DNA from: an uncultured delta proteobacterium | GTDB taxonomy: Bacteria; Desulfobacterota; Binatia; Binatales; Binataceae | Direction of reading: 5' to 3' | Length of the DNA: 64,000 bases | Assembly: GCA_963814035.1 (NCBI GenBank) | Contig: CAWFBH010000002.1 | Coordinates: 189,165-253,164, forward strand | Part shown: positions 1 to 64,000 of the stretch, in pieces | How positions within the stretch are numbered: position 1 is the first letter of the stretch | How the letters are laid out: every line of letters starts with the position of its first letter | Program-made: the position numbers and the translations under genes | The notes under the pieces: generated by a model | Seen by the model: only the letters and a program-made list of their open reading frames with translations | What the model was told of the DNA's origin: nothing | Database searches by the model: none

Positions 1-515
1 TTCCCGGATCGATGATGATGCGGGAGCGCGCGATTCCCGCCGCGATCGCATAGCGGACGCGCCGCGCAAGAGACTTCACCACTTCGCGCCACCACATTAT
101 TGTAGCGCGCAAACTTCATGTGGTCTTCGGGGCCTCCACGCATGTGCATCAGCACGACGGCGCAGCTTGCCCTGGCGGCGAGCGCCGCCATCGCGGGCTC
201 GCCAAGCGCGCTGATGTCGTTGATGATCGCCGCGCCCGCGTCGAGCGCCACTTCGGCAACTTCGGCGTGGCGCGTATCGATCGAAAGCGGAACCCGCAAC
301 CTCCCTTCCAGCTTGCGCAGCACCGGACTCACGCGCGCGAGCTCCTCCGCGACGCTCACCGCGACCGCGCCAACCGGCCGGGTGGATTCGCCTCCGATAT
401 CGATGATGTCGGCGCCCTCGGCTTCCATCTCAAGCGCATGGTCCACCGCGCGATCGGGATCGAGATAACGGCCGCCGTCGGAGAATGAGTCGGGCGTGAC
501 ATTCAAGACGCCCAT
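1..515 (-). CDS. folP: dihydropteroate synthase, 3' end cut by window edge; apparent frameshift near nt 70-80
   Basis: minus-strand translation gives MGVLNVTPDSFSDGGRYLDPDRAVDHALEMEAEGADIIDIGGESTRPV...VVLMHMRG. These are the pterin-binding motifs of dihydropteroate synthase (DHPS). The frame then switches to ...ARRVRYAIAAGIARSRIIIDPG. Confidence 0.8.
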   Translation of the reverse strand, partial: MGVLNVTPDSFSDGGRYLDPDRAVDHALEMEAEGADIIDIGGESTRPVGAVAVSVAEELARVSPVLRKLEGRLRVPLSIDTRHAEVAEVALDAGAAIINDISALGEPAMAALAARASCAVVLMHMRGGPEDHMKFARYNNVVARSGEVSCAARPLCDRGGNRALPHHHRSG

Positions 516-607
516 CACCGCGGGGAATCTGATAACGACACCGCCCTTCAGTTTCAAACTCGAAGGGCGGTTAATGATCGAGGACGATTTTTTGGCGACG
601 CGCGTGG

Positions 608-2536
608 CTAAACGAGTACCGGCTTGGGCGGCAATCCGGGCAACGGCTGTTCTTCCGGCGCTTTGGATTTTTCCTTGCCGATTTCCGGCCCGGGTCGCGG
701 CGGCTCGACTCGCGCGGGCGCCCCGCCAAAAGGCTCACGGCCCTCGCGATAGGCTTTCAGTATTTCCGCCACTTCGGCGCCGTCGAGAACTTCCTTTTCG
801 AGCAACTGCTCCGCCACCGCGTGCAGCACCTTGACGTGTTCGGAAAGCAGGCTGCGCGCCTGTTGATATGCCTCTTCGATGATGCGCCGCACCTCGCGAT
901 CGATCTCGACCGCGGTGTGTTCCGAATAGTCTTTCTGATGTCCGAAGTCGCGGCCAAGGAAAACCTGTTCCTCGTGCTTGCCGAAAGTCATCGGGCCCGA
1001 GCTCCTTGCTCATGCCCCATTCACAAACCATTTTTCGCGACAGCTCGGTCGCCTTTTCGATGTCGTCGCCGGCGCCCGTGGTCATGTGGCCGAAGATCAA
1101 CTCTTCCGCGGCTCGCCCACCGAACATCATGGAAAGCCGGGTCATCAAATATTCGCGCGAGTAGGTATATCGATCATCAACCGGCAATTGCTGGGTTACG
1201 CCCAACGCCATTCCGCGCGGAATGATCGTGACCTTATGCACCGGGTCCGAGCCGGGGAGCAGCATACCGACCAAAGCGTGGCCGGCCTCGTGGTATGCGG
1301 TATTGCGACGCTCTTCCATCGACATGACCATCGAGCGCCGTTCCGCGCCCATCATGACCTTGTCCTTGGCGAGCTCGAAATCGCCCTGCTCGACCTTTTC
1401 CTTGTTGCGGCGCGCCGCCAACAACGCGGCCTCATTCACCAGGTTTTCGAGATCCGCACCGGAAAAACCCGGCGTCGCGCGCGCGAGGCGATCGAGCGCG
1501 ACCTCATCGGAAAGCGGGACCTTGCGCGTATGCACCCGCAGAATTCCTTCGCGCCCTTTAACGTCCGGCCGCGGCACCACGACGCGCCGATCGAAACGGC
1601 CGGGCCGGAGCAATGCGGGATCGAGGACATCGGGACGGTTGGTCGCGGCAACCAGGATCACGCCCTCGTTCGCTTCGAAGCCGTCCATCTCGACCAGCAA
1701 TTGATTCAGGGTCTGCTCGCGCTCGTCGTGACCGCCGCCGAGGCCCGCGCCGCGATGGCGTCCGACGGCGTCGATTTCGTCAATGAAGATGATGCAGGGC
1801 GCATGCTTCTTACCCTGAACAAACAAATCGCGGACGCGCGAAGCGCCCACGCCGACAAACATTTCAACGAAATCCGATCCTGAGATCGAAAAGAACGGAA
1901 CCCCGGCCTCACCTGCGATGGCGCGCGCGAGCAGGGTTTTGCCGGTCCCCGGCGAGCCCACCAGCAGGACGCCCTTGGGAATGCGTCCGCCGAGGCGCGT
2001 GAAGCGCTTGGGGTCGCGTCAGGAACTGGATTATCTCTTCGAGTTCTTCTTTGGCTTCATCGATACCGGCAACATCGGCAAAGGTAACCTTATGCGTATT
2101 CTCGGTCAGCAGTTTGGCGCGGCTCTTCCCGAACGACATCGCCTTGCCGCCGCCGATCTGCATCTGGCGCATGAAGAAGATCCAGACCGCCACCAGCAGC
2201 AGCATCGGGAACCACTGCACCAGCGCGACCATCCACCACGGATCGCCGTCGGCCGGCTTGGCCGCGATCTTGACGCCCTTGGCGCGCAGGGTTTTTACGA
2301 TATCGGGATCGGTCGGCGAATAGGTTTTGTAACTGCTCGTTCGAGGTCGTGAGTAGTTTGATCGCGTTACCCTGAATGGTGACTTCGGCAACTTCGCCTT
2401 TATCAACCTGATTGAGAAAATCGGAAAAGATTTCTTCGCGATCACGAGTTTGCTGCCTGCTGAAGATGTTGAACAGCAGGAGAAACATCAGGCCCAGAAC
2501 GAGCCACAACGCAATACTGCGGGAAAATTGATTCAT
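608..2536 (-). CDS. ftsH: ATP-dependent zinc metalloprotease FtsH, split over 4 frames by apparent frameshifts
   Basis: ORFs 2090..2536 (TM N-terminus), 1909..2445, 735..1961 (AAA Walker motif [22 protein letters not shown]; HEAGHAL zinc site) and 608..991 (C-terminal helical tail) form a collinear FtsH. Confidence 0.85.
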
Positions 2537-2610
2537 CCCATTAACAGATTATCACGCGGGTTAAATCGTTGGCAACGACGATTCATCATCTTAAGGTGCT
2601 GGAATGCTGG

Positions 2611-3999
2611 TTAATGATTGGCGATGGCGGCGCTGGTTGCCCGCACGCGCAGTACCCGTTCCGTCCTCTCCGTCACCAATCCGACGCGTCCTCGTACGAT
2701 GCCGGGAAGCCACGCGATTGCTCCCCTTAGTTGACAGATGGGAAATTTGCCGCGCGCTCCGATGCTCATTTTCGCGTCGATGAAAATGTCCTTGACCTTG
2801 CGATGTCCCTGCATGCCAAGGGGTTCGATGCGATCGCCCGCGCGGAAATTTCGCACCACCAGGCCCTCGGCCGCCTCCGCTCCATCAAATAGCGCTTCGA
2901 ATTTGTTTGCCGGAATCGCACCCGACGTATGCGATACTGAGGTCATCTCGAAGACAAATCCAGCTTCCGCAATCTCGGTGATGCCTTCCCCCAATGTAAC
3001 CATGAACGGCCCCGATGCCTGCTCAGTCGCCGCAGGCTTGAGGATCCCGTATTCGCGCACCATCCGCACACCCGCGATATCCACCGACCCATTCACCGGC
3101 CCCTCGAGGCATAGCCGCCGGACCGCCTCGATATGGACCCGCTCGATGCGCCGCAAACTGCCGGTCTCGCGCTTGATGTATTGGCGAATAACCTCCGCCT
3201 GGAGCGCCGGATGAAGTTGCGCGAAACCTGAGATGTCGAGGCCGCGAATCGAGGCCTTTGATTCGAGTTCACGCTTCGCCGCCATGCCGACGAAATCGTC
3301 GAGCGCGCGCATCTCCGTGGCGAGTTGAACCAGCCGCCCGCGCAGCCCCGGCGCGTAGTTGCTCTCCAGCATCGGCATCAGCTCGGTGCGAACTCGATTG
3401 CGCAGGTAGGCGGAGGACTGGTTGGAGCTGTCGTTCACAAACTTCTCGTCGATGCTCTCTAGATACGTCAGCACCTCATCGCGGGTTACAGCGAGCATGG
3501 GCCGAATGATGCGCCCCGGCCCGTGCTCCGCCATCGCCGCGATGCCCGCCGCGCCTGCCCCGCGAAGCAGCCGCATCATGACCGTTTCCGCCTGGTCGTC
3601 CGCCTGATGCGCAACGGCGATATATTCCGCGCCGATGCGATCGGCGGCCCCATTGAGGAACGCATGCCGCACCTCGCGCGCGCGCTCCTCGAGATTCGGA
3701 GTGTCGGTGAAAAGATCGTTCGCCCGCTCGACGATGAGGTCGACACCGCATCGATGGCCAAGTTCGCGCACGAACTTCTCATCGCCATCGGATTCCGCGC
3801 CGCGGATTCCATGATTGAGATGCGCCGCTACGACCCGATAGCCAAACCGCTCGCGCAGCGCGAGCATCGCATGAAGGAGCGCGACCGAATCCGCCCCGCC
3901 CGATAGCGCAACGACTACAGTCGCATCGCTCCGGATGCCGATCCGCATCAGGCAGTCAGCGACCGCCCCGAGCATTCGGTTTTCGCGCCTGTCTCCCAC
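2611..3999 (-). CDS. tilS: tRNA(Ile)-lysidine synthetase
   Basis: PP-loop VVALSGGADSVALLHAM. Length ~460 aa. Conserved tilS-ftsH-folP order. Confidence 0.8.
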   Translation of the reverse strand: MGDRRENRMLGAVADCLMRIGIRSDATVVVALSGGADSVALLHAMLALRERFGYRVVAAHLNHGIRGAESDGDEKFVRELGHRCGVDLIVERANDLFTDTPNLEERAREVRHAFLNGAADRIGAEYIAVAHQADDQAETVMMRLLRGAGAAGIAAMAEHGPGRIIRPMLAVTRDEVLTYLESIDEKFVNDSSNQSSAYLRNRVRTELMPMLESNYAPGLRGRLVQLATEMRALDDFVGMAAKRELESKASIRGLDISGFAQLHPALQAEVIRQYIKRETGSLRRIERVHIEAVRRLCLEGPVNGSVDIAGVRMVREYGILKPAATEQASGPFMVTLGEGITEIAEAGFVFEMTSVSHTSGAIPANKFEALFDGAEAAEGLVVRNFRAGDRIEPLGMQGHRKVKDIFIDAKMSIGARGKFPICQLRGAIAWLPGIVRGRVGLVTERTERVLRVRATSAAIANH

Positions 4000-4010
4000 T
4001 CTCTCATTCT

Positions 4011-4052
4011 GGTTCCCCTTCCACTTCAGGGGAAGGGGTTAGGGGTTAGGTC
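4011..4052 (+). repeat. 42-bp hairpin repeat element GGTTCCCCTTCCACTTCAGGGGAAGGGGTTAGGGGTTAGGTC (8-bp perfect stem CCCCTTCC/GGAAGGGG)
   Basis: seen 7 times in window in both orientations. Confidence 0.85.
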
Positions 4053-4428
4053 TCCGACACGCCGCTGCAATCTTGCTCACCACGCCTTCGAAGTCCTCGG
4101 CGAGTTCCTCATTCCTGATGCGGAGGGTACCGATCCCCATCCGAGCGAGCGCCTGATCACGTTCGCGATCCCGCACGATTTGCCCATCGTGAACTGGCCC
4201 ATCCAACTCGATTGCCAAATTGGCGGCGGCGCAATAGAAGTCCACGATGAACCCTCCGATCACTTGCTGTCGATGAAAATGAATTCCGTCAACCGCGCTG
4301 CGCCTCAGTTTCTTCCAGAGCAGCCGCTCCTCGGGCGTCATATTGCGGCGCAACGATTTCGCAAATGTTACCTTCTCGGCGGCGACCGGTTGCCTGCGCG
4401 TGATCGGAATTTTGCTGCGGGCGGGCAT
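4039..4428 (-). CDS. DUF559 (Vsr-like endonuclease-domain) protein, copy 1
   Basis: MPARSKIPITRRQPVAAEKVTFAKSLRRNMTPEERLLWKKLRR...GFIVDFYC...LAIELDGPVHD...RDRERD is the DUF559 signature. The C-terminal codons AACRRPNP-stop lie inside the hairpin repeat. The ORF-track N-terminal extension (RFPFHFRGRGQGLG) reads through the inverted repeat and is rejected. Confidence 0.75.
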   Translation of the reverse strand: MPARSKIPITRRQPVAAEKVTFAKSLRRNMTPEERLLWKKLRRSAVDGIHFHRQQVIGGFIVDFYCAAANLAIELDGPVHDGQIVRDRERDQALARMGIGTLRIRNEELAEDFEGVVSKIAAACRRPNP

Positions 4429-4433
4429 TCGGA

Positions 4434-4475
4434 AACCTAACCCCTGGCCCCTTCCCCTGAAGTGGAAGGGGAATC
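4434..4475 (-). repeat. hairpin repeat element, inverted orientation (5' flank of DUF559 copy 1)
   Basis: AACCTAACCCCTGGCCCCTTCCCCTGAAGTGGAAGGGGAATC. Confidence 0.85.
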
Positions 4476-4586
4476 GGATTTGAAGACGAAGATATCTCGA
4501 TCGCGTCACCGAGACAATTCCATTCGACGTCTCAGTTAGGAAAAAACGGAAGGCGCCGCCGATCCGATCTGAAGACTCTGTTGTCT

Positions 4587-4628
4587 GGTTCCCCTTCCAC
4601 TTCAGGGGAAGGGGCTAGGGGTTAGGTC
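4587..4628 (+). repeat. hairpin repeat element
   Basis: GGTTCCCCTTCCACTTCAGGGGAAGGGGCTAGGGGTTAGGTC. Confidence 0.85.
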
Positions 4629-4700
4629 TCCGACACGCCGCCGCGATCCTACTCACCACGGCTTCGAGATCCTCGGCCAGTTCCTCGTTCCTGACGCGGA
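4625..4700 (-). pseudogene. remnant of a third DUF559 gene (C-terminal ~25 codons only)
   Basis: ...RVRNEELAEDLEAVVSRIAAACRRPNP-stop is homologous to the C-termini of both full copies, but the upstream sequence is unrelated. Confidence 0.6.
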
Positions 4701-4836
4701 GGCGGGTTCGATGCCAACCGTATCGACCACCTTCTCTCGCAGATAAAAGCGAAAGAAGGGAATCTGCCGGCACATCCCACTTTAACCCGCCCGTGTGCGA
4801 CAAAGGGGAACGGTAAGAGGGTTCGGTCCGCGACGA

Positions 4837-5751
4837 CTAGTCTCGATCGCCGCCCTCGCCAGCAACGGATCGCCCTCTCGATTGCGGCAAGAGCAGGGCT
4901 TGGACGCCGATCCAATTCCCCGGGACGTTGGAGCGAACAGTCTGGGCGCCGGTCGCCGATGAACTCGATAACGCCGAATCAACCCACACCGCGACGTGTT
5001 CATAGCTGTGTTGCTCTCGTATCGTTCCCAACGAAGGCGAACTGACGCGGCCACCACTCGCGGTAGCCTGACCATAGAGCATGAGCAGCATATCGGCGTT
5101 GTTGCCGGCGCCGGGAGTGATCGATGGAGACGATCCGGTTTTGGAGTAATTCTTGGTCACTCCCTTGGGTCTGCCATCAAAGGGAGTCGAGGTGTTGACT
5201 CCCGAGTAGTAAGCATATGCCCACTCGCAATGAGCGTTGTTGCCGACGCCGAAGGTCAATGAGGTTGGGTCGCCCGTGCTCCAGAAATGATAGAAGAGAC
5301 CCGCGGCGGTGTTGTCGCGGTTAAAGATCCAGGTCGGTCCTACCTGCTTATATCCGCTGGGAGCGGACAAAGCTGGGGTCGCGGAGCCCACCAGAAGCCA
5401 GACCAGCACCAGTTTACCATTGGGAGGCGAGCCGATTCCAACTGTGACCCGGCCACTTAAATTCGCGTTAAATCCGGCTGCGCCGCCGCCTTGAAAGAGG
5501 ATAGCGTTGTTCTTCTCGCGATCGACGGAGACCATTTTGCCGGGAACCGTCTCGATGGCTTCCGAGCCAATTCCGGCCAAGTGCTCGCCGCTCGGCGCGC
5601 CTGGCGCAGACATCGCGGTCCGAGCCGGCGATGGTGGAGCGGAAGCGGTCGAGCAACCGGCCATGCAGGCGATCATCAAAATGCCGACCAGCATAGGGGC
5701 AATTCTGATGACGGTTCCAAGTTCAGGTTTTTCGCGTTTCTCGAGACTCAC
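4837..5751 (-). CDS. hypothetical lipoprotein (signal peptide + lipobox MIACMAGC)
   Basis: N-terminal hydrophobic stretch ending in the lipobox L-M-A-G-C. No recognisable domain. Sits between the two duplicated DUF559 segments. True start may be the internal Met (~5694). Confidence 0.55.
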   Translation of the reverse strand: MSLEKREKPELGTVIRIAPMLVGILMIACMAGCSTASAPPSPARTAMSAPGAPSGEHLAGIGSEAIETVPGKMVSVDREKNNAILFQGGGAAGFNANLSGRVTVGIGSPPNGKLVLVWLLVGSATPALSAPSGYKQVGPTWIFNRDNTAAGLFYHFWSTGDPTSLTFGVGNNAHCEWAYAYYSGVNTSTPFDGRPKGVTKNYSKTGSSPSITPGAGNNADMLLMLYGQATASGGRVSSPSLGTIREQHSYEHVAVWVDSALSSSSATGAQTVRSNVPGNWIGVQALLLPQSRGRSVAGEGGDRD

Positions 5752-6124
5752 TATTTTGGTTCCTGTTAAGGGCCATTCCTTTGAAGTGGAAAAACGAACG
5801 AGGAAATATAGCCGATAATGACTACCGGTGGCACCAGATCCTGCCTGCCCCGCGATGCTTGGGCATGACGCCGATGCCGCCGTGACGCCTGGAAGTCCGC
5901 GCTTCGAGCATTCTGCCCGCGCTAACCTAAGTGCGTCGTGAGATTTCTCGATGCTTCGCTAGTCGGCGGGCGGCTTGCCGGCCACCAGAGGGAAATATCC
6001 GGCGGCGAAGAATCCCAGCGGCAGACAGAATCCGACGCTACTGAGGCTATGCGCAAGTGAGGTCGCGGTTGTCAGCGACCACCCGCAGCATTCGGTTTTC
6101 GCTCCTGTATCCATCTCCCATTCT

Positions 6125-6166
6125 GGTTCCCCTTCCACTTCAGGGGAAGGGGTTAGGGGTTAGGTC
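6125..6166 (+). repeat. hairpin repeat element
   Basis: identical to 4011..4052. Confidence 0.85.
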
Positions 6167-6542
6167 TCCGACACGCCGCCGCAATCTTGCTCACCACGCC
6201 TTCGAAGTCCTCGGCGAGTTCCTCATTCCTGATGCGGAGGGTACCAATCCCCATCCGAGCGAGCGCCTGATCACGTTCGCGATCCCGCACGATTTGCCCA
6301 TCGTGAACTGGCCCATCCAACTCGATTGCCAAATTGGCGGCGGCGCAATAGAAGTCCACGATGAATCCTCCGATCACTTGCTGTCGATGAAAATGAATTC
6401 CGTCAACCGCGCTGCGCCTCAATCTGTTCCAGAGCAGCCGCTCCTCGGGAGTCATGTTGCGGCGCAACGATTTCGCGAATGTTACCTTTTCGGCGGCAAC
6501 AGGCTGCCTGCGCGTGATCGGAATTTTGCTGCGGGCGGGCAT
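6153..6542 (-). CDS. DUF559 endonuclease-domain protein, copy 2
   Basis: 129/130 identity to copy 1 (K->N at one position). Confidence 0.75.
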   Translation of the reverse strand: MPARSKIPITRRQPVAAEKVTFAKSLRRNMTPEERLLWNRLRRSAVDGIHFHRQQVIGGFIVDFYCAAANLAIELDGPVHDGQIVRDRERDQALARMGIGTLRIRNEELAEDFEGVVSKIAAACRRPNP

Positions 6543-6547
6543 TCGGA

Positions 6548-6589
6548 AACCTAACCCCTGGCCCCTTCCCCTGAAGTGGAAGGGGAATC
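6548..6589 (-). repeat. hairpin repeat element, inverted
   Basis: as 4434..4475. Confidence 0.85.
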
Positions 6590-6699
6590 GGATTGAAGAC
6601 GAAAATACCTCAATCCGCGTCAGCAAGACAACTCCAGTCGACTCTCAGTTATGGAAAATACGGAAGGCGCCTCACTCCGATCCGGAGACTCTGTTGTCT

Positions 6700-6741
6700 G
6701 GTTCCCCTTCCACTTCAGGGGAAGGGGCTAGGGGTTAGGTC
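6700..6741 (+). repeat. hairpin repeat element
   Basis: GGTTCCCCTTCCACTTCAGGGGAAGGGGCTAGGGGTTAGGTC. It overlaps the stop codon of the hspR-like gene. Confidence 0.85.
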
Positions 6742-7052
6742 CGCGACGACAGCTGATCTAGCAGATGGAGGATCACCCCGATGCCAGGAAGATTGATGCC
6801 GAGGTCTTCGCCCAGCGATCGAATCGTCCGGATGCGACGCAGAGTCGCCTCGGTATAGACCGGCTCGCGGCGACCCTCGACTTCCAGCATCGTGGTATGC
6901 GTGATCAGCTCCTCGAATTCCCAGAGCCGGAGTTGATCGTCGCTGATGCCGCCTAAGGTGCGAAGCGCCTCGCGGCTGAGGTACGACGTTTCCCGCGACC
7001 GTCGCGCGCGCGAGGCTCCCCTGCTGCGGAAAACTTTGACCCTCGTAGCCAT
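6735..7052 (-). CDS. hspR: MerR-family heat-shock regulator (HspR/CbpM-like)
   Basis: MerR HTH ...YLSREALRTLGGISDDQLRLWEFEELI... Lies immediately downstream of a J-domain chaperone gene, as in dnaJ-hspR operons. Confidence 0.65.
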   Translation of the reverse strand: MATRVKVFRSRGASRARRSRETSYLSREALRTLGGISDDQLRLWEFEELITHTTMLEVEGRREPVYTEATLRRIRTIRSLGEDLGINLPGIGVILHLLDQLSSRT

Positions 7053-7058
7053 CGCGAA

Positions 7059-8165
7059 TCAGCTCCGTATCAAATCGGCGCGAGGATCGGGAACGCCGCG
7101 CGCCTGACGCTTTTCGGCGAGCTGTTCCATCAGCGTGCGCTCCTCGGCGGTCAGGCCGGTCGGCGCCAACACCTTGAGCTCGAACATAAGGTCGCCCGCC
7201 GGCTCCGTGCCACGTCCCGGAATGCCGCGGCCTTTGAGGCGCAGCGTCTTGCCGGTCTGGCTGTCGGCCGGAATCTTGAGCGAGACCTTCCCCCCGCCGA
7301 GCAGCGGCGCGGTCACCTGGGCGCCGAGCGAGGCTTCATAGTCCCAGACCGGAAGCGCGGCGCGCAGGTCGCGTCCCGAAATCGAAAACAACGCATGGGG
7401 TTCGAGGCGCACGCTCAAAAACAAATCGCCATTCAAGTCGGGACGCGGGCCCTTGCCGCCCTGCCCTTTGAGCCGGATGCGCGTGCCTTCGGCCACTCCC
7501 GGTGGAATCGAGACCTCCAGCGTGCGATGCCCGGGGATGACGCCGCTACCGCCGCAGTTCGGGCATACCTGCGCCGAGCGGATGAGCTTCACCTTGCCCT
7601 GCTTCTGCTCCGAGGCGACCATCCCGGTGCCGCCACATACGGTGCATTCGTCTTCGGCGGTGAGTTCGAGGCGCCGCTTCGCGCCGTGCATTGCCTCTTC
7701 GAGCGTCACGCGCACGTCGGCACTGAGGTCGGGGGCCTTTTGCGGGCGCGGCTTGGCGCCGAAACTGAATGACTGGAAATTGCCGGGACCGGTCCGGCGC
7801 GCATTAAACGGCGAATCGCCAAAGCCGAAAAACTGCGAAAAGAAATCGCTCATGTCGCCGGCTTCGAAGCCCGCGCCATGAGCGCCCTGCCCGCCCTGGC
7901 TGGCGGCATAGCGGCGCAGGATTTCTTCCTGATCGAGGCCATGCTCCCAGTCCGCGCCGAGTTGGTCGTACTTGCGCCGTTTTTCGGCATCACTGAGGAC
8001 CTGGTAGGCCTCGTTGATGTCCTTGAACTGCGCCTCGGCCTTCTTGTCGTTGGGATTTACGTCGGGATGGTATTTGCGGGCGAGCTTGCGAAAGGCCGAT
8101 TTGATGTCGGCCTCCGATGCGCTGCGTTCGACGCCGAGGACTTTGTAATAGTCTTTAAATTCCAT
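7059..8165 (-). CDS. dnaJ: DnaJ-family chaperone (J domain, G/F region, only two CxxCxGxG zinc-finger repeats, C-terminal substrate domain)
   Basis: [34 protein letters not shown]; CTVCGGTG...CPNCGGSG. Confidence 0.8.
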
Positions 8166-8228
8166 GCAATTGAAGTCTGCTTAATGAAGATGTGCACGAA
8201 AGCGGGCCCGCGCAACATCGGAGCGCAA

Positions 8229-8414
8229 TCAGTTTTCCCCAGCCCGCTTCATGCCGCGCGATGACTCCGCGATTTTGAGGCTCTTCAGCCGCTCTTCCAT
8301 CGCGCGAAGGTCAGTCTCCAGCCGCGCTTGCCGCCGCCAGATGAACATCACATACGCGAAGATCACCACGAAGATGATGGTGTAGGCGGCGAACAGGTAG
8401 TCGAAATGTTCCAT
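8229..8414 (-). CDS. ccmD: heme exporter protein D
   Basis: 61-aa single-TM protein MEHFDYLFAAYTIIFVVIFAYVMFIWRRQ... directly after ccmC. Confidence 0.7.
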   Translation of the reverse strand: MEHFDYLFAAYTIIFVVIFAYVMFIWRRQARLETDLRAMEERLKSLKIAESSRGMKRAGEN

Positions 8415-8425
8415 CAAACCTTTTC

Positions 8426-9086
8426 CTAATAGTCGCCGGCCGCCGCCTCGATCAGCGCCACGTCGCGCCTGATGATGGTCAGCCGGCTGCGCGTGCGCAA
8501 CTGCTGGAAGCGCAGCATCAGCAACCAGCCGAACATCGCGGTGAACGCCGCGAGCGAAGTCAGCAGCGTCGATCACCATCCGCGGATCTTCGAGGCCATG
8601 CTCGCCGGCGCGCGTGACCAGCACCGCGGGATGAATCGTGCGCCACAGCCGCACCGAGAGAATCACCACCGGCACATCGAGCGCCGCGACGATTCCGATG
8701 ACGGCGCCGAAGCGCGCGACCTCGGGCGTGTCATCGGCCATCGCGCGCAACATCAGGTATCCGCCATAGAGGAGCCACAGGATGAACGTCGTCGTCAGGC
8801 GCGAATCCCAGGTCCACCAGGTGCCCCAAATCGGCTTCGCCCATAGCGATCCGGTAATGAGCACCAGGGTGCAGAAGACCATCCCGATTTCAGCCGCCGC
8901 ATAGCCGAGGTCATCCCAAATCTGATCCTTGAGCCATAGATAGAACACGCCCGCGATGGCGACGATGCCGAAGGCCGCGAACGCGACCCATGCGCACGGC
9001 ACATGAAAATAAAAAATCCGCTGCACGATGCCCTGGTCTTCTTCGGTCGGGACCCATTCGAAGACCATGAAGATGCTGACCAGCAT
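8426..9086 (-). CDS. ccmC: heme exporter protein C (apparent frameshift near 8575)
   Basis: WGTWWTWDSRLT tryptophan-rich motif. The C-terminus ...LLTSLAAFTAMFGWLLMLRFQQ...AAAGDY-stop is recovered in a second frame. Confidence 0.8.
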
Positions 9087-9142
9087 CAGGACAAGCGTCG
9101 ACCATCCGAGTGCCGAGTGGCTTTGTTTTTCATTTTATTCTT

Positions 9143-9181
9143 TCCCCTTCCACTTCAGGGGAAGGGGCCGGGGGTTAGGTC
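9143..9181 (+). repeat. hairpin repeat element (solo copy between ccmB and ccmC)
   Basis: TTTCCCCTTCCACTTCAGGGGAAGGGGCCGGGGGTTAGGTC. Confidence 0.8.
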
Positions 9182-9852
9182 TAATCCTCACGGATCACAT
9201 GCTCAAAGAGCAATGCGCCCAGCGTGACGAAGAGGACATCGAAGGCGAGCAGGATCCCGAGCCATTGCGAGGCGGCGGCAAGCGGGAAGCCCGACAGCGC
9301 GGCCTCGCTCGCTTTCACGCCCGCGATGATCGCGGGAATGAACAGCGGAATCGCGAGAATCGGCAGCAGCAGATCACCCGCGCGGGTCCGGCCGGAAATC
9401 GCAGCCAGCAGCGTCGCGAGCGCGGCGAATCCCAACGTGCCGAGCATCAGCGAGGGCGCCAGGCGCGCTAGATCGGCGCTGAAATCGAGGTTGAAAAACA
9501 ACGTGATGAGCACGACGGCGGCAACCTCGACAATCGCCATGAAGGCAAAAGCGGCCGCAAGCTTCGCGGCATAAAGCGCGGCAGGATCGATCGGGCTGAG
9601 CGTCAGCGCGCGCATGCATCCGTTTTCATTTTCGGCGATCATCGCGCGGGTCGCGCCGAGCATCCCGGCAAAGACCAACGCGACCCACAGCGCCGCGGCG
9701 GCATCGCGCGCGCGGTCGGCGGGCTGCGGATTCAGCGCGAACACCAGCACCACCATTATCAGCAGTGACAGCGCGAACAATGCGATGGTGCTCTGGCCGC
9801 TGCGAATCTCGATGCGCAGGTCCTTGCGCAGTATCGCTGCAAACGCTCCCAT
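9181..9852 (-). CDS. ccmB: heme exporter permease CcmB
   Basis: 223-aa, 6-TM protein collinear with CcmB. Confidence 0.8.
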   Translation of the reverse strand: MGAFAAILRKDLRIEIRSGQSTIALFALSLLIMVVLVFALNPQPADRARDAAAALWVALVFAGMLGATRAMIAENENGCMRALTLSPIDPAALYAAKLAAAFAFMAIVEVAAVVLITLFFNLDFSADLARLAPSLMLGTLGFAALATLLAAISGRTRAGDLLLPILAIPLFIPAIIAGVKASEAALSGFPLAAASQWLGILLAFDVLFVTLGALLFEHVIRED

Positions 9853-9885
9853 CGCGATCAGGCACCGATGCGCGAGCGATGAGGC

Positions 9886-10546
9886 GCGCGGGTCTCATCG
9901 GCGAGCGGCAGCACGCGTCCATTGATGATTCGATAGCTGATCCGTCTCGATGCCGAGGTCGAAGGGCGAATGCGCGGTGAGCAACGCCGCGCATCCACGC
10001 GCGATTGCCTCGCGAATCAGACTCGGCAACGATCGCGACACCATCGGGATCGAGCGCCGCGAATGGCTCATCGAGGAGGAGCAGATCGGGCTGCGTCATC
10101 ATCGTGCGCGCGATCGAGAGCCGCTGCTCCATACCGCGGGAGAATTCGCGCACGCGTTCATCGCTCGAGGCACGCAGCCCGACCGCTCGATCCACTTCGT
10201 CGCGAGGCCGGCGCGATTCGGCAGACCATACAGCTCGACATAGAAATGGAGATTCTCGCGCGCGGTCAGGTTGGGATAGAGCCAGCTCTGATGGGTGAGC
10301 ATCCCGATGCGCCGGCGCGCGGCGCTCGAGTTTGCGGCTGCTCTCGCCGAACACCATCGCATCGCCGGAAGTCGGCTGGGAGAGTCCCGCGAGGATTCGC
10401 AGCAGCGTGGATTTTCCGGAGCCATTGCCGCCGATGAGGATCGCGCAGCGGCCCTCTTCAATCTGAAAGGTGACATCGCGCAGGACCGGCGTGACGCCGA
10501 AAGTTTTGGTTAAGCTGCGAGTCTCGACGACCGGCCGCGCCATCAC
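9886..10546 (-). CDS. ccmA: heme exporter ATP-binding protein CcmA (2-3 apparent frameshifts)
   Basis: Walker A GGNGSGKSTLLRILAGL, LSxGxxQR-like FSRGMEQRLSIAR, and Walker B LLLLDEPFAALD are recovered from two frames. Confidence 0.75.
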
Positions 10547-11037
10547 GAGGCTCGGGTTGCGACCCGCTCACCGCGCAGCGGCGTGCCGCATTCGCCGCAG
10601 AAGTTGCCCGCCATTGGCGCGCGCATGCCGCATTGCGGGCAGAACCTGATGCGTCTGCCGCCGGCGATATCGGCGGTGCGCCGCGCGAGCGCAGAGGAGG
10701 CGCGAGGTCGGAAGCGGCGCGGCTGAGGCCTGGACATCGCGGCGATTTCATTGGCGATCGCGGCAGCCTCGCGCAGCTTGGGCCGCACCGTGACGGCCGC
10801 GAGTTTGGCGGCGCTTTCCTGCTCCTTGAATTTCTCGATCGCGGTCATCGCCTGCAGCGCACGTCCCTGCAGCGAGGCGCGCAGCGACTCGTAGTCCGCG
10901 TCCGAGAGCTTGCCCATCTCGCGATCGAACTCCAGCTCGCGCAGTCCCTGCACCGCGAGTGCGTGCTCATGCTCCCAATGCTCGCGCTCGATTTCCTCGC
11001 GGCTGCGTTTCGCGCGCGCGCGCAGTCCGCCGGTCAA
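10543..11037 (-). CDS. hypothetical protein with C-terminal double zinc ribbon (CPQCG...CGECG), inserted between ccmH and ccmA
   Basis: ORF 10543..11037. No ccm family assignment possible. Confidence 0.45.
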   Translation of the reverse strand: MTGGLRARAKRSREEIEREHWEHEHALAVQGLRELEFDREMGKLSDADYESLRASLQGRALQAMTAIEKFKEQESAAKLAAVTVRPKLREAAAIANEIAAMSRPQPRRFRPRASSALARRTADIAGGRRIRFCPQCGMRAPMAGNFCGECGTPLRGERVATRAS

Positions 11038-11100
11038 CGGCGCGGCGACAAACAGCGCGACGCCCCACGACGATCAGGAATGCGGCGATATAGAACGCCA

Positions 11101-11585
11101 CTAAAGCTGCCCCTTAACTTCCGCGTCGAGTTTTTCGCGCAGCCTGGGATCGATGATCGGAACGCGCTCCGCGATCGCCTCGGAGTCCGCCGGCAGCGAG
11201 GGCGTCTGATGGCGCCATCTGCCGAGCATCAGCACGATGAATCCGCCACCCACAGTGAGCGCGAAAAACGGCATCACCCACGCCAGCAGATTGAAGCCCT
11301 CGGTGGTCGGCGCGGAGAGGATCTTCTCGCCGTATTTTTTGCGATAGAACGAAATGATCGCGGGCCGATCCATGCCCTGGTCGAGCATCTTCGAGATTTC
11401 GCCGCGCATCGGGACCGAAAAGCCGCAGGTCGGGATGTTGCAGTTGGCCACTGTCAGTCCACATCCGCATTGGCAGGTGAGGCCCTGCGCGACGTCGTCC
11501 ACGATGGTCGATGCGAACAGCCGGCGCCGCCATAAACAGCGCCAAGCGCGATGAATGCCGCTCCATCGCGGACGAAGCGCATCAT
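11101..11585 (-). CDS. ccmH: cytochrome c-type biogenesis protein CcmH/NrfF (frameshift in signal-peptide region)
   Basis: LTCQCGCGLTVANCN...EISKMLDQGMDRPAIISFYRKKYGEKILSAP. The N-terminus MMRFVRDGAAFIALGAVYGG is in a neighbouring frame. Confidence 0.75.
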
Positions 11586-11590
11586 CGTCT

Positions 11591-13604
11591 CTACTCGCCA
11601 CCGGGCGCGGGCTCGGCGGCGATCTGTTCCTTGCCGCGGCTGAGCGCTTCGGCGATCGCCGCGCGCTCGCGCACATTGGGCCACATCGCGATGACCGTGC
11701 CGAAGCACCATCACCAGGCCGCCCGCCCAGAGCCAGAACACCAGCGGCGTGAGGAACACCTGGAAGGTCGCCATCCCGCTCTGATCCTCGATTCCCGCCA
11801 GGACCACATAGAGGTCGTAGAGCGGCGTCGAGCGGATCGCGACCTGGGTCGCGGGCTGTTGCGGCTTTTTGTAGAAGAGCTTCGCCGGATACATCGTGGC
11901 GACGGCTTTCCCATTGCGCGTCACCTCGAGGGCGGCGGTCGCGCTTTCCATATGCGGCGTGCTCAGCGGCGTCAGCGACTCGAAGCGCAGAACGTACGGG
12001 CCGACCGCAAAGCTCTCGCCCGGCTTGACGCTCTTCTTCACCTCGATGCGGAAGAACGACGACCCCACGATGCCGATGAACGCCATGATCACGCCGACGT
12101 GGATGATGTATCCGCCGTAGCGCCGATTATTCTTCGAAACCAGGTTCACCAGCGCGCGCGGCGTGGTCTCATGCACCATATGGCGTCGAGCGGTGACGCC
12201 GCGGCGAAACTCGACGGCGATAGTCGCCGCGACGAATGCCACCAGCGACACGGCCGTCAGCACATACCACTGAGTGATTCCAACGCCGAACAGCACCAGG
12301 CCGGTGATGACGCCGACAATCGCGGGCGCGGCAAAATGACTGGCGAGGTTCTTCACCGTCATCCGGCGCCACGCGATCAGCGGTCCGACTCCCATCAAGA
12401 AGATAAGCCCGAGAGCGAGCGGCCCATTAACGCGATTAAAGAACGGCGGCCCGACGGTGATTTTCACCCCGCGCACCGCTTCCGAGAGCACCGGGAAAAT
12501 CGTGCCCCAGAACACCGCGAAGGCGATCCCGACCAGCAGCAGGTTGTTGAAGAGGAAAGCCGCCTCGCGCGAGAGATACGATTCAAATTCCGCGGGGCTG
12601 CGCAAATCCGGCACGCGATAGAGCAGCGCGCCGGTGTAAACCAGCGCGACCAGGATCAGGAACGTCAGAAAATACGGTCCCAACCCCGATTGGGTGAACG
12701 AATGCACCGAGGAAATCACGCCGCTGCGCGTGATGAAGGTGCCGAACAGCGTCAGGAAAAACGCCAGCCCGATCAGCGCAAGATTCCACACCTTCAGCAT
12801 GTCCTTGCGTTCCTGGATCATTACCGAATGTAGATACGCGGTCATCACCAGCCATGGCATGAAGGCCGCGTTCTCGACCGGATCCCATGCCCAGTAGCCT
12901 CCCCATCCGAGGACTTCATAAGCCCAGCGCGCGCCGAACAGGTTGCCGAGCGTGAGGAAGAACCAGGAGAAGATGGCCCACCGCCGCGTGGTGCGAATCC
13001 AGGTCTCGTCGAGCTTCCCGGTGATCAGCGCCGCTGCAGCGAATGCGAACGGCACCGTGGTGCTGACATAGCCGGTGTACAAAGAGGGCGGATGTATCGC
13101 CATCCAGTAGTTCTGCAGCAGCGGATTTAAGTCGGAGCCCTCCGCGGGCCGCACCGCGAGGAGATCGAACGGCCGCGTCACAAAGTTGAGCATGCCGAGG
13201 AAAAACACCGCGACGATCGCCATCACCGCGAGCGCATAGGGCGCGATTTCCGGATTGCGGCGACGATTCTGGAACGCGACGATCGAAGCGAAGGTGGAAA
13301 GCAGCAGCGTCCATAGTAGCAGCGAGCCCTGCTGCCCGCCCCATAGCGAAGTGATTTTGTAAATCGTCGGGAGCGTGGTGCTCGAATACGACGCCACGTA
13401 CTCGAGCGAGAAGTCGCTGGTGAGCAGTCCGACCCAGAGCGAGACCGCCGCGATCGCGACCATCGCGGTCATCGCCCAAATCGCGTGGCGCGCGCTGACG
13501 ATGATCTCGGTGGCGTTGCGCCGCGCGCCGTAGATATTCGCGGCGATCGAATAGAGCGCGAGGATCAGCGCGATCGCGAGCGCGAGTTGTCCCAGATTCG
13601 GCAT
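11591..13604 (-). CDS. ccmF: cytochrome c-type biogenesis protein CcmF (frameshift ~11650; true C-terminus ...FGTVIAMWPNVRERAAIAEALSRGKEQIAAEPAPGGE)
   Basis: ~670 aa polytopic protein. MPNLGQLALAIALILAL start. WGGYWAWDPVEN motif. Confidence 0.85.
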
Positions 13605-13612
13605 CGAAGACG

Positions 13613-14059
13613 CTACTTGACCTGCTTGGGTTTGTATTTCGAAGGACAACTGGTCATCACCTGGGTCGCGCTGATGCTATCCACGCCCGCCAGATGACCT
13701 TCCACGATTACGTCTTTGTTGGCCGCGAACATGTCCGGCTTCGGTTGCCCGACGCATATCACGCTGAACGCCGGCGAGGCGGAAATCGCGACCTTCTTCA
13801 CCGCGCCGTCGTCATCAGTATCTGGAATTTGATAGATGCCGAACTTGAGCGTGAGCGTCACCGGGTCCCAACTGATAGTGCCGGGGCTGACGCGGCCGGC
13901 GACGCGCAATCCCTGCCCTTCGAGGCTGGCCTGACGCGCGGCGACCTCATTGACGGTCATGTAATACTCGGAGGTGTTCTGAATCGCCGCGTATATAAGG
14001 TAGCCGACGGCCACGGCTATCAAGCCTGCCCCGACGAAAAAGCGGGACCTAATTCGCAT
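13613..14059 (-). CDS. ccmE: cytochrome c-type biogenesis heme chaperone CcmE
   Basis: 148 aa with an N-terminal TM anchor and OB-fold region collinear with CcmE. Confidence 0.75.
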   Translation of the reverse strand: MRIRSRFFVGAGLIAVAVGYLIYAAIQNTSEYYMTVNEVAARQASLEGQGLRVAGRVSPGTISWDPVTLTLKFGIYQIPDTDDDGAVKKVAISASPAFSVICVGQPKPDMFAANKDVIVEGHLAGVDSISATQVMTSCPSKYKPKQVK

Positions 14060-14150
14060 ATCCGGTTCGAATCTCCGGCCGTGGATGAGTCACGGCATGT
14101 TTTCCGATTTGGGTCAATTGTGTCAGGAGATTTTGGCCATAACAACTGAT

Positions 14151-14345
14151 TTCCCGGCAACGCCGGGAAATCATCCTGAGCGCCGCGCGAAGGATCTTGG
14201 TGGTGCAAGCCACCGGGAAATCATCCTGAGCGCCGCGCGAAGGATCTCGGTGGTGCAAGCCACCGGGAAATCATCCTGAGCACCGCGCGAAGGATCTCGG
14301 TGGCGCAGAACCCCGCGAATCATCCCGGCGCGAAGGTTCGCGCTC
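14151..14345. repeat. tandem repeat: 50-bp unit CCGGGAAATCATCCTGAGCGCCGCGCGAAGGATCTYGGTGGTGCAAGCCA x3 plus a degenerate 4th unit; preceded by hairpin TTCCCGGCAACGCCGGGAA
   Basis: direct inspection. Units at 14163, 14213 and 14263. Each unit contains a small hairpin GGTGGTGCAAGCCACC. Confidence 0.85.
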
Positions 14346-15167
14346 TAATCTTCCGAATCGTCGACTCCGCCGTTCGCGAGGGCCGAATGCCACGCCGCGC
14401 TTCGAGGCGCGGATGAAATCCACCATTTCCTGCGCCTCGGGCGAAAGCTTTTCGGATGCGATGCGTTCCAGCGCCAGTTTCAGGTTCTGCCGCCTGGCGA
14501 ACAGCGCCAGGAAAATCTCGCGAATCGCGCGAACCTGCGCCGCTTTGAAACCAACTCGACGTAACCCGATGACATTGATTCCTCGCAACGTGTGCGTCCC
14601 GTCCATGATGCAAAACGGCGGGATGTCGCGGCTGGTGCGAGAGAGTCCGCGCATCATCGCGAGCCGCCCGATGCGGGTGTACTGATGCACCACGCAGTTG
14701 CCCGAGACCAGCGCCCGATCGCCGACCTCGACCCATCCGGCGAGGAGCGCTCCGCCCGCGATGATGGTCGAATTGCCGATGCGGCAGTCATGCGCGGCGT
14801 GCGAGTTCTGCATGAAGAAGTTGTCGTCGCCGACCATCGTCACTTCGCCATGCTCGCTGCCGCGATGAATCGTGGTGCCCTCGCGAAAAACATTGCGATG
14901 CCCGATTCGCACCCTGCGCGTGCCGCCGGTGTAGGCGATGTCCTGCGGCTCATCGCCGATCACCACATTGGGATGCAGGACATTGCCCTCGCCGATTTCG
15001 GTATCGCCAAAGATCGCGACATGGCTGATGAGGCGGGTGCCGGCGCCGAGGCGAACCCTTCCTTCAAGCAGGCAGAAGGGTCCGATCTCGACCCCCGGAG
15101 CCAACTCGACTTCATCGCCAACGACGGAACTGGAATGAACGGACGCGGACGCAGCTCCGCCGCTCAA
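14271..15167 (-). CDS. lpxA: acyl-ACP--UDP-GlcNAc O-acyltransferase LpxA; the last ~35 codons of the ORF read into the tandem repeat and are probably not real (true stop expected ~14345-14385)
   Basis: left-handed beta-helix hexapeptide repeats. Collinear with LpxA through ...VDFIRASKRGV. Confidence 0.75.
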   Translation of the reverse strand: MSGGAASASVHSSSVVGDEVELAPGVEIGPFCLLEGRVRLGAGTRLISHVAIFGDTEIGEGNVLHPNVVIGDEPQDIAYTGGTRRVRIGHRNVFREGTTIHRGSEHGEVTMVGDDNFFMQNSHAAHDCRIGNSTIIAGGALLAGWVEVGDRALVSGNCVVHQYTRIGRLAMMRGLSRTSRDIPPFCIMDGTHTLRGINVIGLRRVGFKAAQVRAIREIFLALFARRQNLKLALERIASEKLSPEAQEMVDFIRASKRGVAFGPRERRSRRFGRLEREPSRRDDSRGSAPPRSFARCSG

Positions 15168-15370
15168 TTGAGATGCCTCTTGTTCTTCAGCGCCTCGGCG
15201 CTGAGGTCGTCGTCAGGATGCTCGGTTTCATCGACGGTCTTGCCGGCAACGCGATAATTCTCGCTCGCCCAAGTGCCGAGGTCGACCATCTGGCATCGTT
15301 CCGAGCAAAACGGCCGGAAGCGATTGGCGGGCGTCATGTCGACCGGCTTCCTGCAAATCGCGCATCGCAT
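15164..15370 (-). CDS. yacG: DNA gyrase inhibitor YacG (zinc-binding)
   Basis: CAICRKPV...NRFRPFCSERCQMVDLGTWASENYRV. Confidence 0.75.
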   Translation of the reverse strand: MRCAICRKPVDMTPANRFRPFCSERCQMVDLGTWASENYRVAGKTVDETEHPDDDLSAEALKNKRHLN

Positions 15371-15414
15371 CTTAAGCAGAAGGTGCCAAATCCTGCCTCA
15401 TCCCGCAACTTGGC

Positions 15415-16032
15415 TCAGAAGATGTCGGTATTGGTGCAGTCCGCGTTGCCACCGGCGGGGCGGAAGGTCGAGGTGTGCGAATCGAAGAAGAGCTTCTTCT
15501 CGTAGCAGAAGCGCCGGTCGAGCGCCGGGCCTTTGTACTCGAGGCTGACCCGCACCATCAGGTGCGCCGCCCCGTTGATGATCTTTTTGTACTCGTCGGA
15601 ATTCAAAAAGAGATAGAAGAAATGCGGGACCCCGGGCGATACCGTTCCCTGATCGCTGGCCGTTCCTTCACCATCGTGAGGCGGAATCGGTTTGCCATCG
15701 AGAAGCGCTTCGGCCGCGATAATCGCGCCATCCGCCGGTATCGGACCGAAGTTGCGGAAATCCACGACGATGACCGGCTCCGGACTGTCGGTCCGTTCGA
15801 AGGTAACCTTATTCACACCGAGGAAAGGCCGATCGGAGATAGCGAATATCAGCTCGGAGACCTTATAGGTCCGCCAGGTGGCAAGCGCGGTGAAAGCCGT
15901 CGCCGCCACCATCATCAAGGCCATGAAGTCCGCGACGGTAAGGATGCGCCGTTCGGTGCGCAGAATCTCGCGCGCCTGCGCATCGAGCCGCCGTTGGCCT
16001 TTCTCTTCCTCCCCTCGCTCCGCCATATCCAC
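15415..16032 (-). CDS. hypothetical membrane-anchored protein (one N-terminal TM helix, ~150-aa soluble domain, no recognised family)
   Basis: ORF 15415..16032 with hydrophobic segment ILTVADFMALMMVAATAFTALATW. Confidence 0.45.
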   Translation of the reverse strand: MDMAERGEEEKGQRRLDAQAREILRTERRILTVADFMALMMVAATAFTALATWRTYKVSELIFAISDRPFLGVNKVTFERTDSPEPVIVVDFRNFGPIPADGAIIAAEALLDGKPIPPHDGEGTASDQGTVSPGVPHFFYLFLNSDEYKKIINGAAHLMVRVSLEYKGPALDRRFCYEKKLFFDSHTSTFRPAGGNADCTNTDIF

Positions 16033-16110
16033 CGCGAGTTATACCGATACGCGGCGAGTGAGGCTATATGATGTCCGGACAAATCACAGCAGCGCCGGTG
16101 CCTTCCTCTA

Positions 16111-16329
16111 TCAGGGTTGTGATCTGATCAAAGTTTCTACCGCGATGCCTTCGCCTGGATTCGCCGGTTTGTAATGCAGTAGCTCAAACCCGATGATTCT
16201 TCCTCTGCGATCCTTCATTACGACGATCTCGTCGGCGGTCTCTTCGCTAACAGTTTCCTTCTTCGGATCGTCGATCCAGACCGTCAGCGTCTTGCCCACC
16301 GTATCGTGAATTACTCGGATTTTTTCCAC
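16111..16329 (-). CDS. DUF2283-family small protein
   Basis: MEKIRVIHDTVGKTLTVWIDD...EETADEIVVMKDRRGRIIGFELL matches the DUF2283 pattern. Confidence 0.55.
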   Translation of the reverse strand: MEKIRVIHDTVGKTLTVWIDDPKKETVSEETADEIVVMKDRRGRIIGFELLHYKPANPGEGIAVETLIRSQP

Positions 16330-16336
16330 ACTCGGC

Positions 16337-17455
16337 CTAGTTCAAATTGAAGGCGCGGACCGCGTTGTCATAGAAAATTTTGCGCTTGCTGTCCGCCGAG
16401 ATGGGCTGCTTCAACATCGACTCGATTCCCCATGGGAAGGTGCCATCGGGATGCGGATAGTCGGTATCCCACAGGAAGTTGTTGTCGCCGACCAACTCAA
16501 CCGCCGCCTTCATCGTAGGCTCATCGCCGCGGAACGCGACGAAAATGTTCGATTTGAAATATTCGGTCGGACGCCGCGTGAGATACTCATGCTCCGAGTT
16601 GCCGCTGAAATTCCAATGCTGCTCCATCCGCTGCAGCCAGTAGGGAACCCATCCGCCGTCGGCTTCGACATGGACGACTCGCAGCTTCGGGAACTTTTCG
16701 AAGATGCCGTACCAGATGAGGCCGGCCATCGCGGCCATCGCTTCGAACGGATGCGACAGGATGTGGCCGCTGACGTGGGTATCCATCCGATCGCCGAATG
16801 ACGGCACCGAGGCCGAGGCCGATTCATGCGTCGAGATGGGCTTGCCGAGCTTTTCGATTTCCGCGAAGAGCGGCAGATAGGCCTCGCTGAACAGGGTGCG
16901 GCCGGCGACCGGATTAGGCCGAATGTAGAAACTGACGGCGCCATTTTTCGCCGCGCGATTTGCCTCTTTGACGGCTTCTTCTACATCCTGCATCGGAAGG
17001 ATCGCCGATGCGCGCAGACGTTTCGGATCCTTCGAGCAATAGTCGATCGCCCAATCGTTGTAGGCGCGGCAGCACGCGGCGAGCAGCTTGGTGTCGCGGA
17101 ACTCGCGTCCGAGCATCTGGCCGGCGGCGGTAGGATAAACGACCTGCACATCGACGCCCTGCTCGTCCATGTCCTGCAGGCGGCTCTCGGGGCTGAAGCC
17201 CACCTTGCTGGCGCGCTCGAAACGCTCCATCGCCTTGCGCACGGCTTTGAAGAAGGCCGGCGCGGCCATCGGATACTTACCCTTCTCGCGCGTGAACGGT
17301 TCGCCCTCGACGAGGAAAGTGCGCCGGCCCGATTCCGCGGCGACGCCCATCTTCGGGGCCTGCGATTTGTATTTTTCATCGATGAACTTTTCGAACACCC
17401 AATCGGGTTCCATCAGATGGGCATCGACGTCAACAATCTTGAATCCGTCTTTCAT
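16337..17455 (-). CDS. amidohydrolase-2 family metal-dependent hydrolase (ACMSD-like)
   Basis: VDVDAHLMEP... TIM-barrel hydrolase architecture, 372 aa. Confidence 0.7.
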   Translation of the reverse strand: MKDGFKIVDVDAHLMEPDWVFEKFIDEKYKSQAPKMGVAAESGRRTFLVEGEPFTREKGKYPMAAPAFFKAVRKAMERFERASKVGFSPESRLQDMDEQGVDVQVVYPTAAGQMLGREFRDTKLLAACCRAYNDWAIDYCSKDPKRLRASAILPMQDVEEAVKEANRAAKNGAVSFYIRPNPVAGRTLFSEAYLPLFAEIEKLGKPISTHESASASVPSFGDRMDTHVSGHILSHPFEAMAAMAGLIWYGIFEKFPKLRVVHVEADGGWVPYWLQRMEQHWNFSGNSEHEYLTRRPTEYFKSNIFVAFRGDEPTMKAAVELVGDNNFLWDTDYPHPDGTFPWGIESMLKQPISADSKRKIFYDNAVRAFNLN

Positions 17456-17467
17456 ATTGATGTCCTC

Positions 17468-18497
17468 TCAATAGGCGGTTTGATTCGGAATGATGAGTGC
17501 CTTGGTGCCTTTGCGCGCGCGCAACAGCTCGAACGCCTCGATCCCGTGCGCGATATCGTAACGATGCGTCACCATCGGACGTAGTTCCACCGCGCCCGAC
17601 GCGACCAGCGCAATCGCGCGGCGCCAGGTCTCGGGCGTGCGCACGCGCGAGTTGATGGTCTTGATGCCGTGGAAGAAAAACGCGCGCAGCTCCGTCGAAG
17701 TTAGATCGCGCGCCGGCCATCCGATCAGAACCAGCTCGCCGCCGCGGCGCATCAACTCGCGAGGCGAATCGATCATGCCGCATGCGTCGAAGACCACATC
17801 GGCGCCGTCGGGCGGCAGCATCGAGCGGACTTCTTCTTTCCAGTTGCCCTTGTCGGCGACGACAGTTTTGAATCCCATCTCGCGCGCGAGGGCGAGGCGC
17901 TCGCGTGTCCACCTCGAGTCCGGTGATCACGATCGACGACACCCCTTGCGCGCGCGCCGCCATCGCAACGCTGAGTCCGATCGGCCCGGGGCCTTCGACG
18001 ACACAACTGTCGCCGGCCTTGAGGCATGATTGCTCGACCGCATGAAGTCCGGTGCCGAAGGGCTCGAGCAGCGCGGCGGTTTCGAAGTCCATCGTGGGCG
18101 GGACCAGATACGAATTGCCGACCGGCGCGATGACATATTCCGCGAATGCCCCGCCGAGATGCGTCGGCGAAGTACACAAATTGAAACGTCCGGAGCGGCA
18201 GGTGCTGCAACGGCCGCAATGCCCGAATGGATCTAGCGCGACGTGATCGCCCGCCTTGAACGTCGTCACTCCGGCGCCGACTTCGACCACCTCGCCCGCG
18301 GGCTCATGACCGATGACAGCCGGAAGTCGCGCGACCATCCGATCCGCGCCGAGCTCCCATTCATAGATGTGGAGGTCGGAGCCGCAGATGCCGCAGGCAG
18401 CAACCTTCACGAGCAACTCGCCGGGACCGGGCTTGTTGACCGGCGTCTCGATGATCTCAGCACCGAACGCCGGTTTGGTTTTCGCGATTGCCTTCAT
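17468..18497 (-). CDS. zinc-dependent alcohol/threonine dehydrogenase family (frameshift ~17880)
   Basis: GICGSDLHIYEWE, GHEPAGEVVEVG, GHCGRCSTCRSGRFNLC. The C-terminal Rossmann half is in frame 17468..17878. Confidence 0.75.
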
Positions 18498-18608
18498 CTT
18501 CGTCACGCCTCCATGACAGGCGGAGAATAGCGCGTTGGAAAAAAAAGCGTTAGCGCCGCGTTTCCTCGCAATCAACCGGAGATTAAGCTCGGCGTCAGAT
18601 CGACGGAG

Positions 18609-18872
18609 GTGCTGATGAGCGACACGCTGGCCCCCTTAATCCTCGATTTCCTCGAATGGGTTGCCGTCCGGCCGCGCCCGTATTCTGAAGTCATGGAGAC
18701 GTGGCGCACCTCATGCCCGAGGTTCACCATTTGGGAAGATGTCGTCGACCAGGGATTTGTGATTCGACGGCGAGAGGCCGCGGGGCTCATCGTCGATCTG
18801 ACGCCGCGGGGACGCAGCTTCCTTGAAGAGAGTGAACGCTACTCCCAATGCCGTAGTGGGACGCCGCGGTAG
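18609..18872 (+). CDS. small hypothetical protein
   Basis: ORF only. LILDFLEWVAVRPRPYSEVMETWRTSCPRFTIWEDVVDQGFV. No family recognised. Confidence 0.35.
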   Translation: MLMSDTLAPLILDFLEWVAVRPRPYSEVMETWRTSCPRFTIWEDVVDQGFVIRRREAAGLIVDLTPRGRSFLEESERYSQCRSGTPR

Positions 18873-20266
18873 CGCATTCGAGGGCGAATCAAGCGATTGT
18901 TCTCGTACTGCTCGAGCGCGTGCGCGATCCATCCGGCGGCGCGGCCCACCGCGAAAATCGCGGCCGGCGATCCGAGCGGAAATCCCAACATCCGAATGCA
19001 AACCGTCAGATAAAAATCCAGATTCGGGCGCAGCCGCTCGCGTTTGAAGACCGCCTGTTCAATTTTGAGCGCGGTCTCATAAAGCTTGCGGCCCTTGCGA
19101 CGCGCGATGGTCTGCGCAGTCTGCTTCAGCAGCACCGCGCGCGGATCGCCCTCCGGATAAATCGCATGACCGAAGCCGGGTGGCAGGCGATGCTCGCGGC
19201 CGAACACCTCGAGGCATTGGTCGAGGCGTACGCCATGGTCGAGTTCGGCGAACATTTCTTCGATCCGGTCGCATGCGCCGCCGTGGATGGGACCCGAGAG
19301 TGAGCACAATGCCGCAAGTATCGAGGCATAAAGATCGGCGCCGGTGCTCGCGACCACGCGCGCGGCAAAAGTCGAGGCATTGAGCTCATGCTCCGCGCAC
19401 GCGACGAGTACGCGATTCATCGCGTCGATTTCGAAATCGGCCGCGCCAGTGCCCGCCACATTGCGCAGCAGCCGCTCGGCCATCCCGCCCTCGCCGTCCG
19501 GATGCGCGCGAGATTTTCGCGCCAGCGGCAAGGGTAACATCGAGACAATCAGCTTCGCGCGCGCCGGCCGGTCAAGTTTCTCGCCGTGGCGCTCCCATGC
19601 GGCCAGGCTCGGCATCATCGCGGATAGTTTCAGCAGCGGCGGCGCGTCATCACCCATCGCGGCAATCGCGGTCGCCACCGGAGGAGGTATTTTCGCCGCA
19701 GCTATCTCACCGCGAAGTCCGGCGGCGGCCTCTGCCGTTGGACGCTCGCCATTCCACAGCAGCAGGCAGACTTCCTCGAAGGTGGCGTGCTCGATCACCT
19801 CTTCGATGGGATAACCGCGATAGGCGAGCCGTCCATCCGCAATCGAGCTCACCGCGGATTCGGTGACGATGACGCCGGGTGATGGGCCCTCGGCAGCGGC
19901 GCGCACCGGCTGCGCCACCGTCACCCACGATGACGCATCGGGCAGGCTGCGTGCGCGACGCCCACGCTCAGGCGCGACCAACCCGCGCAACGCCTCGATA
20001 TCGGCGCGACGGTAGAGCGCCTGGCGTCCGACCCGACGCCGATAACTCTTGATCCAGCCTCGGCTCACATAGGCGTAAAGGGTTCCGAGTTTTACCCCCA
20101 GATGATGCGCGGCTTCCGCCGCCGTCAGCATCCGGCCATGTTCCGCTTCCTGCGTCCCCACCCCGCAATCACGCCACCATGGGCCGAGCCCGTCAAGCGA
20201 TGCGGCGAGTTTACGAAGGACAGTTGCGGTTCTTGAATCAACATCAATGAAGCTGTATACAGTCAA
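18839..20266 (-). CDS. excisionase/MerR-type HTH domain fused to citrate-synthase-family domain (likely start at internal Met ~20131)
   Basis: N-terminal LTAAEAAHHLGVKLGTLYAYVSRGWI, then a citrate-synthase fold with GPIHGGA. Confidence 0.7.
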   Translation of the reverse strand: MTVYSFIDVDSRTATVLRKLAASLDGLGPWWRDCGVGTQEAEHGRMLTAAEAAHHLGVKLGTLYAYVSRGWIKSYRRRVGRQALYRRADIEALRGLVAPERGRRARSLPDASSWVTVAQPVRAAAEGPSPGVIVTESAVSSIADGRLAYRGYPIEEVIEHATFEEVCLLLWNGERPTAEAAAGLRGEIAAAKIPPPVATAIAAMGDDAPPLLKLSAMMPSLAAWERHGEKLDRPARAKLIVSMLPLPLARKSRAHPDGEGGMAERLLRNVAGTGAADFEIDAMNRVLVACAEHELNASTFAARVVASTGADLYASILAALCSLSGPIHGGACDRIEEMFAELDHGVRLDQCLEVFGREHRLPPGFGHAIYPEGDPRAVLLKQTAQTIARRKGRKLYETALKIEQAVFKRERLRPNLDFYLTVCIRMLGFPLGSPAAIFAVGRAAGWIAHALEQYENNRLIRPRMRYRGVPLRHWE

Positions 20267-21096
20267 GTCATGGAATCAAAAAACTCCTCCGGTGGCCTTC
20301 GGCGGCAAACTCGAATCGGTACGCGAATTCGGCACGCAGATCGATTTCGGCAAAACTGCGGGCGACTACGCGAAGCATCGGGCGGGCTTTCCTGACGCTT
20401 TTTTCCAGCGCCTCGCCGCGATGGGAGTGATTCGCGCCGGCATGAAAGCGCTCGACCTCGGCACCGGCACCGGTACCGTCGCGCGCGGGCTGGCGCGCAG
20501 CGGCCTCGAGGTCACCGGCCTCGACAAATCCACCGCGCTGATGGAGCAGGCAAAATTGCTCGATGCCGAAGCGGGAGTCGCGGTCCGCTACGTCGAACGC
20601 ACTGCCGAGGCGACCGGATTTCCCGACGATAGCCTCGATGTGGTCACCGCCGGGCAATGCTGGCATTGGTTCAAGCGCGATGAAGCCGCGAAGGAAGCGC
20701 GCCGCGTCCTCAAACCTGGTGGCCATCTCGTCATCTGCCACTTCGATTGGGTGGTGCTTCCAGGCAACGTCTCGGATGTCACCGAAGCTCTTCTTCGCGC
20801 ATACAATCCGGCGTGGATGCTCGGGCGGTCCGTGGAGATATTACCCATGGATCGGAGACCTGAGCGCGGCGGGCTTCAAACAAATCGAAAGCTTCAGCTT
20901 CGATGAGGAAACCCCCTACTCGCATGAGGCGTGGCGGGGCCGCGTCCGCGCCAGCGCGGCAATCGGCGCGTCGTCATTGTCGCCGGAGCGCATCGCGCAA
21001 TTCGACGCCGACCTGGCCGCCATCCTCGCGGAAAAATTCCCCGAACCGATGACGGTCCTGCACCGCATTTACGCAGCCATCGGCACCGCGCCGTGA
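20247..21096 (+). CDS. class I SAM-dependent methyltransferase (frameshift ~20830)
   Basis: ALDLGTGTGTVARGLA motif I and LKPGGHLVI motif. The C-terminus continues in frame 20563..21096. Confidence 0.65.
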
Positions 21097-21250
21097 GTAG
21101 TGTGGGAATGAGGTGCGAACGACTTGCGGACGATAGAGCGACGTATCCCCTGCCAGCTTCGCAAGATCGGATGAGTTCCAGACGTAGCTGATAACAAGGT
21201 CGCCCTGCTCAGCAAATTCGATGTGCTCCTTGGCCGCTTAGCAGAATGTT

Positions 21251-21661
21251 TTATTGTCGCGAGTAAAGGCTGAGGTAGAGTCGGCCGTCGTGAACGAATC
21301 CATCCATCGGCCAGTACCGATACGCGCTCGTCGGAGAAACGAAGAAAGCGCGAGACGCGCCGGCTTTCAGTGGTGCCAAGTAATAGTGAATGTTGAACTC
21401 GGCGTTGCCGCAGATCGAAATGGCGATGCTGTTAGCGACCATACTCGAATCGCTCCGCGTGGAATCGCCGATGAAGGTGTCGCCGAACAGCCAGACGGAA
21501 TGTTGAGGGCTCAGCGGGATGGAATAGGCGACGTCTCCACCAAGCCAGCCCTCCTTAAATGGCAACGAGGGCGTGCATTCAGCGCCCCAGCTCTTGGTCG
21601 CACGGGCGAGCGCAAAAGCCGTCAATATCGCAACGCGGAGCAGCGCGATTATGCTCCGCAT
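21251..21661 (-). CDS. hypothetical secreted protein (signal peptide; WLFGDTFIG motif), possibly a fragment
   Basis: ORF with N-terminal signal peptide MRSIIALLRVAILTAFALA. Confidence 0.35.
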   Translation of the reverse strand: MRSIIALLRVAILTAFALARATKSWGAECTPSLPFKEGWLGGDVAYSIPLSPQHSVWLFGDTFIGDSTRSDSSMVANSIAISICGNAEFNIHYYLAPLKAGASRAFFVSPTSAYRYWPMDGFVHDGRLYLSLYSRQ

Positions 21662-23439
21662 CGCGGGGGTTTAACCTACCAGCGGAGCGGCTTCCGCGAG
21701 TGAAATGTCGCCGTCGCGCGAGAAGCAAATCTGCCGCTTTCGATTCCCACCGGTTGTCGCGCATCGCCATCGGATCCTCGGCGCTCAGGCGATGTTCGAG
21801 GATCATCCGCGACAGTAATAGCCGTTTGCCATTGCCTGATTGCGAGGCTTCCCAAGCCATCAGCACCGCGCTCGTGGTGTTGTAGAGCGCGCCGGCCGCG
21901 AGGCGCGCCCAATCCTCATTTTCCGCGCGCGAGGCGACCTCAGTAGCAAAAGCCGTCGCTTTGTCGATCGTCTGATCGAGTCGCCCGCGATAGTTCTCCG
22001 AAAGCTGCGACGACGCGCGCACCAGCGACTTCAGCGACCCCGCGAGCGCCTCATGCGAACGCATCTTGCCGACCGCGCGCGAGATCGCATCCAGCGCTGC
22101 GATGTTGCTGGTGCCCTCCCACAGCACGCCGACGTGCGCGTCGCGGACCAGCCGCGCGTTGACGAAATCCTCGATGTAGCCCATCGCCGCCCCGCATCTC
22201 CATCGCGCCGGTGGCGACCCGGATGTTGTCGCGGCACGAGCGGTATTTGTACAGCGGCGTCAGGATGCGGAGAATCTGGTTGGCGCCCTCCTCGCCCTGA
22301 TTGGCGCGGCCCATCACATCGGCAGTGTAGGCGTACATCGAGAGCGCCTGTTCGGTCGGCAGCATGATTTTCATCAGCTGCTTCTTCACCAGCGCCATCT
22401 CGATGAGCTTTTTGCCAAATGCGTTCCGGGTGCGTGCTACCTGGAGCGATTCGTTGAGGCATCGACGCATCATCGCGGCGGCGCGGACGCCATGCGAAAG
22501 CCGCGACAGGTTCACCTGCTCCATCATCTGCTTGAAGCCGTTGCGTACTTCGCCGACGAGGTACGCGACCGCGCCCTCGAGCGCGATCTCGCCACTCGCC
22601 ATCGACTTGGTGCCGAGCTTGTCCTTCAGGCGCACGATTCGATAGCTGTTGCGCGCGCCGTTTTCGAGCCGTCGTGGCAACGCGAACAACGCGAGGCCGC
22701 GGGTGCCCGCCGATGCGCCTTCGGGACGGGCGAGCAACAGCGCGACATCGGCGTCGGCATGCGAGCAGAACCACTTGTCGCCATACAGGCGCCAGATTCC
22801 GGAAGACCCGTTCTCGTTGCGCGCGATGGTCTCGAGCGCGCCGACATCGGAGCCGCCGGCCTTCTCGGTCATGAACTGGGTGCCCTTCCACATCGAGTCG
22901 AGGTCCTGCGACAGCATCCGCGGCAGGAGGCGATTTTTGAGTTCCTCGCTGCCGTAGCGCTTGATTACGAAAATCGAAGTGTCGCTGACGCTGACGGGAC
23001 ACATCAGGCCGAATTCCGCCTGCACAAACAGATAGGTGAACGCGTACTTCGCAATCGGTGGGAGCGGCTCCGGCCATCCCAGTACACCGCCGCGATGACT
23101 CATCGCATGAAGGCCGAGCTCGCCGAAGGCGATCTTTTCCATCTCGCGATAGGCGGGATGATATTCGATCCAATCTTCGTCACGGCCGAAGCGATCGCGT
23201 GGATGCAGCACTGGCGCATGTTTGTCGGCGACTTCCGCCAATTCGTCGAGTTTTCCGCCTGCGAGTTCCCCGAGGCGATCGTAATGCGGCTCCATATGCG
23301 CCCGCAGCTTCGGGTCCATGTAGAGCCCCAGCAGATCCTGAAGCCCGCGATCGATGCGATAGAAGTTCATCCCGCGACAATCGAGCGCGAGATGATCGGA
23401 GCCGCGCGGCGCGGCGGCGACTTTTGGTGCAGCTTCCAT
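21662..23439 (-). CDS. AidB-like acyl-CoA dehydrogenase family protein (frameshift ~22190; 3' end uncertain)
   Basis: ORFs 22051..23439 and 21579..22184 are collinear with an AidB-like acyl-CoA dehydrogenase (ACAD). Confidence 0.65.
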
Positions 23440-23549
23440 ATTCGGCCTCGGCGCTGGATTCTAGCGCATCAAGTGCGATTTGTTATGGCCAGGATTTGCC
23501 CTCGCGGCGGTAAATCGCGGTATATTCGCCGTGCTTTGGAGGCTGACCA

Positions 23550-24620
23550 ATGGAATACGGAACCCTCATCTTCACCAAACCGCAGCGCGCCATCACCGAT
23601 CCCAAGCTCGCCGAGGACTTCGGCTATTCGCACGCATGGATTCCCGATTCGCACATGATTTGGGGTGATGTGTGGGCATGCATGGCGCTGGCGGCGGTTA
23701 ACACCACCAAGATCAAACTTGCAACCGGCGTCGCGATTGCAACCAACCGAATTCCTCCCGTCACCGTGGAAGCCATCGGCACCATCAATGAGATCGCGCC
23801 GGGACGCGTCGTGCTCGGTTTCGGCACCGGCCACACCGGACGTCGCGTAATGGGATTGCCGCCGGTGAAGCACGCAGTCTTTCGCGAGGAGGTTCGCGTC
23901 ATCCACGATCTGCTGCGCGATGGCGAGGCGACCTACAACACCGAAGGGATGAGCAAAAAGATTCGCTACATCCATCGCGATCGGCGCTTCATCAGCCTGG
24001 ACGGACCGATTCCATTTTATGTGGCAGCCAACGGTCCGAAGACGATCGCGCTTGCGGGAGAGTTCGGCGACGGATGTGTCACCACTGGCGTCATCAGTCC
24101 CGATCGTGTCGAGGTGGTGAAGAAGCATCTACGGGCAGGCGCGGAGCAGGCGAAGCGTAAGCTGCCGGAAAAGTTTCCCATCGTGACATTGACGCACATA
24201 TGCGTACTGCAACGAGGCGAAGACCTCGATTCGCCGCGCGTGAAGACCATGTGCGGACCGTGGGTAATGGCGAATCTGCACGCCTTCGCGGCCGGATACG
24301 CGCGGGCCGAGTCGCTGCCGGCGCCGGTGCGCCCGGTCTTCCAGGCCTACATGGATTACGTCGGTAAGATGACGCCGCGCGAGGAGCGCTACCTCCAACT
24401 CCATCGCGGGCACTGCTGCTACGTGGAGCCGGAGGAGTGGAAGTTCGTCACCCCGGAATCAATCGAATGCTGCACCATCGTGGGGCCGCGCGAAAAAGTT
24501 GTCGAGCAGATTCGGGGACTGGAAAAGGCTGGGCTATCGCAGATTTTCCTCAATCCACCGATGGATGGCTTCGGCGATTGCATTGGCGAGATTGCGCGGG
24601 AGGTTTTTGACCGCGTCTAG
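23550..24620 (+). CDS. luciferase-like (LLM class) flavin/F420-dependent oxidoreductase
   Basis: 356-aa TIM-barrel LLM pattern (GFGTGHTG...). Confidence 0.7.
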   Translation: MEYGTLIFTKPQRAITDPKLAEDFGYSHAWIPDSHMIWGDVWACMALAAVNTTKIKLATGVAIATNRIPPVTVEAIGTINEIAPGRVVLGFGTGHTGRRVMGLPPVKHAVFREEVRVIHDLLRDGEATYNTEGMSKKIRYIHRDRRFISLDGPIPFYVAANGPKTIALAGEFGDGCVTTGVISPDRVEVVKKHLRAGAEQAKRKLPEKFPIVTLTHICVLQRGEDLDSPRVKTMCGPWVMANLHAFAAGYARAESLPAPVRPVFQAYMDYVGKMTPREERYLQLHRGHCCYVEPEEWKFVTPESIECCTIVGPREKVVEQIRGLEKAGLSQIFLNPPMDGFGDCIGEIAREVFDRV

Positions 24621-24628
24621 AAGGGCGT

Positions 24629-26162
24629 CTAGAAGGGATAGTTGATGCCCGAGAATACGGCGGTGCCTTCTCCGCCATAACCTACGTCGACGAAACCGAC
24701 CACGAATGGTTCCGCGATGCCGCGGAAACCGATCCCTCCGACCGGATGGAGTTGGGAGAGCGGGTTGAAATCGAGATCGTGCGCGACCCGGCCGATATCG
24801 AAAAACGGCGCCAGCTCGAGAATGCCGTGGGTGCCGAAAATATCGTGATCCCAGACCCGGGTGCGGACCTCGGCGTTGGCCACCGCCAGATTGTTGTCGA
24901 TGAATCTTCCTGCGCCATAGCCGCGCAAGGTTTCCTGATCGGTGAGCAGGCTTTCTTGTCCACCGAGCGCGACTCATCGACCAGAAGGGGGTCTCATTTC
25001 CTGAAGGGTTGTATTCGACAAACGCGTGACCGGCGAGGGTGATCTTGTCATTGATGGCATAGAAGCGGCGCAGTTCTCCGCCAAAACGCGTGTAGGAAAC
25101 CGAACTCCCCCACCGCCGATCGGCCACCCCGAAATAGACGTTGGCGAGGCCGCCTTTGCGCGGCACTTCCAGCGAGTCGCGGGTGTCATATGACAACACC
25201 GCCTGGCTGAGTACTTCGCTCCCGCCATTGATACCCTTCTGATTGGGAAAGATTTGGAAGATCGAAGGAACATCGTTGAAGCCGCCTTTGTCGATGCGCA
25301 CCCGCCGCGGCCGCAGGCTCAGCGCGAACTGAAGATCCTCGGTAAGTTCAATCCCAGGATGCCCAGACCATAGAGCTGATTGGTGGTGTAGTTGGTTTCG
25401 TTACCGAGACGGGAGTCGTTGCCGACGCCGAAAAATCTCTCGGTGGGGTCCTTCTCCCAAAAGAACCGACCCTCGAAAGACCACCATTGTTTATGCGTGC
25501 GGCCGGTTTGATAATCGACGTCGACCTTCCGTGCGATTTTCTCCTGACCTCCGGTTACACGTACCAGTTGGTGTCGTCCGAGGGATACGACAGATAACGG
25601 AAGGTTCCACCGGGCCCCAGGGTGGTATTGGATTCGACGTCGGGCGCGAAGATATCGGTGATCTGGTTTTTCGAATCGGTGTACAGCACTGCCGCGAGGA
25701 TGCCGACCGTGGTGCCGCCATTCGGATCGGTGGCGATTTCCGGCACCGGAATGAACGGCCAGGTATCGGGATTCGTCAGCGAGAACTTCTTGCGGCCATT
25801 GCCACTGATCGGGATGAAAAATGCGCCGAGCCGAGAACCCTGCACCGGGACATTCGCGCCTCCCGCGTTTGCCGACTCCGCGCTCGGCGACGCGGCCGCG
25901 GCCGGAGAGGCACCGGGCGAGGCCGAAGCTGCGGTCTTCGGCACGCCTCCGCCACTGGCATTACTTGTTACCGGCGCCGCCTCATTTGCTTTCGGAGACG
26001 CTGTCCCTCCGTTCTCAACGATCGGCGTGTCTTCATCCGCGTATGCATCATTGGCATCGCGAGCGGCGATGCGGTCCAGTTTGAAAATTGCGACCAATGG
26101 CGCAGGAACGCCCGACAGCAGAAGAAGGCTCACGAAGATGAGGAGGAACGATACCGGGTCAT
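24629..26162 (-). CDS. Omp85/BamA-family outer-membrane beta-barrel protein (Bac_surface_Ag domain), at least 3 apparent frameshifts
   Basis: C-terminal ...GGIGFRGIAEPFVVGFVDVGYGGEGTAVFSGINYPF-stop (terminal aromatic), signal peptide and low-complexity Ala/Pro/Ser linker. Pieces lie in frames 24629..24928, 24534..25301, 25555..26133. Confidence 0.65.
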
Positions 26163-26462
26163 CACATTAACGTTCTTATAAACCGCGCCGAGTGGCGCCC
26201 CCACAGGCTCCGCCGAACGCTGTTGCAAGTTTTTTGGCCTCGATGGCGTCAATGCAAGCCCGATCAAGGCGCACCAGTGTCGCACACAAAGCGCATTCTT
26301 GAACAGCCGCCGTTGTCGATTTTCGCCGTTCATTTTTACGGGCGCAACTGATTGCGCTTTTCGCTCGCGCAACAAATGTGCAAGGATTCGGAAACGAAGC
26401 GCACCCGCGTCCATACATCGCGGGGCGCTACGGACGCAGAAATTTCCACGGAGGCTTCTTAT

Positions 26463-28158
26463 ATGGCGAAGGCAAATGGCGGCGAGTTAATCGCTCGCGT
26501 GATGAAAGAGAACAAGGTCAAGTATTGTTTCGCGATCAATGGCGGCCATCTGTTCCCCATCCTGGCCGAGTTGCGCAGCCACGATATCAAGCTGATCCAT
26601 ATGCGCCATGAGCAAGCGACCGCATACGCCGCCGATGCCTACGCGCGCGTCTCGGGCGAAACCGGAGTCTGCATGGTCACCGCGGGATGCGGCCTGACCA
26701 ACGCCGTCACCGGCCTCTGCACCGGCGCGCTCACCGGCAGCTCGATCGTATGCATCTCGGGACAGCATCCGAACACCGAGGATCATGTCGGCTCGTTCCA
26801 GGAGGCCTACGGCTCCGAGGTCGTCGACAGCTTCGCGAAGTTCACCAAACGCGTGACCGACTGGACCTCGATCCAGTTCGACCTCCGCTCCGCCTTCCGC
26901 GAGGCGATCTCACCGCCGCAAGGCGTCGCGCTATTCGAGATTCCGCAGAACATCCTCTATCACGGCGACGAGGATGCAAAGCAGCGAAAGGGCGCGCGCC
27001 GCTTTACCATCGAAGATGTGCGCAGTCAGGGCGAGCCGTCGCATGTCGATAAGGCGCTCGAGCTGCTGCACGCCGCGCAGCGGCCCATCATCGCCGGCGG
27101 CGACGGGCTGTTCTGGTCGCAGGCCGGCCCCGAAATCAAGGAGTTCGTCGAACTTACCGGCATCCCGGTTTACACCCGGCGCGCGGGCCAGGGCGCGGTG
27201 TCCGAAGAAAATCCGCTCGCGATTCGCGGCTCGTGGAAGAAGCCCTTCACCGGGCGCGCCGACGTCGTGATGGCGATCGGCTTCCGGTTCTGGAGCGGCG
27301 AGAAATTCGGCCAGCCGCCGACCTGGACCGACAAGGCCAAGTACATCCAGATCGATCCGGTGCCGACCCGAATCGGATGGCAGGTCGATGCGGACGTGCC
27401 GATCGTCGGCGATCCCGAAGAGCGTGCTGCGTCAGATGATCAATCGCATCAAGGAGCTGAAGCTGGACTTTTCGCAAAAATCGCAACTCCGAATGGTACA
27501 AGGAAATCCAGCCGACTCGCGCGCGCTTCGAGGCTCAAATCGCCGAAGAGAACAAGAAGACCCTCACCAACTCCCGATTCATCCGGCGCGCCTGTGCGAC
27601 GACCTCATCAAGGTGCTCGACAAGAACGCCACCACCATCATCGACAGCTTCACGCTCTCGGGATGGATGAGCCGGCAGTTCACCTGCCGCTTCATGGGCC
27701 AGGTGGTTGACGCGGGCCCGCTCGCGCCGGTCGGCCACGGCGTCGGGATGGGCATCGGCGCGCAGCTCGCGCGGCCCGGACAGCAAGTCGTCGTCATCAG
27801 CGGCGACGGCGGCCTCGGCATCGGCGGATGGGACATGGAGACAGCGGCGCGCTACAAGCTGCCGGTCATCACGGTGCTGTGGAACAACAGCTCATGGGGT
27901 CCGAACTTCGATCAGATGCCGGGACTCAAGGGTAAGACCGATCCGTTCAACATGCTGCCGAACATCCGCTACGACAAGATTTTCGCCGAGATGGGATGCC
28001 ACACCGAACACGTCGAGACCCCGGAACAGATCATTCCGGCGCTCGAGCGCGCGTTCAAATCCGGCAAGCCGTCGCTAATCAATGTGATCGGCGACGTGCG
28101 AGTCGGAAACGCCACGCTGGGCGGCAATCTGCTCGGCTCGACCGGCTCCGCGACCTGA
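26463..28158 (+). CDS. thiamine-pyrophosphate-dependent enzyme (acetolactate-synthase-like family), frameshift(s) 27420-27560
   Basis: N-terminal pyrimidine-binding domain, central domain, and C-terminal TPP-binding GDGGLG...NN motif. Shine-Dalgarno GGAGG 9 nt upstream of ATG. Confidence 0.75.
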
Positions 28159-28180
28159 GGTTTAACCTCCGCGATGCGAA

Positions 28181-28210
28181 GGGGACGCGCATCGAGCGCG
28201 TCCCCTTTTT
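28181..28210 (+). terminator. Rho-independent terminator GGGGACGCGC-atcga-GCGCGTCCCC-TTTTT
   Basis: 10-bp GC stem + T5 immediately after the TPP-enzyme stop. Confidence 0.7.
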
Positions 28211-28237
28211 CATTGCCTGAGCTAGACTGGAATCTGG

Positions 28238-28741
28238 ATGAAGACCCATCAGACCCCGACTATCATCCTTGTCGCGATGCATGATCGCCTTTGTCACCCA
28301 TCGCGGGATGCAAACGCAACGCTAGCGAAATTCCCAAGCCGGTCAATTTGACTGTCCCTCGGGCTCGACAGTTGATGGGCGAGCTGCCGCCCGCCGGCGA
28401 CGAGCAGGCGTGCTGGAAAACCGTCAACGGCGAGGAGGTCAAAGACGGCCCGATGGTCATCTATCGTCCGGGGCGGCCTGAAGATGATGGAGGGCAACTA
28501 CAAGGACGGCAAGCAGGACGGCGAGTGGACGATGTACTACGAAAGCGGCGGCAAGAAATCGATCGACCATTATCAAAGACGGCGTCCAGACCGGGCGATC
28601 ATCTCGTGGTACGAAGACGGACAGATCGACGCGAAGGGACAATATAAAGACGGCCAGCCGGACGGCGTGTGGAAGCGATGGGGTCCCGACGGCGTCAAAA
28701 ACTGGGAAGAGACCTATAAGGACGGCAAGAAAATTTCCTGA
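28238..28741 (+). CDS. MORN-repeat (YwqK-like) lipoprotein, apparent frameshifts (~28280, 28480, 28570)
   Basis: MKTHQTPTIILVAM..LSPIAGC lipobox, then repeats G.W..YYESGGKK...YKDGQPDGVWKRW. Confidence 0.55.
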
Positions 28742-30284
28742 TCAGTCGCCGCACCTGCCGACTCGCCACCGTGATGCCCTCGCACGCGATCGCGGGGACA
28801 TAGAAACGACTCCGATGAGCCCCATACGATCGCCGCATGCGATCGCTTTCCCGCCGCGATAATTCCTCGGAACACATTTTCGATATTCGAATTGATCCGC
28901 AGCGCATTCGGCGCGATCGGTTCGGCGAGACGGCCGTCGCGAATCACATAGGAATCGCCGCTCACGGTGCAGGTGAAATCGCCGGCGCGCTGCCCATTGA
29001 TCGGATAGGTGTACCAGACGCGCCCGATGTAGAGGCCATCGCGAACTTTGCGAATCAGCGCATCGTCCTCGATGCCCGTCGCGCGCCTTCATCACGATAT
29101 TGGTTCCCGCCGAGCCGGGACTTTGATCGAAGCGACGACCGCCGCCCTCGCCCAATCGATAGCCGTTGAGGGCGGGAAACATCGGCACCGTTTTCGGCGG
29201 GCATGCCCAGCTTTTCGCCGCGCTCCTCATCGGTCGCGAGCCGATGGCTAGTCGTAGAAATTCGAAATCAGCCCGACCAGCTTGCCGTCGCGAATGAGAT
29301 CGACGCGCTTGGCCGGAATACCCTCGCAGGTAATCGCGCGCACGCACCGCGCCGCGAGCGCATCGCCAGGATCATCGATCAGGCTGAGGCGCGTATCCAT
29401 CACCTCAGCGCCGAACTTTCCGTGATATGCGGAACTCGCCGCGTGAAACGCGCCGGTCGTGAGCGATCCGAGGACCATGTAGTTGATGATCTCGGCAACC
29501 GGCTGCGGACCCAGCACCACGCGATAGTTTTTGGCCTCGGGCCGAACGCCATGATGCATCCCGGGCGCGCGCCCGGCGCCTCGCGCCCGAGCCGCGCCGC
29601 AACGCGCTGCATCTCGGCGACCGAGCGGCCGACCGCCGACGCGGTCCCCTTGGCATCGAGTGATTCGATCAGCGCAGTAACCGAGGAGCTGAAGTGCGCG
29701 CTCTCATCGGTGCGGATATCGCCGAAATTCGAATTCGCGATCGCGATCCGATCGCGACAGATGCTGACATCGCCGCCAAGCACCAGCCCCGGATGTGGCC
29801 GCGATCGCAGACTCTCGCTTTTCCGCGCGAACGCGCCGATCGCTCCGCGCAAGTATCGACCATGCGGCATCGACGAGGTTGGCGTCCGATGCGCGTCGCA
29901 GATCGCTCTTCTCGGGTTTTCGCGCGGCGAGCTTTCGCGGCTCCGTTCGGAAATCCCGCGAAAATGCGGATCGACGATCAGTTCGCGCGATGCGCCCGCG
30001 CGAGCACCGCGCGGACCGCATCGGTGCTGAAATCGCCCGCCTCATAGGCGGTCCCGACTTCATGCGCGATCCCGCTTCGTGACGATGCGAATTTGAAAGC
30101 CCTCGGCGGTATGCGACTTCAGCTCCTCGACGCCGCGACACGGAATATCGGAGGTGTAGTTGAGCCGCGCGATGCGGTTGTCGCCGCTCGCGCAATAAAT
30201 CTCGAATGCTGCGACATCTTTGTCGCGCGCCACTATCGCGGCGGCCTCGCGCGCGAAACTCTTCAGCTCCGAGGCCTTGATCAT
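28742..30284 (-). CDS. pmbA: TldD/PmbA-family metalloprotease (PmbA-like), heavily frameshifted; boundaries approximate
   Basis: the 30060..30284 N-terminus and fragments 29248..29559 and 28714..28965 carry PmbA_TldD motifs. Confidence 0.55.
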
Positions 30285-30288
30285 CGAA

Positions 30289-31865
30289 TCATCCCGCGCC
30301 TCCGAGGTACGCGCGCGAGCGCAGCGTCGGTCCGCCGTTGGACATCCGCTTCACCTGCATCGGCTGGCCCTTGCCGCAGTTGGGGATCGCGATGAGCGCG
30401 AGGTCATTGCCGACCGCGTCGACGCTCATGAAGAAGCGCTTCGAATCCGCGATCACGCTGCCGGAGCGATAGAGCTGGCCGACGCGTCCGTGATCGATTT
30501 CGTAGACGCGGCGCGCCGAGATGCGAAAGTTCTCGCGCGATTCCGCGATCGAGGGAATCTGATTGCCGCAAACGTAGTAGCCGTGCTCGACCTCGCCGAT
30601 GATTTTCTCCGGCGGGGTTTCGCCCGGCATGAAAAACGTGTTCGACATCCGAATCAGCGGCACCTGGTAAACTTCGGCGGAGCGCGCCGAGCCGTTGGGC
30701 TCGACACCCAGAGCGCCGCCGCAGTCGCGCGCGAATTGATGAAGCCGCGAAAGATGCCGCGATCGATGTGAGCGACGCGTTTTCCCGCCGTGCCCTCGTG
30801 ATCGTAGCGATAGTGGCCGTAGCCATAGAGCGTCGGATCCGAGACCGCCGACAAAAGCGGCGAGCCAACCGCCTTCCCGATTTCGGTGTCATCCAACCGT
30901 CCGCAGCAGCCAGCTCCGGCCCGCATATGCCGCTTCCATTTTGAGCGCGCGGTCGGCCTCGCACGGATGCCCGACGATTTCGTGCGCGACCAGCGCGTTG
31001 AAATGCGGATCGGTGACGACAGTAACCTCGCGATCCGGCGGCTTGAGAACCGGCGCAGCCGCGAGTTCTTGCGCTTCCTTCGCGAGGCCCATCGCAAACA
31101 CGGAAAGACTGGGATTCGCCAGCAATTCCTCGCGCCATCCTTCGGCGATCGATTCGAAGCCGCGCTGCTGGCCGATAGTGTCGTAACTTTCCTGATGTCC
31201 CTCGCCCGATTGCGCGACGACATAAACATCGCCCTGCGAAAACGCGAATGCCTGCGAGATCATCGACCCTTCCGAGCTGACGAACAGCTCATGGCGAAGC
31301 TCACTGGTCGCCGCTACGACATTGAATGCGATGTCGTGGCCGAGGCCCTTCACCTCGCGCGAGGACTCCAGCGTGATGCGCTTGAGTTCCTCGGGATCGA
31401 GCGTGCGCGGGTCCTGCTTAAACACCGCCGCGACTTCATCGCGAATTGCGGGACGCGGGCGCGAACGCCCCTCCAAGGAGAGAACCGGCGGCGCGCCGAA
31501 CCGTTTCAGAAACGCCGCCTTCTCGCGCGCGCTGATACGCGCCCGATTGTAGGCTTCCTCGAAGGCGCGTCTTATCTCCGCGATGATTTTCTTCTCGTTC
31601 AGCGCGAGCCGCCCGATCTCCGCGCCAGCCTGGCCGTGCCCCGTCGCCTTTCCTTCATTGACATGAACGCTGACGCAAAACCCCGCGCTCTCGGTCTCGC
31701 TGCTGTCGCGAGGCTCACCGTTCGTGGCCGCGCCGGAGCGATGAAACATCACCTCGAAGCGCAGGTCAGCATACGCGACGTCGCGATGAGTGCGCGCGAA
31801 GCGGGAGACAATTTCGTTCCCGCTCCGCTTCAGAATCTCGATGGCGTTGAACAGCTCGATGAGAG
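30289..31865 (-). CDS. tldD: TldD-family metalloprotease (frameshift ~30700-30890; start codon unclear)
   Basis: HEIVGHPCEADR metal site. The C-terminal GNQIPSIAES...CGKGQ is in frame 30289..30663. Confidence 0.7.
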
Positions 31866-31868
31866 TCT

Positions 31869-33065
31869 CTAAATGATGCCTTCGGCCTTGAGCGATGCGA
31901 GCTCCGCCTCTCCGAGTCCCAGGTACTCTTTGTAGACCTCGGCGTTGTGTTCGCCGTGCAGCGGCGCCGATTTCACTTCAACCGGAGAATGCTCGAGGCG
32001 CACCGGGCATCCCGGCATCGTGAACTCGCCACGCACCGGATGCTGAACGGTGACGATCATCCCGCGCTCTTTCATATGCGGATCGTTGAGCAACTCGACG
32101 CTGTCGAGGACCGGACCGCACGGCACGCCCGCCTCGCCGAGCGTTTTGAATACCTCATACTTGGTGCGCTGGCTGGTCCACGCTGTGATGGCCTCGGTGA
32201 GAGCTTCGATGTTCTGATTGCGTGCGCGCGCATCCTTGAACCGCTCATCGGTGGCGAGCTCCGGCTGACCCATCGCTTTGCAGAGGTCCTGCCACATCTC
32301 GGGATTGGTGCACAGGATGAAGCAATAGTCGTTGTCACCTCCGGGCGCGCATTTAAAAAGATCGCCGGGTCCGCCGCCGAGACGATTGCCGGTGCGAGGC
32401 GTGGGCTTCTTACTGATGTAGGTTCCCATCATCGGGACGCGGACGAAATTCAGGATCGCCTCCTGCATCGCAACTTCGACCTTCTGCCCGACACCGGTCC
32501 GCTCACGCTGAATGTAGGCCGCGAGAACGCCGATCGCCGCATGCATGCCGGTCCCGGTGTCACCGATGGTCGGGCCGGGCTTGAGCGGGGGCGAGCCGGG
32601 AAATCCGGTCAGCGACATCGCGCCGCCGGAGGCCTGCGCGATCATGTCGAAGCTCTTGTACTTGCTGTAGGGACCGAAAGTTCCGAACCCCTTCACCGTC
32701 AGGTAAATGAGGCGCGGATTAATTTCCTTCAATTTGTCATAACCGAGCCCGAGGCTTTCCATGGTGCCAAGCGAAAAATTCTCCGAAACGATATCGACCT
32801 TCTTCACCAGGTCGAAGAATATCTTTTTGCCTTTGTCGCTCTTGAGATTGAGCGTCACCGACTTTTTGTTCGCATTCAGCAGCATGAAGTAGTACGAGTC
32901 GGTGCCCGGTTTCTCGGTGAGAATCCAGCGGCCCTGCTCGCCCATCTTCGGCGCTTCGACCTTGATCACGTCGGCGCCCAACCATGCGAGCATCTCGGTG
33001 CACGAGGGTCCCGCTTCGAATTGGGTGAGGTCGAGAACCTTTACGCCAGCCAGCGCCTTTTCCAT
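31869..33065 (-). CDS. CoA-transferase family III (CaiB/BaiF; formyl-CoA-transferase-like)
   Basis: KVLDLTQFEAGPSCTEMLAWLGADVIKVE. 398-aa core. Confidence 0.75.
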   Translation of the reverse strand: MEKALAGVKVLDLTQFEAGPSCTEMLAWLGADVIKVEAPKMGEQGRWILTEKPGTDSYYFMLLNANKKSVTLNLKSDKGKKIFFDLVKKVDIVSENFSLGTMESLGLGYDKLKEINPRLIYLTVKGFGTFGPYSKYKSFDMIAQASGGAMSLTGFPGSPPLKPGPTIGDTGTGMHAAIGVLAAYIQRERTGVGQKVEVAMQEAILNFVRVPMMGTYISKKPTPRTGNRLGGGPGDLFKCAPGGDNDYCFILCTNPEMWQDLCKAMGQPELATDERFKDARARNQNIEALTEAITAWTSQRTKYEVFKTLGEAGVPCGPVLDSVELLNDPHMKERGMIVTVQHPVRGEFTMPGCPVRLEHSPVEVKSAPLHGEHNAEVYKEYLGLGEAELASLKAEGII

Positions 33066-33195
33066 CGCCGCCTCCTTACCGGATCGGTGAAACGATCCTG
33101 CCTGACTATGTAGCGCTCGACCGTTGCTGTGGGCAAGGCTCGAAGTGATGCGGTTAAGGTCTTGCTCCCGATTTGATACCTTGATGGTGAATTCA

Positions 33196-34320
33196 ATGCC
33201 TGAACATCTCGCAAAAATTGCCCGCATCCGCGATGAGCTTAATCGTGGCTTTCTGGAACGCTCGGATCTGATCGACGGTGCGCTGACCGCGCTGCTCTCG
33301 TCCAATCATGTGCTCGTGATCGGACCGCCTGGCACCGCGAAATCGATGCTGGCCGACGAGCTCTGCCGGCGCATCGAGGGCGCCAACTATTTTCAGTGGC
33401 TGCTGACCAAGTTCAGCACGCCCGAGGAAATCTTCGGCGCGGTCAGCCTCAAGGGCCTCGAGGAAGACGACTATCGGCGCGTCACGCTGCGCAAGCTGCC
33501 CGAAGCGCACATCGCGTTCCTGGATGAAATCTTCAAGGCGAACTCCTCGATCCTCAACGCGCTGCTGACGGTCATTAACGAGCGCGTTTTCCACAACGGC
33601 CGCGAGCGCGTGCAGGTTCCGCTCATCACCATGTTCGGCGCCTCCAACGAACTGCCCGACGAGGACGAACTGACGGCGCTCTACGACCGCTTCATGCTGC
33701 GCTTCATGGTGGATTACATCAGCGAGGAATTCCGCTTCCTCAAGATGCTGGAGGGCGCCAAGCCCGAGGCGCGCACCACTATGACATTCGCGGAGCTCGA
33801 TGCTGCCCGGGCGGACGCGGCCAGCGTGCCGATACCGTCGGGCATCATCAGATCGATAGCCGATCTACGCAGGGAGCTCGCGACCCAACAAATTGTAGTA
33901 TCGGACCGACGCTGGAAGAATTCTCTCGACATCCTGCGCGCGCACGCGATCGTGCTCGGACGAAATACCGTCACCGAGGACGACCTGATTTTTCTCGAAC
34001 ACGTGCTGTGGAAGGATCCTGAGGAGCAGCCCAAGGTGCGCGAGGCGATTCGCCGCCTCGTCAAAGGCTATGAAGAGGAAGCGCGCGAACTCCTTATCCA
34101 GAGCCAGGAGCTGAAGGAATACGCGCTGGACCGGCAGTGGGAGAGCGAGGAGCTGCGCAACCGCGCACTGATCGAGGCGCATACCAAGATCGCCAACATC
34201 CTGGTGAAGTTCGACAACCTCCTGCGCGAGGCGACTGACAGTGGCAAGTCGGTGACGAGCGCGACCGCGATGCGCGCGCAGGTGAAAGACCTCCAGCAGA
34301 ACATGCTGCGGCGGATGTAG
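33196..34320 (+). CDS. MoxR-family AAA+ ATPase
   Basis: Walker A VIGPPGTAKS. Walker B/sensor AFLDEIFKANSSILNALL. Confidence 0.75.
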   Translation: MPEHLAKIARIRDELNRGFLERSDLIDGALTALLSSNHVLVIGPPGTAKSMLADELCRRIEGANYFQWLLTKFSTPEEIFGAVSLKGLEEDDYRRVTLRKLPEAHIAFLDEIFKANSSILNALLTVINERVFHNGRERVQVPLITMFGASNELPDEDELTALYDRFMLRFMVDYISEEFRFLKMLEGAKPEARTTMTFAELDAARADAASVPIPSGIIRSIADLRRELATQQIVVSDRRWKNSLDILRAHAIVLGRNTVTEDDLIFLEHVLWKDPEEQPKVREAIRRLVKGYEEEARELLIQSQELKEYALDRQWESEELRNRALIEAHTKIANILVKFDNLLREATDSGKSVTSATAMRAQVKDLQQNMLRRM

Positions 34321-34321
34321 C

Positions 34322-35090
34322 ATGCCGATCGAGGAATCCAGCGCCGCGATCGTGTTGCGCGCGCGCGACTACTCGGAATCCGATCGCATCGTCACGCTGC
34401 TGACGCGCGACTTCGGCAAGCTCAGCGGCATGGCCAAGGGCGCGAAGGCCTCGCGCAAACGCTTCGAGCGCAAGCTGGAACCGTTCTCGCACGTGATGCT
34501 GTACTTTCGCCGCCGCCCCAACGGGCAGTTGGTATTCGTGACCCGCGCCGAGGCATCACCGGACCTGACGCCATTCGCGATCGAAGACGACCTCGCCAAG
34601 ATTGCGCTCGGAAGCTACATGCTCGAACTCGCCGACGCTTTCACTTCCGAAGAAGCCGAGGCACACGGTGCATATCGCGTGCTCACCGAGGCGCTCGAAG
34701 CCGTGAGCGCCGGTCGCGCGACCCTCGCGCTGCGGCAGGCATACGAACTGCGCATGCTGCATTGGGCGGGATACGGACTCGACTTCGCGCGCTGCCGCCA
34801 GTGCACCGACGGCATCTCGCAATCGGCATACTTCATCGTCTCACGCGGCGGCATGGTCTGCGCGCGATGCCGCCCGATGATTCCCGATGGTGCGCTGAAG
34901 GTGGACGCCGGCCAGCGCTTCGGCGTTGGTCAGCCTTGGCGAGGCGCACTTCGCCGACGCTCTCGAAGCGAGAGCCGCTGCCGCCGACGGTGCGCTGGCG
35001 ATCTCGCGCTTCGTGGCCTCGGTGCTGGATCGGCGCCTGCGATCGATCGCGTTCCTGGATTCGGTCCTCTCGGCGAACGGCTCGCACTAA
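34322..35090 (+). CDS. recO: DNA repair protein RecO (frameshift ~34925; true C-terminus ...LVSLGEAHFADALEARAAAADGALAISRFVASVLDRRLRSIAFLDSVLSANGSH)
   Basis: N-terminal OB fold. CRQC...CARC zinc motif. Confidence 0.8.
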
Positions 35091-35096
35091 ATCCGC

Positions 35097-35702
35097 TCAA
35101 CCGCCGGCGAACTTGGCGCGCTCCTGATCCCCGATGACCTGCGGCATCATGTAGCCCTTCGAATGATGCTCGACCAGGACGATTCCGCAGTTCGGCGGCA
35201 CGTGCGCGTCATCCCACACGCCGGTGACGTGTGCCCATAACGCCATCATCACGCCGCCGTGACTGACGACGACCACATCGCGCGTCGGATGCGCGGCGGC
35301 GAGGCGATCGAGGATCGGCCCGACGCGCGCTTTCACATGCTCATAGCTCTCACCGTCCGGCGGCTCCCAAAGCCATGGCCGTTGCGGATCGTATCCGGGA
35401 GCCGTGAGCACTGATTCGTAGGATTGTCCTTTCAGCGAACCGACGTCGCGCTCATGCAGGTAAGGCTCGATCTCGATCGGCAGCTTCAGAACCTCGGCGA
35501 TGATTCGCGCGGTCTCGCGCGCCCTGGTGTAGGGGCTGGTTACCACCACCTCGGTGCGGAACATCTTCGCTATCAGCTCGCCCGCCTGCCGCGCCTGCTC
35601 ATGGCCGAGTTCCGTGAGCGCAAGCTCATGCGGCGTGGTGGTAAAGATGCGTTCGCGATTGCCGACGCTCTCGCCATGTCGGACTAAAATCAATTTACCC
35701 AT
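35097..35702 (-). CDS. histidine phosphatase (phosphoglycerate-mutase family)
   Basis: LILVRHGESVGN RHG motif. Confidence 0.7.
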   Translation of the reverse strand: MGKLILVRHGESVGNRERIFTTTPHELALTELGHEQARQAGELIAKMFRTEVVVTSPYTRARETARIIAEVLKLPIEIEPYLHERDVGSLKGQSYESVLTAPGYDPQRPWLWEPPDGESYEHVKARVGPILDRLAAAHPTRDVVVVSHGGVMMALWAHVTGVWDDAHVPPNCGIVLVEHHSKGYMMPQVIGDQERAKFAGG

Positions 35703-35736
35703 GGGATATCTTCTGCTGGTCTCTCGGAGCGGAAAG

Positions 35737-36507
35737 TCATTTCGGTTCAAGATTCTTGCGCATCTGGATGAACGGCTCCAGCAAATCCATCGGGAGCGGG
35801 AACACCGTGGTGGAGTTGTGATCGGTGGCGATCTCCGCAAGCGTTTGCAGGTAGCGCAACTGCAAGGTGATCGGGCTTTTGCTCATGATCTCGGCCGCTT
35901 CCGCGAGTTTTTGGGCGGCCTGAAATTCTCCTTCCGCGGCGATCACCTTGGCGCGCCGCTCGCGTTCAGCTTCCGCTTGCGCCGCGATCGCGCGCTGCAT
36001 CTCCTGCGGCAGGTCGATGTTCTTGAGCTCGACCAGCGTGACCTTGATGCCCCAGGGCTCGGTCTGGCCGTCGATGATGGTTTGGATCTGCGCGTTGAGT
36101 TTGTCGCGCTGGCTCAGCAGATCATCGAGCTCGGTCTGGCCGCCGACCGAACGCAGCGTGGTCTGCGCAATCTGCATCGTCGCGAATAGATAATCGGCCA
36201 CCTCGGTCACTGCTTTCGAAGGATCGAGCACGCGGAAATACAGCACCGCGCTGACCTTCACCGTCACGTTGTCGCGCGTGATGACGTCCTGCGGTGGGAT
36301 GTCGAGGGTCACGGTGCGGAGGTCAATCCGCGCCATTTTTTCCAGGACCGGAATTATAAAGGTGACGCCAGGGCCTCGATACGGCGTAAGGCGGCCAAGC
36401 CGGAACACCACCGCCCGCTCATACTCATTGAGCACGCGAATGCCTCCCAGCAGGAAAATCACAAAGAAGAAAATAACTACAACCAGCGCCGCTCCTGCTC
36501 CCGCCAT
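35737..36507 (-). CDS. SPFH/band-7 (stomatin-like) membrane protein
   Basis: TM anchor + SPFH core + Ala/Glu-rich coiled coil. Confidence 0.75.
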
Positions 36508-36563
36508 GATGCTCCTCCCAACGTCTCGCAATGTCTCGTGATGCCGGATTGCCGCGGCAGCTG

Positions 36564-37880
36564 TTATACGACCCGTCGAACGCGCACTTCCAGGCCACTG
36601 ACCGAGGTAATGCGCGCATGCGCTCCGGGCGGCAGCACCTCGTCACTGCGCGCGCGCCAGATTTCGCCGTGCACGAAGACTTTGCCCGGCGAATCGGGCG
36701 CGACCACTTCGCGCACCTCGGCCAGTTCGCCAATCAGACCCTTCACTGCCGGTGGTCGCAACGCGTCCGTGTTCGCGCGCGACGAAGTATCCGATCAAAA
36801 GGATGATGGCGGAGAGCGATCCCGCAGCTCCATAGATGATGCTGTGCTGAATCTCGAGATTGGTTTTCGAAGTATCGATCAGCAGCAGGGATCCGAACAG
36901 CAGCGCGATGACGCCGCCGATGCCCATCACACCGTAACTGGCGACGAACGCTTCCGAAATCAGCATTCCGACCCCAAGCAGCATCAGCAGCAAGCCCGGA
37001 AAGACGTAACGGGCAAAACCTGAAATGATGCGAGCGCGAGCAGCAGGCAAATCGCGCCGGCGACCCCGGGCAGGTAAACGCCGGGGTGCGCGAATTCGAA
37101 ATACAGTCCGAGCAGGCCCGCCATCAGCAGCAGATAAACGATGTTGGGGTCCGCCAGCGTATCGAGGACATTCTGGCCGAAGGTCATCGAGCGTTGCCGC
37201 ACCACCGCATCTTTGAGTTCGAGCGTGACTTGATGATCACCGACTTCTAACCGTACGGCCGTCCGCTTGCTTGAGCAGGTCGGGGATGTTGACGGCGACG
37301 ATCTCGATCACTTTCGATTCGAGCGCCTCGCGATCGCCAATCATCACGCTATCGCGGACCGCCTTCTCCGCCCAATCCTCGTTGCGTCCGCGCTGACGCG
37401 CGGTGTTGCGCGCGAACATCGCGGCGAAGTTTTCAACCTTGGTGCCGAGTCTCGCCTTTCACATCGCCGCCAGTCTCAGTCACCGGATGCGCCGCGCCGA
37501 TATTGGTGCCCGGCGCCATCGCCGCGATATGGCCGCCTCGAGTGACGAAAGTTCCCGCCGAAGCCGCACTCGCGCCGGTCGGCGCAACATACACGATAAC
37601 CGGCACCGGCGCGGCGAAGAGATCCTTAATGATGCGCTCGGCCGAAGACATCAGGCCGCCGGGCGTATCGAGCTCGACGATCAGCGCGCGCGCGCCGCCC
37701 ATCTGTGCCGATCGCGATCGAGTCCTCGATGAAATGCGCGACGGCGGGATTGATCGAGCCGTCGATCTTGATCAGCTCGACCCACGGCCGGCCATCGATA
37801 GTTCAATCGGGATTTGAAACAGGGGCATCGGAAGCGGAAGCGACGCCAACGAGGACGAAGGCCAACACGGCGCATCGCAA
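36564..37880 (-). CDS. NfeD-family membrane-bound ClpP-class serine protease (at least 4 apparent frameshifts)
   Basis: fragments 37433..37702 (ClpP-like domain), 36984..37205 and 36643..37050 (TM segment) and 36564..36761 (C-terminal OB fold). Lies upstream of the SPFH gene as in nfeD-SPFH pairs. Confidence 0.65.
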
Positions 37881-38718
37881 TCAGCGCAATCTCGCAGTGA
37901 ATGCGTCGCGCACGCGATCAGGTTTCACGCGTCCTGGAATCGGGCGCCCGAGCGTTCTCATCACCTCTTGTATATCACTCCAGACCAGCCGTTTGTCGCT
38001 CGGATTGCGCAGCAGGTAGGCGGGATGGAAAGTCGGCATCATCTTGATGCCGCGCACTTCGTGCCAGTTGCCGCGCAGCTTGCTGATGGGCGTCTTCACC
38101 TTCAGCACCGACTGCACCGCGAAGGTGCCGAGGCCAACGATGACGCGCGGTTTCACGATTTCGATTTGGCGGAACAGAAACGGCTCGCATGCCTCGACCT
38201 CGTCGGGTTCGGGATTGCGATTGCCGGGCGGGCGGCATTTCACGACGTTGCAGATGTAAACTTCGGAACGCTGCATCCCCATCCCGCGCTCGATGATGTC
38301 GGTCAGCAGTTGCCCTGCCCTGCCGACGAAGGGCTCGCCCTTCGCATCCTCGTCGGCGCCGGGACCTTCGCCGACGAACATCAGCTCAGCCTTGGGGTCG
38401 CCGACGCCAAAAACCAGATTGGTCCGGCCGCCATGCAGCTTGCATCGCGTGCAGTTGCCGATGAACTCACGCAGCTCGGGAAGGTCGGCTGGTCTTCTCG
38501 AGGCCGGGATATTTCGAGAACAGCTCGACGCTCGGTGCGGCCGGAGCAGGAGGCGCAACCGGCCCGGACGATGGCTTTTCGATAGTCGCGGAGCGGCGCG
38601 CGTCATCGCGCGCGGAGGAGATCGGACGCTCCTTCATCGGCAAACCATCCATCCCCTCTTCGCGAATCTGGGCGATGTAGTCGCGCACCGAATCGAGCAA
38701 CAGCTTGTCAGTCGCCAT
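37881..38718 (-). CDS. family-4 uracil-DNA glycosylase (frameshift ~38470)
   Basis: [23 protein letters not shown] motif. Fe-S cysteines CTRC...C. Confidence 0.75.
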
Positions 38719-38781
38719 ATCGGTGGGATTATAGGCGAGCGACAGCGAATTGTCGTGACCGCGATGCCTTCGGGCGTCAGG

Positions 38782-40947
38782 TCACGCCAACCGCGCACGC
38801 GCTTCGTAGCTGTCCGCCGCCGCGCGGAACGCCGCTGCCGCGCGCTCGAAGGTGTCGAACACCACGAGGCCGCGCTCACGCGCGAGCTCCTTGGCGCGCG
38901 CGACGATCGCCTCGACATGCGCGGGATGCAAGATCACCGCGAAGGGCTTGGGCGTAGCCTTGGCAAACTCCGCGATGCGATCGAGCATCGTGGTCAGCTC
39001 GTCTTCATGAGTGGCCCACCTCGCGGCGCGAAAACCGGTTCCGATTTCCAGTACGATCGCATCGATGACCGGATCGCGATCGAGGATGCTGAGGATCTTG
39101 TCGAGGTTGCCCTGATGCACGCCGCCGCCAATCGTTCCGCCCGCATCGAGCGGGTTGCGATAGCTTCCACCGATAATATTGAAGAAGCTCTTCAGCTCAT
39201 CGTACGAGGAATCCGACAGCGTCGGGACTTCGAGTTGCGCGCTCGCGAAGGTATCGGTGATGCCGACGGATTGACCGCCAGTCATCGCGACCAGGCCCAT
39301 GCCACGGCCCTTGAGCGGTCGCCCACGCGCAATCAACTCGACCGCATCCAGCATCGCATCGAGGTTGTCGACCGACGCCGCGCCGCTCTGGCGCACTGCC
39401 GCGCTCCACACGGCGCCCGGGGTCGCGAGCGATCCGGTATGCGAGAAGGTCGCGCGCGCGCCGGCCTCGGTCACCCCGCCCTTCCAAATCACCACGGGAA
39501 TTTTCTTCGCGGCGCGCCGCACGCTTTCGAAGAAACGGCGGCCGTCGCGCATCCCTTCGATGTACATGCCGAGCACGCGCGTCTTCGGGTCAGCCGCCAT
39601 CAGATCGATGTAGTCCGCAGCTTCGAGAATCAGCACGTTGCCGATCGATGCGGCCTTGTTGATCCGGATGCCGTGGGGGACCGCCTGCACCGCGAAGTTG
39701 ATGGAATGCGTGCCGCTCTGCGAGATGAAGCAGACGTCGCCGGCCTCGCCGACATGCTCATCGGGAAAGTTGCACAGACCGAATGCGGGACTGTAGAGGC
39801 CCATGCAGTTGGGGCCGACCAGCGCGATGTCGGAGCCGAGCGCGGTGTCGCGCAACTGACGTTCGAGCTGAATTCCCAGCTCCTCAGTGGTCTCGGAAAA
39901 ACCCGAGGTGAAAAATCCGATCGAGCCAACCTTGTTGTCGACGCAATCCTTCAGGATGCGCGGCGCGACCTGGCGCGGCACCGCACTGACGGCATAGTCG
40001 ATGTGCTCGGTGATCTCCGCGAGGCTCTTGCGATTCTCGATGCCCATCGCCTCGATGGCGGGGATCTCGTTGGGATCGATTTGCACCGAGTAGAGCTTGC
40101 CGGTGAAGCGCTTGAGCGCGCGCAGCCACATGTAGCCGCCCATCTTCTTGTCGCCGATGACGACCGCGACCTTGGGCTCGAAGGCGCGCTTGAGATTTTC
40201 GAAGCGCTCGGCGCGACGCGGATCGGCATGCACCGGTGCGGGTTTGGGACCGATCAGCACGCGAGCATCCAAGGTTATGATCCCATGCGGATACGCGACG
40301 ATCGGATTGAGATCCATCTCTTTGATCTCGGGTGTCGCGGCGGCAAATTCCGAAAGTTTCGCGATCGCATTCGCGATGGCGTCGATATCGACCGCCGCGC
40401 CTCCGCGCACCCCCTGCAACATCGCGGCGCCGCGCAGGCTCAGCAGCATCGCGCGCGCTTCCTTCGCATCGACCGGCGCGAGGCGCAAAGCGGTGTCCTT
40501 CAATAGCTCGACGAAAATTCCGCCGAGGCCGACCACGATCAGCGGACCGAAGCGCTCATCGCGCACGATGCCCGCGATCAGTTCGAGGCCGGGCTTGGCC
40601 ATCGGCTGCACGGCGACGCCTTCGAACTTCGCGCCCGGCTGCTTCTTCGCGAGCGCATCGCGGATGCGCGCAAACGCCGCGCGCACTTCCTCGACCGACT
40701 TCAGATTGAGCTCGACGCCGCCGACTTCGCTCTTGTGAGTGACATCGGGCGACAATACTTTGAGCACCACCGGAAAGCCCATTTTCGAGGCGTGCAGCGC
40801 CGCGAGGTCAGCGCTGTCGGCGTGCTCGGGAATCGCGGAAGGGATCCCGATCGCGTCGAGGATCTTTTTGGATTCGATTTCGGAAAGCGCGGTGCGTCCA
40901 GCGGCGGTCGCATCGGCAATGATTTGATTTGCAGTGGTTGGGTTCAC
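38782..40947 (-). CDS. ADP-forming acyl-CoA synthetase (acetate--CoA ligase family; ATP-grasp + CoA-binding + ligase-CoA domains), GTG start
   Basis: only the part of the 938-aa ORF downstream of [10 protein letters not shown] is coding. The first ~215 aa of that ORF are antisense to the ghrB gene. Confidence 0.7.
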
Positions 40948-40995
40948 ATTCGAGGCGTATAGCAAACGCGTGAGGACATTTGAACCGTGCCGCGG

Positions 40996-41995
40996 ATGAC
41001 CAAAATACGACCCCGGGTTTTCGTGACGCGCGCGATTGCTCCCGAAGCCATCGCGAAGCTGCGCCAGCATGCGATCGTCGAGGTCTGGCCGCGCGCTACG
41101 CCACCTCCATATGCGCAACTGCAACGGCGCGCGCGCCAAGCGGACGCGCTGCTCACGATGGTGACCGATCGCGTCGATGCGGCTTTGATCGCGGCGGCGC
41201 CGAGGCTCCGCGTCATCAGCAATCTGGCGGTGGGTCTCGACAACATCGATATCGCGGCCGCGACCGCGGCGGGAATCGCGGTGGGACATACGCCCGGCGT
41301 GCTGACCGATGCGACTGCGGATCTCGCATTCGCGCTGCTGATGGCGGCGGCGCGGCGCATCGCGGAGGGCGATCGCGAGGTGCGCGCGGGCAAGTGGCGG
41401 ACCTGGGGACCGGCGGTGCTCCTCGGTCGCGATGTCTTCGGCGCAACGCTCGGCATCATCGGTTGGGGCAAGATTGGTCGCGCGATGGCGCATCGAGGCA
41501 GAGGCTTCGACATGCGGGTGCTCTATACGAGCCGCGCGGCGAAGGAGAACGCAGTCAGCACCCGGCGCAACGCGAGTATCGATGACGCGGCTGCTCAAGG
41601 AATCGGATTTCGTCTCGCTTCACGTGCCGCTGACGCCCCATACCAGGCATCTGATCGGCGCGAAGGAACTTGCGCTGATGAAACCCGGCGCGATTCTCAT
41701 CAACACCGCGCGCGGAGCAGTCGTCGATCAGCACGCGCTGTATCGGTCGCTCAAAGACGGGCACCTCGGTGGCGCCGGACTCGACGTGACCGACCCGGAG
41801 CCGATCGCGCGCCAGGATCCTCTCCTGAAACTTCCCCACGTGGTCATCACCCCGCACATCGGAAGTGCGACCTACAGCACCCGAAACAAAATGGCGGATA
41901 TTGCTACAGAGAATATCATCGCGGTGCTGAAAGGACGGCGGCCGCGCTTCTGCGCCAACCCGCAAGTAGTGCTCAGGAGAGTTTCGGTCGGTTAG
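40996..41995 (+). CDS. D-isomer-specific 2-hydroxyacid dehydrogenase (glyoxylate/hydroxypyruvate reductase-like), frameshift ~41580
   Basis: NAD-binding [13 protein letters not shown]. The catalytic half is in frame 41432..41995. Confidence 0.75.
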
Positions 41996-42203
41996 CCCAG
42001 CGGATGGTGCTCAGGATGAACAGGATGTCGCCGACGCAGGTCACCGCACCGAGTGGAGAGAAATCGTGGAGGATCTCGCTCTCCTCTTGGGTGACGTGAT
42101 TCCTGGCGAGCAGTTCGGCATCAGCAAAGAACTCTGCCCAGACGTCGTGCTGCGTTCTGGGGCGGGCCTGGAAGAACGACCGTTTCATTCGCACGATGCC
42201 CAT

Positions 42204-42830
42204 AGCCGTTTATCAGCCTGAGGTCAGGCTGTGGCACCTCCAAAAGCGAGGTCTGAGAGCATCGAGACCATGTGCATCGGCGTGGCCCTCCCGATGAATC
42301 GTGGGCACCATTGCAACAGACAATGTTACTCGACGATTCGAGTTTTGGAGTATTTAGCAATGATTTGTTGCTGTCAAGCAATATGTAGCACGTTTGAGTA
42401 TGTTTTGTTTACTTTACACAAAAATTATTAGGTTGGAGTAAACGTGCTGCGACGTGTGGTTGGCCCTGCTTTAGCGACGAAACCCGGAGGGCTGTTTCAA
42501 GAAACATCAGCATTTTCAATGATAAAATGGGTTTGTTTTGTCATTTTTCGATGTTGTACATCACGCCCTGAGCCTCGAGCAGACGGCCTTCCGCCGATGC
42601 CTAATGGGTTTGTTTTTTCGTTCTGCAATTGCTGCAAGAGTCCAAGCATGTAGAGGCCCACGCAAATCGAAGAAACCCGCATAGATGCTCGATGAAGTGG
42701 GTTTGTTTTTGCATTTTCATGATGCTCAAGAAGGCGAATCCATCCACGCCGCCGCGCGCGAAGCCGATCGGCGCCGCCGCTATGAATTAAGGATTTACCT
42801 ATCGCCCCAAAAATGAAAGGGCGGACTGGG
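42204..42830. other. AT-rich (~45% GC) intergenic island with three direct copies of TGGGTTTGTTTT (42527, 42604, 42697), each opening a tiny ORF beginning (M/V)GLF...; hairpin CAGCCTG-aggt-CAGGCTG at 42213
   Basis: direct inspection. Compositional contrast with the 65% GC flanks. Confidence 0.5.
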
Positions 42831-44078
42831 TCAGGCTGGCGCGATGCCCGGAGCCGGGAACTTCCTGCACACCTCACTGACCTCGCCCGCGATGCGCGCG
42901 AGCGCCGCGTCGTCCTTGCGCTGCGATATCGCGTCCTCCATCCACTTCGCGATGAGGCGCATCTCGCCCTCGCCCATCCCGCGCGAGGTTACCGCCGGCG
43001 TGCCGAGGCGGATGCCGCTCGGGCTGAACGGCTTGCGCGGGTCGTAAGGAACGGTGTTGGAGTTGCACACGATGCCGGCTTTATCGAGCGCGGTGGCGGC
43101 CTGCTTTCCGGTGACCTTCTTATTGGTCAGGTCGATGAGCAACAGATGATTGTCCGTCCCGCCCGACACGAGGCTGAAACCGCGCGCGAGGAGGTCCTCG
43201 GCGAGCGCCTTCGCGTTGCGCACTATCTGATTCGCATAGGCCTTGAATTCCGGCGTCGCGGCTTCCTTGAGCGCCACCGCGATCGCCGCCGTGGTCTGGT
43301 TATGCGGACCGCCCTGCAGGCCGGGAAAAACCGCGCGATCGATGTCGGCCGCGACCGCGTCGGTACACATGATCATCGCGCCGCGCGGGCCGCGCAGCGT
43401 CTTATGCGTCGTGGTGCTGATAACATCGGCATAAGGCACCGGCGACGGATGAACCCCGCCCACGATCAGCCCCGCGATATGCGCGATGTCCGCCAGGAAG
43501 TATGCGCCGACCTCCTTCGCGATTTCACCGAACGCCTTGAAATCGATGATGCGTGGATAGGCCGTCGCGCCCGCCACGATGATGCGCGGCTTTTCCTTCC
43601 TGGCGAGTTCACGCATCGCGTCGTAGTCAATCCGATGGGTCTCGCGATCGACGCTATACGGCACCGACCGCCAGAATTTGCTGGTCACACTGACGTCCCA
43701 TCCGTGGGTCAGATGGCCTCCGTGCGGAAGCGCCATCCCCATGATCGTCTCGCCCGGCTTAAGCAGGCCGGAATAGACCGCGAGGTTGGCCGGCGAGCCC
43801 GAGTAGGGCTGGACATTAACGTGCTCGACGCCGAAGAGGCTTTTGGCGCGCTCGATGGCGAGCGTCTCGATCTGATCGATGTAGCGCTGTCCCTCGTAAT
43901 ATCTCTTGCCGGGATAGCCTTCGGAATATTTGTTCTGGAGAACGGAGCCGCTCGCTTCGAGCACGGCTTTGGAGGCGTAGTTTTCCGAGGGGATGAGGCG
44001 CACGGAATCGATCTCGTAGCGCTCTTCGCTTTTGATCAGTTCATAGATCTCGGGATCGGTACGCTTCAAATCATCCAC
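42831..44078 (-). CDS. glyA: serine hydroxymethyltransferase
   Basis: full-length 415-aa serine hydroxymethyltransferase (SHMT). Confidence 0.9.
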   Translation of the reverse strand: MDDLKRTDPEIYELIKSEERYEIDSVRLIPSENYASKAVLEASGSVLQNKYSEGYPGKRYYEGQRYIDQIETLAIERAKSLFGVEHVNVQPYSGSPANLAVYSGLLKPGETIMGMALPHGGHLTHGWDVSVTSKFWRSVPYSVDRETHRIDYDAMRELARKEKPRIIVAGATAYPRIIDFKAFGEIAKEVGAYFLADIAHIAGLIVGGVHPSPVPYADVISTTTHKTLRGPRGAMIMCTDAVAADIDRAVFPGLQGGPHNQTTAAIAVALKEAATPEFKAYANQIVRNAKALAEDLLARGFSLVSGGTDNHLLLIDLTNKKVTGKQAATALDKAGIVCNSNTVPYDPRKPFSPSGIRLGTPAVTSRGMGEGEMRLIAKWMEDAISQRKDDAALARIAGEVSEVCRKFPAPGIAPA

Positions 44079-44253
44079 AGAGCTGCTCCTGGCATCGAAA
44101 AATAGAAGGACGATTGTACCAGCCGCGCGCCGAAACTTAACAGACGACTCAAATTCACAAACGCCTGCGCTCGCTCTGTCGCCGGCTCAGCGCGTTTCAT
44201 GCTTGGGCCCGATTGTGAGAATATCGCGCTCCAAACTCAGGAGGGACTTGCTC

Positions 44254-44562
44254 ATGTCAAGGCGGCGGTCGCTAGCGATTCTACTTTCCATATCTGTGCT
44301 GACGCTAGGAGCACGCATTGCGCGCGCACAGGATGCGAGCACCACCGCTCGACAGGCCGTGAGGGCCTTCCCCTGCCCGAGCGGAGATTCGAGTTGCGGA
44401 AATGGCGTCTCAACCGCTGCCAAAAAACCGCTCAAGCGAAAACATCGCAAACACGAAGATAGCGCCGAATCGACAAACTCCGATGGTTCTAACCCTAACC
44501 AGAAGGTCGAAGAAGCGCCGGCGAACGACTCGCACTACACAGACCCAGGCCCTGAGCAATGA
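44254..44562 (+). CDS. small secreted hypothetical protein (signal peptide, Lys/His-rich tail)
   Basis: AGGAGG Shine-Dalgarno 9 nt upstream of the ATG. Signal peptide MSRRRSLAILLSISVLTLGARIARA. Confidence 0.5.
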   Translation: MSRRRSLAILLSISVLTLGARIARAQDASTTARQAVRAFPCPSGDSSCGNGVSTAAKKPLKRKHRKHEDSAESTNSDGSNPNQKVEEAPANDSHYTDPGPEQ

Positions 44563-44581
44563 GTCGGGAAGCGATAGCTGC

Positions 44582-45938
44582 TTACTGCAAGTCGGGAGGG
44601 GTGACTTTCGCGATCCACTCGCGATAGTTGCCGTTGTAGCCCACCGCTTGCTGGCGCGCGCGCACTTTCGCGAGGATCGCATCGACCTGCTCGCTGGATA
44701 GATCCCCTCTCCGGTCCATCGCGGCACCAATTTTTGCTGCTTCGGCATCTACATTCTGGCGCACTACTTCGGCCAGCGAGAGCGGTTTATCGTTCAAACC
44801 CAGATAGCTCTCCGCGACGATGGTGCCAATCTCGGTGCCGCTTTCCAGCGAATCCTTGATGTTGCCCTTGCCGGTGAGCACGTTGCCGGCGGCGAACACC
44901 GCCGTGTCACCATCGAAGAGCAGACCAGTCTTCACATCGCGATACTGATAGACCTCACCCTTTTGCGGCACGCCAGGGATGGGCTCAGGGATGCTGCCGA
45001 TCGAGCTGATCGTCATTTCACCGCGAACATCCTCGCTGGTATCGGGAACCGTGCGAACCTGGCCATCGGCCACTTCGGTGCGGCTGAACTTGACGCCTAC
45101 CATCCTGTGGTTCTCGACGATGACGCCGGTCGGCACGCGAAGCTCCTGGAACTCGAACAGAAACTTGCGCATCGCTTTTTCGAGGATCTTGCTTCGCGCA
45201 TTGCGCATCGCTTCCTGGCGCTTCGGGGGCGCATCGGGGGGGACGTCGGAAAGCGGCATATCGATCACGCGGCGGCGATAGAACAGCTTGCACGGCTTGA
45301 TGGCGAGGTCGGCGTACTTGAGGCCGTGCGACTCGACGACCGGCTCGACGCCCTCGCGCTCCAGCCGCACCATGTCCTCTTGAATGCCGCGGGCGGCCAG
45401 CGCCTTGAGCGTCATCTCGATTTGCAGAACTTTGACTACGTCGATGGAGGCCAAACCGCCACCGACCACAATTGCGCCGGGCGTCAGCTCATAGCGCGGG
45501 CCATTGTAGGTTTTCTCCGGGATAATGGTTGAACCAGTAAATCAGCGGATTCTGATAGACGAGGCCTTTATCGACAAACTGATCCGCGCCCTCGACCGGA
45601 AACGGACGATCTCGCCATGCGCCATGGGTAAGCACAAGAACATTGAGGCCCCAATTGGTGCGGAGGTCCTCGAAATCGACATCGCGTCCCAAGCGGCTGC
45701 CGGGAACGAACTCGATGTTCGGATGCTCGAGGCGTTCGTTGATCTCCTCGTACTCATCCTTGCGCTGCTTGACGTGCCATCGCGGAAGGCCGTCCTCGAT
45801 TTTCCCGTAGGGCCGAAGGTTCTGCTCAAACACGATGACGAGTGCGCCGCGTTGCGCCAGTATCCTGGCGATTTCGGATCCCGCGGTCGCTGCGCCGATC
45901 ACCGCTACGACATGACGCGACTGATTGCTCGGTGCCAT
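44582..45938 (-). CDS. FAD-dependent NADPH:ferredoxin (adrenodoxin-reductase/FprA-like) oxidoreductase, frameshift ~45480
   Basis: dinucleotide motif VAVIGAATAGSEIARIL. ~450 aa collinear with the FprA family. Confidence 0.65.
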
Positions 45939-46100
45939 AAAGAGGGAAGTATTAGTTATCGTTTGAGGCGACGTTTTACAATCCTTTCTTGAAGCGCGCC
46001 GATGTGGAGCGTTGTCGTCGCGCGACTTGCGCACGTAGATCGCGCATGGTTTCCTTGATCCGCGATGGCGGAGGCGATTCTTTCACGAGGTTTGAGGCGC

Positions 46101-46763
46101 ATGACCGTCATTGCCGGTGCCATCGCCCTCCTCACCTCATTATCGGGCTGCTTCGGAATTTTTACCCGCTCCGATAATGATGTCGCGGTGGGCGAGGAGC
46201 ACGAGGTCGATATCCCGGAAGACCAGGCCTACGTGATGACGCAGGATGTGCTGCGTGGCCAGGGAGTACTGTACGACCGCGATCCAGGTCATAGGATCAT
46301 CACGCTGTGGAAGCCCGCCGACAAGCCTGAAGGCACCTTCTCCAACCTGATCGGCAATGTTGCGCGATATCGCTATGAGATCGAAGTGGTACCCGAGGGG
46401 AGCCGTCGCAGCAAGATCGTCGCGAATCTACGCACCGAAAACATTCCAGCTGACGAGATAGACAACTACAAGCCGAGCAAGAAGCTCAATCTGTTCGCGG
46501 ATTTCGACCAGCTGGCATTGAAGCTGCCGCCCCCTCCGTTGACGCCGGGCAGCGGCGGGGTAAATTTCGCTTTGCTTCCCGGCGAGGACCTCGCGGCGCT
46601 CTCGAAGCGGGTCACTGGAAATCCGGATAACTGGCCTCAGATCGCGAAAGACAACGGACTCAAATCAGTCAATGATACCGCCGGCCTGCAGAGCGTATGG
46701 GTGGCGAATTCGCTGATTCCGAAGCCCAAGGCGAGCGCGCCACATCCGGTGGCCGGACCATGA
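46101..46763 (+). CDS. lipoprotein with C-terminal LysM-like domain
   Basis: lipobox LTSLSGC; ...EDLAALSKRVTGNPDNWPQIAKDNGL... Confidence 0.55.
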   Translation: MTVIAGAIALLTSLSGCFGIFTRSDNDVAVGEEHEVDIPEDQAYVMTQDVLRGQGVLYDRDPGHRIITLWKPADKPEGTFSNLIGNVARYRYEIEVVPEGSRRSKIVANLRTENIPADEIDNYKPSKKLNLFADFDQLALKLPPPPLTPGSGGVNFALLPGEDLAALSKRVTGNPDNWPQIAKDNGLKSVNDTAGLQSVWVANSLIPKPKASAPHPVAGP

Positions 46764-46809
46764 GCGTGGAGACCGAGGGCAAGCCTCGACGAGGTCGAGG
46801 CCTGGGTGG

Positions 46810-47136
46810 TCAGTCGGCAGTTATTGTCCCGCTCGCATCGTACTCGGGACACAGCGCGCCGGGATTCACCGCCGCGACGACCGAGAGGAACTGCTCGAAC
46901 GTCATGTGAAGATTCAGGAATCCACCTTGGCAGAACACCCATCCAAAGTATTCGAGAATCTCGTCGGGAATCATGGCCGGCAGCCGCGGGGTCGTCGATA
47001 CCGACGGGAACGGTCGCGCGGGTGCGGTTGCTGCGCGCAGAGCTTCCATCGCCTCGATGGAGACGCTGGTATCTCCATCGGCAACCACATTGCCCTCGCG
47101 TAGCGGTATCACCTTGCCTCTGCTGTTTCGGAACAT
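46810..47136 (-). CDS. hypothetical protein
   Basis: ORF only, in a 550-bp gap between genes. Confidence 0.3.
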   Translation of the reverse strand: MFRNSRGKVIPLREGNVVADGDTSVSIEAMEALRAATAPARPFPSVSTTPRLPAMIPDEILEYFGWVFCQGGFLNLHMTFEQFLSVVAAVNPGALCPEYDASGTITAD

Positions 47137-47312
47137 AGGCCCTGGTCCTCCTGACCCCCCGCGAGCCTCCATAACCATCACTAATTGTAAAGTAACTCGC
47201 CTGCTCGTCAAGGGCGGTAGTTACAGGACGGCAGCCGCGCAAGATGACGAAGATAGTCTAAAGACGCCTAAAGATGCAACCGCGACATTCCGCATAACCA
47301 GAGGAAAGATAC

Positions 47313-48101
47313 ATGATTACCGAATTACAGGCCCTTATCCTCGGCGCGGTGCAGGGTTTGACCGAGTTTCTCCCGGTTTCGAGCTCGGCGCATCTCGTCT
47401 TGGTCCCCTGGCTGTTCGGATGGAATGATCCCGGACTCGCCTTCGATGTCGCTTTGCATCTGGGAAGTTTGCTCGCACTGCTCATCTATTATTGGCGGCA
47501 ATGGCTCTCGATGGCGCTCTCCATCGTACGACCTGATCCTGATTCCCGTCGCCTGCTGATTCTGCTTATCGTGGCTTCGGTCCCCGGCGCGGTAATTGGT
47601 TTGCTGCTTGAGAAACAGGCTGAAACGATTTTTCGTTCGCCCATCCTCATCGCGTCCACCTTGGCTGTGATGGGCGTGGTGTTATGGATCGCTGACGTGA
47701 TGGGCCGCCGCAAAAAGAAGATGGACAACATCTATCTCGGTGATGCGATCCTCATCGGGCTCAGCCAGGCGCTCGCGATTATCCCCGGGGTGTCGCGCTC
47801 GGGAGCGACCATCACCACCGGCCGCATCCTCGGCATCGAGCGGCAGGATGCCGCGAACTTTTCCTTCCTGATGGCGACCCCAATCATAGCCGGCGCCGGC
47901 CTGCATGAGATGCCGAAGATCATGCATGGCGGCATCAACGGCATCGTCGTCGCCGGATTCGTCTCCTCGGCGGTTTTCAGCCTCATCGCGATCGCGGCCC
48001 TGATCAGCTTCGTGCGCTCCCGAACCTACAAACCGTTCGCGTGGTACCGGATCGCAGTCGCGATTTTCGTCGCGATAGTGTACTTGAGTCGCAACGGGTG
48101 A
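47313..48101 (+). CDS. uppP: undecaprenyl-diphosphate phosphatase
   Basis: full-length BacA/UppP (SSSAHL, PGVSRSG motifs). Confidence 0.9.
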   Translation: MITELQALILGAVQGLTEFLPVSSSAHLVLVPWLFGWNDPGLAFDVALHLGSLLALLIYYWRQWLSMALSIVRPDPDSRRLLILLIVASVPGAVIGLLLEKQAETIFRSPILIASTLAVMGVVLWIADVMGRRKKKMDNIYLGDAILIGLSQALAIIPGVSRSGATITTGRILGIERQDAANFSFLMATPIIAGAGLHEMPKIMHGGINGIVVAGFVSSAVFSLIAIAALISFVRSRTYKPFAWYRIAVAIFVAIVYLSRNG

Positions 48102-48172
48102 AACTTTCGCCTCCCTCAACTGCCTCCAACCGGCATCATCGGCACTCGCGCGCCTTCCAGATCGGCTTTGCG

Positions 48173-49081
48173 ATGGCGGTCGCGAACACCCTCATCGGTG
48201 CGACGCAGCCGGTGCTCACCCGCTATGCGGCGGTGCGCCTCGATCCGATTCTCTTTTGCGCCGCGGTCACCACCATCGCGGCGATGTGCGCACTGCCGGT
48301 CATGCATCATCGCGGACAGCTCGCGATGCTTTTCGACCGCCGCTACCTTCCGTGGCTCATCGCGATGTCGATGAGCGGCACCGTCATGACCAGCCTCACG
48401 CTGATTTACGGGATGCAGCAGATCAACGCTATCGCGACCGTCATCCTGCTCCAGACCGAGCCGGTGTACTCGCTGATACTGTCCGTCGTGGTGGTCGGCG
48501 AGCGCCCCTCGCCGCGCCAGCTCCTCGCGACCGGCGCCATTCTGGCCGGGATCGGTTCGGTATTCTGGGCCGGCAACGCCTTCTCTCCGATGTTCGCCGC
48601 GATGCTCCTCTTCATCACCCCGTTTTTCTGGCAAACCTCGCACGTGCTGGGCCTGCGCGTGATGCCGCCGCTCACGCCCATCGGCGTCGCGGGCGCGCGC
48701 TTCATTTTCGCCGCCTGCGCCTTCATCCCGATGTTCCTCCTTCGCCCGAGCGCCTCGCTCACGCAGCTCGCCGACCCGCGCCTGCTGATGGTCATCCTCG
48801 CAATCGGCTTCTTCGTCTATTTCCTCTCGGCGCTGACCTGGTATGGCGCTATCAGCCGCCTTTCGCTCTCATGGACGACCGCGCTGGTAGTTCCCGGCAT
48901 CCCGTTGATCTCGATGGTGTTCGCGATGGTCTTTCTCGGCGAGCATCCCACCGCGCATGAGATCATCGGCGTGCTCATCGCGATCGGCGGCGTGCTGGCG
49001 CTGGTGCTCGGCTCCGACCCGCATCGCAAGGTTGGCGGCGTCATCGAGGCGGCCGAGGCAATCCATCAGCCGATCAGTTGA
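48173..49081 (+). CDS. EamA-family (DMT superfamily) transporter
   Basis: 10-TM duplicated EamA architecture. Confidence 0.7.
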   Translation: MAVANTLIGATQPVLTRYAAVRLDPILFCAAVTTIAAMCALPVMHHRGQLAMLFDRRYLPWLIAMSMSGTVMTSLTLIYGMQQINAIATVILLQTEPVYSLILSVVVVGERPSPRQLLATGAILAGIGSVFWAGNAFSPMFAAMLLFITPFFWQTSHVLGLRVMPPLTPIGVAGARFIFAACAFIPMFLLRPSASLTQLADPRLLMVILAIGFFVYFLSALTWYGAISRLSLSWTTALVVPGIPLISMVFAMVFLGEHPTAHEIIGVLIAIGGVLALVLGSDPHRKVGGVIEAAEAIHQPIS

Positions 49082-49184
49082 GCAGCCGATCAGGTGAGCG
49101 GTTGACGAACCCGCGCGAGGTAGTCTTTAGTGGCGCGATAGGAAACACGGCGCGTCGGCGCCGACATCAAGCGAGGAAAATCAC

Positions 49185-49388
49185 ATGGCTCGAGTAGTCA
49201 AGCATGACGCGCAGGCGCCCTACGAAATTCCGGAAGGGACCGAGCTCCCCATCTACATCTGCGGATGCGGTCTGTCGAAGAACAAGCCCTACTGCGATGG
49301 CTCGCACAAGAAGACCCGCGCCGAAGCGGCCGGCGAAGTTTACGAATACGACGAAAACGGCAACGCGCGCCTCGTCGCCAAACACTAA
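49185..49388 (+). CDS. CDGSH iron-sulfur domain protein
   Basis: CGCGLSKNKPYCDGSHKK. Confidence 0.75.
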   Translation: MARVVKHDAQAPYEIPEGTELPIYICGCGLSKNKPYCDGSHKKTRAEAAGEVYEYDENGNARLVAKH

Positions 49389-49505
49389 AGGTTCCTAAAA
49401 CTCGCTGCACACCTTCATCATCTCTCCCTGCTGGGAAAGACAAGAGAGAGGGCTGGAATACCACGGAGCTCCGCTCTGCCCTTCCCCCCATGATGGGGGA
49501 AGTGG

Positions 49506-52715
<3,210 letters not shown>

Positions 52716-52718
52716 TTC

Positions 52719-53936
52719 TTACGTCCGATCACTTTGAGTGTTGTGCGACGCGGTGGCAGCAGCCTCATCGGCAATCACGCGATCGAGGGATTCGGCGCCG
52801 TAGCGGGGAAACGCCTCGACCAGCTTGCGGAATCGCGCGAACAGATAGCCCGCATCATGCGGACCCGGCGACGCCTCCGGATGATACTGCACTGAGAAAA
52901 ACGGCACGCCGACGCCGCGCAGGCCTTCGACGGTGTTGTCGTTGAGGTTGACGTGCGAGAGCTCGGCGCGACTGCGCACCGAATCGGCATCGACCGCGAA
53001 GCCATGATTCTGCGAGGTGATTTCGACCTTGCTGGTGCGGAGGTCCTTGACCGGATGATTCGCGCCATGATGCCCGAAGTTCAATTTGTAGGTTTTTCCT
53101 CCCAGGGCGAGACCGAGAATCTGATGCCCGAGGCAAATCCCGAACACCGGCTTCTTGCCGAGGACGCCCTTCACCGCCTGGCGCGCGTAGGGCAGCGCGG
53201 CGGGATCGCCGGGACCGTTGGAGAGAAAAATCCCGTCGGGATTGTGCGCGAGGATTTCCTCGGCGGTAGAAGTCGCTGGCAGCACCTTCACCCGAAACCG
53301 CGTCGAGGTCAGCCGCCGCAGGATGTTGAGCTTGATGCCATAATCGAGCGCCACAATCAGTGGCGCATCGCGAAGCTCCTCGCGCAGGTTGCGATAGCCG
53401 CTGCCGAGCACCCAGTCGCCAAGGTCCCAGTCATAAGGCTCGCCGCATGAAACCTCGGTCACCAGATCCCGTCCGATGAGACCGGGCGACGCTTTTGCCT
53501 TGCGCACGACAGAGTCAGGATTCAAATCGATGCTGGAGATCACTGCTTCCTGCGCGCCGTGCAAGCGGATGTGGCGCACCAGCGCGCGAGTGTCGATGCC
53601 CTCGATGCCGACGACACCGGCGGCTTTCAGGTAGTCGCCGAGCGATTCCTCAGAGCGCCAGTTCGAAGGGCGCGGCAAATATTCCTTGACGATGAAACCC
53701 TCGACATAGACGCGCGATGACTCCGCGTCTTCGCGATTGATGCCGACGTTGCCGATTTCCGGATACGTCATGCACACCATCTGCCCTTTGTAGGACGGGT
53801 CGGTGAGCACTTCCTGGTAACCGGTCATCGCGGTGTTGAAGACAACCTCGCCGACCGCTTCGCCAATCGCGCCGAACGCGTGTCCGCGAAAGGTGCGGCC
53901 GTCGGCAAGCGCCAGTATCGCCTCCTGCTTCGCCAT
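52719..53936 (-). CDS. carA: carbamoyl-phosphate synthase small subunit (glutamine amidotransferase)
   Basis: 405 aa. GICLGHQ catalytic Cys motif. Confidence 0.9.
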
Positions 53937-55316
53937 CAGACGCGATGCGCTCCTCTTCCGTTGGATCTGGCGTCGTACACGATTTCACCTCCGACGATGG
54001 TCAAAACTGTTTTGCCTTTGAGCTGCATACCCGCGAATGGAGTGTTGCGACTCTTCGAGAGAAACCTCGCGGGCTCGACCGTCCAACCCAATTCAGGATC
54101 GATGACGGTGACATCCGCCGCGAGCCCATGCGAGAGCGTGCCCGCCTCCATCCGCAGTAAACGCGCAGGATTAGCGGACATCAATTCCACCAGCCTCCGC
54201 GGGGAGATTATTTTTTTGTGAACGAGGCCCATGGCGAGGCCGAGCGAGGTTTCCAATCCGATGATGCCGTTGGCCGCGCGCATGAAGGCGCTCGCCGCGC
54301 CATCGGGCAGATGTGGCGCCGCTCGCGCCCATTGGAAAGCATCCGGCAAGATGGATGAAATTCTTGGAGTCCGGATCATGTGGCGCGTGATCGGTCGCGA
54401 TCACGTCGATGGTGCCGTCGGCCATCGCCGCATGGAGCGTTTCGAGGTCGCGTTCGGTGCGCAACGGAGGGTTCATCTTGGCGTTGGGACCCCATTCGAG
54501 GATCGCGTGCTCCTCCAGCCAAAAATGATGCGGCGTCACTTCGCAGGTGACATGCGCGCCGTTGCTCCGCGCGTGGCGGACCAGTTCGACCGACTCGGCG
54601 CACGACAGATGCGCGATATGCACGGGAGCCTCGGTGCCGATGGCAAGCGCGAGATCGCGGCGGATGCGCGCGGTCTCGGCAGACGCGGAATAACCCTTCA
54701 CGCCGAGGCGCTTGGACACCTCGCCGGCATTGGCTGCACCCTCTTCAGAGAGATGGCGGTCTTCCTCGTGCAACGACACCGCGAAATTCAGGCGCGATAG
54801 TTCGTCCAGCGCGCGCGACAAAATCACCTGGTCATCGATAGGAATGCCATCATCCGAAAAGAGCCGCGCGCCGGCTTCAACCATCGCGGCGAAATCGACC
54901 AGCTCGGCGCCGTGCAACCCCTTCGTTACCGCGGAGACCGGAATGAGGCGGGTGGCGTGAACCTCGCGCGCGCGATCGAGCATGTAGCGCGTGATCTCGG
55001 GGGTGTCGTTGACCGGCGAGGTATTCGCCATCGCAGCGACGGCGGTGAGGCCTCCAGCGGCAGCTGCGCGCAGACCCGTAGCGATAGTTTCCTTCTGAGG
55101 AAATCCGGGATCGCGCAAATGCACATGAGGGTCGATGAGACCCGGCATCACCCACCAGCCGTTTGCATCGATGGTAGGCACGCCCTCCGCTGCTCGAAGC
55201 TGGCCGGGATCGGCAACCGCCTCGATGAGGCCATCGATTACGAGCACGTCAGCATCACCGTCGCGGTCGTTAGCCGGATCGATGACGCGCCCGCCGCTGA
55301 GCAAAAACGACTTCAC
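53936..55316 (-). CDS. pyrC: dihydroorotase (frameshift ~54375)
   Basis: [10 protein letters not shown] metal-binding start. The C-terminal part is in frame 53936..54379. Confidence 0.8.
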
Positions 55317-57262
55317 CGCGGCGCCTCCGCTTCCTTCATCGAATCGACCATCGAGTAGATCGTCACGCGATCGTGGGATTTATGATTGCCCTTGCCGTCA
55401 ACCAATCCGAGCCGAACCTGCACCCGTTCCGAACGCGAGGTTGGGATGTTCTTGCCGACGTAGTTGGGCCGAATCGGCACCGCGCGATGCCCGCGATCAA
55501 TAAGCACGGCCAGCTTCACCGCCGCCGGCCGGCCGCTGTGCCACAACATCTCCATCGCGCGCTGCACTGTCCATCCGCTGTTGAAAACGTCGTCAACCAG
55601 CACGATGACGCGGCCTTCGGTGGTGAACTGGTCGTCGCGGCCTTCGATGGCCCGAATCGGATCGCTGGCCGCATAAACGTCGATCAATGCAGTGGGAATT
55701 TTCACTCCGGTGCGTGCTTCGATCAGGTGACTGATGCGCATGCCGAGCAGCGCGCCGCGGCTGACCACGCCAACGATCGTGACCGAGCTGACGTCGGCGA
55801 GGTCCTTCAAGATTTGGCCGGCGAGCGATTCGACCGCCTGCTCGACCTCGTCGGCACTCATGATCTCGCGCTGCGGCCCGCGCTTGTAAGGCTCGTAGCC
55901 GGCCTCCTCGGCCTGCTTGACGCTGTCGAAAACGGCGAGGGTCCCTTCGGCGATCCAGTTCCGGACATAATCGGCAAGGCCTTCGTCGTAACGATAATAG
56001 CGATGCGAGCTGGCGTGGCCGACGAACTCAACCGGCAGCTCGCGCTCGCAATAATCGCAGCGTAAGAGCAGCGACGAGTCGGTGCTGGCGCGCGCGAGGC
56101 GAAAACGTGGCTTCAGATGGGCGCCCTCGAAGCGGGTGATGCAGTTGGCGTTGTTGCAGCGCGGCGCGCTCTCCGATTTAAAGCGCATTGGTGGGAGCGC
56201 CTTCGGAGTCGCGCGCTCAACGATCTCCGCGTTCTCCAACATCCACGCGATGAGCGCCATACGCACCGGCACACCGGCGGCGGCCTGCTCGAAATAAACC
56301 GCGCGCGGGTCGGCGTCGAGCTCGTAAGCGAGCTCGGTGGTGCGCGGCAGCGGATGCATCACCACGGCCTCGTGAGTGCGGCTGCCCTTGAGCGCCCGCG
56401 CGTCGAAGCGGACATATTCGCCGGCATCGGCGCTCTTGTTCTGCAGCCGCTCCTTCTGCAGTCGCGTCACATAGAACGCATCGAGAGCTTTGGGTGCCTG
56501 CCCGGCGGGAATTTTTTCCAGCGGCATGTCTGAAGTGAACAGCGCCATCTGATGGGGCCCGCGCGGAGTCAGATAGAGCGCGTCGAGGCCGCCCGCAACG
56601 GATTTGAGATCGTCCATCGATACGGTGGAAAAGCGGTACTGACTCTCGGACCGCACGCGTTCGAGCACATATTCGGGGACGTCCATGCCGGCGGTCGGCA
56701 CGGCGAGGATGTTCGCGCCGAAGCGCGCCAGGGCGTAAATCAATGAGTGGACGGTGCGTCCATATTTCAGATCGCCGCACAACGCGACCGTCAGTCCGCG
56801 CAGATGCCCTTTCTTCTTGCGCAGGATGTATAAGTCGCACAGCGTCTGGGTCGGATGCTCGCGGCTGCCGTCGCCCGCGTTGATGATCGGGCACGGTGCA
56901 TACTCGGCAGCCACTCGCGCGGCGCCATCGTGCGGATGGCGCATGACGATCAGGTCCGCATAGCCGCTGACGACGCGCACCGTATCCGCCAGGCTCTCGC
57001 CTTTCGCCGCGGAGCTGGCGTGCATATCCGCGGAGCTGATGACCGCGCCACCGAGGCGATGCATCGCGGATTCGAAGCTGAGGCGCGTGCGCGTCGACGG
57101 CTCATAGAAAAGCGTCGCCATGATGAGGCCGTCGGCGACCGTCAGGCGCTCGGATTTTTCCAGCGCGGTCGAAAAGCCATCGGCGAGCGTGAAGATGCGC
57201 TCAATCTCAGCGAGCCCGAGATCCTCGATCGACACCACGTCGTATTTCGGCAGCCGTGCCAT
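55313..57262 (-). CDS. pyrB: fusion protein: aspartate carbamoyltransferase catalytic chain (aa 1-~342) + PyrI-type zinc domain (aa ~365-415) + PyrR-like type-I PRTase domain (aa ~465-620)
   Basis: single uninterrupted 649-aa ORF. STRTR and HPLPR ATCase motifs. CNNANCITRFEGAHLKPRFRLARASTDSSLLLRCDYCE matches the PyrI C-terminal 4-Cys zinc domain. VIVLVDDVFNSGWT PRPP-binding motif paralogous to the adjacent pyrR. Confidence 0.8.
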   Translation of the reverse strand: MARLPKYDVVSIEDLGLAEIERIFTLADGFSTALEKSERLTVADGLIMATLFYEPSTRTRLSFESAMHRLGGAVISSADMHASSAAKGESLADTVRVVSGYADLIVMRHPHDGAARVAAEYAPCPIINAGDGSREHPTQTLCDLYILRKKKGHLRGLTVALCGDLKYGRTVHSLIYALARFGANILAVPTAGMDVPEYVLERVRSESQYRFSTVSMDDLKSVAGGLDALYLTPRGPHQMALFTSDMPLEKIPAGQAPKALDAFYVTRLQKERLQNKSADAGEYVRFDARALKGSRTHEAVVMHPLPRTTELAYELDADPRAVYFEQAAAGVPVRMALIAWMLENAEIVERATPKALPPMRFKSESAPRCNNANCITRFEGAHLKPRFRLARASTDSSLLLRCDYCERELPVEFVGHASSHRYYRYDEGLADYVRNWIAEGTLAVFDSVKQAEEAGYEPYKRGPQREIMSADEVEQAVESLAGQILKDLADVSSVTIVGVVSRGALLGMRISHLIEARTGVKIPTALIDVYAASDPIRAIEGRDDQFTTEGRVIVLVDDVFNSGWTVQRAMEMLWHSGRPAAVKLAVLIDRGHRAVPIRPNYVGKNIPTSRSERVQVRLGLVDGKGNHKSHDRVTIYSMVDSMKEAEAPR

Positions 57263-57263
57263 G

Positions 57264-57827
57264 CTACCTCGCTTCGCCTATCAGGACCCCGTCGAAGCCG
57301 TCGACTTCGCTTAGCTTGACGTAAACCCGCTGTCCTTTCGGAGTCGGAATATTCTTGCCGACGAAATCCGCGCGAATCGGCACCTCGCGCTCTCCACGAT
57401 CGACGAGCACCGCAAGCTGGATCGATTCCGGGCGCCCCAGGTCCGATATCGCGCCGAGGGCGGCTCGCACGGTACGCCCGGTGTAGAGCACGTCATCGAC
57501 GAGGACCACGCGCTTGCCATCGAGCGAGAACGCTATGTTCCGTCCGATCAGCCGCGGATCGCCCGGCGCGCCTTTTTTGTCATCGCGATAAGAAGAGATA
57601 TCGAGCGTGCCGACCGGGATCTTCGCCATGCCGACTTCACCGAGCGCTTTGATGAGACGCTCCGCGAGCGCCGCGCCGCGCCGCACCACGCCGATGAGTA
57701 CGAGGTTGTTCGCGCCGGTATTGCGCTCTGCGATCTCATGGGCGAGACGCTTGACCGATCTCGTCACGGTGGAAGCATCGAGCGCGACGGTGGTGGCTGG
57801 TGCGGTTGCCATCTTAAAGCTCACCAC
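57264..57827 (-). CDS. pyrR: bifunctional pyrimidine operon regulator / uracil phosphoribosyltransferase PyrR (start GTG 57827 or ATG 57812)
   Basis: ~180 aa. VVLVDDVLYTGRTVRAAL. Confidence 0.85.
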   Translation of the reverse strand: MVSFKMATAPATTVALDASTVTRSVKRLAHEIAERNTGANNLVLIGVVRRGAALAERLIKALGEVGMAKIPVGTLDISSYRDDKKGAPGDPRLIGRNIAFSLDGKRVVLVDDVLYTGRTVRAALGAISDLGRPESIQLAVLVDRGEREVPIRADFVGKNIPTPKGQRVYVKLSEVDGFDGVLIGEAR

Positions 57828-57834
57828 GCGGTCC

Positions 57835-57917
57835 GCAAAAAAATACCCGGCCGCAGAAACGGTCGGGCTGCATATTACACGAGTTCATCATCGTCCCTTC
57901 TCACCCTCGCAGGAGTG
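57835..57917 (-). promoter_or_regulatory. PyrR-responsive transcription attenuator in pyr operon leader: PyrR binding loop cacUCCUGCGAGGGUGAGAAGGgac, then hairpin GCCCGACCG-uuucug-CGGCCGGGU + U7
   Basis: the binding loop matches the ARUCCNGNGAGGYUNGNAAGG consensus of PyrR boxes. Terminator stem plus U-run is on the transcribed (minus) strand just upstream of pyrR. Confidence 0.7.
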
Positions 57918-57936
57918 AAGTTAAAGGCTACCGACT

Positions 57937-57965
57937 ATTAAACAGGTGCTAAGGAGTCGGATCAA
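57937..57965 (-). promoter_or_regulatory. putative sigma70-type promoter of pyr operon (TTGATC-17-TTTAAT on minus strand)
   Basis: spacing and position ~25 nt upstream of the PyrR box. Confidence 0.3.
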
Positions 57966-58043
57966 GCGACTCCACTTCGCGGTAGAAAAAAATATCAACA
58001 GGGTGAACATTTCGGCAGCGAAAACTGGTACATCTCAGCCGCG

Positions 58044-58973
58044 ATGGCTGAAGAACAGATTCCGTCGGTTTCGGTGATAGTTCGCACGCTGGGCAAATCC
58101 GAGCATATTTGCGATGCGCTCGAGAGCCTCGCGCATCAGTCGCGCAAGGATTTCGAAGTGGTGCTGGTCGACATGAGCAAAGGGACCGTCGCGCCACTCC
58201 TGGCGCGTTTCTCGTCGCAACTGCCAAACCTTCGCCATCTCCAGGTTGGCCGCCCATTGACTCGGCCGGTCGCGCTCAACATCGGAGTCGTTGAGGCATC
58301 GGCGTCGCTGATCGCAATCCTCGATGAAGACGACCTTTACGATCCGAGCCATCTCGACTTGCTGATATCGGGAATCGAAGCTTCGAGCGGCGACTATGTC
58401 TATTGTGGAGTCAGGCACGCCACTTATGCAGCTGACGGAAGCCAGATCTCCTGTGGTGAAGCATCGATTCCATATCAATTCGAGCAGCTGATTCTCGACC
58501 ACTATATCGATGCGACCGGCTCGCTCTATCGAAAAGCTCTGTGGGAAAAAATCGGCGGCTACGACGAACGCTTCGAGGTTTATTCGGATTGGGAATTCGT
58601 CATCCGCGGGGCGAAGGCTGGAAAAGTCGTCCACCTTCCGAAGGTGTCAGGTGAATCACGCGAGTTCGTCGGAATCGAAGGTGCATCGAGCCGGGACCTC
58701 GAGGAAGAGCGGGTGCGCAGATGCCTCGCGGGCGTGTACTGGAAGCATCGACGGCTGTATCGGGGGAGGATGTTTTTGCGCCTCGGACAGGCCTGGGGCG
58801 AGCACTACCGGCGATGCCAAATTGCACGCGGCGGATGGCGCTCGTGGTCCATCGCCGGATGGCGTCCCGAGATGCTCAGCGACCTGATCGCATGGTGGCG
58901 CTTCGATCGAGCTTGGCTGCGTGGAGAATTCGCGCTGACGCCGCGGGCATCGAGACAACGATCGGCGCAGTGA
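58044..58973 (+). CDS. family-2 glycosyltransferase
   Basis: VSVIVRT...DFEVVLVD...ILDEDD (DxD). Confidence 0.7.
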   Translation: MAEEQIPSVSVIVRTLGKSEHICDALESLAHQSRKDFEVVLVDMSKGTVAPLLARFSSQLPNLRHLQVGRPLTRPVALNIGVVEASASLIAILDEDDLYDPSHLDLLISGIEASSGDYVYCGVRHATYAADGSQISCGEASIPYQFEQLILDHYIDATGSLYRKALWEKIGGYDERFEVYSDWEFVIRGAKAGKVVHLPKVSGESREFVGIEGASSRDLEEERVRRCLAGVYWKHRRLYRGRMFLRLGQAWGEHYRRCQIARGGWRSWSIAGWRPEMLSDLIAWWRFDRAWLRGEFALTPRASRQRSAQ

Positions 58974-58974
58974 A

Positions 58975-59484
58975 CTAGCGGCGGCGACCGGCGCCCTCGA
59001 CCTTCTTGAGGCGCTGGTCCTGATCCTTAACCTGCACCGTCACACGATCGTCGAAGCGCTCGAACTTGCGGCTTAGATTCGCGACCGCCTTGTTGGCTTG
59101 CTTGATTTCGGCGCTGAGCTTCTTGAGGCTCTCGGCGACGTCGCGATCAAGTTCGCCGTCCGCCTCGGCGGCAATGGGCGCAGCCGCAGGTTGCGAGGAA
59201 ATCGCGCCACGCAAGTTCGCTTCGGAGGTGGCAAGCTGTTCGCGGAATTCCACCCGCGTCCTGCCGATGCTCTCATTGAGGCGGACCATCTCGGCCCCGA
59301 AATCAGCATGCAATGCGTTCAGGCCCGAGCGATTCTCCCCGATTTGATCAGAGAGGAAGCGGATCTGGCTGCCGACCTCGGCGAACTGGCCGAAGATTTC
59401 TTCTTTCAGCTTGTCAACTTTGCCGCCGAAGCCCGAAACCGCCTCGACCACCAACTCGAAGCGGGCGCCCAACTCCTCGAGCAT
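58975..59484 (-). CDS. hypothetical coiled-coil protein (ORF extends to 59664; likely start at internal Met)
   Basis: heptad-rich sequence ...KVDKLKEEIFGQFAEVGSQIRFLSDQIGENRSGLNALHADF... Confidence 0.4.
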   Translation of the reverse strand: MLEELGARFELVVEAVSGFGGKVDKLKEEIFGQFAEVGSQIRFLSDQIGENRSGLNALHADFGAEMVRLNESIGRTRVEFREQLATSEANLRGAISSQPAAAPIAAEADGELDRDVAESLKKLSAEIKQANKAVANLSRKFERFDDRVTVQVKDQDQRLKKVEGAGRRR

Positions 59485-59530
59485 CGTGCCAATTTTGTTC
59501 AGCCCTTCGTCAGCCACCCCTTTTCTCCCT

Positions 59531-60246
59531 CTAATGGACGATTTTGCCGAACCTGCTCCATCGGATGGGCAGGAAACTGGAACCGTCGCTGTCCCAAGAC
59601 CAATAGATGAGCATCGCGCGTCCCTCAACCTGATTGTTATCGACGAATCCCCAGAAGCGTCCATCGTAGCTGCGGTCGCGATTGTCTCCCATCATCAGAA
59701 GCTTGCCGGCCGGAACCGTGACCGGCCCGAAATTATCCCGCGGGGAAATCGGTGAGCGTTCCTGGTCGCTGACCTCGAAATGCGCGTGCGGATCGTCCAT
59801 CGGGCTGCCATTGAGCCAGACCTTGCCGTCTTTGACCTGGACCGTGTCGCCAGCGAGACCGATAACGCGCTTGATGAAATCCTTGGTCGGGATCGGGCGG
59901 GAACACGAACACGACAACATCGCCGCGATGAACCGGCTCGATAGGAAAGAGATACTGCCCCCACGGAACTCCCGGAAACGTGATGCCAAACAGCGAATCG
60001 GGCACCCGAAGGCCATAGATCAGTTTGTTGACCAGGATGTGATCGCCGATGAGCAGCGTCGGCTCCATCGAACCGGAGGGAATCTTGTACGCCTGGATGA
60101 AAAAGGTGCGGATGATGAGCGCCAGGATGAGCGCGATGCCGAACGCCTCGCCGTATTCGCGCGCCGCCGATTTTTGCGGCGCATGGGCCTCGGTGCGCGG
60201 CGCATCGCCACTGGGCTTGGGATAGTTGCGAGCTGCCTCGGCCACG
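59531..60246 (-). CDS. lepB: signal peptidase I (frameshift ~59750-59950), GTG start
   Basis: SGSMEPTLLIGDHILVNK (box B/C), GDNRDRSYDGRFWGFV (box E). Confidence 0.75.
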
Positions 60247-60252
60247 ATTCGC

Positions 60253-62057
60253 TTACTCCCCGACCTTGAGCAGGGCGAGGAACGCTTCCTGCGGGATTTC
60301 GACGCGTCCAACCTGCTTCATGCGCTTCTTGCCTTCTTTCTGCTTCTCGAGGAGCTTGCGTTTGCGCGTGATGTCACCGCCATAGCACTTCGCGGTGACG
60401 TTTTTGCGCAGCGCCTTGACGCTCTCGCGCGCGATGATTTTGGCCCCGATACGCTGCCTGGATGGCAATCTCGAACATCTGGCGCGGAATGAATTCCCGC
60501 ATCTTTTCGCATAACGCGCGCCCGCGATCATAAGACTTGTCACGATGCACGATTATCGAGAGCGCGTCGATAACCTCGCCGTTGATGCGGATATCCAATT
60601 TAACCAGAGGCCCGGCGCGGAAGTCCAGAAACTCATAATCAAGCGAGGCGTAGCCGCGGCTTACCGATTTCAGGCGGTCATAAAAATCGAACACGATCTC
60701 GGCCAGCGGCAACTCGTAATGCAGGATGACACGATGCTCATCGAGGTATCTCAAATCGCGCTGCTGGCCGCGACGATCCTCGCATAACGCCATCACCGCG
60801 CCGAGGTATTCGTCGGGCATGTGGATCGACGCGAGGATGAACGGCTCCTCGATAGCCTCGATACGGCCCTCGTCGGGCAGGCGCGCAGGATTATCGACCA
60901 TTGTCACCTCGCCATCGGTGGTGCGAACCTGGTAGGCGACCGTCGGGGCGGTGATGATCAGGTTGATGCCGTGCTCGCGCTCCAGCCGCTCCTGCGTGAT
61001 CTCCATGTGCAGCAGGCCGAGGAATCCCGCGCGAAAGCCGAAGCCCAGCGCCTGCGAATTCTCCGGCTCGCAGATGAAACTCGCGTCGTTGAGGCGCAGC
61101 TTTTCAATCGCATCGCGCAGGGCGGGATACTGGTTGGCCTCGGTCGGATAGAGCCCCGCAAAAACCATCGGTTTCAGTTCCTTGAAACCTTCGAGCGGCT
61201 TCTGCGCCGGATTGTCGGCATCGGTTAGGGTGTCACCGACGCGCATGTCCTGCACGCTTCTAATGTTCGCGACCACGAAGCCGACCTCGCCCGGCCCCAG
61301 CGACTCAGCAGGCACCTCGTGCGGGGTGAAATGCCCCAGGCGCATGATTTCGCCGTTCTTGCCCGTGCCCATCAGGCGAACTTTCATGCCCTTGCGCAGC
61401 TCGCCGCCGAACACGCGCATCAGGCCGATGACGCCCTCGTAGACGTCGTACCAGCTATCGAAAATCAGCGCGCGCGGCGCAGTTTCGGCCGGCACCTTGG
61501 GCGCGGGAATGCGCTGCACGATCGCTTCGAGAGTCTCGTCGATGCCGACGCCCTCTTTCGCGCTGGCGAGGATCGCATCCTCGGCACTCGAGTCCGATGG
61601 TCTCTTCAATTTGATGCTTGGTGCGCTCGATGTCTGCACCGGGCAAATCGATCTTGTTGATGACGGGAATGATTTCGAGGCCGTGATCGAGCGCCATATA
61701 GACATTCGCGAGCGTCTGCGCTTCGACGCCCTGGCTCGCATCAACGACCAGCAGAGCGCCCTCGCACGCGGCGAGGCTGCGTGAAACTTCATAGGCAAAA
61801 TCGACATGCCCAGGAGTATCGATAAGATTCAGGATGTAGGTGTTGCCGTCTTTGGCGGTGTAGTTCAGGCGGACCGAGCGGGCCTTGATGGTGATGCCGC
61901 GCTCGCGTTCCAGATCCATCGAGTCGAGGAACTGCTCCTTGAGTTCGCGCTTGGTAAGCGCGCCGGTGCGTTCGAGCAGCCGATCGGCCAGCGTGGACTT
62001 GCCGTGATCGATATGCGCGATAATGGAGAAATTTCGGATCAGTGCGGGGTCGGTCAT
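60253..62057 (-). CDS. lepA: elongation factor 4 (LepA), at least 2 apparent frameshifts (~60470, ~61600)
   Basis: [23 protein letters not shown]1 motif. C-terminal ...[45 protein letters not shown]. Confidence 0.85.

Positions 62058-64000
<1,943 letters not shown>

Follow-up and report, generated by a model that had tools for sequence, protein, structure and literature searches.

A DUF559 nuclease gene embedded in inverted BoxC/TM-type repeats at the tilS-hspR locus of Binataceae

In the 64,000-nt stretch of Binataceae DNA analysed here (the window), the region between tilS and a gene for an HspR-like regulator carries two copies of a small DUF559 gene, each enclosed by inverted copies of a hairpin repeat (TM, for "triplex motif"; Table 1). 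As the preliminary description of this DNA had stated, the two copies belong to near-identical units, here delimited at ~680 nt each (3955–4634 and 6071–6747), which share 93.8% identity over 682 aligned nt. Both ORFs match PF04480, and each unit is ordered as TM repeat, DUF559 gene, inverted TM repeat, spacer, and TM repeat. The units are separated by ORF304, for which no match was found in Pfam, NCBIfam, or PADLOC and no homologue in any related locus. Just upstream of ORF304, a decayed inverted TM is seen at ~5755–5800. The tilS ORF reaches an upstream GTG at 3999, and its orthologue in the syntenic locus L001 is called at 454 aa.

Table 1. Features of the tilS-hspR region and of the neighbouring solo repeat (positions in the window)
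Feature	Position	Strand	Remarks
tilS (tRNA-Ile lysidine synthetase)	2611–3975	-	Pfam ATP_bind_3, TilS, TilS_C
H1 TM	4008–4053	+	TCTGGTT; C-block 4015–4022; loop; G-block 4031–4038; loop-2 TTA 4039–4041; third block GGGGTTAGG 4042–4050
DUF559_A, Vsr-fold nuclease gene, 129 aa	4039–4428	-	PF04480, E 2.2e-32
H2 TM, inverted	4433–4479	-	loop-2 CCA; third block 7 nt upstream of DUF559_A start codon
H2-H3 spacer	4480–4583		H2, spacer, and H3 form a tail-out doublet, foldable as one long hairpin
H3 TM	4584–4629	+	loop-2 CTA
DUF559 3′ remnant, last 29 codons	4615–4702	-	tblastn; 86% aa identity over 29 aa
Decayed TM (4775–4826) and 11-nt hspR/merR 3′-end fragment (4827–4837)	4775–4837	+	aligned to merR-abutting L001 sequence and unit B
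ORF304, orphan, lipoprotein-like	4837–5751	-	lipobox LAGC; between the two cassette copies
Decayed duplicate of tilS 5′ end and leader	6071–6121		85% identity to 3955–4007
H1′ TM	6122–6167	+	loop-2 TTA 6153–6155 is the DUF559_B stop codon
DUF559_B, 129 aa	6153–6542	-	PF04480, E 2.8e-32
H2′ TM, inverted	6547–6593	-
H3′ TM	6697–6742	+	third-block TTA 6735–6737 is the hspR/merR stop codon
MerR-family (HspR-like) regulator gene	6735–7052	-	Pfam MerR_2, MerR_1; synteny with L001
dnaJ, next after hspR/merR	7059–8165
Solo TM	9137–9182	+	loop-2 CCG; short ccmB-ccmC intergenic gap

The 24-nt core of the repeat, CCCCTTCCACTTCAGGGGAAGGGG, occurs seven times in the window (4015+, 4448-, 4591+, 6129+, 6562-, 6704+, and 9144+) and was absent from all of 100 shuffled versions of it. 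The hairpin first described as 42 bp long is real, but the repeat unit measures ~46 nt and the seventh, solo copy had been overlooked; this copy is at an orthologous site in locus L048 and also in L001, where its loop is altered. A TM consists of a C-block, a complementary G-block, a 3-nt loop (TTA, CTA, CCA, or CCG), and a mirror G-block. The blocks CCCCTTCC, GGAAGGGG, and GGGGTT(A)GG make up eight triads with a 1-nt bulge, and the ends, TCTGGTT... and ...GGGGTTAGGTCT, are conserved. Among 81 Binataceae copies, the second loop is TTA in 25, CTA in 14, CCA in nine, TCA in three, and YYG in about ten. The third block co-varies as the mirror of the G-block in seven lineages: Binataceae, E. coli, Neisseria, Deinococcus, Sphingomonas, Photobacterium, and Pseudanabaena.

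Because this architecture and the TTA and CCG loop types match those of the published TM_ECO/BoxC elements, the window hairpin can be classified as a lineage variant of the BoxC/PIT/TM class, a repeat family already described (Bergler, 1992; Hoyne and Maher, 2000; Holder et al., 2015, PMC4666352), and not as the E. coli family itself. This membership was missed in the preliminary description. Common to both are a pyrimidine block, a complementary purine block, a 3-nt loop, and a mirror purine block; second loops of TTA (type A) and CCG (type B); a length of ~36–46 nt; intergenic location, with each genome having a few tens of copies that face either way and frequently pair as inverted doublets; and an association with rearranged loci. 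On the other hand, the letters of the blocks differ (CCCCTTCC/GGAAGGGG/GGGGTTAGG here, CCCTCNCCC/GGGNGAGGG/GGGNGAGGG in E. coli), the third block of the Binataceae repeat has a 1-nt bulge, and this repeat does not match the TM_ECO consensus CCCTCNCCC-N3-6-GGGNGAGGG-N3-GGGNGAGGG. Published work ties TMs to genome rearrangement and found no promoter or terminator activity of BoxC/PIT elements (PMC4666352). No mobility or nuclease gene is reported for them there, with ycjD and DUF559 unmentioned, and the link to a gene is new here.

The locus is a DUF559-TM cassette, in which the ribosome-binding region and the stop codon of the gene are embedded in inverted TMs. H1 provides the stop codon of DUF559_A and its last three codons, P-N-P (4042–4050), or five codons if the conserved GGTCTCCG is included; of the earlier proposal that the repeat builds the gene's 3′ terminus, the stop codon stands while the figure of eight codons does not. 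At the other end, the likely ribosome-binding site lies inside the third block of H2. The arms bracketing each gene in the window are 50 nt long and 90% complementary, and the folding of H2, spacer, and H3 yields -128 kcal/mol (z = -12).

The encoded protein has the Vsr/PD-(D/E)xK fold, as had been suggested from the sequence, and its relatives include I-Bth0305I, an EDxHD homing endonuclease: DUF559_A matches the PDB entries 3HRL (E 1e-30) and, by profile, 3R3P (E 3e-6). The catalytic acidic and His residues are conserved: across 40 homologues, no variation is seen at D63, D76, H80, and D87, while E74 is near-invariant. The start codon of DUF559_A is common to homologues. EDxHD enzymes (I-Bth0305I; PDB 3R3P; Taylor et al., 2011) share the homologous catalytic domain and a selfish-element flavour, but they reside in group I introns or inteins and carry an extra N-terminal DNA-binding region, while the DUF559 gene is a free-standing ORF in intergenic DNA, where Rfam detected no intron. 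Vsr endonuclease and Caulobacter VsrA (PMC12907096) are likewise small, probably nicking members of the same fold superfamily. VsrA, the only DUF559 protein with in vivo data, is linked to a cytosine methyltransferase and is regarded as acting in T:G mismatch repair (PMC12907096). Unlike these enzymes, the window protein has no match to the Vsr family PF03852 in a Pfam search, and its gene is repeat-flanked with no adjacent cytosine methyltransferase gene, the neighbours being tilS, hspR, and dnaJ. E. coli YcjD (b1289) and the N. gonorrhoeae 3HRL protein belong to the same family as the window protein (NCBIfam PRK09767, E 2e-18, and the 3HRL match above), with 35–37% identity to it, and TM-type repeats flank both genes in their own genomes.

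The two units are not uniformly similar. The 42 mismatches among the 682 aligned positions are patterned by region: neutral parts share 83–85% identity and the H2-H3 spacer 83%, whereas the CDS reaches 96.7%, the TM repeats agree at 138 of 139 positions, and H1 and H1′ are identical. The proteins are 98.4% identical, and both copies are under purifying selection, 11 of their 13 nucleotide differences being synonymous and two non-synonymous. Unit B has a 192-bp deletion of its own and, as pointed out earlier, a piece of the tilS 5′ end, which is decayed. The right end of copy A consists of a decayed TM and an hspR/merR fragment. Here the junction GAGGGTTCGG|TCCGCGACGAC at 4817–4837, where TCCGCGACGAC is the 11-nt piece of the hspR/merR 3′ end, had been equated with the junction at 6730, but the site near 4822 is a decayed repeat, not an intact one. 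A third, truncated DUF559 copy had been noticed and can now be placed (Table 1); this remnant is old, since it is common to L001 and L045. The two DUF559 copies go back to an old event in which the whole tilS-hspR intergenic cassette was duplicated locally and the orphan ORF that its copies flank was inserted, with junctions at TMs, and the local origin proposed for the second copy is borne out. Transposition as their origin was rejected. Viewed as a candidate TIR transposon or MITE, the cassette has TIR-like arms (50 nt, 90%), no visible target-site duplication, and no transposase domain.

The cassette is an old one in Binataceae, passed on vertically at the tilS-hspR locus and subject to purifying selection. 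Multiple copies had been taken as a sign of active spread, but four related species-level genomes hold a single DUF559 gene each, at this same locus. The locus itself differs among five related genomes, with junctions at TMs, in accordance with the earlier suggestion of a repeat-associated rearrangement hotspot; in one relative, L042, the gene is inverted. The TM is the dispersed intergenic repeat of the lineage, found solo and as tail-out inverted doublets in 5–25 exact-core copies per genome. A scan of six Binataceae MAGs retrieved 47 repeat loci; three of the MAGs carry DUF559, each at a single locus, as does L001, always bracketed by TMs in (+,-) orientation, and the fetched repeat loci of the other three contain none. 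All 14 gene-free close TM pairs are (-,+), i.e., tail-out doublets. For the most part, TM sites have orthologous counterparts in other species; gain or loss between genomes is limited to one case of presence/absence and one extra-copy insertion. The high conservation of TMs across species is inflated by ascertainment, the loci having been fetched by the exact 24-mer. As for the target-site duplications and empty sites that might have been expected, the insertions in the window, in Sphingomonas, and in L041 show no visible duplication, and no filled/empty pair that is clean and precise at its ends turned up.

Furthermore, the DUF559 gene and the TM repeat travel together across phyla. In a sample of 80 metagenomic DUF559 relatives, a TM-type hairpin lies within 250 nt of 51 of 55 DUF559 genes (93%) but of only 4 of 60 neighbouring ORFs (7%) on the same contigs (Fisher P = 6e-23). 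The flanks of the gene contain 5.4 and 3.4 hairpins per kb, compared with 0.28 per kb for distant non-ORF DNA and 0.14 per kb elsewhere, and the tail motif GGGGNTTAGGT is 50–80x enriched. The pattern recurs in nine of ten named taxa, and equivalent anatomy is seen in Neisseria, cyanobacteria, Deinococcus, and alpha- and gammaproteobacteria; the Sphingomonas cassette lies between sufB and sufC, and in Deinococcus and Synechocystis the gene is inside a (-,+) doublet. The start and stop junctions with the repeat are conserved across phyla, and the pairing persists through changes in the sequence of the repeat, so that gene and terminal repeats behave as the unit originally proposed. In E. coli, a degenerate TM covers the stop codon of ycjD, a 3′ remnant is also present, and the published TM_ECO #9 is located 168 nt downstream. 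Here ycjD with its TM is one allele and eefRABCD the alternative one, and ycjD is missing from its locus in 38% of complete E. coli genomes. No paper linking BoxC/TM to DUF559 was found, and the pairing is apparently unreported before.

The preliminary description treated a lack of genome-wide association between hairpins and DUF559 genes as telling against its proposal. Most TMs genome-wide are, in fact, not beside DUF559, which at face value fulfils that refuting condition, but every DUF559 gene examined in these genomes is TM-flanked; this combination is the REP/RAYT pattern. In REP/REPIN-RAYT systems (Nunvar, 2010; Bertels and Rainey, 2011, PMC3116915), too, the nuclease gene is single-copy, is inherited vertically, and lies between copies of a dispersed hairpin repeat occurring solo and in inverted doublets, and the architecture is conserved while the repeat sequence is lineage-specific. 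The differences are that the enzyme there is an HUH Y1 transposase (PF01797) instead of a PD-(D/E)xK Vsr-fold protein (PF04480), that TMs lack the REP-type GTAG/CGTC tag and carry the extra third, mirror block, and that TM copy numbers are lower.

On this analogy, DUF559 and TM may form a REP/RAYT-like partnership, a reading with about an even chance of being right, in which the nuclease would act on folded TMs and drive their homogenisation or spread and the instability of the locus. Judging from RAYT/REP and the nuclease fold, the protein would recognise TMs in a folded state (hairpin, cruciform, or triplex) and nick there or nearby; through recombinational repair, the nicks would keep TMs homogeneous and now and then give rise to copies at new intergenic sites, and TM-bearing loci, above all that of DUF559 itself, would readily undergo duplication, inversion, and cargo exchange. 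In favour of this reading are the pairing across phyla, the near-identity of TMs between the window duplicates next to diverged neutral DNA, the differences among relatives at the locus, the published tie of TMs to rearrangement, the enrichment of DUF559 among predicted inversion targets (PMC9881135), and the alternative alleles in E. coli. Several points speak against such a partnership. Most TM sites, being orthologous between species, are old and static. TMs persist without ycjD in E. coli, because complete genomes lacking the gene still carry copies in similar numbers (3.2 vs. 2.5 extra matching places per genome in a crude count). The sole in vivo case, VsrA, is read as T:G mismatch repair, and a 129-aa nuclease alone cannot do strand transfer.

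It is rather doubtful that the gene is, along the lines of the preliminary description, an autonomous selfish or homing cassette, whose nuclease would cut a TM or TM doublet so that gene and TM ends are copied in by repair, leaving solo TMs as targets or footprints not acted on further. Its occurrence in unrelated contexts in different phyla, including the sufB-sufC operon, the relationship to the EDxHD catalytic domain, the tandem copies and 3′ remnants, the presence or absence of ycjD within E. coli, and the genes inside (-,+) doublets would fit homing, but the gene is single-copy and syntenic across the four Binataceae genomes under strong purifying selection, the window copies arose by segmental duplication, no precise filled/empty pair or target-site duplication was found, and DUF559 is without the additional DNA-binding domain that known EDxHD enzymes possess.

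With similarly low probability, TMs could be cis-acting elements of the gene. They might insulate it, form an mRNA panhandle that blocks the ribosome-binding site, or provide an invertible switch for a nuclease that is potentially toxic and has its substrate elsewhere (e.g., in Vsr-like T:G mismatch repair); dispersed TMs would then spread or function independently of the gene. The overlap of third blocks with the ribosome-binding region and stop codon, the complementarity of the 5′ and 3′ TMs, the inversion in L042, the enrichment of DUF559 among predicted programmed inversions (PMC9881135), the methyltransferase link of VsrA, and the persistence of TMs in ycjD-less E. coli are consistent with cis action. 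Such action leaves unexplained, however, why the repeat, including the last codons of the gene, is dispersed at ~20 other intergenic sites and why the pairing is kept despite sequence change between phyla; the published lack of promoter and terminator activity and the absence of an adjacent methyltransferase gene here also count against it.

Coincidental accumulation of TMs in tolerant intergenic DNA where DUF559 happens to sit is strongly disfavoured and very improbable: TMs are intergenic, old, and mostly not beside DUF559, but their proximity to the gene, their scarcity in distant non-ORF DNA, and the conserved junctions contradict it. An assembly artefact, a collapsed or expanded repeat having made the second unit, can practically be dismissed, for nothing beyond the presence of repeats suggests it, whereas the objection is answered by the region-specific divergence at 42 positions, the deletion and decayed tilS fragment of unit B, and a protein 98% identical to that of copy A (P0001) on a record from a 260-kb NCBI/ENA contig. 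Under the partnership reading, DUF559 would be a testable candidate partner enzyme for the known but unexplained BoxC/TM repeats.

Two units of the window, at 3955–4634 and 6071–6747, share 93.8% identity across 682 nt (self-BLAST and alignment), so the two near-identical repeat-gene units of the preliminary description stand with small corrections. Each contains a DUF559 gene (see the table) bracketed by inverted arms of 50 nt that are 90% complementary. A 24-nt core of the repeat, CCCCTTCCACTTCAGGGGAAGGGG, is present in seven copies across the window and in none of 100 shuffles; the DUF559 locus accounts for six of them, and a solo copy at 9144 separates the ccmB- and ccmC-like genes. The repeat supplies the final three codons of the gene and its stop, not the stop and eight codons proposed earlier. 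The best match of the encoded protein is the uncharacterised Neisseria gonorrhoeae structure 3HRL; a more distant one is the homing endonuclease I-Bth0305I, in its catalytic domain. The DUF559 family has no agreed function and is very large, with about 8,300 clusters of 50% identity at E <= 1e-10 and 21,264 at E <= 1e-3.

Features of the DUF559 loci and lineage-specific blocks of the repeat
Feature	Locus or lineage	Position	Strand	Detail
DUF559 ORF, 129 aa	window	4039–4428	minus	Pfam PF04480, E 2e-32
DUF559 ORF, 129 aa	window	6153–6542	minus	Pfam PF04480, E 2e-32
DUF559 3′ remnant, 29 codons	window	4615–4702		after third repeat
ycjD allele	L149, E. coli K-12	1,351,200–1,351,800		
eef allele	L160, O157:H7			
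block 2/block 3	Neisseria			GGGAGAGAG/GAGAGAGGG
block 2/block 3	Deinococcus			GGGGGAGG/GGAGGGGG
block 2/block 3	Sphingomonas			GGGGAGGGG/GGGGTGGGG

In a consensus built from 82 aligned copies of the window and related genomes, the repeat unit of ~46 nt consists of TCTGGTT, CCCCTTCC, an 8-nt loop, GGAAGGGG, YYR, GGGGTTAGG, and TCT. The same block architecture characterises the BoxC/PIT/triplex motif (TM) family, in which a pyrimidine block and the purine block complementary to it are followed, after a 3-nt loop, by a mirror purine block (Holder et al., 2015, PMC4666352), although there is no literal match to the E. coli TM consensus. Published TMs are solo or form inverted doublets, intergenic in every case, and their second loop is TTA in type A and CCG in type B (PMC4666352). 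Among the aligned copies this loop is TTA in 25, CTA in 14, CCA in 9, TCA in 3 and YYG in about 10, and, across seven lineages, the third block co-varies with the second as its mirror image. By its architecture, the window repeat is a lineage variant of this known family. At the gene's 3′ end, loop 2 is always TTA, TCA or CTA (4039–4041 in the window, and the equivalents in the related Binataceae loci L001, L045 and L042), the complements of the three stop codons, so the loop type is constrained by its coding role; in the TM upstream of the start codon, it is CCA.

Read in order, the window has tilS; then cassette copy A, whose end is formed by a decayed TM and a piece of hspR; ORF304, preceded by a second decayed TM; part of the tilS 5′ end; cassette copy B, from which 192 bp have been deleted between TM and decayed TM; and hspR. 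In L001, this cassette occurs once, together with the DUF559 remnant, and a decayed TM directly abuts the hspR stop codon. Window 4745–4837 is orthologous to this stretch, its last 11 nt being hspR sequence. Near 4822, the first description needs correction, as the repeat at this junction is decayed, with 11 nt from the 3′ end of hspR/merR after it. The orphan ORF is flanked by a direct duplication of 0.7–0.9 kb comprising the whole intergenic cassette, in agreement with the earlier idea of a copy made from local sequence. Neutral segments of copies A and B are 83–85% identical, the CDS reaches 96.7% identity (11 synonymous and two non-synonymous differences), and the TMs match at 138/139 positions. 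This divergence pattern indicates that the duplication is old and real, and excludes an assembly artefact, raised at the outset, as the source of the second unit. Both DUF559 copies are under purifying selection, and the window TMs are subject either to strong constraint or to homogenisation.

ORF304 itself (304 aa, 4837–5751, minus strand) carries a lipoprotein-type signal (…IACMAGCS…) and is flanked by two decayed TMs at 4775–4826 and about 5755–5800; searches of Pfam, NCBIfam and PADLOC gave no match, and none of the related loci has a homologue. PADLOC defence models gave weak partial matches and nothing more, a tRNA and tmRNA search found none, and nothing in the whole window reached the Rfam gathering score. 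The plant microRNA precursor MIR847, matched at 4434–4628 and 6548–6741 with 37–41 bits against a gathering score of 184, was rejected as an artefact of the long inverted-repeat doublet hairpin. The solo TM at 9144 was also considered as an insertion and rejected, since a loop-variant TM occupies this position in L001, which therefore offers no empty site. Near it, the conserved ATG at 9131–9133 is the apparent start of the ccmC-like gene in relatives (alignment with L001 and L048), and the window is one base short there (9086–9135), so that the ORF opens only at 9086; the missing base is either a sequencing indel or a true frameshift.

Representative genomes contain the exact core at 47 loci, almost all of which lie in Binataceae (Candidatus Binatota) MAGs, with 5–25 copies per MAG. 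The only exact core outside Binataceae, at 1045–1068 of locus L015 (LJUQ01000230.1, labelled Bacteroides sp. SM23_62_1), adjoins other C/G hairpins and could reflect a mis-binned contig, horizontal transfer or convergence. The MAGs of the related loci L027, L042 and L045 carry DUF559 at one locus each, and the gene is absent among the loci fetched from the other three MAGs; the copy number, once taken as a sign of spread, therefore does not hold as one. In these three loci and L001, DUF559 lies TM-bracketed between tilS and the hspR-dnaJ genes. TM pairs bracketing the gene are tail-in (+,−) in 6/6 cases, and close pairs without a gene are tail-out (−,+) in 14/14. TM sites are mostly orthologous between species, with one case of presence and absence (L008 vs L028) and one extra TM with a different loop inserted beside an existing TM in L041. 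No target-site duplication is visible at this extra TM or at the cassette ends. TM identity across species is 92% vs 65% and 72% in the flanks, a comparison to be discounted as the loci were ascertained by an exact 24-mer.

The tilS-hspR intergenic region differs in every relative, which bears out the suggestion of a recombination hotspot. The DUF559 gene is inverted in L042, and about 700 extra bp are found in L001. In L027, positions 3100–6370 hold a C-terminal RHS-like fragment, a 476-aa ORF and, next to a TM, 30 nt duplicated from the 3′ end of hspR; in this relative the hotspot carries different cargo.

The pairing extends far beyond Binataceae. The 54%-identical homologue at L049, in a quite different context, has TM doublets on both sides and its stop codon inside a tail motif, and upstream of the 57% homologue at L057, on a metagenomic contig, six doublets are arrayed in tandem (units of about 87 bp, 9440–9985). 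Eighty metagenomic relatives with 42–57% identity were found by protein patterns only, so that the sample is unbiased for repeats. Around these genes, the density of C/G-armed hairpins is 5.4 per kb on the upstream side and 3.4 per kb on the downstream side vs 0.14 per kb elsewhere (0.28 per kb in distant non-ORF DNA), and the tail motif GGGGNTTAGGT is 50–80 times enriched. Inverted flank-to-flank matches of >=30 bits are present in 26% of loci vs 0/117 shifted controls, and a C/G-armed hairpin lies within 250 nt of 51/55 DUF559 genes vs 4/60 neighbouring ORFs (Fisher P = 6e-23). Coincidence of TM and DUF559 is ruled out by these controls. The commonest layout is doublet(−,+), gene, doublet(−,+). 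TM-type arms distant from DUF559 match the adjacent ones in 60% within a locus vs 42% between loci, an uninformative comparison, one arm type being shared by most sampled loci.

Pairing with lineage-specific repeats is also found in N. gonorrhoeae, Synechocystis, Deinococcus, Azospirillum, Photobacterium, Pseudanabaena, Picosynechococcus, Shinella and Sphingomonas, and gene and repeats thus form one unit, as initially supposed, in a cassette conserved across lineages. In Photobacterium (L154, 1890–3324), more than 14 TMs make a tandem doublet array beside DUF559. In Sphingomonas parapaucimobilis, an entire TM(+)-DUF559-TM(−) cassette spans about 430 bp (L155, 1433–1863) between sufB and sufC in the suf operon, and the strain has at least two further DUF559 genes on other replicons. 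In the plasmid collection, contiguous sufB-sufC was found in distant Azospirillum only, with no close relative there as an empty counterpart. Some database proteins (P0121, P0122, P0128 and P0136) show two or three DUF559 domains or long P/G/E-rich extensions; probably, they are read-through calls across TMs and tandem cassettes, like an annotated “DUF559 protein” of 1,600 aa in Pseudanabaena (L156).

A degenerate TM overlies the stop codon of ycjD in E. coli K-12, a ycjD 3′ remnant is also present, and the published TM_ECO #9 (1,351,204–1,351,239) is 168 nt downstream of the gene. The site between fabI and sapF is occupied either by ycjD+TM or by the 7.8-kb eefRABCD efflux operon, as mutually exclusive alleles: the former is present in 62% of 5,426 complete genomes and the latter takes that place in the other 38% (PMC12817139), with no TM at the borders of the eef allele. 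TM-matching places number 3.2 per genome with ycjD vs 2.5 without, a crude count confounded by phylogeny.

BoxC/PIT/TM repeats have been known since 1992 and occur in hundreds of bacterial genomes, with 23 copies in E. coli K-12 and >400 in Microcystis. They are tied to genome instability, and neither an associated enzyme nor any promoter, terminator or mobility function was found for them in published work; mobility functions near TMs were never found according to Holder et al. (PMC4666352), who make no mention of ycjD, DUF559 or any endonuclease. No paper in the literature searched, the original 1992–2002 BoxC/PIT papers being outside its scope, joins these repeats with DUF559. Both families are already known, and their systematic pairing appears new. 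One survey lists DUF559, without follow-up, among families enriched as predicted programmed-inversion targets (PMC9881135), and flanking inverted TMs would yield such inversions.

The DUF559-TM cassette is conserved, with one gene to many repeats, inverted doublets and a rearrangement-prone locus. A DUF559 nuclease may recognise folded TMs and then nick them, and repair of the nicks would homogenise or copy TMs and destabilise TM loci, a REP/RAYT-like partnership with a different enzyme. Tentatively, and with somewhat less than even confidence, we propose that small DUF559 nucleases, YcjD included, are the missing partner enzyme of BoxC/PIT/TM repeats, constituting a second, RAYT-independent REP-type repeat-nuclease system in many phyla that generates and homogenises TMs and causes the reported instability. 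Against this, TM sites are mostly static, TMs persist at similar crude counts in E. coli lineages without ycjD, and Caulobacter VsrA, the sole studied DUF559 protein, has been read as a mismatch-repair enzyme (PMC12907096). The rivals are that the unit is an autonomous homing cassette, or that TMs serve a toxic gene as elements for cis-regulation, insulation or inversion.

The systematic physical link offers a candidate function for both TM repeats and DUF559, and the pairing is directly testable in E. coli. If the proposed partnership is true, it would join RAYT/REPIN as a second class of partnership between a domesticated nuclease and repeats.

Follow-up and report, generated by a model that had tools for sequence, protein, structure and literature searches.

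Aspartate transcarbamoylase (ATCase) is the textbook allosteric enzyme and the model system behind many ideas on allostery. In the classical E. coli/archaeal holoenzyme, which is built from PyrB trimers and PyrI dimers, the regulatory chain attaches to the catalytic trimer through the zinc domain of PyrI, which serves as the docking piece. To our knowledge, few regulatory solutions exist for ATCase: PyrI, a dihydroorotase partner, the unregulated trimer and the effector-sensitive trimers of plants. The ligands sensed by PyrR are UMP and UTP versus GMP and GTP, and PRPP. PyrR works as a dimer whose RNA binding is favoured by UMP/UTP and opposed by GMP/GTP, and it is also a uracil phosphoribosyltransferase (PMC7430163). 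The T. maritima ATCase, in which catalytic and regulatory parts share one chain, is described as allosteric by Chen et al. 1998, as cited in PMC4581275, and the class A ATCases of the Pseudomonas/Aquifex type use a partner other than PyrI (PMC4581275).

The stretch analysed here (64,000 nucleotides of contig CAWFBH010000002.1, from a member of the Binataceae in the uncultured class Binatia; hereafter the window) encodes an ATCase that carries a putative regulatory tail of a different composition. In this gene, termed pyrB*, a catalytic chain is followed by a 21-aa spacer, a PyrI-type Cys4 zinc domain, a connector of about 50 aa and a PyrR-family phosphoribosyltransferase (PRTase) domain:

55313..57262, minus strand: pyrB* fusion gene, 649 aa plus stop, from the ORF list, the translation and Pfam and NCBIfam matches.
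56819..57241, minus strand: ATCase carbamoyl-phosphate domain, aa 8-148, with STRTR, K87, R108 and H136/Q139 (PF02729, 153.8 bits).
56228..56818, minus strand: ATCase aspartate domain and C-terminal helix, aa 149-345, with R169, R267/Q269 and HPLPR (PF00185).
56486..56602, minus strand: family-specific 39-aa insertion in PyrB, aa 221-259, a gap in the alignment with M. jannaschii ATCase.
56165..56227, minus strand: variable spacer from the PyrB C-terminal helix to the zinc domain, aa 346-366.
56015..56164, minus strand: PyrI-type Cys4 zinc domain, aa 367-416, with C369, C374, C402 and C405, and N371 and N373.
55868..56014, minus strand: conserved beta-alpha-beta-alpha connector, aa 417-465, with W436, F445 and KQAEExGYEPYKxGPQR, assigned to no family.
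55352..55867, minus strand: PyrR-family PRTase domain, aa 466-637, from the NF003549 match, PyrR structures and conservation profiles.

The four-part architecture proposed in a preliminary description of this DNA was borne out, as Pfam and NCBIfam matches for ATCase, PyrI_C and PRTase all fall within one ORF. The two assignments that had been singled out for a profile check held: PyrI_C (PF02748) matches aa 368-409 with 33.5 bits (cut-off 23.4), and Pribosyltran matches aa 468-603 with 56.6 bits. In the translation, the four diagnostic motifs lie at aa 56-60 (STRTR), 303-307 (HPLPR), 369-374 (CNNANC) and 402-405 (CDYC). The connector (aa 417-465) and the PyrB insertion (aa 221-259) had escaped the earlier reading. 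The AF2 model of the monomer has a pLDDT of 80.4 and a pTM of 0.69; a Foldseek comparison of the full model with the PDB returned ATCase catalytic chains only, matches that do not address domain packing.

The catalytic chain is complete. OTCace_N covers aa 8-148 (153.8 bits), OTCace matches in two stretches (72.1 bits), and the protein scores 293.7 bits against TIGR00670 (ATCase), above the curated equivalog cut-off of 236.95. Among 150 homologues, S56, T57, R58, T59, K87, R108, H136 and Q139 are invariant, as are R169, R267, Q269 and HPLPR in the aspartate domain; of the 15 active-site positions checked, 14 are fixed in 150/150 and the remaining one, S83, in 149/150. Thus, the whole carbamoyl-phosphate- and aspartate-binding set in E. 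coli numbering, together with HPLPR, is found in the window protein, these positions presumably corresponding, by motif, to E. coli S52, T53, R54, T55, K84, R105, H134, Q137, R167, R229 and Q231. Compared with solved chains, the PyrB core is nearest to those of M. jannaschii (270 bits) and P. abyssi, followed by the E. coli type (about 220 bits), with B. subtilis (119 bits) and Aquifex (88 bits) far lower. Judged by these matches, residues 1-345 represent an E. coli/archaeal-type catalytic chain, which normally pairs with PyrI, and their intact active site predicts that they are catalytically competent. Like the fusion, class A ATCase has a partner other than PyrI, but its catalytic chain belongs to another subfamily (88 bits to Aquifex 3d6n) and its partner is a separate DHOase-fold protein, active or inactive, with neither a zinc domain nor a PRTase. 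The 39-aa insertion, which divides the HMM match to PyrB in two, repeats an LDAxYxT strand just ahead of the aspartate-binding Arg/Gln; D227, A228 and Y230 within it are invariant, its omega is 0.01-0.17, and AF2 confidence is low at aa 236-246. The insertion adjoins the 240s-loop region.

The zinc domain can be aligned over the whole C-terminal domain of PyrI. Its four cysteines are invariant in 150 homologues, and the asparagines of C-x-N-x-N-C, equivalent to E. coli N111r and N113r, are conserved. The allosteric domain of PyrI had been reported missing, and this was substantiated: PF01948 gave no match at E<=1 in the fusion protein, TIGR00240 (whole PyrI) gave 26.6 bits against a cut-off of 148.55, and the zinc domain is preceded only by the 21-aa non-conserved spacer. 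In the spacer (counted as aa 346-367) 0 of 22 columns are conserved at >=95%, omega is 0.11-0.28, the highest among the segments, and pLDDT is about 60-69. The suggestion that a PyrR-fold domain sits in the place of the allosteric domain, however, had to be corrected: the PRTase domain is C-terminal to the zinc domain, with the connector intervening, and therefore does not occupy the N-terminal position of the PyrI allosteric domain. The fusion thus shares with the E. coli/archaeal holoenzyme the catalytic-chain subfamily, a Cys4 zinc domain with C-x-N-x-N-C and C-x-x-C, and an attached regulatory domain of a nucleotide-binding type (binding being predicted in the fusion); it differs in lacking the CTP/ATP domain, in carrying a PRTase-fold candidate sensor C-terminal to the zinc domain, and in being one polypeptide with an extra connector and the 39-aa PyrB insertion. 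T. maritima-type PyrBI (NF009916, 525 aa) likewise joins catalytic and regulatory parts in one chain, but it holds a complete PyrI, allosteric and zinc domains included, where the fusion has the PyrR-like domain, and the fusion scores 90 bits against NF009916, below the cut-off of 800.

We then considered the authenticity and distribution of the gene. A frameshift, a lost stop codon or a chimeric assembly might have joined pyrB to downstream genes, and two observations are in line with this: the neighbouring pyrC of the window carries a frameshift, and scattered frame breaks occur in nine related long-read MAG loci. However, the fusion ORF is uninterrupted in 68 of the 80 related loci fetched, and the same single ORF occurs in >240 protein clusters, which derive from both short- and long-read assemblies, and in 110 species-level GTDB genomes, nearly all of them Binatia/Binataceae MAGs. 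More than 120 of these clusters fall at 71-91% identity and >118 at 42-50%; all have the same domains and are about 650 aa long. Omega is 0.00-0.34 across the zinc, connector and PRTase segments, with relaxation in the spacer only; all fusion modules are under purifying selection, the junction regions included. These comparative data refute an artefactual origin, to which we give practically no credence, and uphold the earlier view that pyrB* is a real gene; the search for orthologous fusions proposed with that view found them in the 110 genomes. In addition, the fused domain and the host PyrR have parallel phylogenies, a sign that the domain is probably old and vertically inherited. The names given to family members are inconsistent ('ATCase catalytic subunit', 'phosphoribosyltransferase family protein', 'pyrimidine operon attenuation protein'), and some members bear the IMG label 'ATCase / pyrimidine operon attenuation protein/UPRTase'. 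Stand-alone zinc-PRTase chains were sought with aa 345-649 as the query in an exhaustive HMMER search covering 1.84 billion representatives. The short candidates (for example, P0121 and P0127) start within the PyrB C-terminal helix ('MALIAW...', 'MALLKF...') and were therefore rejected as fragments, and a search with a zinc-plus-connector profile returned 13 fragments and nothing else. No description of a PyrB-PyrR fusion or of a PyrR-like ATCase regulator was found in the literature or in curated families.

The C-terminal domain belongs to the PyrR family. It matches NF003549 (PyrR) at aa 464-624 with 139.9 bits against a cut-off of 138, stays under the cut-offs of four other PyrR models, is 38% identical to the adjoining PyrR, and has PyrR proteins as its top solved-structure matches (E ~1e-30); its omega is 0.03-0.34. 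As a reference we used 57 canonical PyrRs, in which 51 positions are conserved at >=80%, and called a position lost when the same residue occurs in <30% of fusions. By this measure, 29 of the 51 positions are kept at >=80% in the fusions, including the DDV.xGxT PRPP loop, GRP and DRGHR..P, and 13 are lost, including five arginines (R15, R19, R42, R73 and R115) and D148. The window protein retains the PRPP loop (D557-D558-V559..G563.T565) and the DRGHR..P hood, and D557, D558, V559, G563, T565, R578, P579, R590, R593 and P596 do not vary among 150 sequences, the most divergent of which are about 42% identical overall; as predicted from the alignment, this set is the core with which a type I PRTase binds its ligand. 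In the Binataceae subclade to which the window belongs (31/150), the PRPP-loop arginine that is invariant in PyrR is replaced by Trp. At the YRDD flexible-loop motif, whose arginine (R73) is present in 96% of canonical PyrRs and in 15% of fusions, the window protein reads AASD; with the PRPP-loop Trp, this suggests that ligand binding may be altered or weakened in the Binataceae subclade.

Because PyrR is itself a uracil phosphoribosyltransferase (PMC7430163), the C-terminal domain might be a working phosphoribosyltransferase for uracil or another base, making pyrB* a bifunctional enzyme that physically ties salvage to the committed first step of de novo synthesis. The domain has the right family membership, and the IMG annotation of some members includes UPRTase. 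Of the uracil-PRTase residues, for which a check had been suggested, those of the acidic DD pair and PRPP loop persist, but the YRDD arginine survives in only the 15% of fusions noted above and D148, present in 89% of PyrRs, is Asn in 85% of fusions. Moreover, neither the zinc docking domain nor the conserved connector would be of obvious use to an independent second catalyst. We therefore regard a bifunctional enzyme as quite unlikely.

The genes surrounding pyrB* bear on a possible link to RNA-level control:

57264..57827, minus strand: canonical pyrR, a 187-aa ORF (NF003549, 211.7 bits, cut-off 138).
57836..57931, minus strand: putative PyrR-binding attenuator leader with terminator hairpin and U-run (RF00515, 36 bits, E 0.074).
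53936..55316, minus strand: pyrC (dihydroorotase), whose GTG start overlaps the pyrB* stop, from ORFs and Pfam.
49506..53936, minus strand: carA and carB (carbamoyl-phosphate synthetase), downstream operon members, from ORFs and gene order.

The separate upstream pyrR of the preliminary description is confirmed by its NF003549 score and carries R19, H22, R27, YRDD and TGRT. The leader match is sub-threshold (36 bits against a cut-off of 54) but is repeated at the same position, with 35-50 bits, in six related loci (L001, L010, L027, L066, L071 and L081). Two junctions were misread earlier: pyrR and pyrB* do not overlap but are separated by one base (TAG, one base, ATG), and the pyrB*/pyrC overlap is GTGA, with a GTG start, rather than ATGA. 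In the window, a 1-nt insertion near 54316 breaks pyrC in two, whereas an alignment shows that the pyrC of L001 is an intact 459-aa ORF. The gene order pyrR-pyrB*-(pyrC)-carA-carB is conserved in 80 loci, and among L001-L081 pyrR lies immediately 5' of the fusion in every related locus with upstream sequence. The L082 lineage has the fusion with neither an adjacent pyrR nor an RF00515 match.

Given this arrangement, the fused domain could be imagined to bind the pyr leader RNA, or to hetero-oligomerise with free PyrR, so that ATCase would act as a trigger enzyme that sequesters or releases the attenuator. The retained equivalents of R141, R146/K and K152 would suit such a role, as would the dimeric nature of PyrR (PMC7430163) and the nearly abutting pyrR directly upstream in essentially all loci. 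The L082 lineage, however, keeps the fusion without either partner, and the first-helix positions conserved in PyrR are variable or acidic in the fusions. R15 is found in 84% of PyrRs versus 10% of fusions, and R19, which we take to be an RNA-binding residue, in 88% versus 14%; H22, present in 38 of 57 PyrRs (67%), does not figure among the seven most frequent residues at this site in the fusions, and 128 of 150 fusions have Asp or Glu at the R27-equivalent position. In B. subtilis, R15, R19, H22 and R27 reportedly belong to the basic RNA-binding surface of PyrR. Net charge did not discriminate between fused domains and free PyrR domains. The proposal that the fused copy does not serve as RNA regulator has thus gained support, because the positions matching R15, R19 and E26 are not conserved in the fusions. 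The fused domain has the fold and family of PyrR and keeps the PRPP loop, GRP and DRGHR..P, but, unlike PyrR, it is not free-standing, has lost five PyrR-conserved arginines and D148, and has a genuine PyrR next door. An RNA role is not expected for it, and we rate RNA- or PyrR-linked regulation by the fusion as improbable.

The tail might also be a mere scaffold, in which the zinc-connector-PRTase unit replaces the PyrI dimers by joining two trimers or stabilising the trimer, exerts no ligand control and retains its PRTase site as a fossil. The connector is more strongly conserved than the PRTase domain, both by mean identity to the window protein and by omega, and a scaffold would allow the observed loss of PyrR-specific residues, among them the YRDD arginine and the PRPP-loop arginine (replaced by Trp in Binataceae). 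It would not need an invariant ligand-binding core, however, and the conservation of this core in 150 sequences at identities down to about 42% disfavours a pure scaffold, which we consider unlikely.

On balance, we lean towards the reading that pyrB* encodes a functional ATCase with its own cis regulatory module, a predicted PyrR-derived sensor anchored through the PyrI zinc domain; the tail is probably an undescribed mode of feedback control. The zinc domain would dock on the catalytic chain as in the classical holoenzyme, and a flexible spacer would lead into it, followed by a rigid conserved connector and the PyrR-derived PRTase domain, which would bind a 5-phosphoribosyl ligand. Through PyrR-type dimerisation and a connector-zinc relay, ligand binding may alter ATCase activity, join two trimers into a hexamer, or both. 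The order of sensor and zinc domain is reversed relative to PyrI, so the classical signal path cannot simply have been copied. Transcription attenuation would be left to the free upstream PyrR and the leader RNA, and paralogous domains would then monitor pyrimidine supply at two levels, RNA and enzyme. The altered PRPP-loop arginine and YRDD motif in Binataceae, and the lack of an adjacent pyrR in L082, are counted against cis-regulation. Extending this reading, we tentatively propose, as a possible if doubtful arrangement, that PyrR-type dimers bridge two trimers via the PyrI zinc domain to form a single-gene D3 hexamer that senses uridine versus guanine nucleotides or PRPP, with the 39-aa insertion as a new interface.

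If such a hexamer exists, it would mimic the classical (c3)2(r2)3 enzyme while responding to other effectors and having its domains in the opposite order, and its tail would be a third kind of ATCase regulatory subunit, invented in Binatia. The fusion serves as a clade marker and allows the annotation of hundreds of Binatia proteins to be corrected. If cis-regulation holds, pyrB* would represent a naturally occurring enzyme that retained the PyrI docking domain but exchanged the sensor for a PRTase fold, and thus a ready-made experiment in the modular evolution of allostery, with the PyrR fold reused at the RNA and enzyme levels within one operon.

On the minus strand, 55313..57262 form a single stop-free ORF of 649 codons, as seen in the ORF listing and its translation, and profile searches supported each of the segments named in the preliminary description:

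OTCace_N (Pfam), aa 8-148, 153.8 bits
OTCace (Pfam), two stretches, 72.1 bits
PyrI_C (Pfam), aa 368-409, 33.5 bits against a gathering score of 23.4
Pribosyltran (Pfam), aa 468-603, 56.6 bits
ATCase equivalog TIGR00670 (NCBIfam), 293.7 bits against 236.95
PyrR model NF003549 (NCBIfam), aa 464-624, 139.9 bits against 138

The reported loss of the PyrI allosteric domain was also borne out, as PF01948 had no match in the fusion at E<=1 and the whole-PyrI model TIGR00240 reached 26.6 bits (cut-off 148.55). The fused PRTase domain shares 38% identity with the PyrR encoded next door, and its top matches among solved structures were all PyrR proteins (E 1e-30 to 1e-26). The overlap claimed between pyrR and the fusion is absent, the order being the pyrR TAG, one base and the fusion ATG; the fusion does overlap pyrC, through GTGA with a GTG start rather than the ATGA described.

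A first protein search returned at least 120 clusters, with 71-91% identity and 641-666 aa among the matches listed, and these had the complete set of four Pfam domains with two exceptions; a further search started from a distant member added ~118 clusters with 42-50% identity to the window protein. When the C-terminal 305 aa were searched exhaustively against 1.84 billion representatives, only 20 clusters were found at E<1e-30, which were full-length fusions (protein clusters P0125, P0129 and P0148) or fragments thereof, and ordinary PyrRs of ~180 aa ranked below them. The suggested search of related genomes, using one genome per GTDB species, found the fusion in 110 genomes, from which 80 loci were kept, nearly all labelled as Binataceae, Binatia or 'delta proteobacterium' MAGs; Binataceae belongs to Candidatus Binatota in the NCBI taxonomy. 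A single frame, open from STRTR through HPLPR and the connector motif into the PRTase domain, was present in 68 loci out of 80, confirming a real gene and no misassembly. Three of the others were cut by contig ends and nine were interrupted, all nine in long-read 'MFD' MAGs, several of which also have broken carA, carB or pyrC. The exact window protein has an NCBI/ENA record on a 260-kb contig, and the chance that the fusion is an artefact is negligible. The 90%-identity cluster of the window protein (172 members) also lists CarA-length 'carbamoyl-phosphate synthase small subunit' proteins, an oddity that seems to come from clustering or bookkeeping and not from biology.

In a neighbour-joining tree, the fused domains formed one clade except P0148, the Binatia PyrRs formed a separate monophyletic clade, and the fused domains branched in an order parallel to that of the PyrRs of the same loci. 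This single clade with parallel branching argues for one ancient fusion event that would have been passed on vertically. The fusion is thus real, old and limited to one clade.

The protein comprises five modules, as opposed to the three reported earlier. Omega values are Nei-Gojobori estimates for the window against seven relatives:

aa 1-345, catalytic chain of the PyrI-associated E. coli/archaeal subfamily, by similarity scores to solved chains; omega 0.00-0.19 for PyrB segments outside the insertion
aa 221-259 (56486-56602, minus strand), 39-aa insertion inside the catalytic chain, lacking in M. jannaschii ATCase
aa 346-366, unconserved spacer with the top dN/dS among segments; omega 0.11-0.28 where dS was estimable
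aa 367-416, PyrI-type Cys4 zinc domain; omega 0.02-0.21
aa 417-465, connector, a beta-alpha-beta-alpha unit; omega 0.00-0.13
aa 466-637, PyrR-family PRTase domain; omega 0.03-0.34

By its scores, the catalytic chain is far nearer to the PyrI-associated subfamily (M. jannaschii 270, P. abyssi 266 and E. coli ~220 bits) than to that of Bacillus or Aquifex (B. subtilis 119, Aquifex 88). The insertion holds a second copy of the 'LDAxYxT' strand leading into the aspartate-binding Arg/Gln, and resembles an ancient partial tandem duplication; its D227, A228 and Y230 are invariant across the family, and AlphaFold modelled residues 236-246 with low certainty. The ATCase substrate-binding positions checked were invariant in the 150-sequence alignment, save one S-to-T change, as were all four zinc-domain cysteines. 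The asparagines of C-x-N-x-N-C align with E. coli N111r and N113r, which lie in the loop facing the catalytic chains; the first is invariant and the second at least 90% conserved. Mean identity to the window was 71% for the connector and 57% for both the zinc and PRTase domains. Although the connector has a clear signature (W436, F445 and KQAEExGYEPYKxGPQR), family and fold searches gave it no convincing assignment. It follows from this evidence that the fusion protein should be an active ATCase, that its C-terminal 300 residues are probably functional and that the zinc domain would derive from a PyrI that once partnered this catalytic subfamily.

Each alignment column was compared between 57 free PyrRs and the 150 fused domains. 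Of 51 positions at least 80% conserved in PyrR, 29 were kept at that level in the fused domains, including the entire PRPP loop (L-V-D-D-V..G.T), G-R-P and D-R-G-H-R..P; nine were partly kept (30-80%), and 13 were lost, with the same residue in <30% of fusions (R15, R19, E26, R42, R73 of YRDD, L108, R115, A116, A120, L143, D148, T156 and D170). The R27-equivalent position is Asp or Glu in 128/150 fusions. The constraints of free PyrR are thus gone from the first helix and flexible loop and remain in the phosphoribosyl-binding core, which makes it unlikely that the zinc-connector-PRTase part is a ligand-blind scaffold. In the window's subclade, Trp replaces the PRPP-loop Arg that is invariant in PyrR, and AASD replaces YRDD. 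A second catalytic activity of the PRTase domain seems quite unlikely. Several deep Binatia loci (among L064-L080, except L071 and L077) still have TGRT in the fused-domain PRPP loop, which Binataceae lost, and the divergent clusters P0129 and P0148, outside those loci, also have an (F/Y)RDD motif. Residues T18, R19, H22 and R27 of PyrR are reportedly part of the RNA-binding surface (work of Savacool & Switzer 2002), but the first-helix and flexible-loop loss is independent of such roles. The way in which PyrR binds RNA 'involves a basic concave' surface, according to a review (PMC7430163). That the fused domain binds RNA or sequesters PyrR is very improbable. The domain probably keeps its phosphoribosyl-ligand site, and it has shed the features that define free PyrR.

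The gene order pyrR - fusion - (pyrC) - carA - carB was found in 80/80 loci and in a further locus, L081, with canonical pyrR immediately upstream of the fusion wherever upstream sequence exists. The separate pyrR described for the window is indeed canonical (211.7 bits; R19, H22, R27, YRDD and TGRT present), and it follows that RNA-level control is the task of this protein. Two neighbouring features were located:

57836-57931, minus strand, PyrR-binding-site (RF00515) match with terminator hairpin and U-run; 36 bits, E 0.074, below the gathering score of 54
53936-55316, minus strand, pyrC, split into 381-aa and 147-aa ORFs by a 1-nt insertion near 54316

The proposed attenuator is supported by this hairpin and U-run and by RF00515 matches at the same position in six other loci, although all are sub-threshold (35-50 bits in the six, also below 54); the Binatia leader may be a divergent variant under-scored by the current model. 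Judged against the intact 459-aa pyrC of locus L001, the pyrC break is probably a long-read indel error, not a pseudogene. In the deep-branching loci L064-L080 (except L071 and L077), carA follows the fusion with no pyrC in between. One divergent lineage, L082 (1344-3314, P0287, from a MAG labelled Candidatus Methylomirabilis sp.), has the fusion without adjacent pyrR, and an RF00515 search of this locus gave no match; a PIN-domain gene lies upstream on the other strand, and a TPR protein between carA and carB.

Prokaryotic ATCases comprise three types, namely a complex with dihydroorotase, two trimers with regulatory dimers, 'separated or fused', and bare trimers, the sole fused example cited being T. 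maritima PyrBI (PMC4581275). The window protein passes the PyrB family model and stands at the threshold of one PyrR model, whereas it fails as a whole PyrI and against the T. maritima-type PyrBI model (90 bits, 800 required). Its sensor-like domain is C-terminal to the zinc domain, a topology reversed relative to PyrI, so that the PyrR-fold domain sits 'in its place' of the allosteric domain loosely in function only. Source annotations of the homologues are generic or contradictory, none of the curated NCBIfam models covers the architecture, and no description of such an ATCase was found in the limited library searched, in line with the earlier view that it is undescribed.

The most economical reading, which we cautiously favour, is that the C-terminal part would be a cis-tethered regulatory module of ATCase. 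The zinc domain would dock on the catalytic chain, the PRTase domain would sense nucleotide or PRPP, and the rigid connector would couple the two. The E. coli 240s loop makes contact with the other trimer and with that trimer's regulatory chain, and the 39-aa insertion adjoins the equivalent region in sequence, making it a candidate new interface. In ATCase control, pyrimidines inhibit and purines activate. PyrR is a functional dimer with opposite responses to uridine and guanine nucleotides (PMC7430163). A PyrR-like sensor would on this match fit ATCase control, and PyrR-type dimers could bridge two trimers, like PyrI dimers. The specific version, a hexamer with antagonistic effectors, is tentative and rather doubtful. 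The original interpretation is partly supported: the architecture, read from sequences of uncultured organisms, is solid, and regulation of ATCase by the C-terminal module is a plausible hypothesis that can be tested. The fusion would surprise specialists in ATCase or allostery. The domains and the enzyme were already known, and what is new is their combination, probably regulatory and conserved across a bacterial class.
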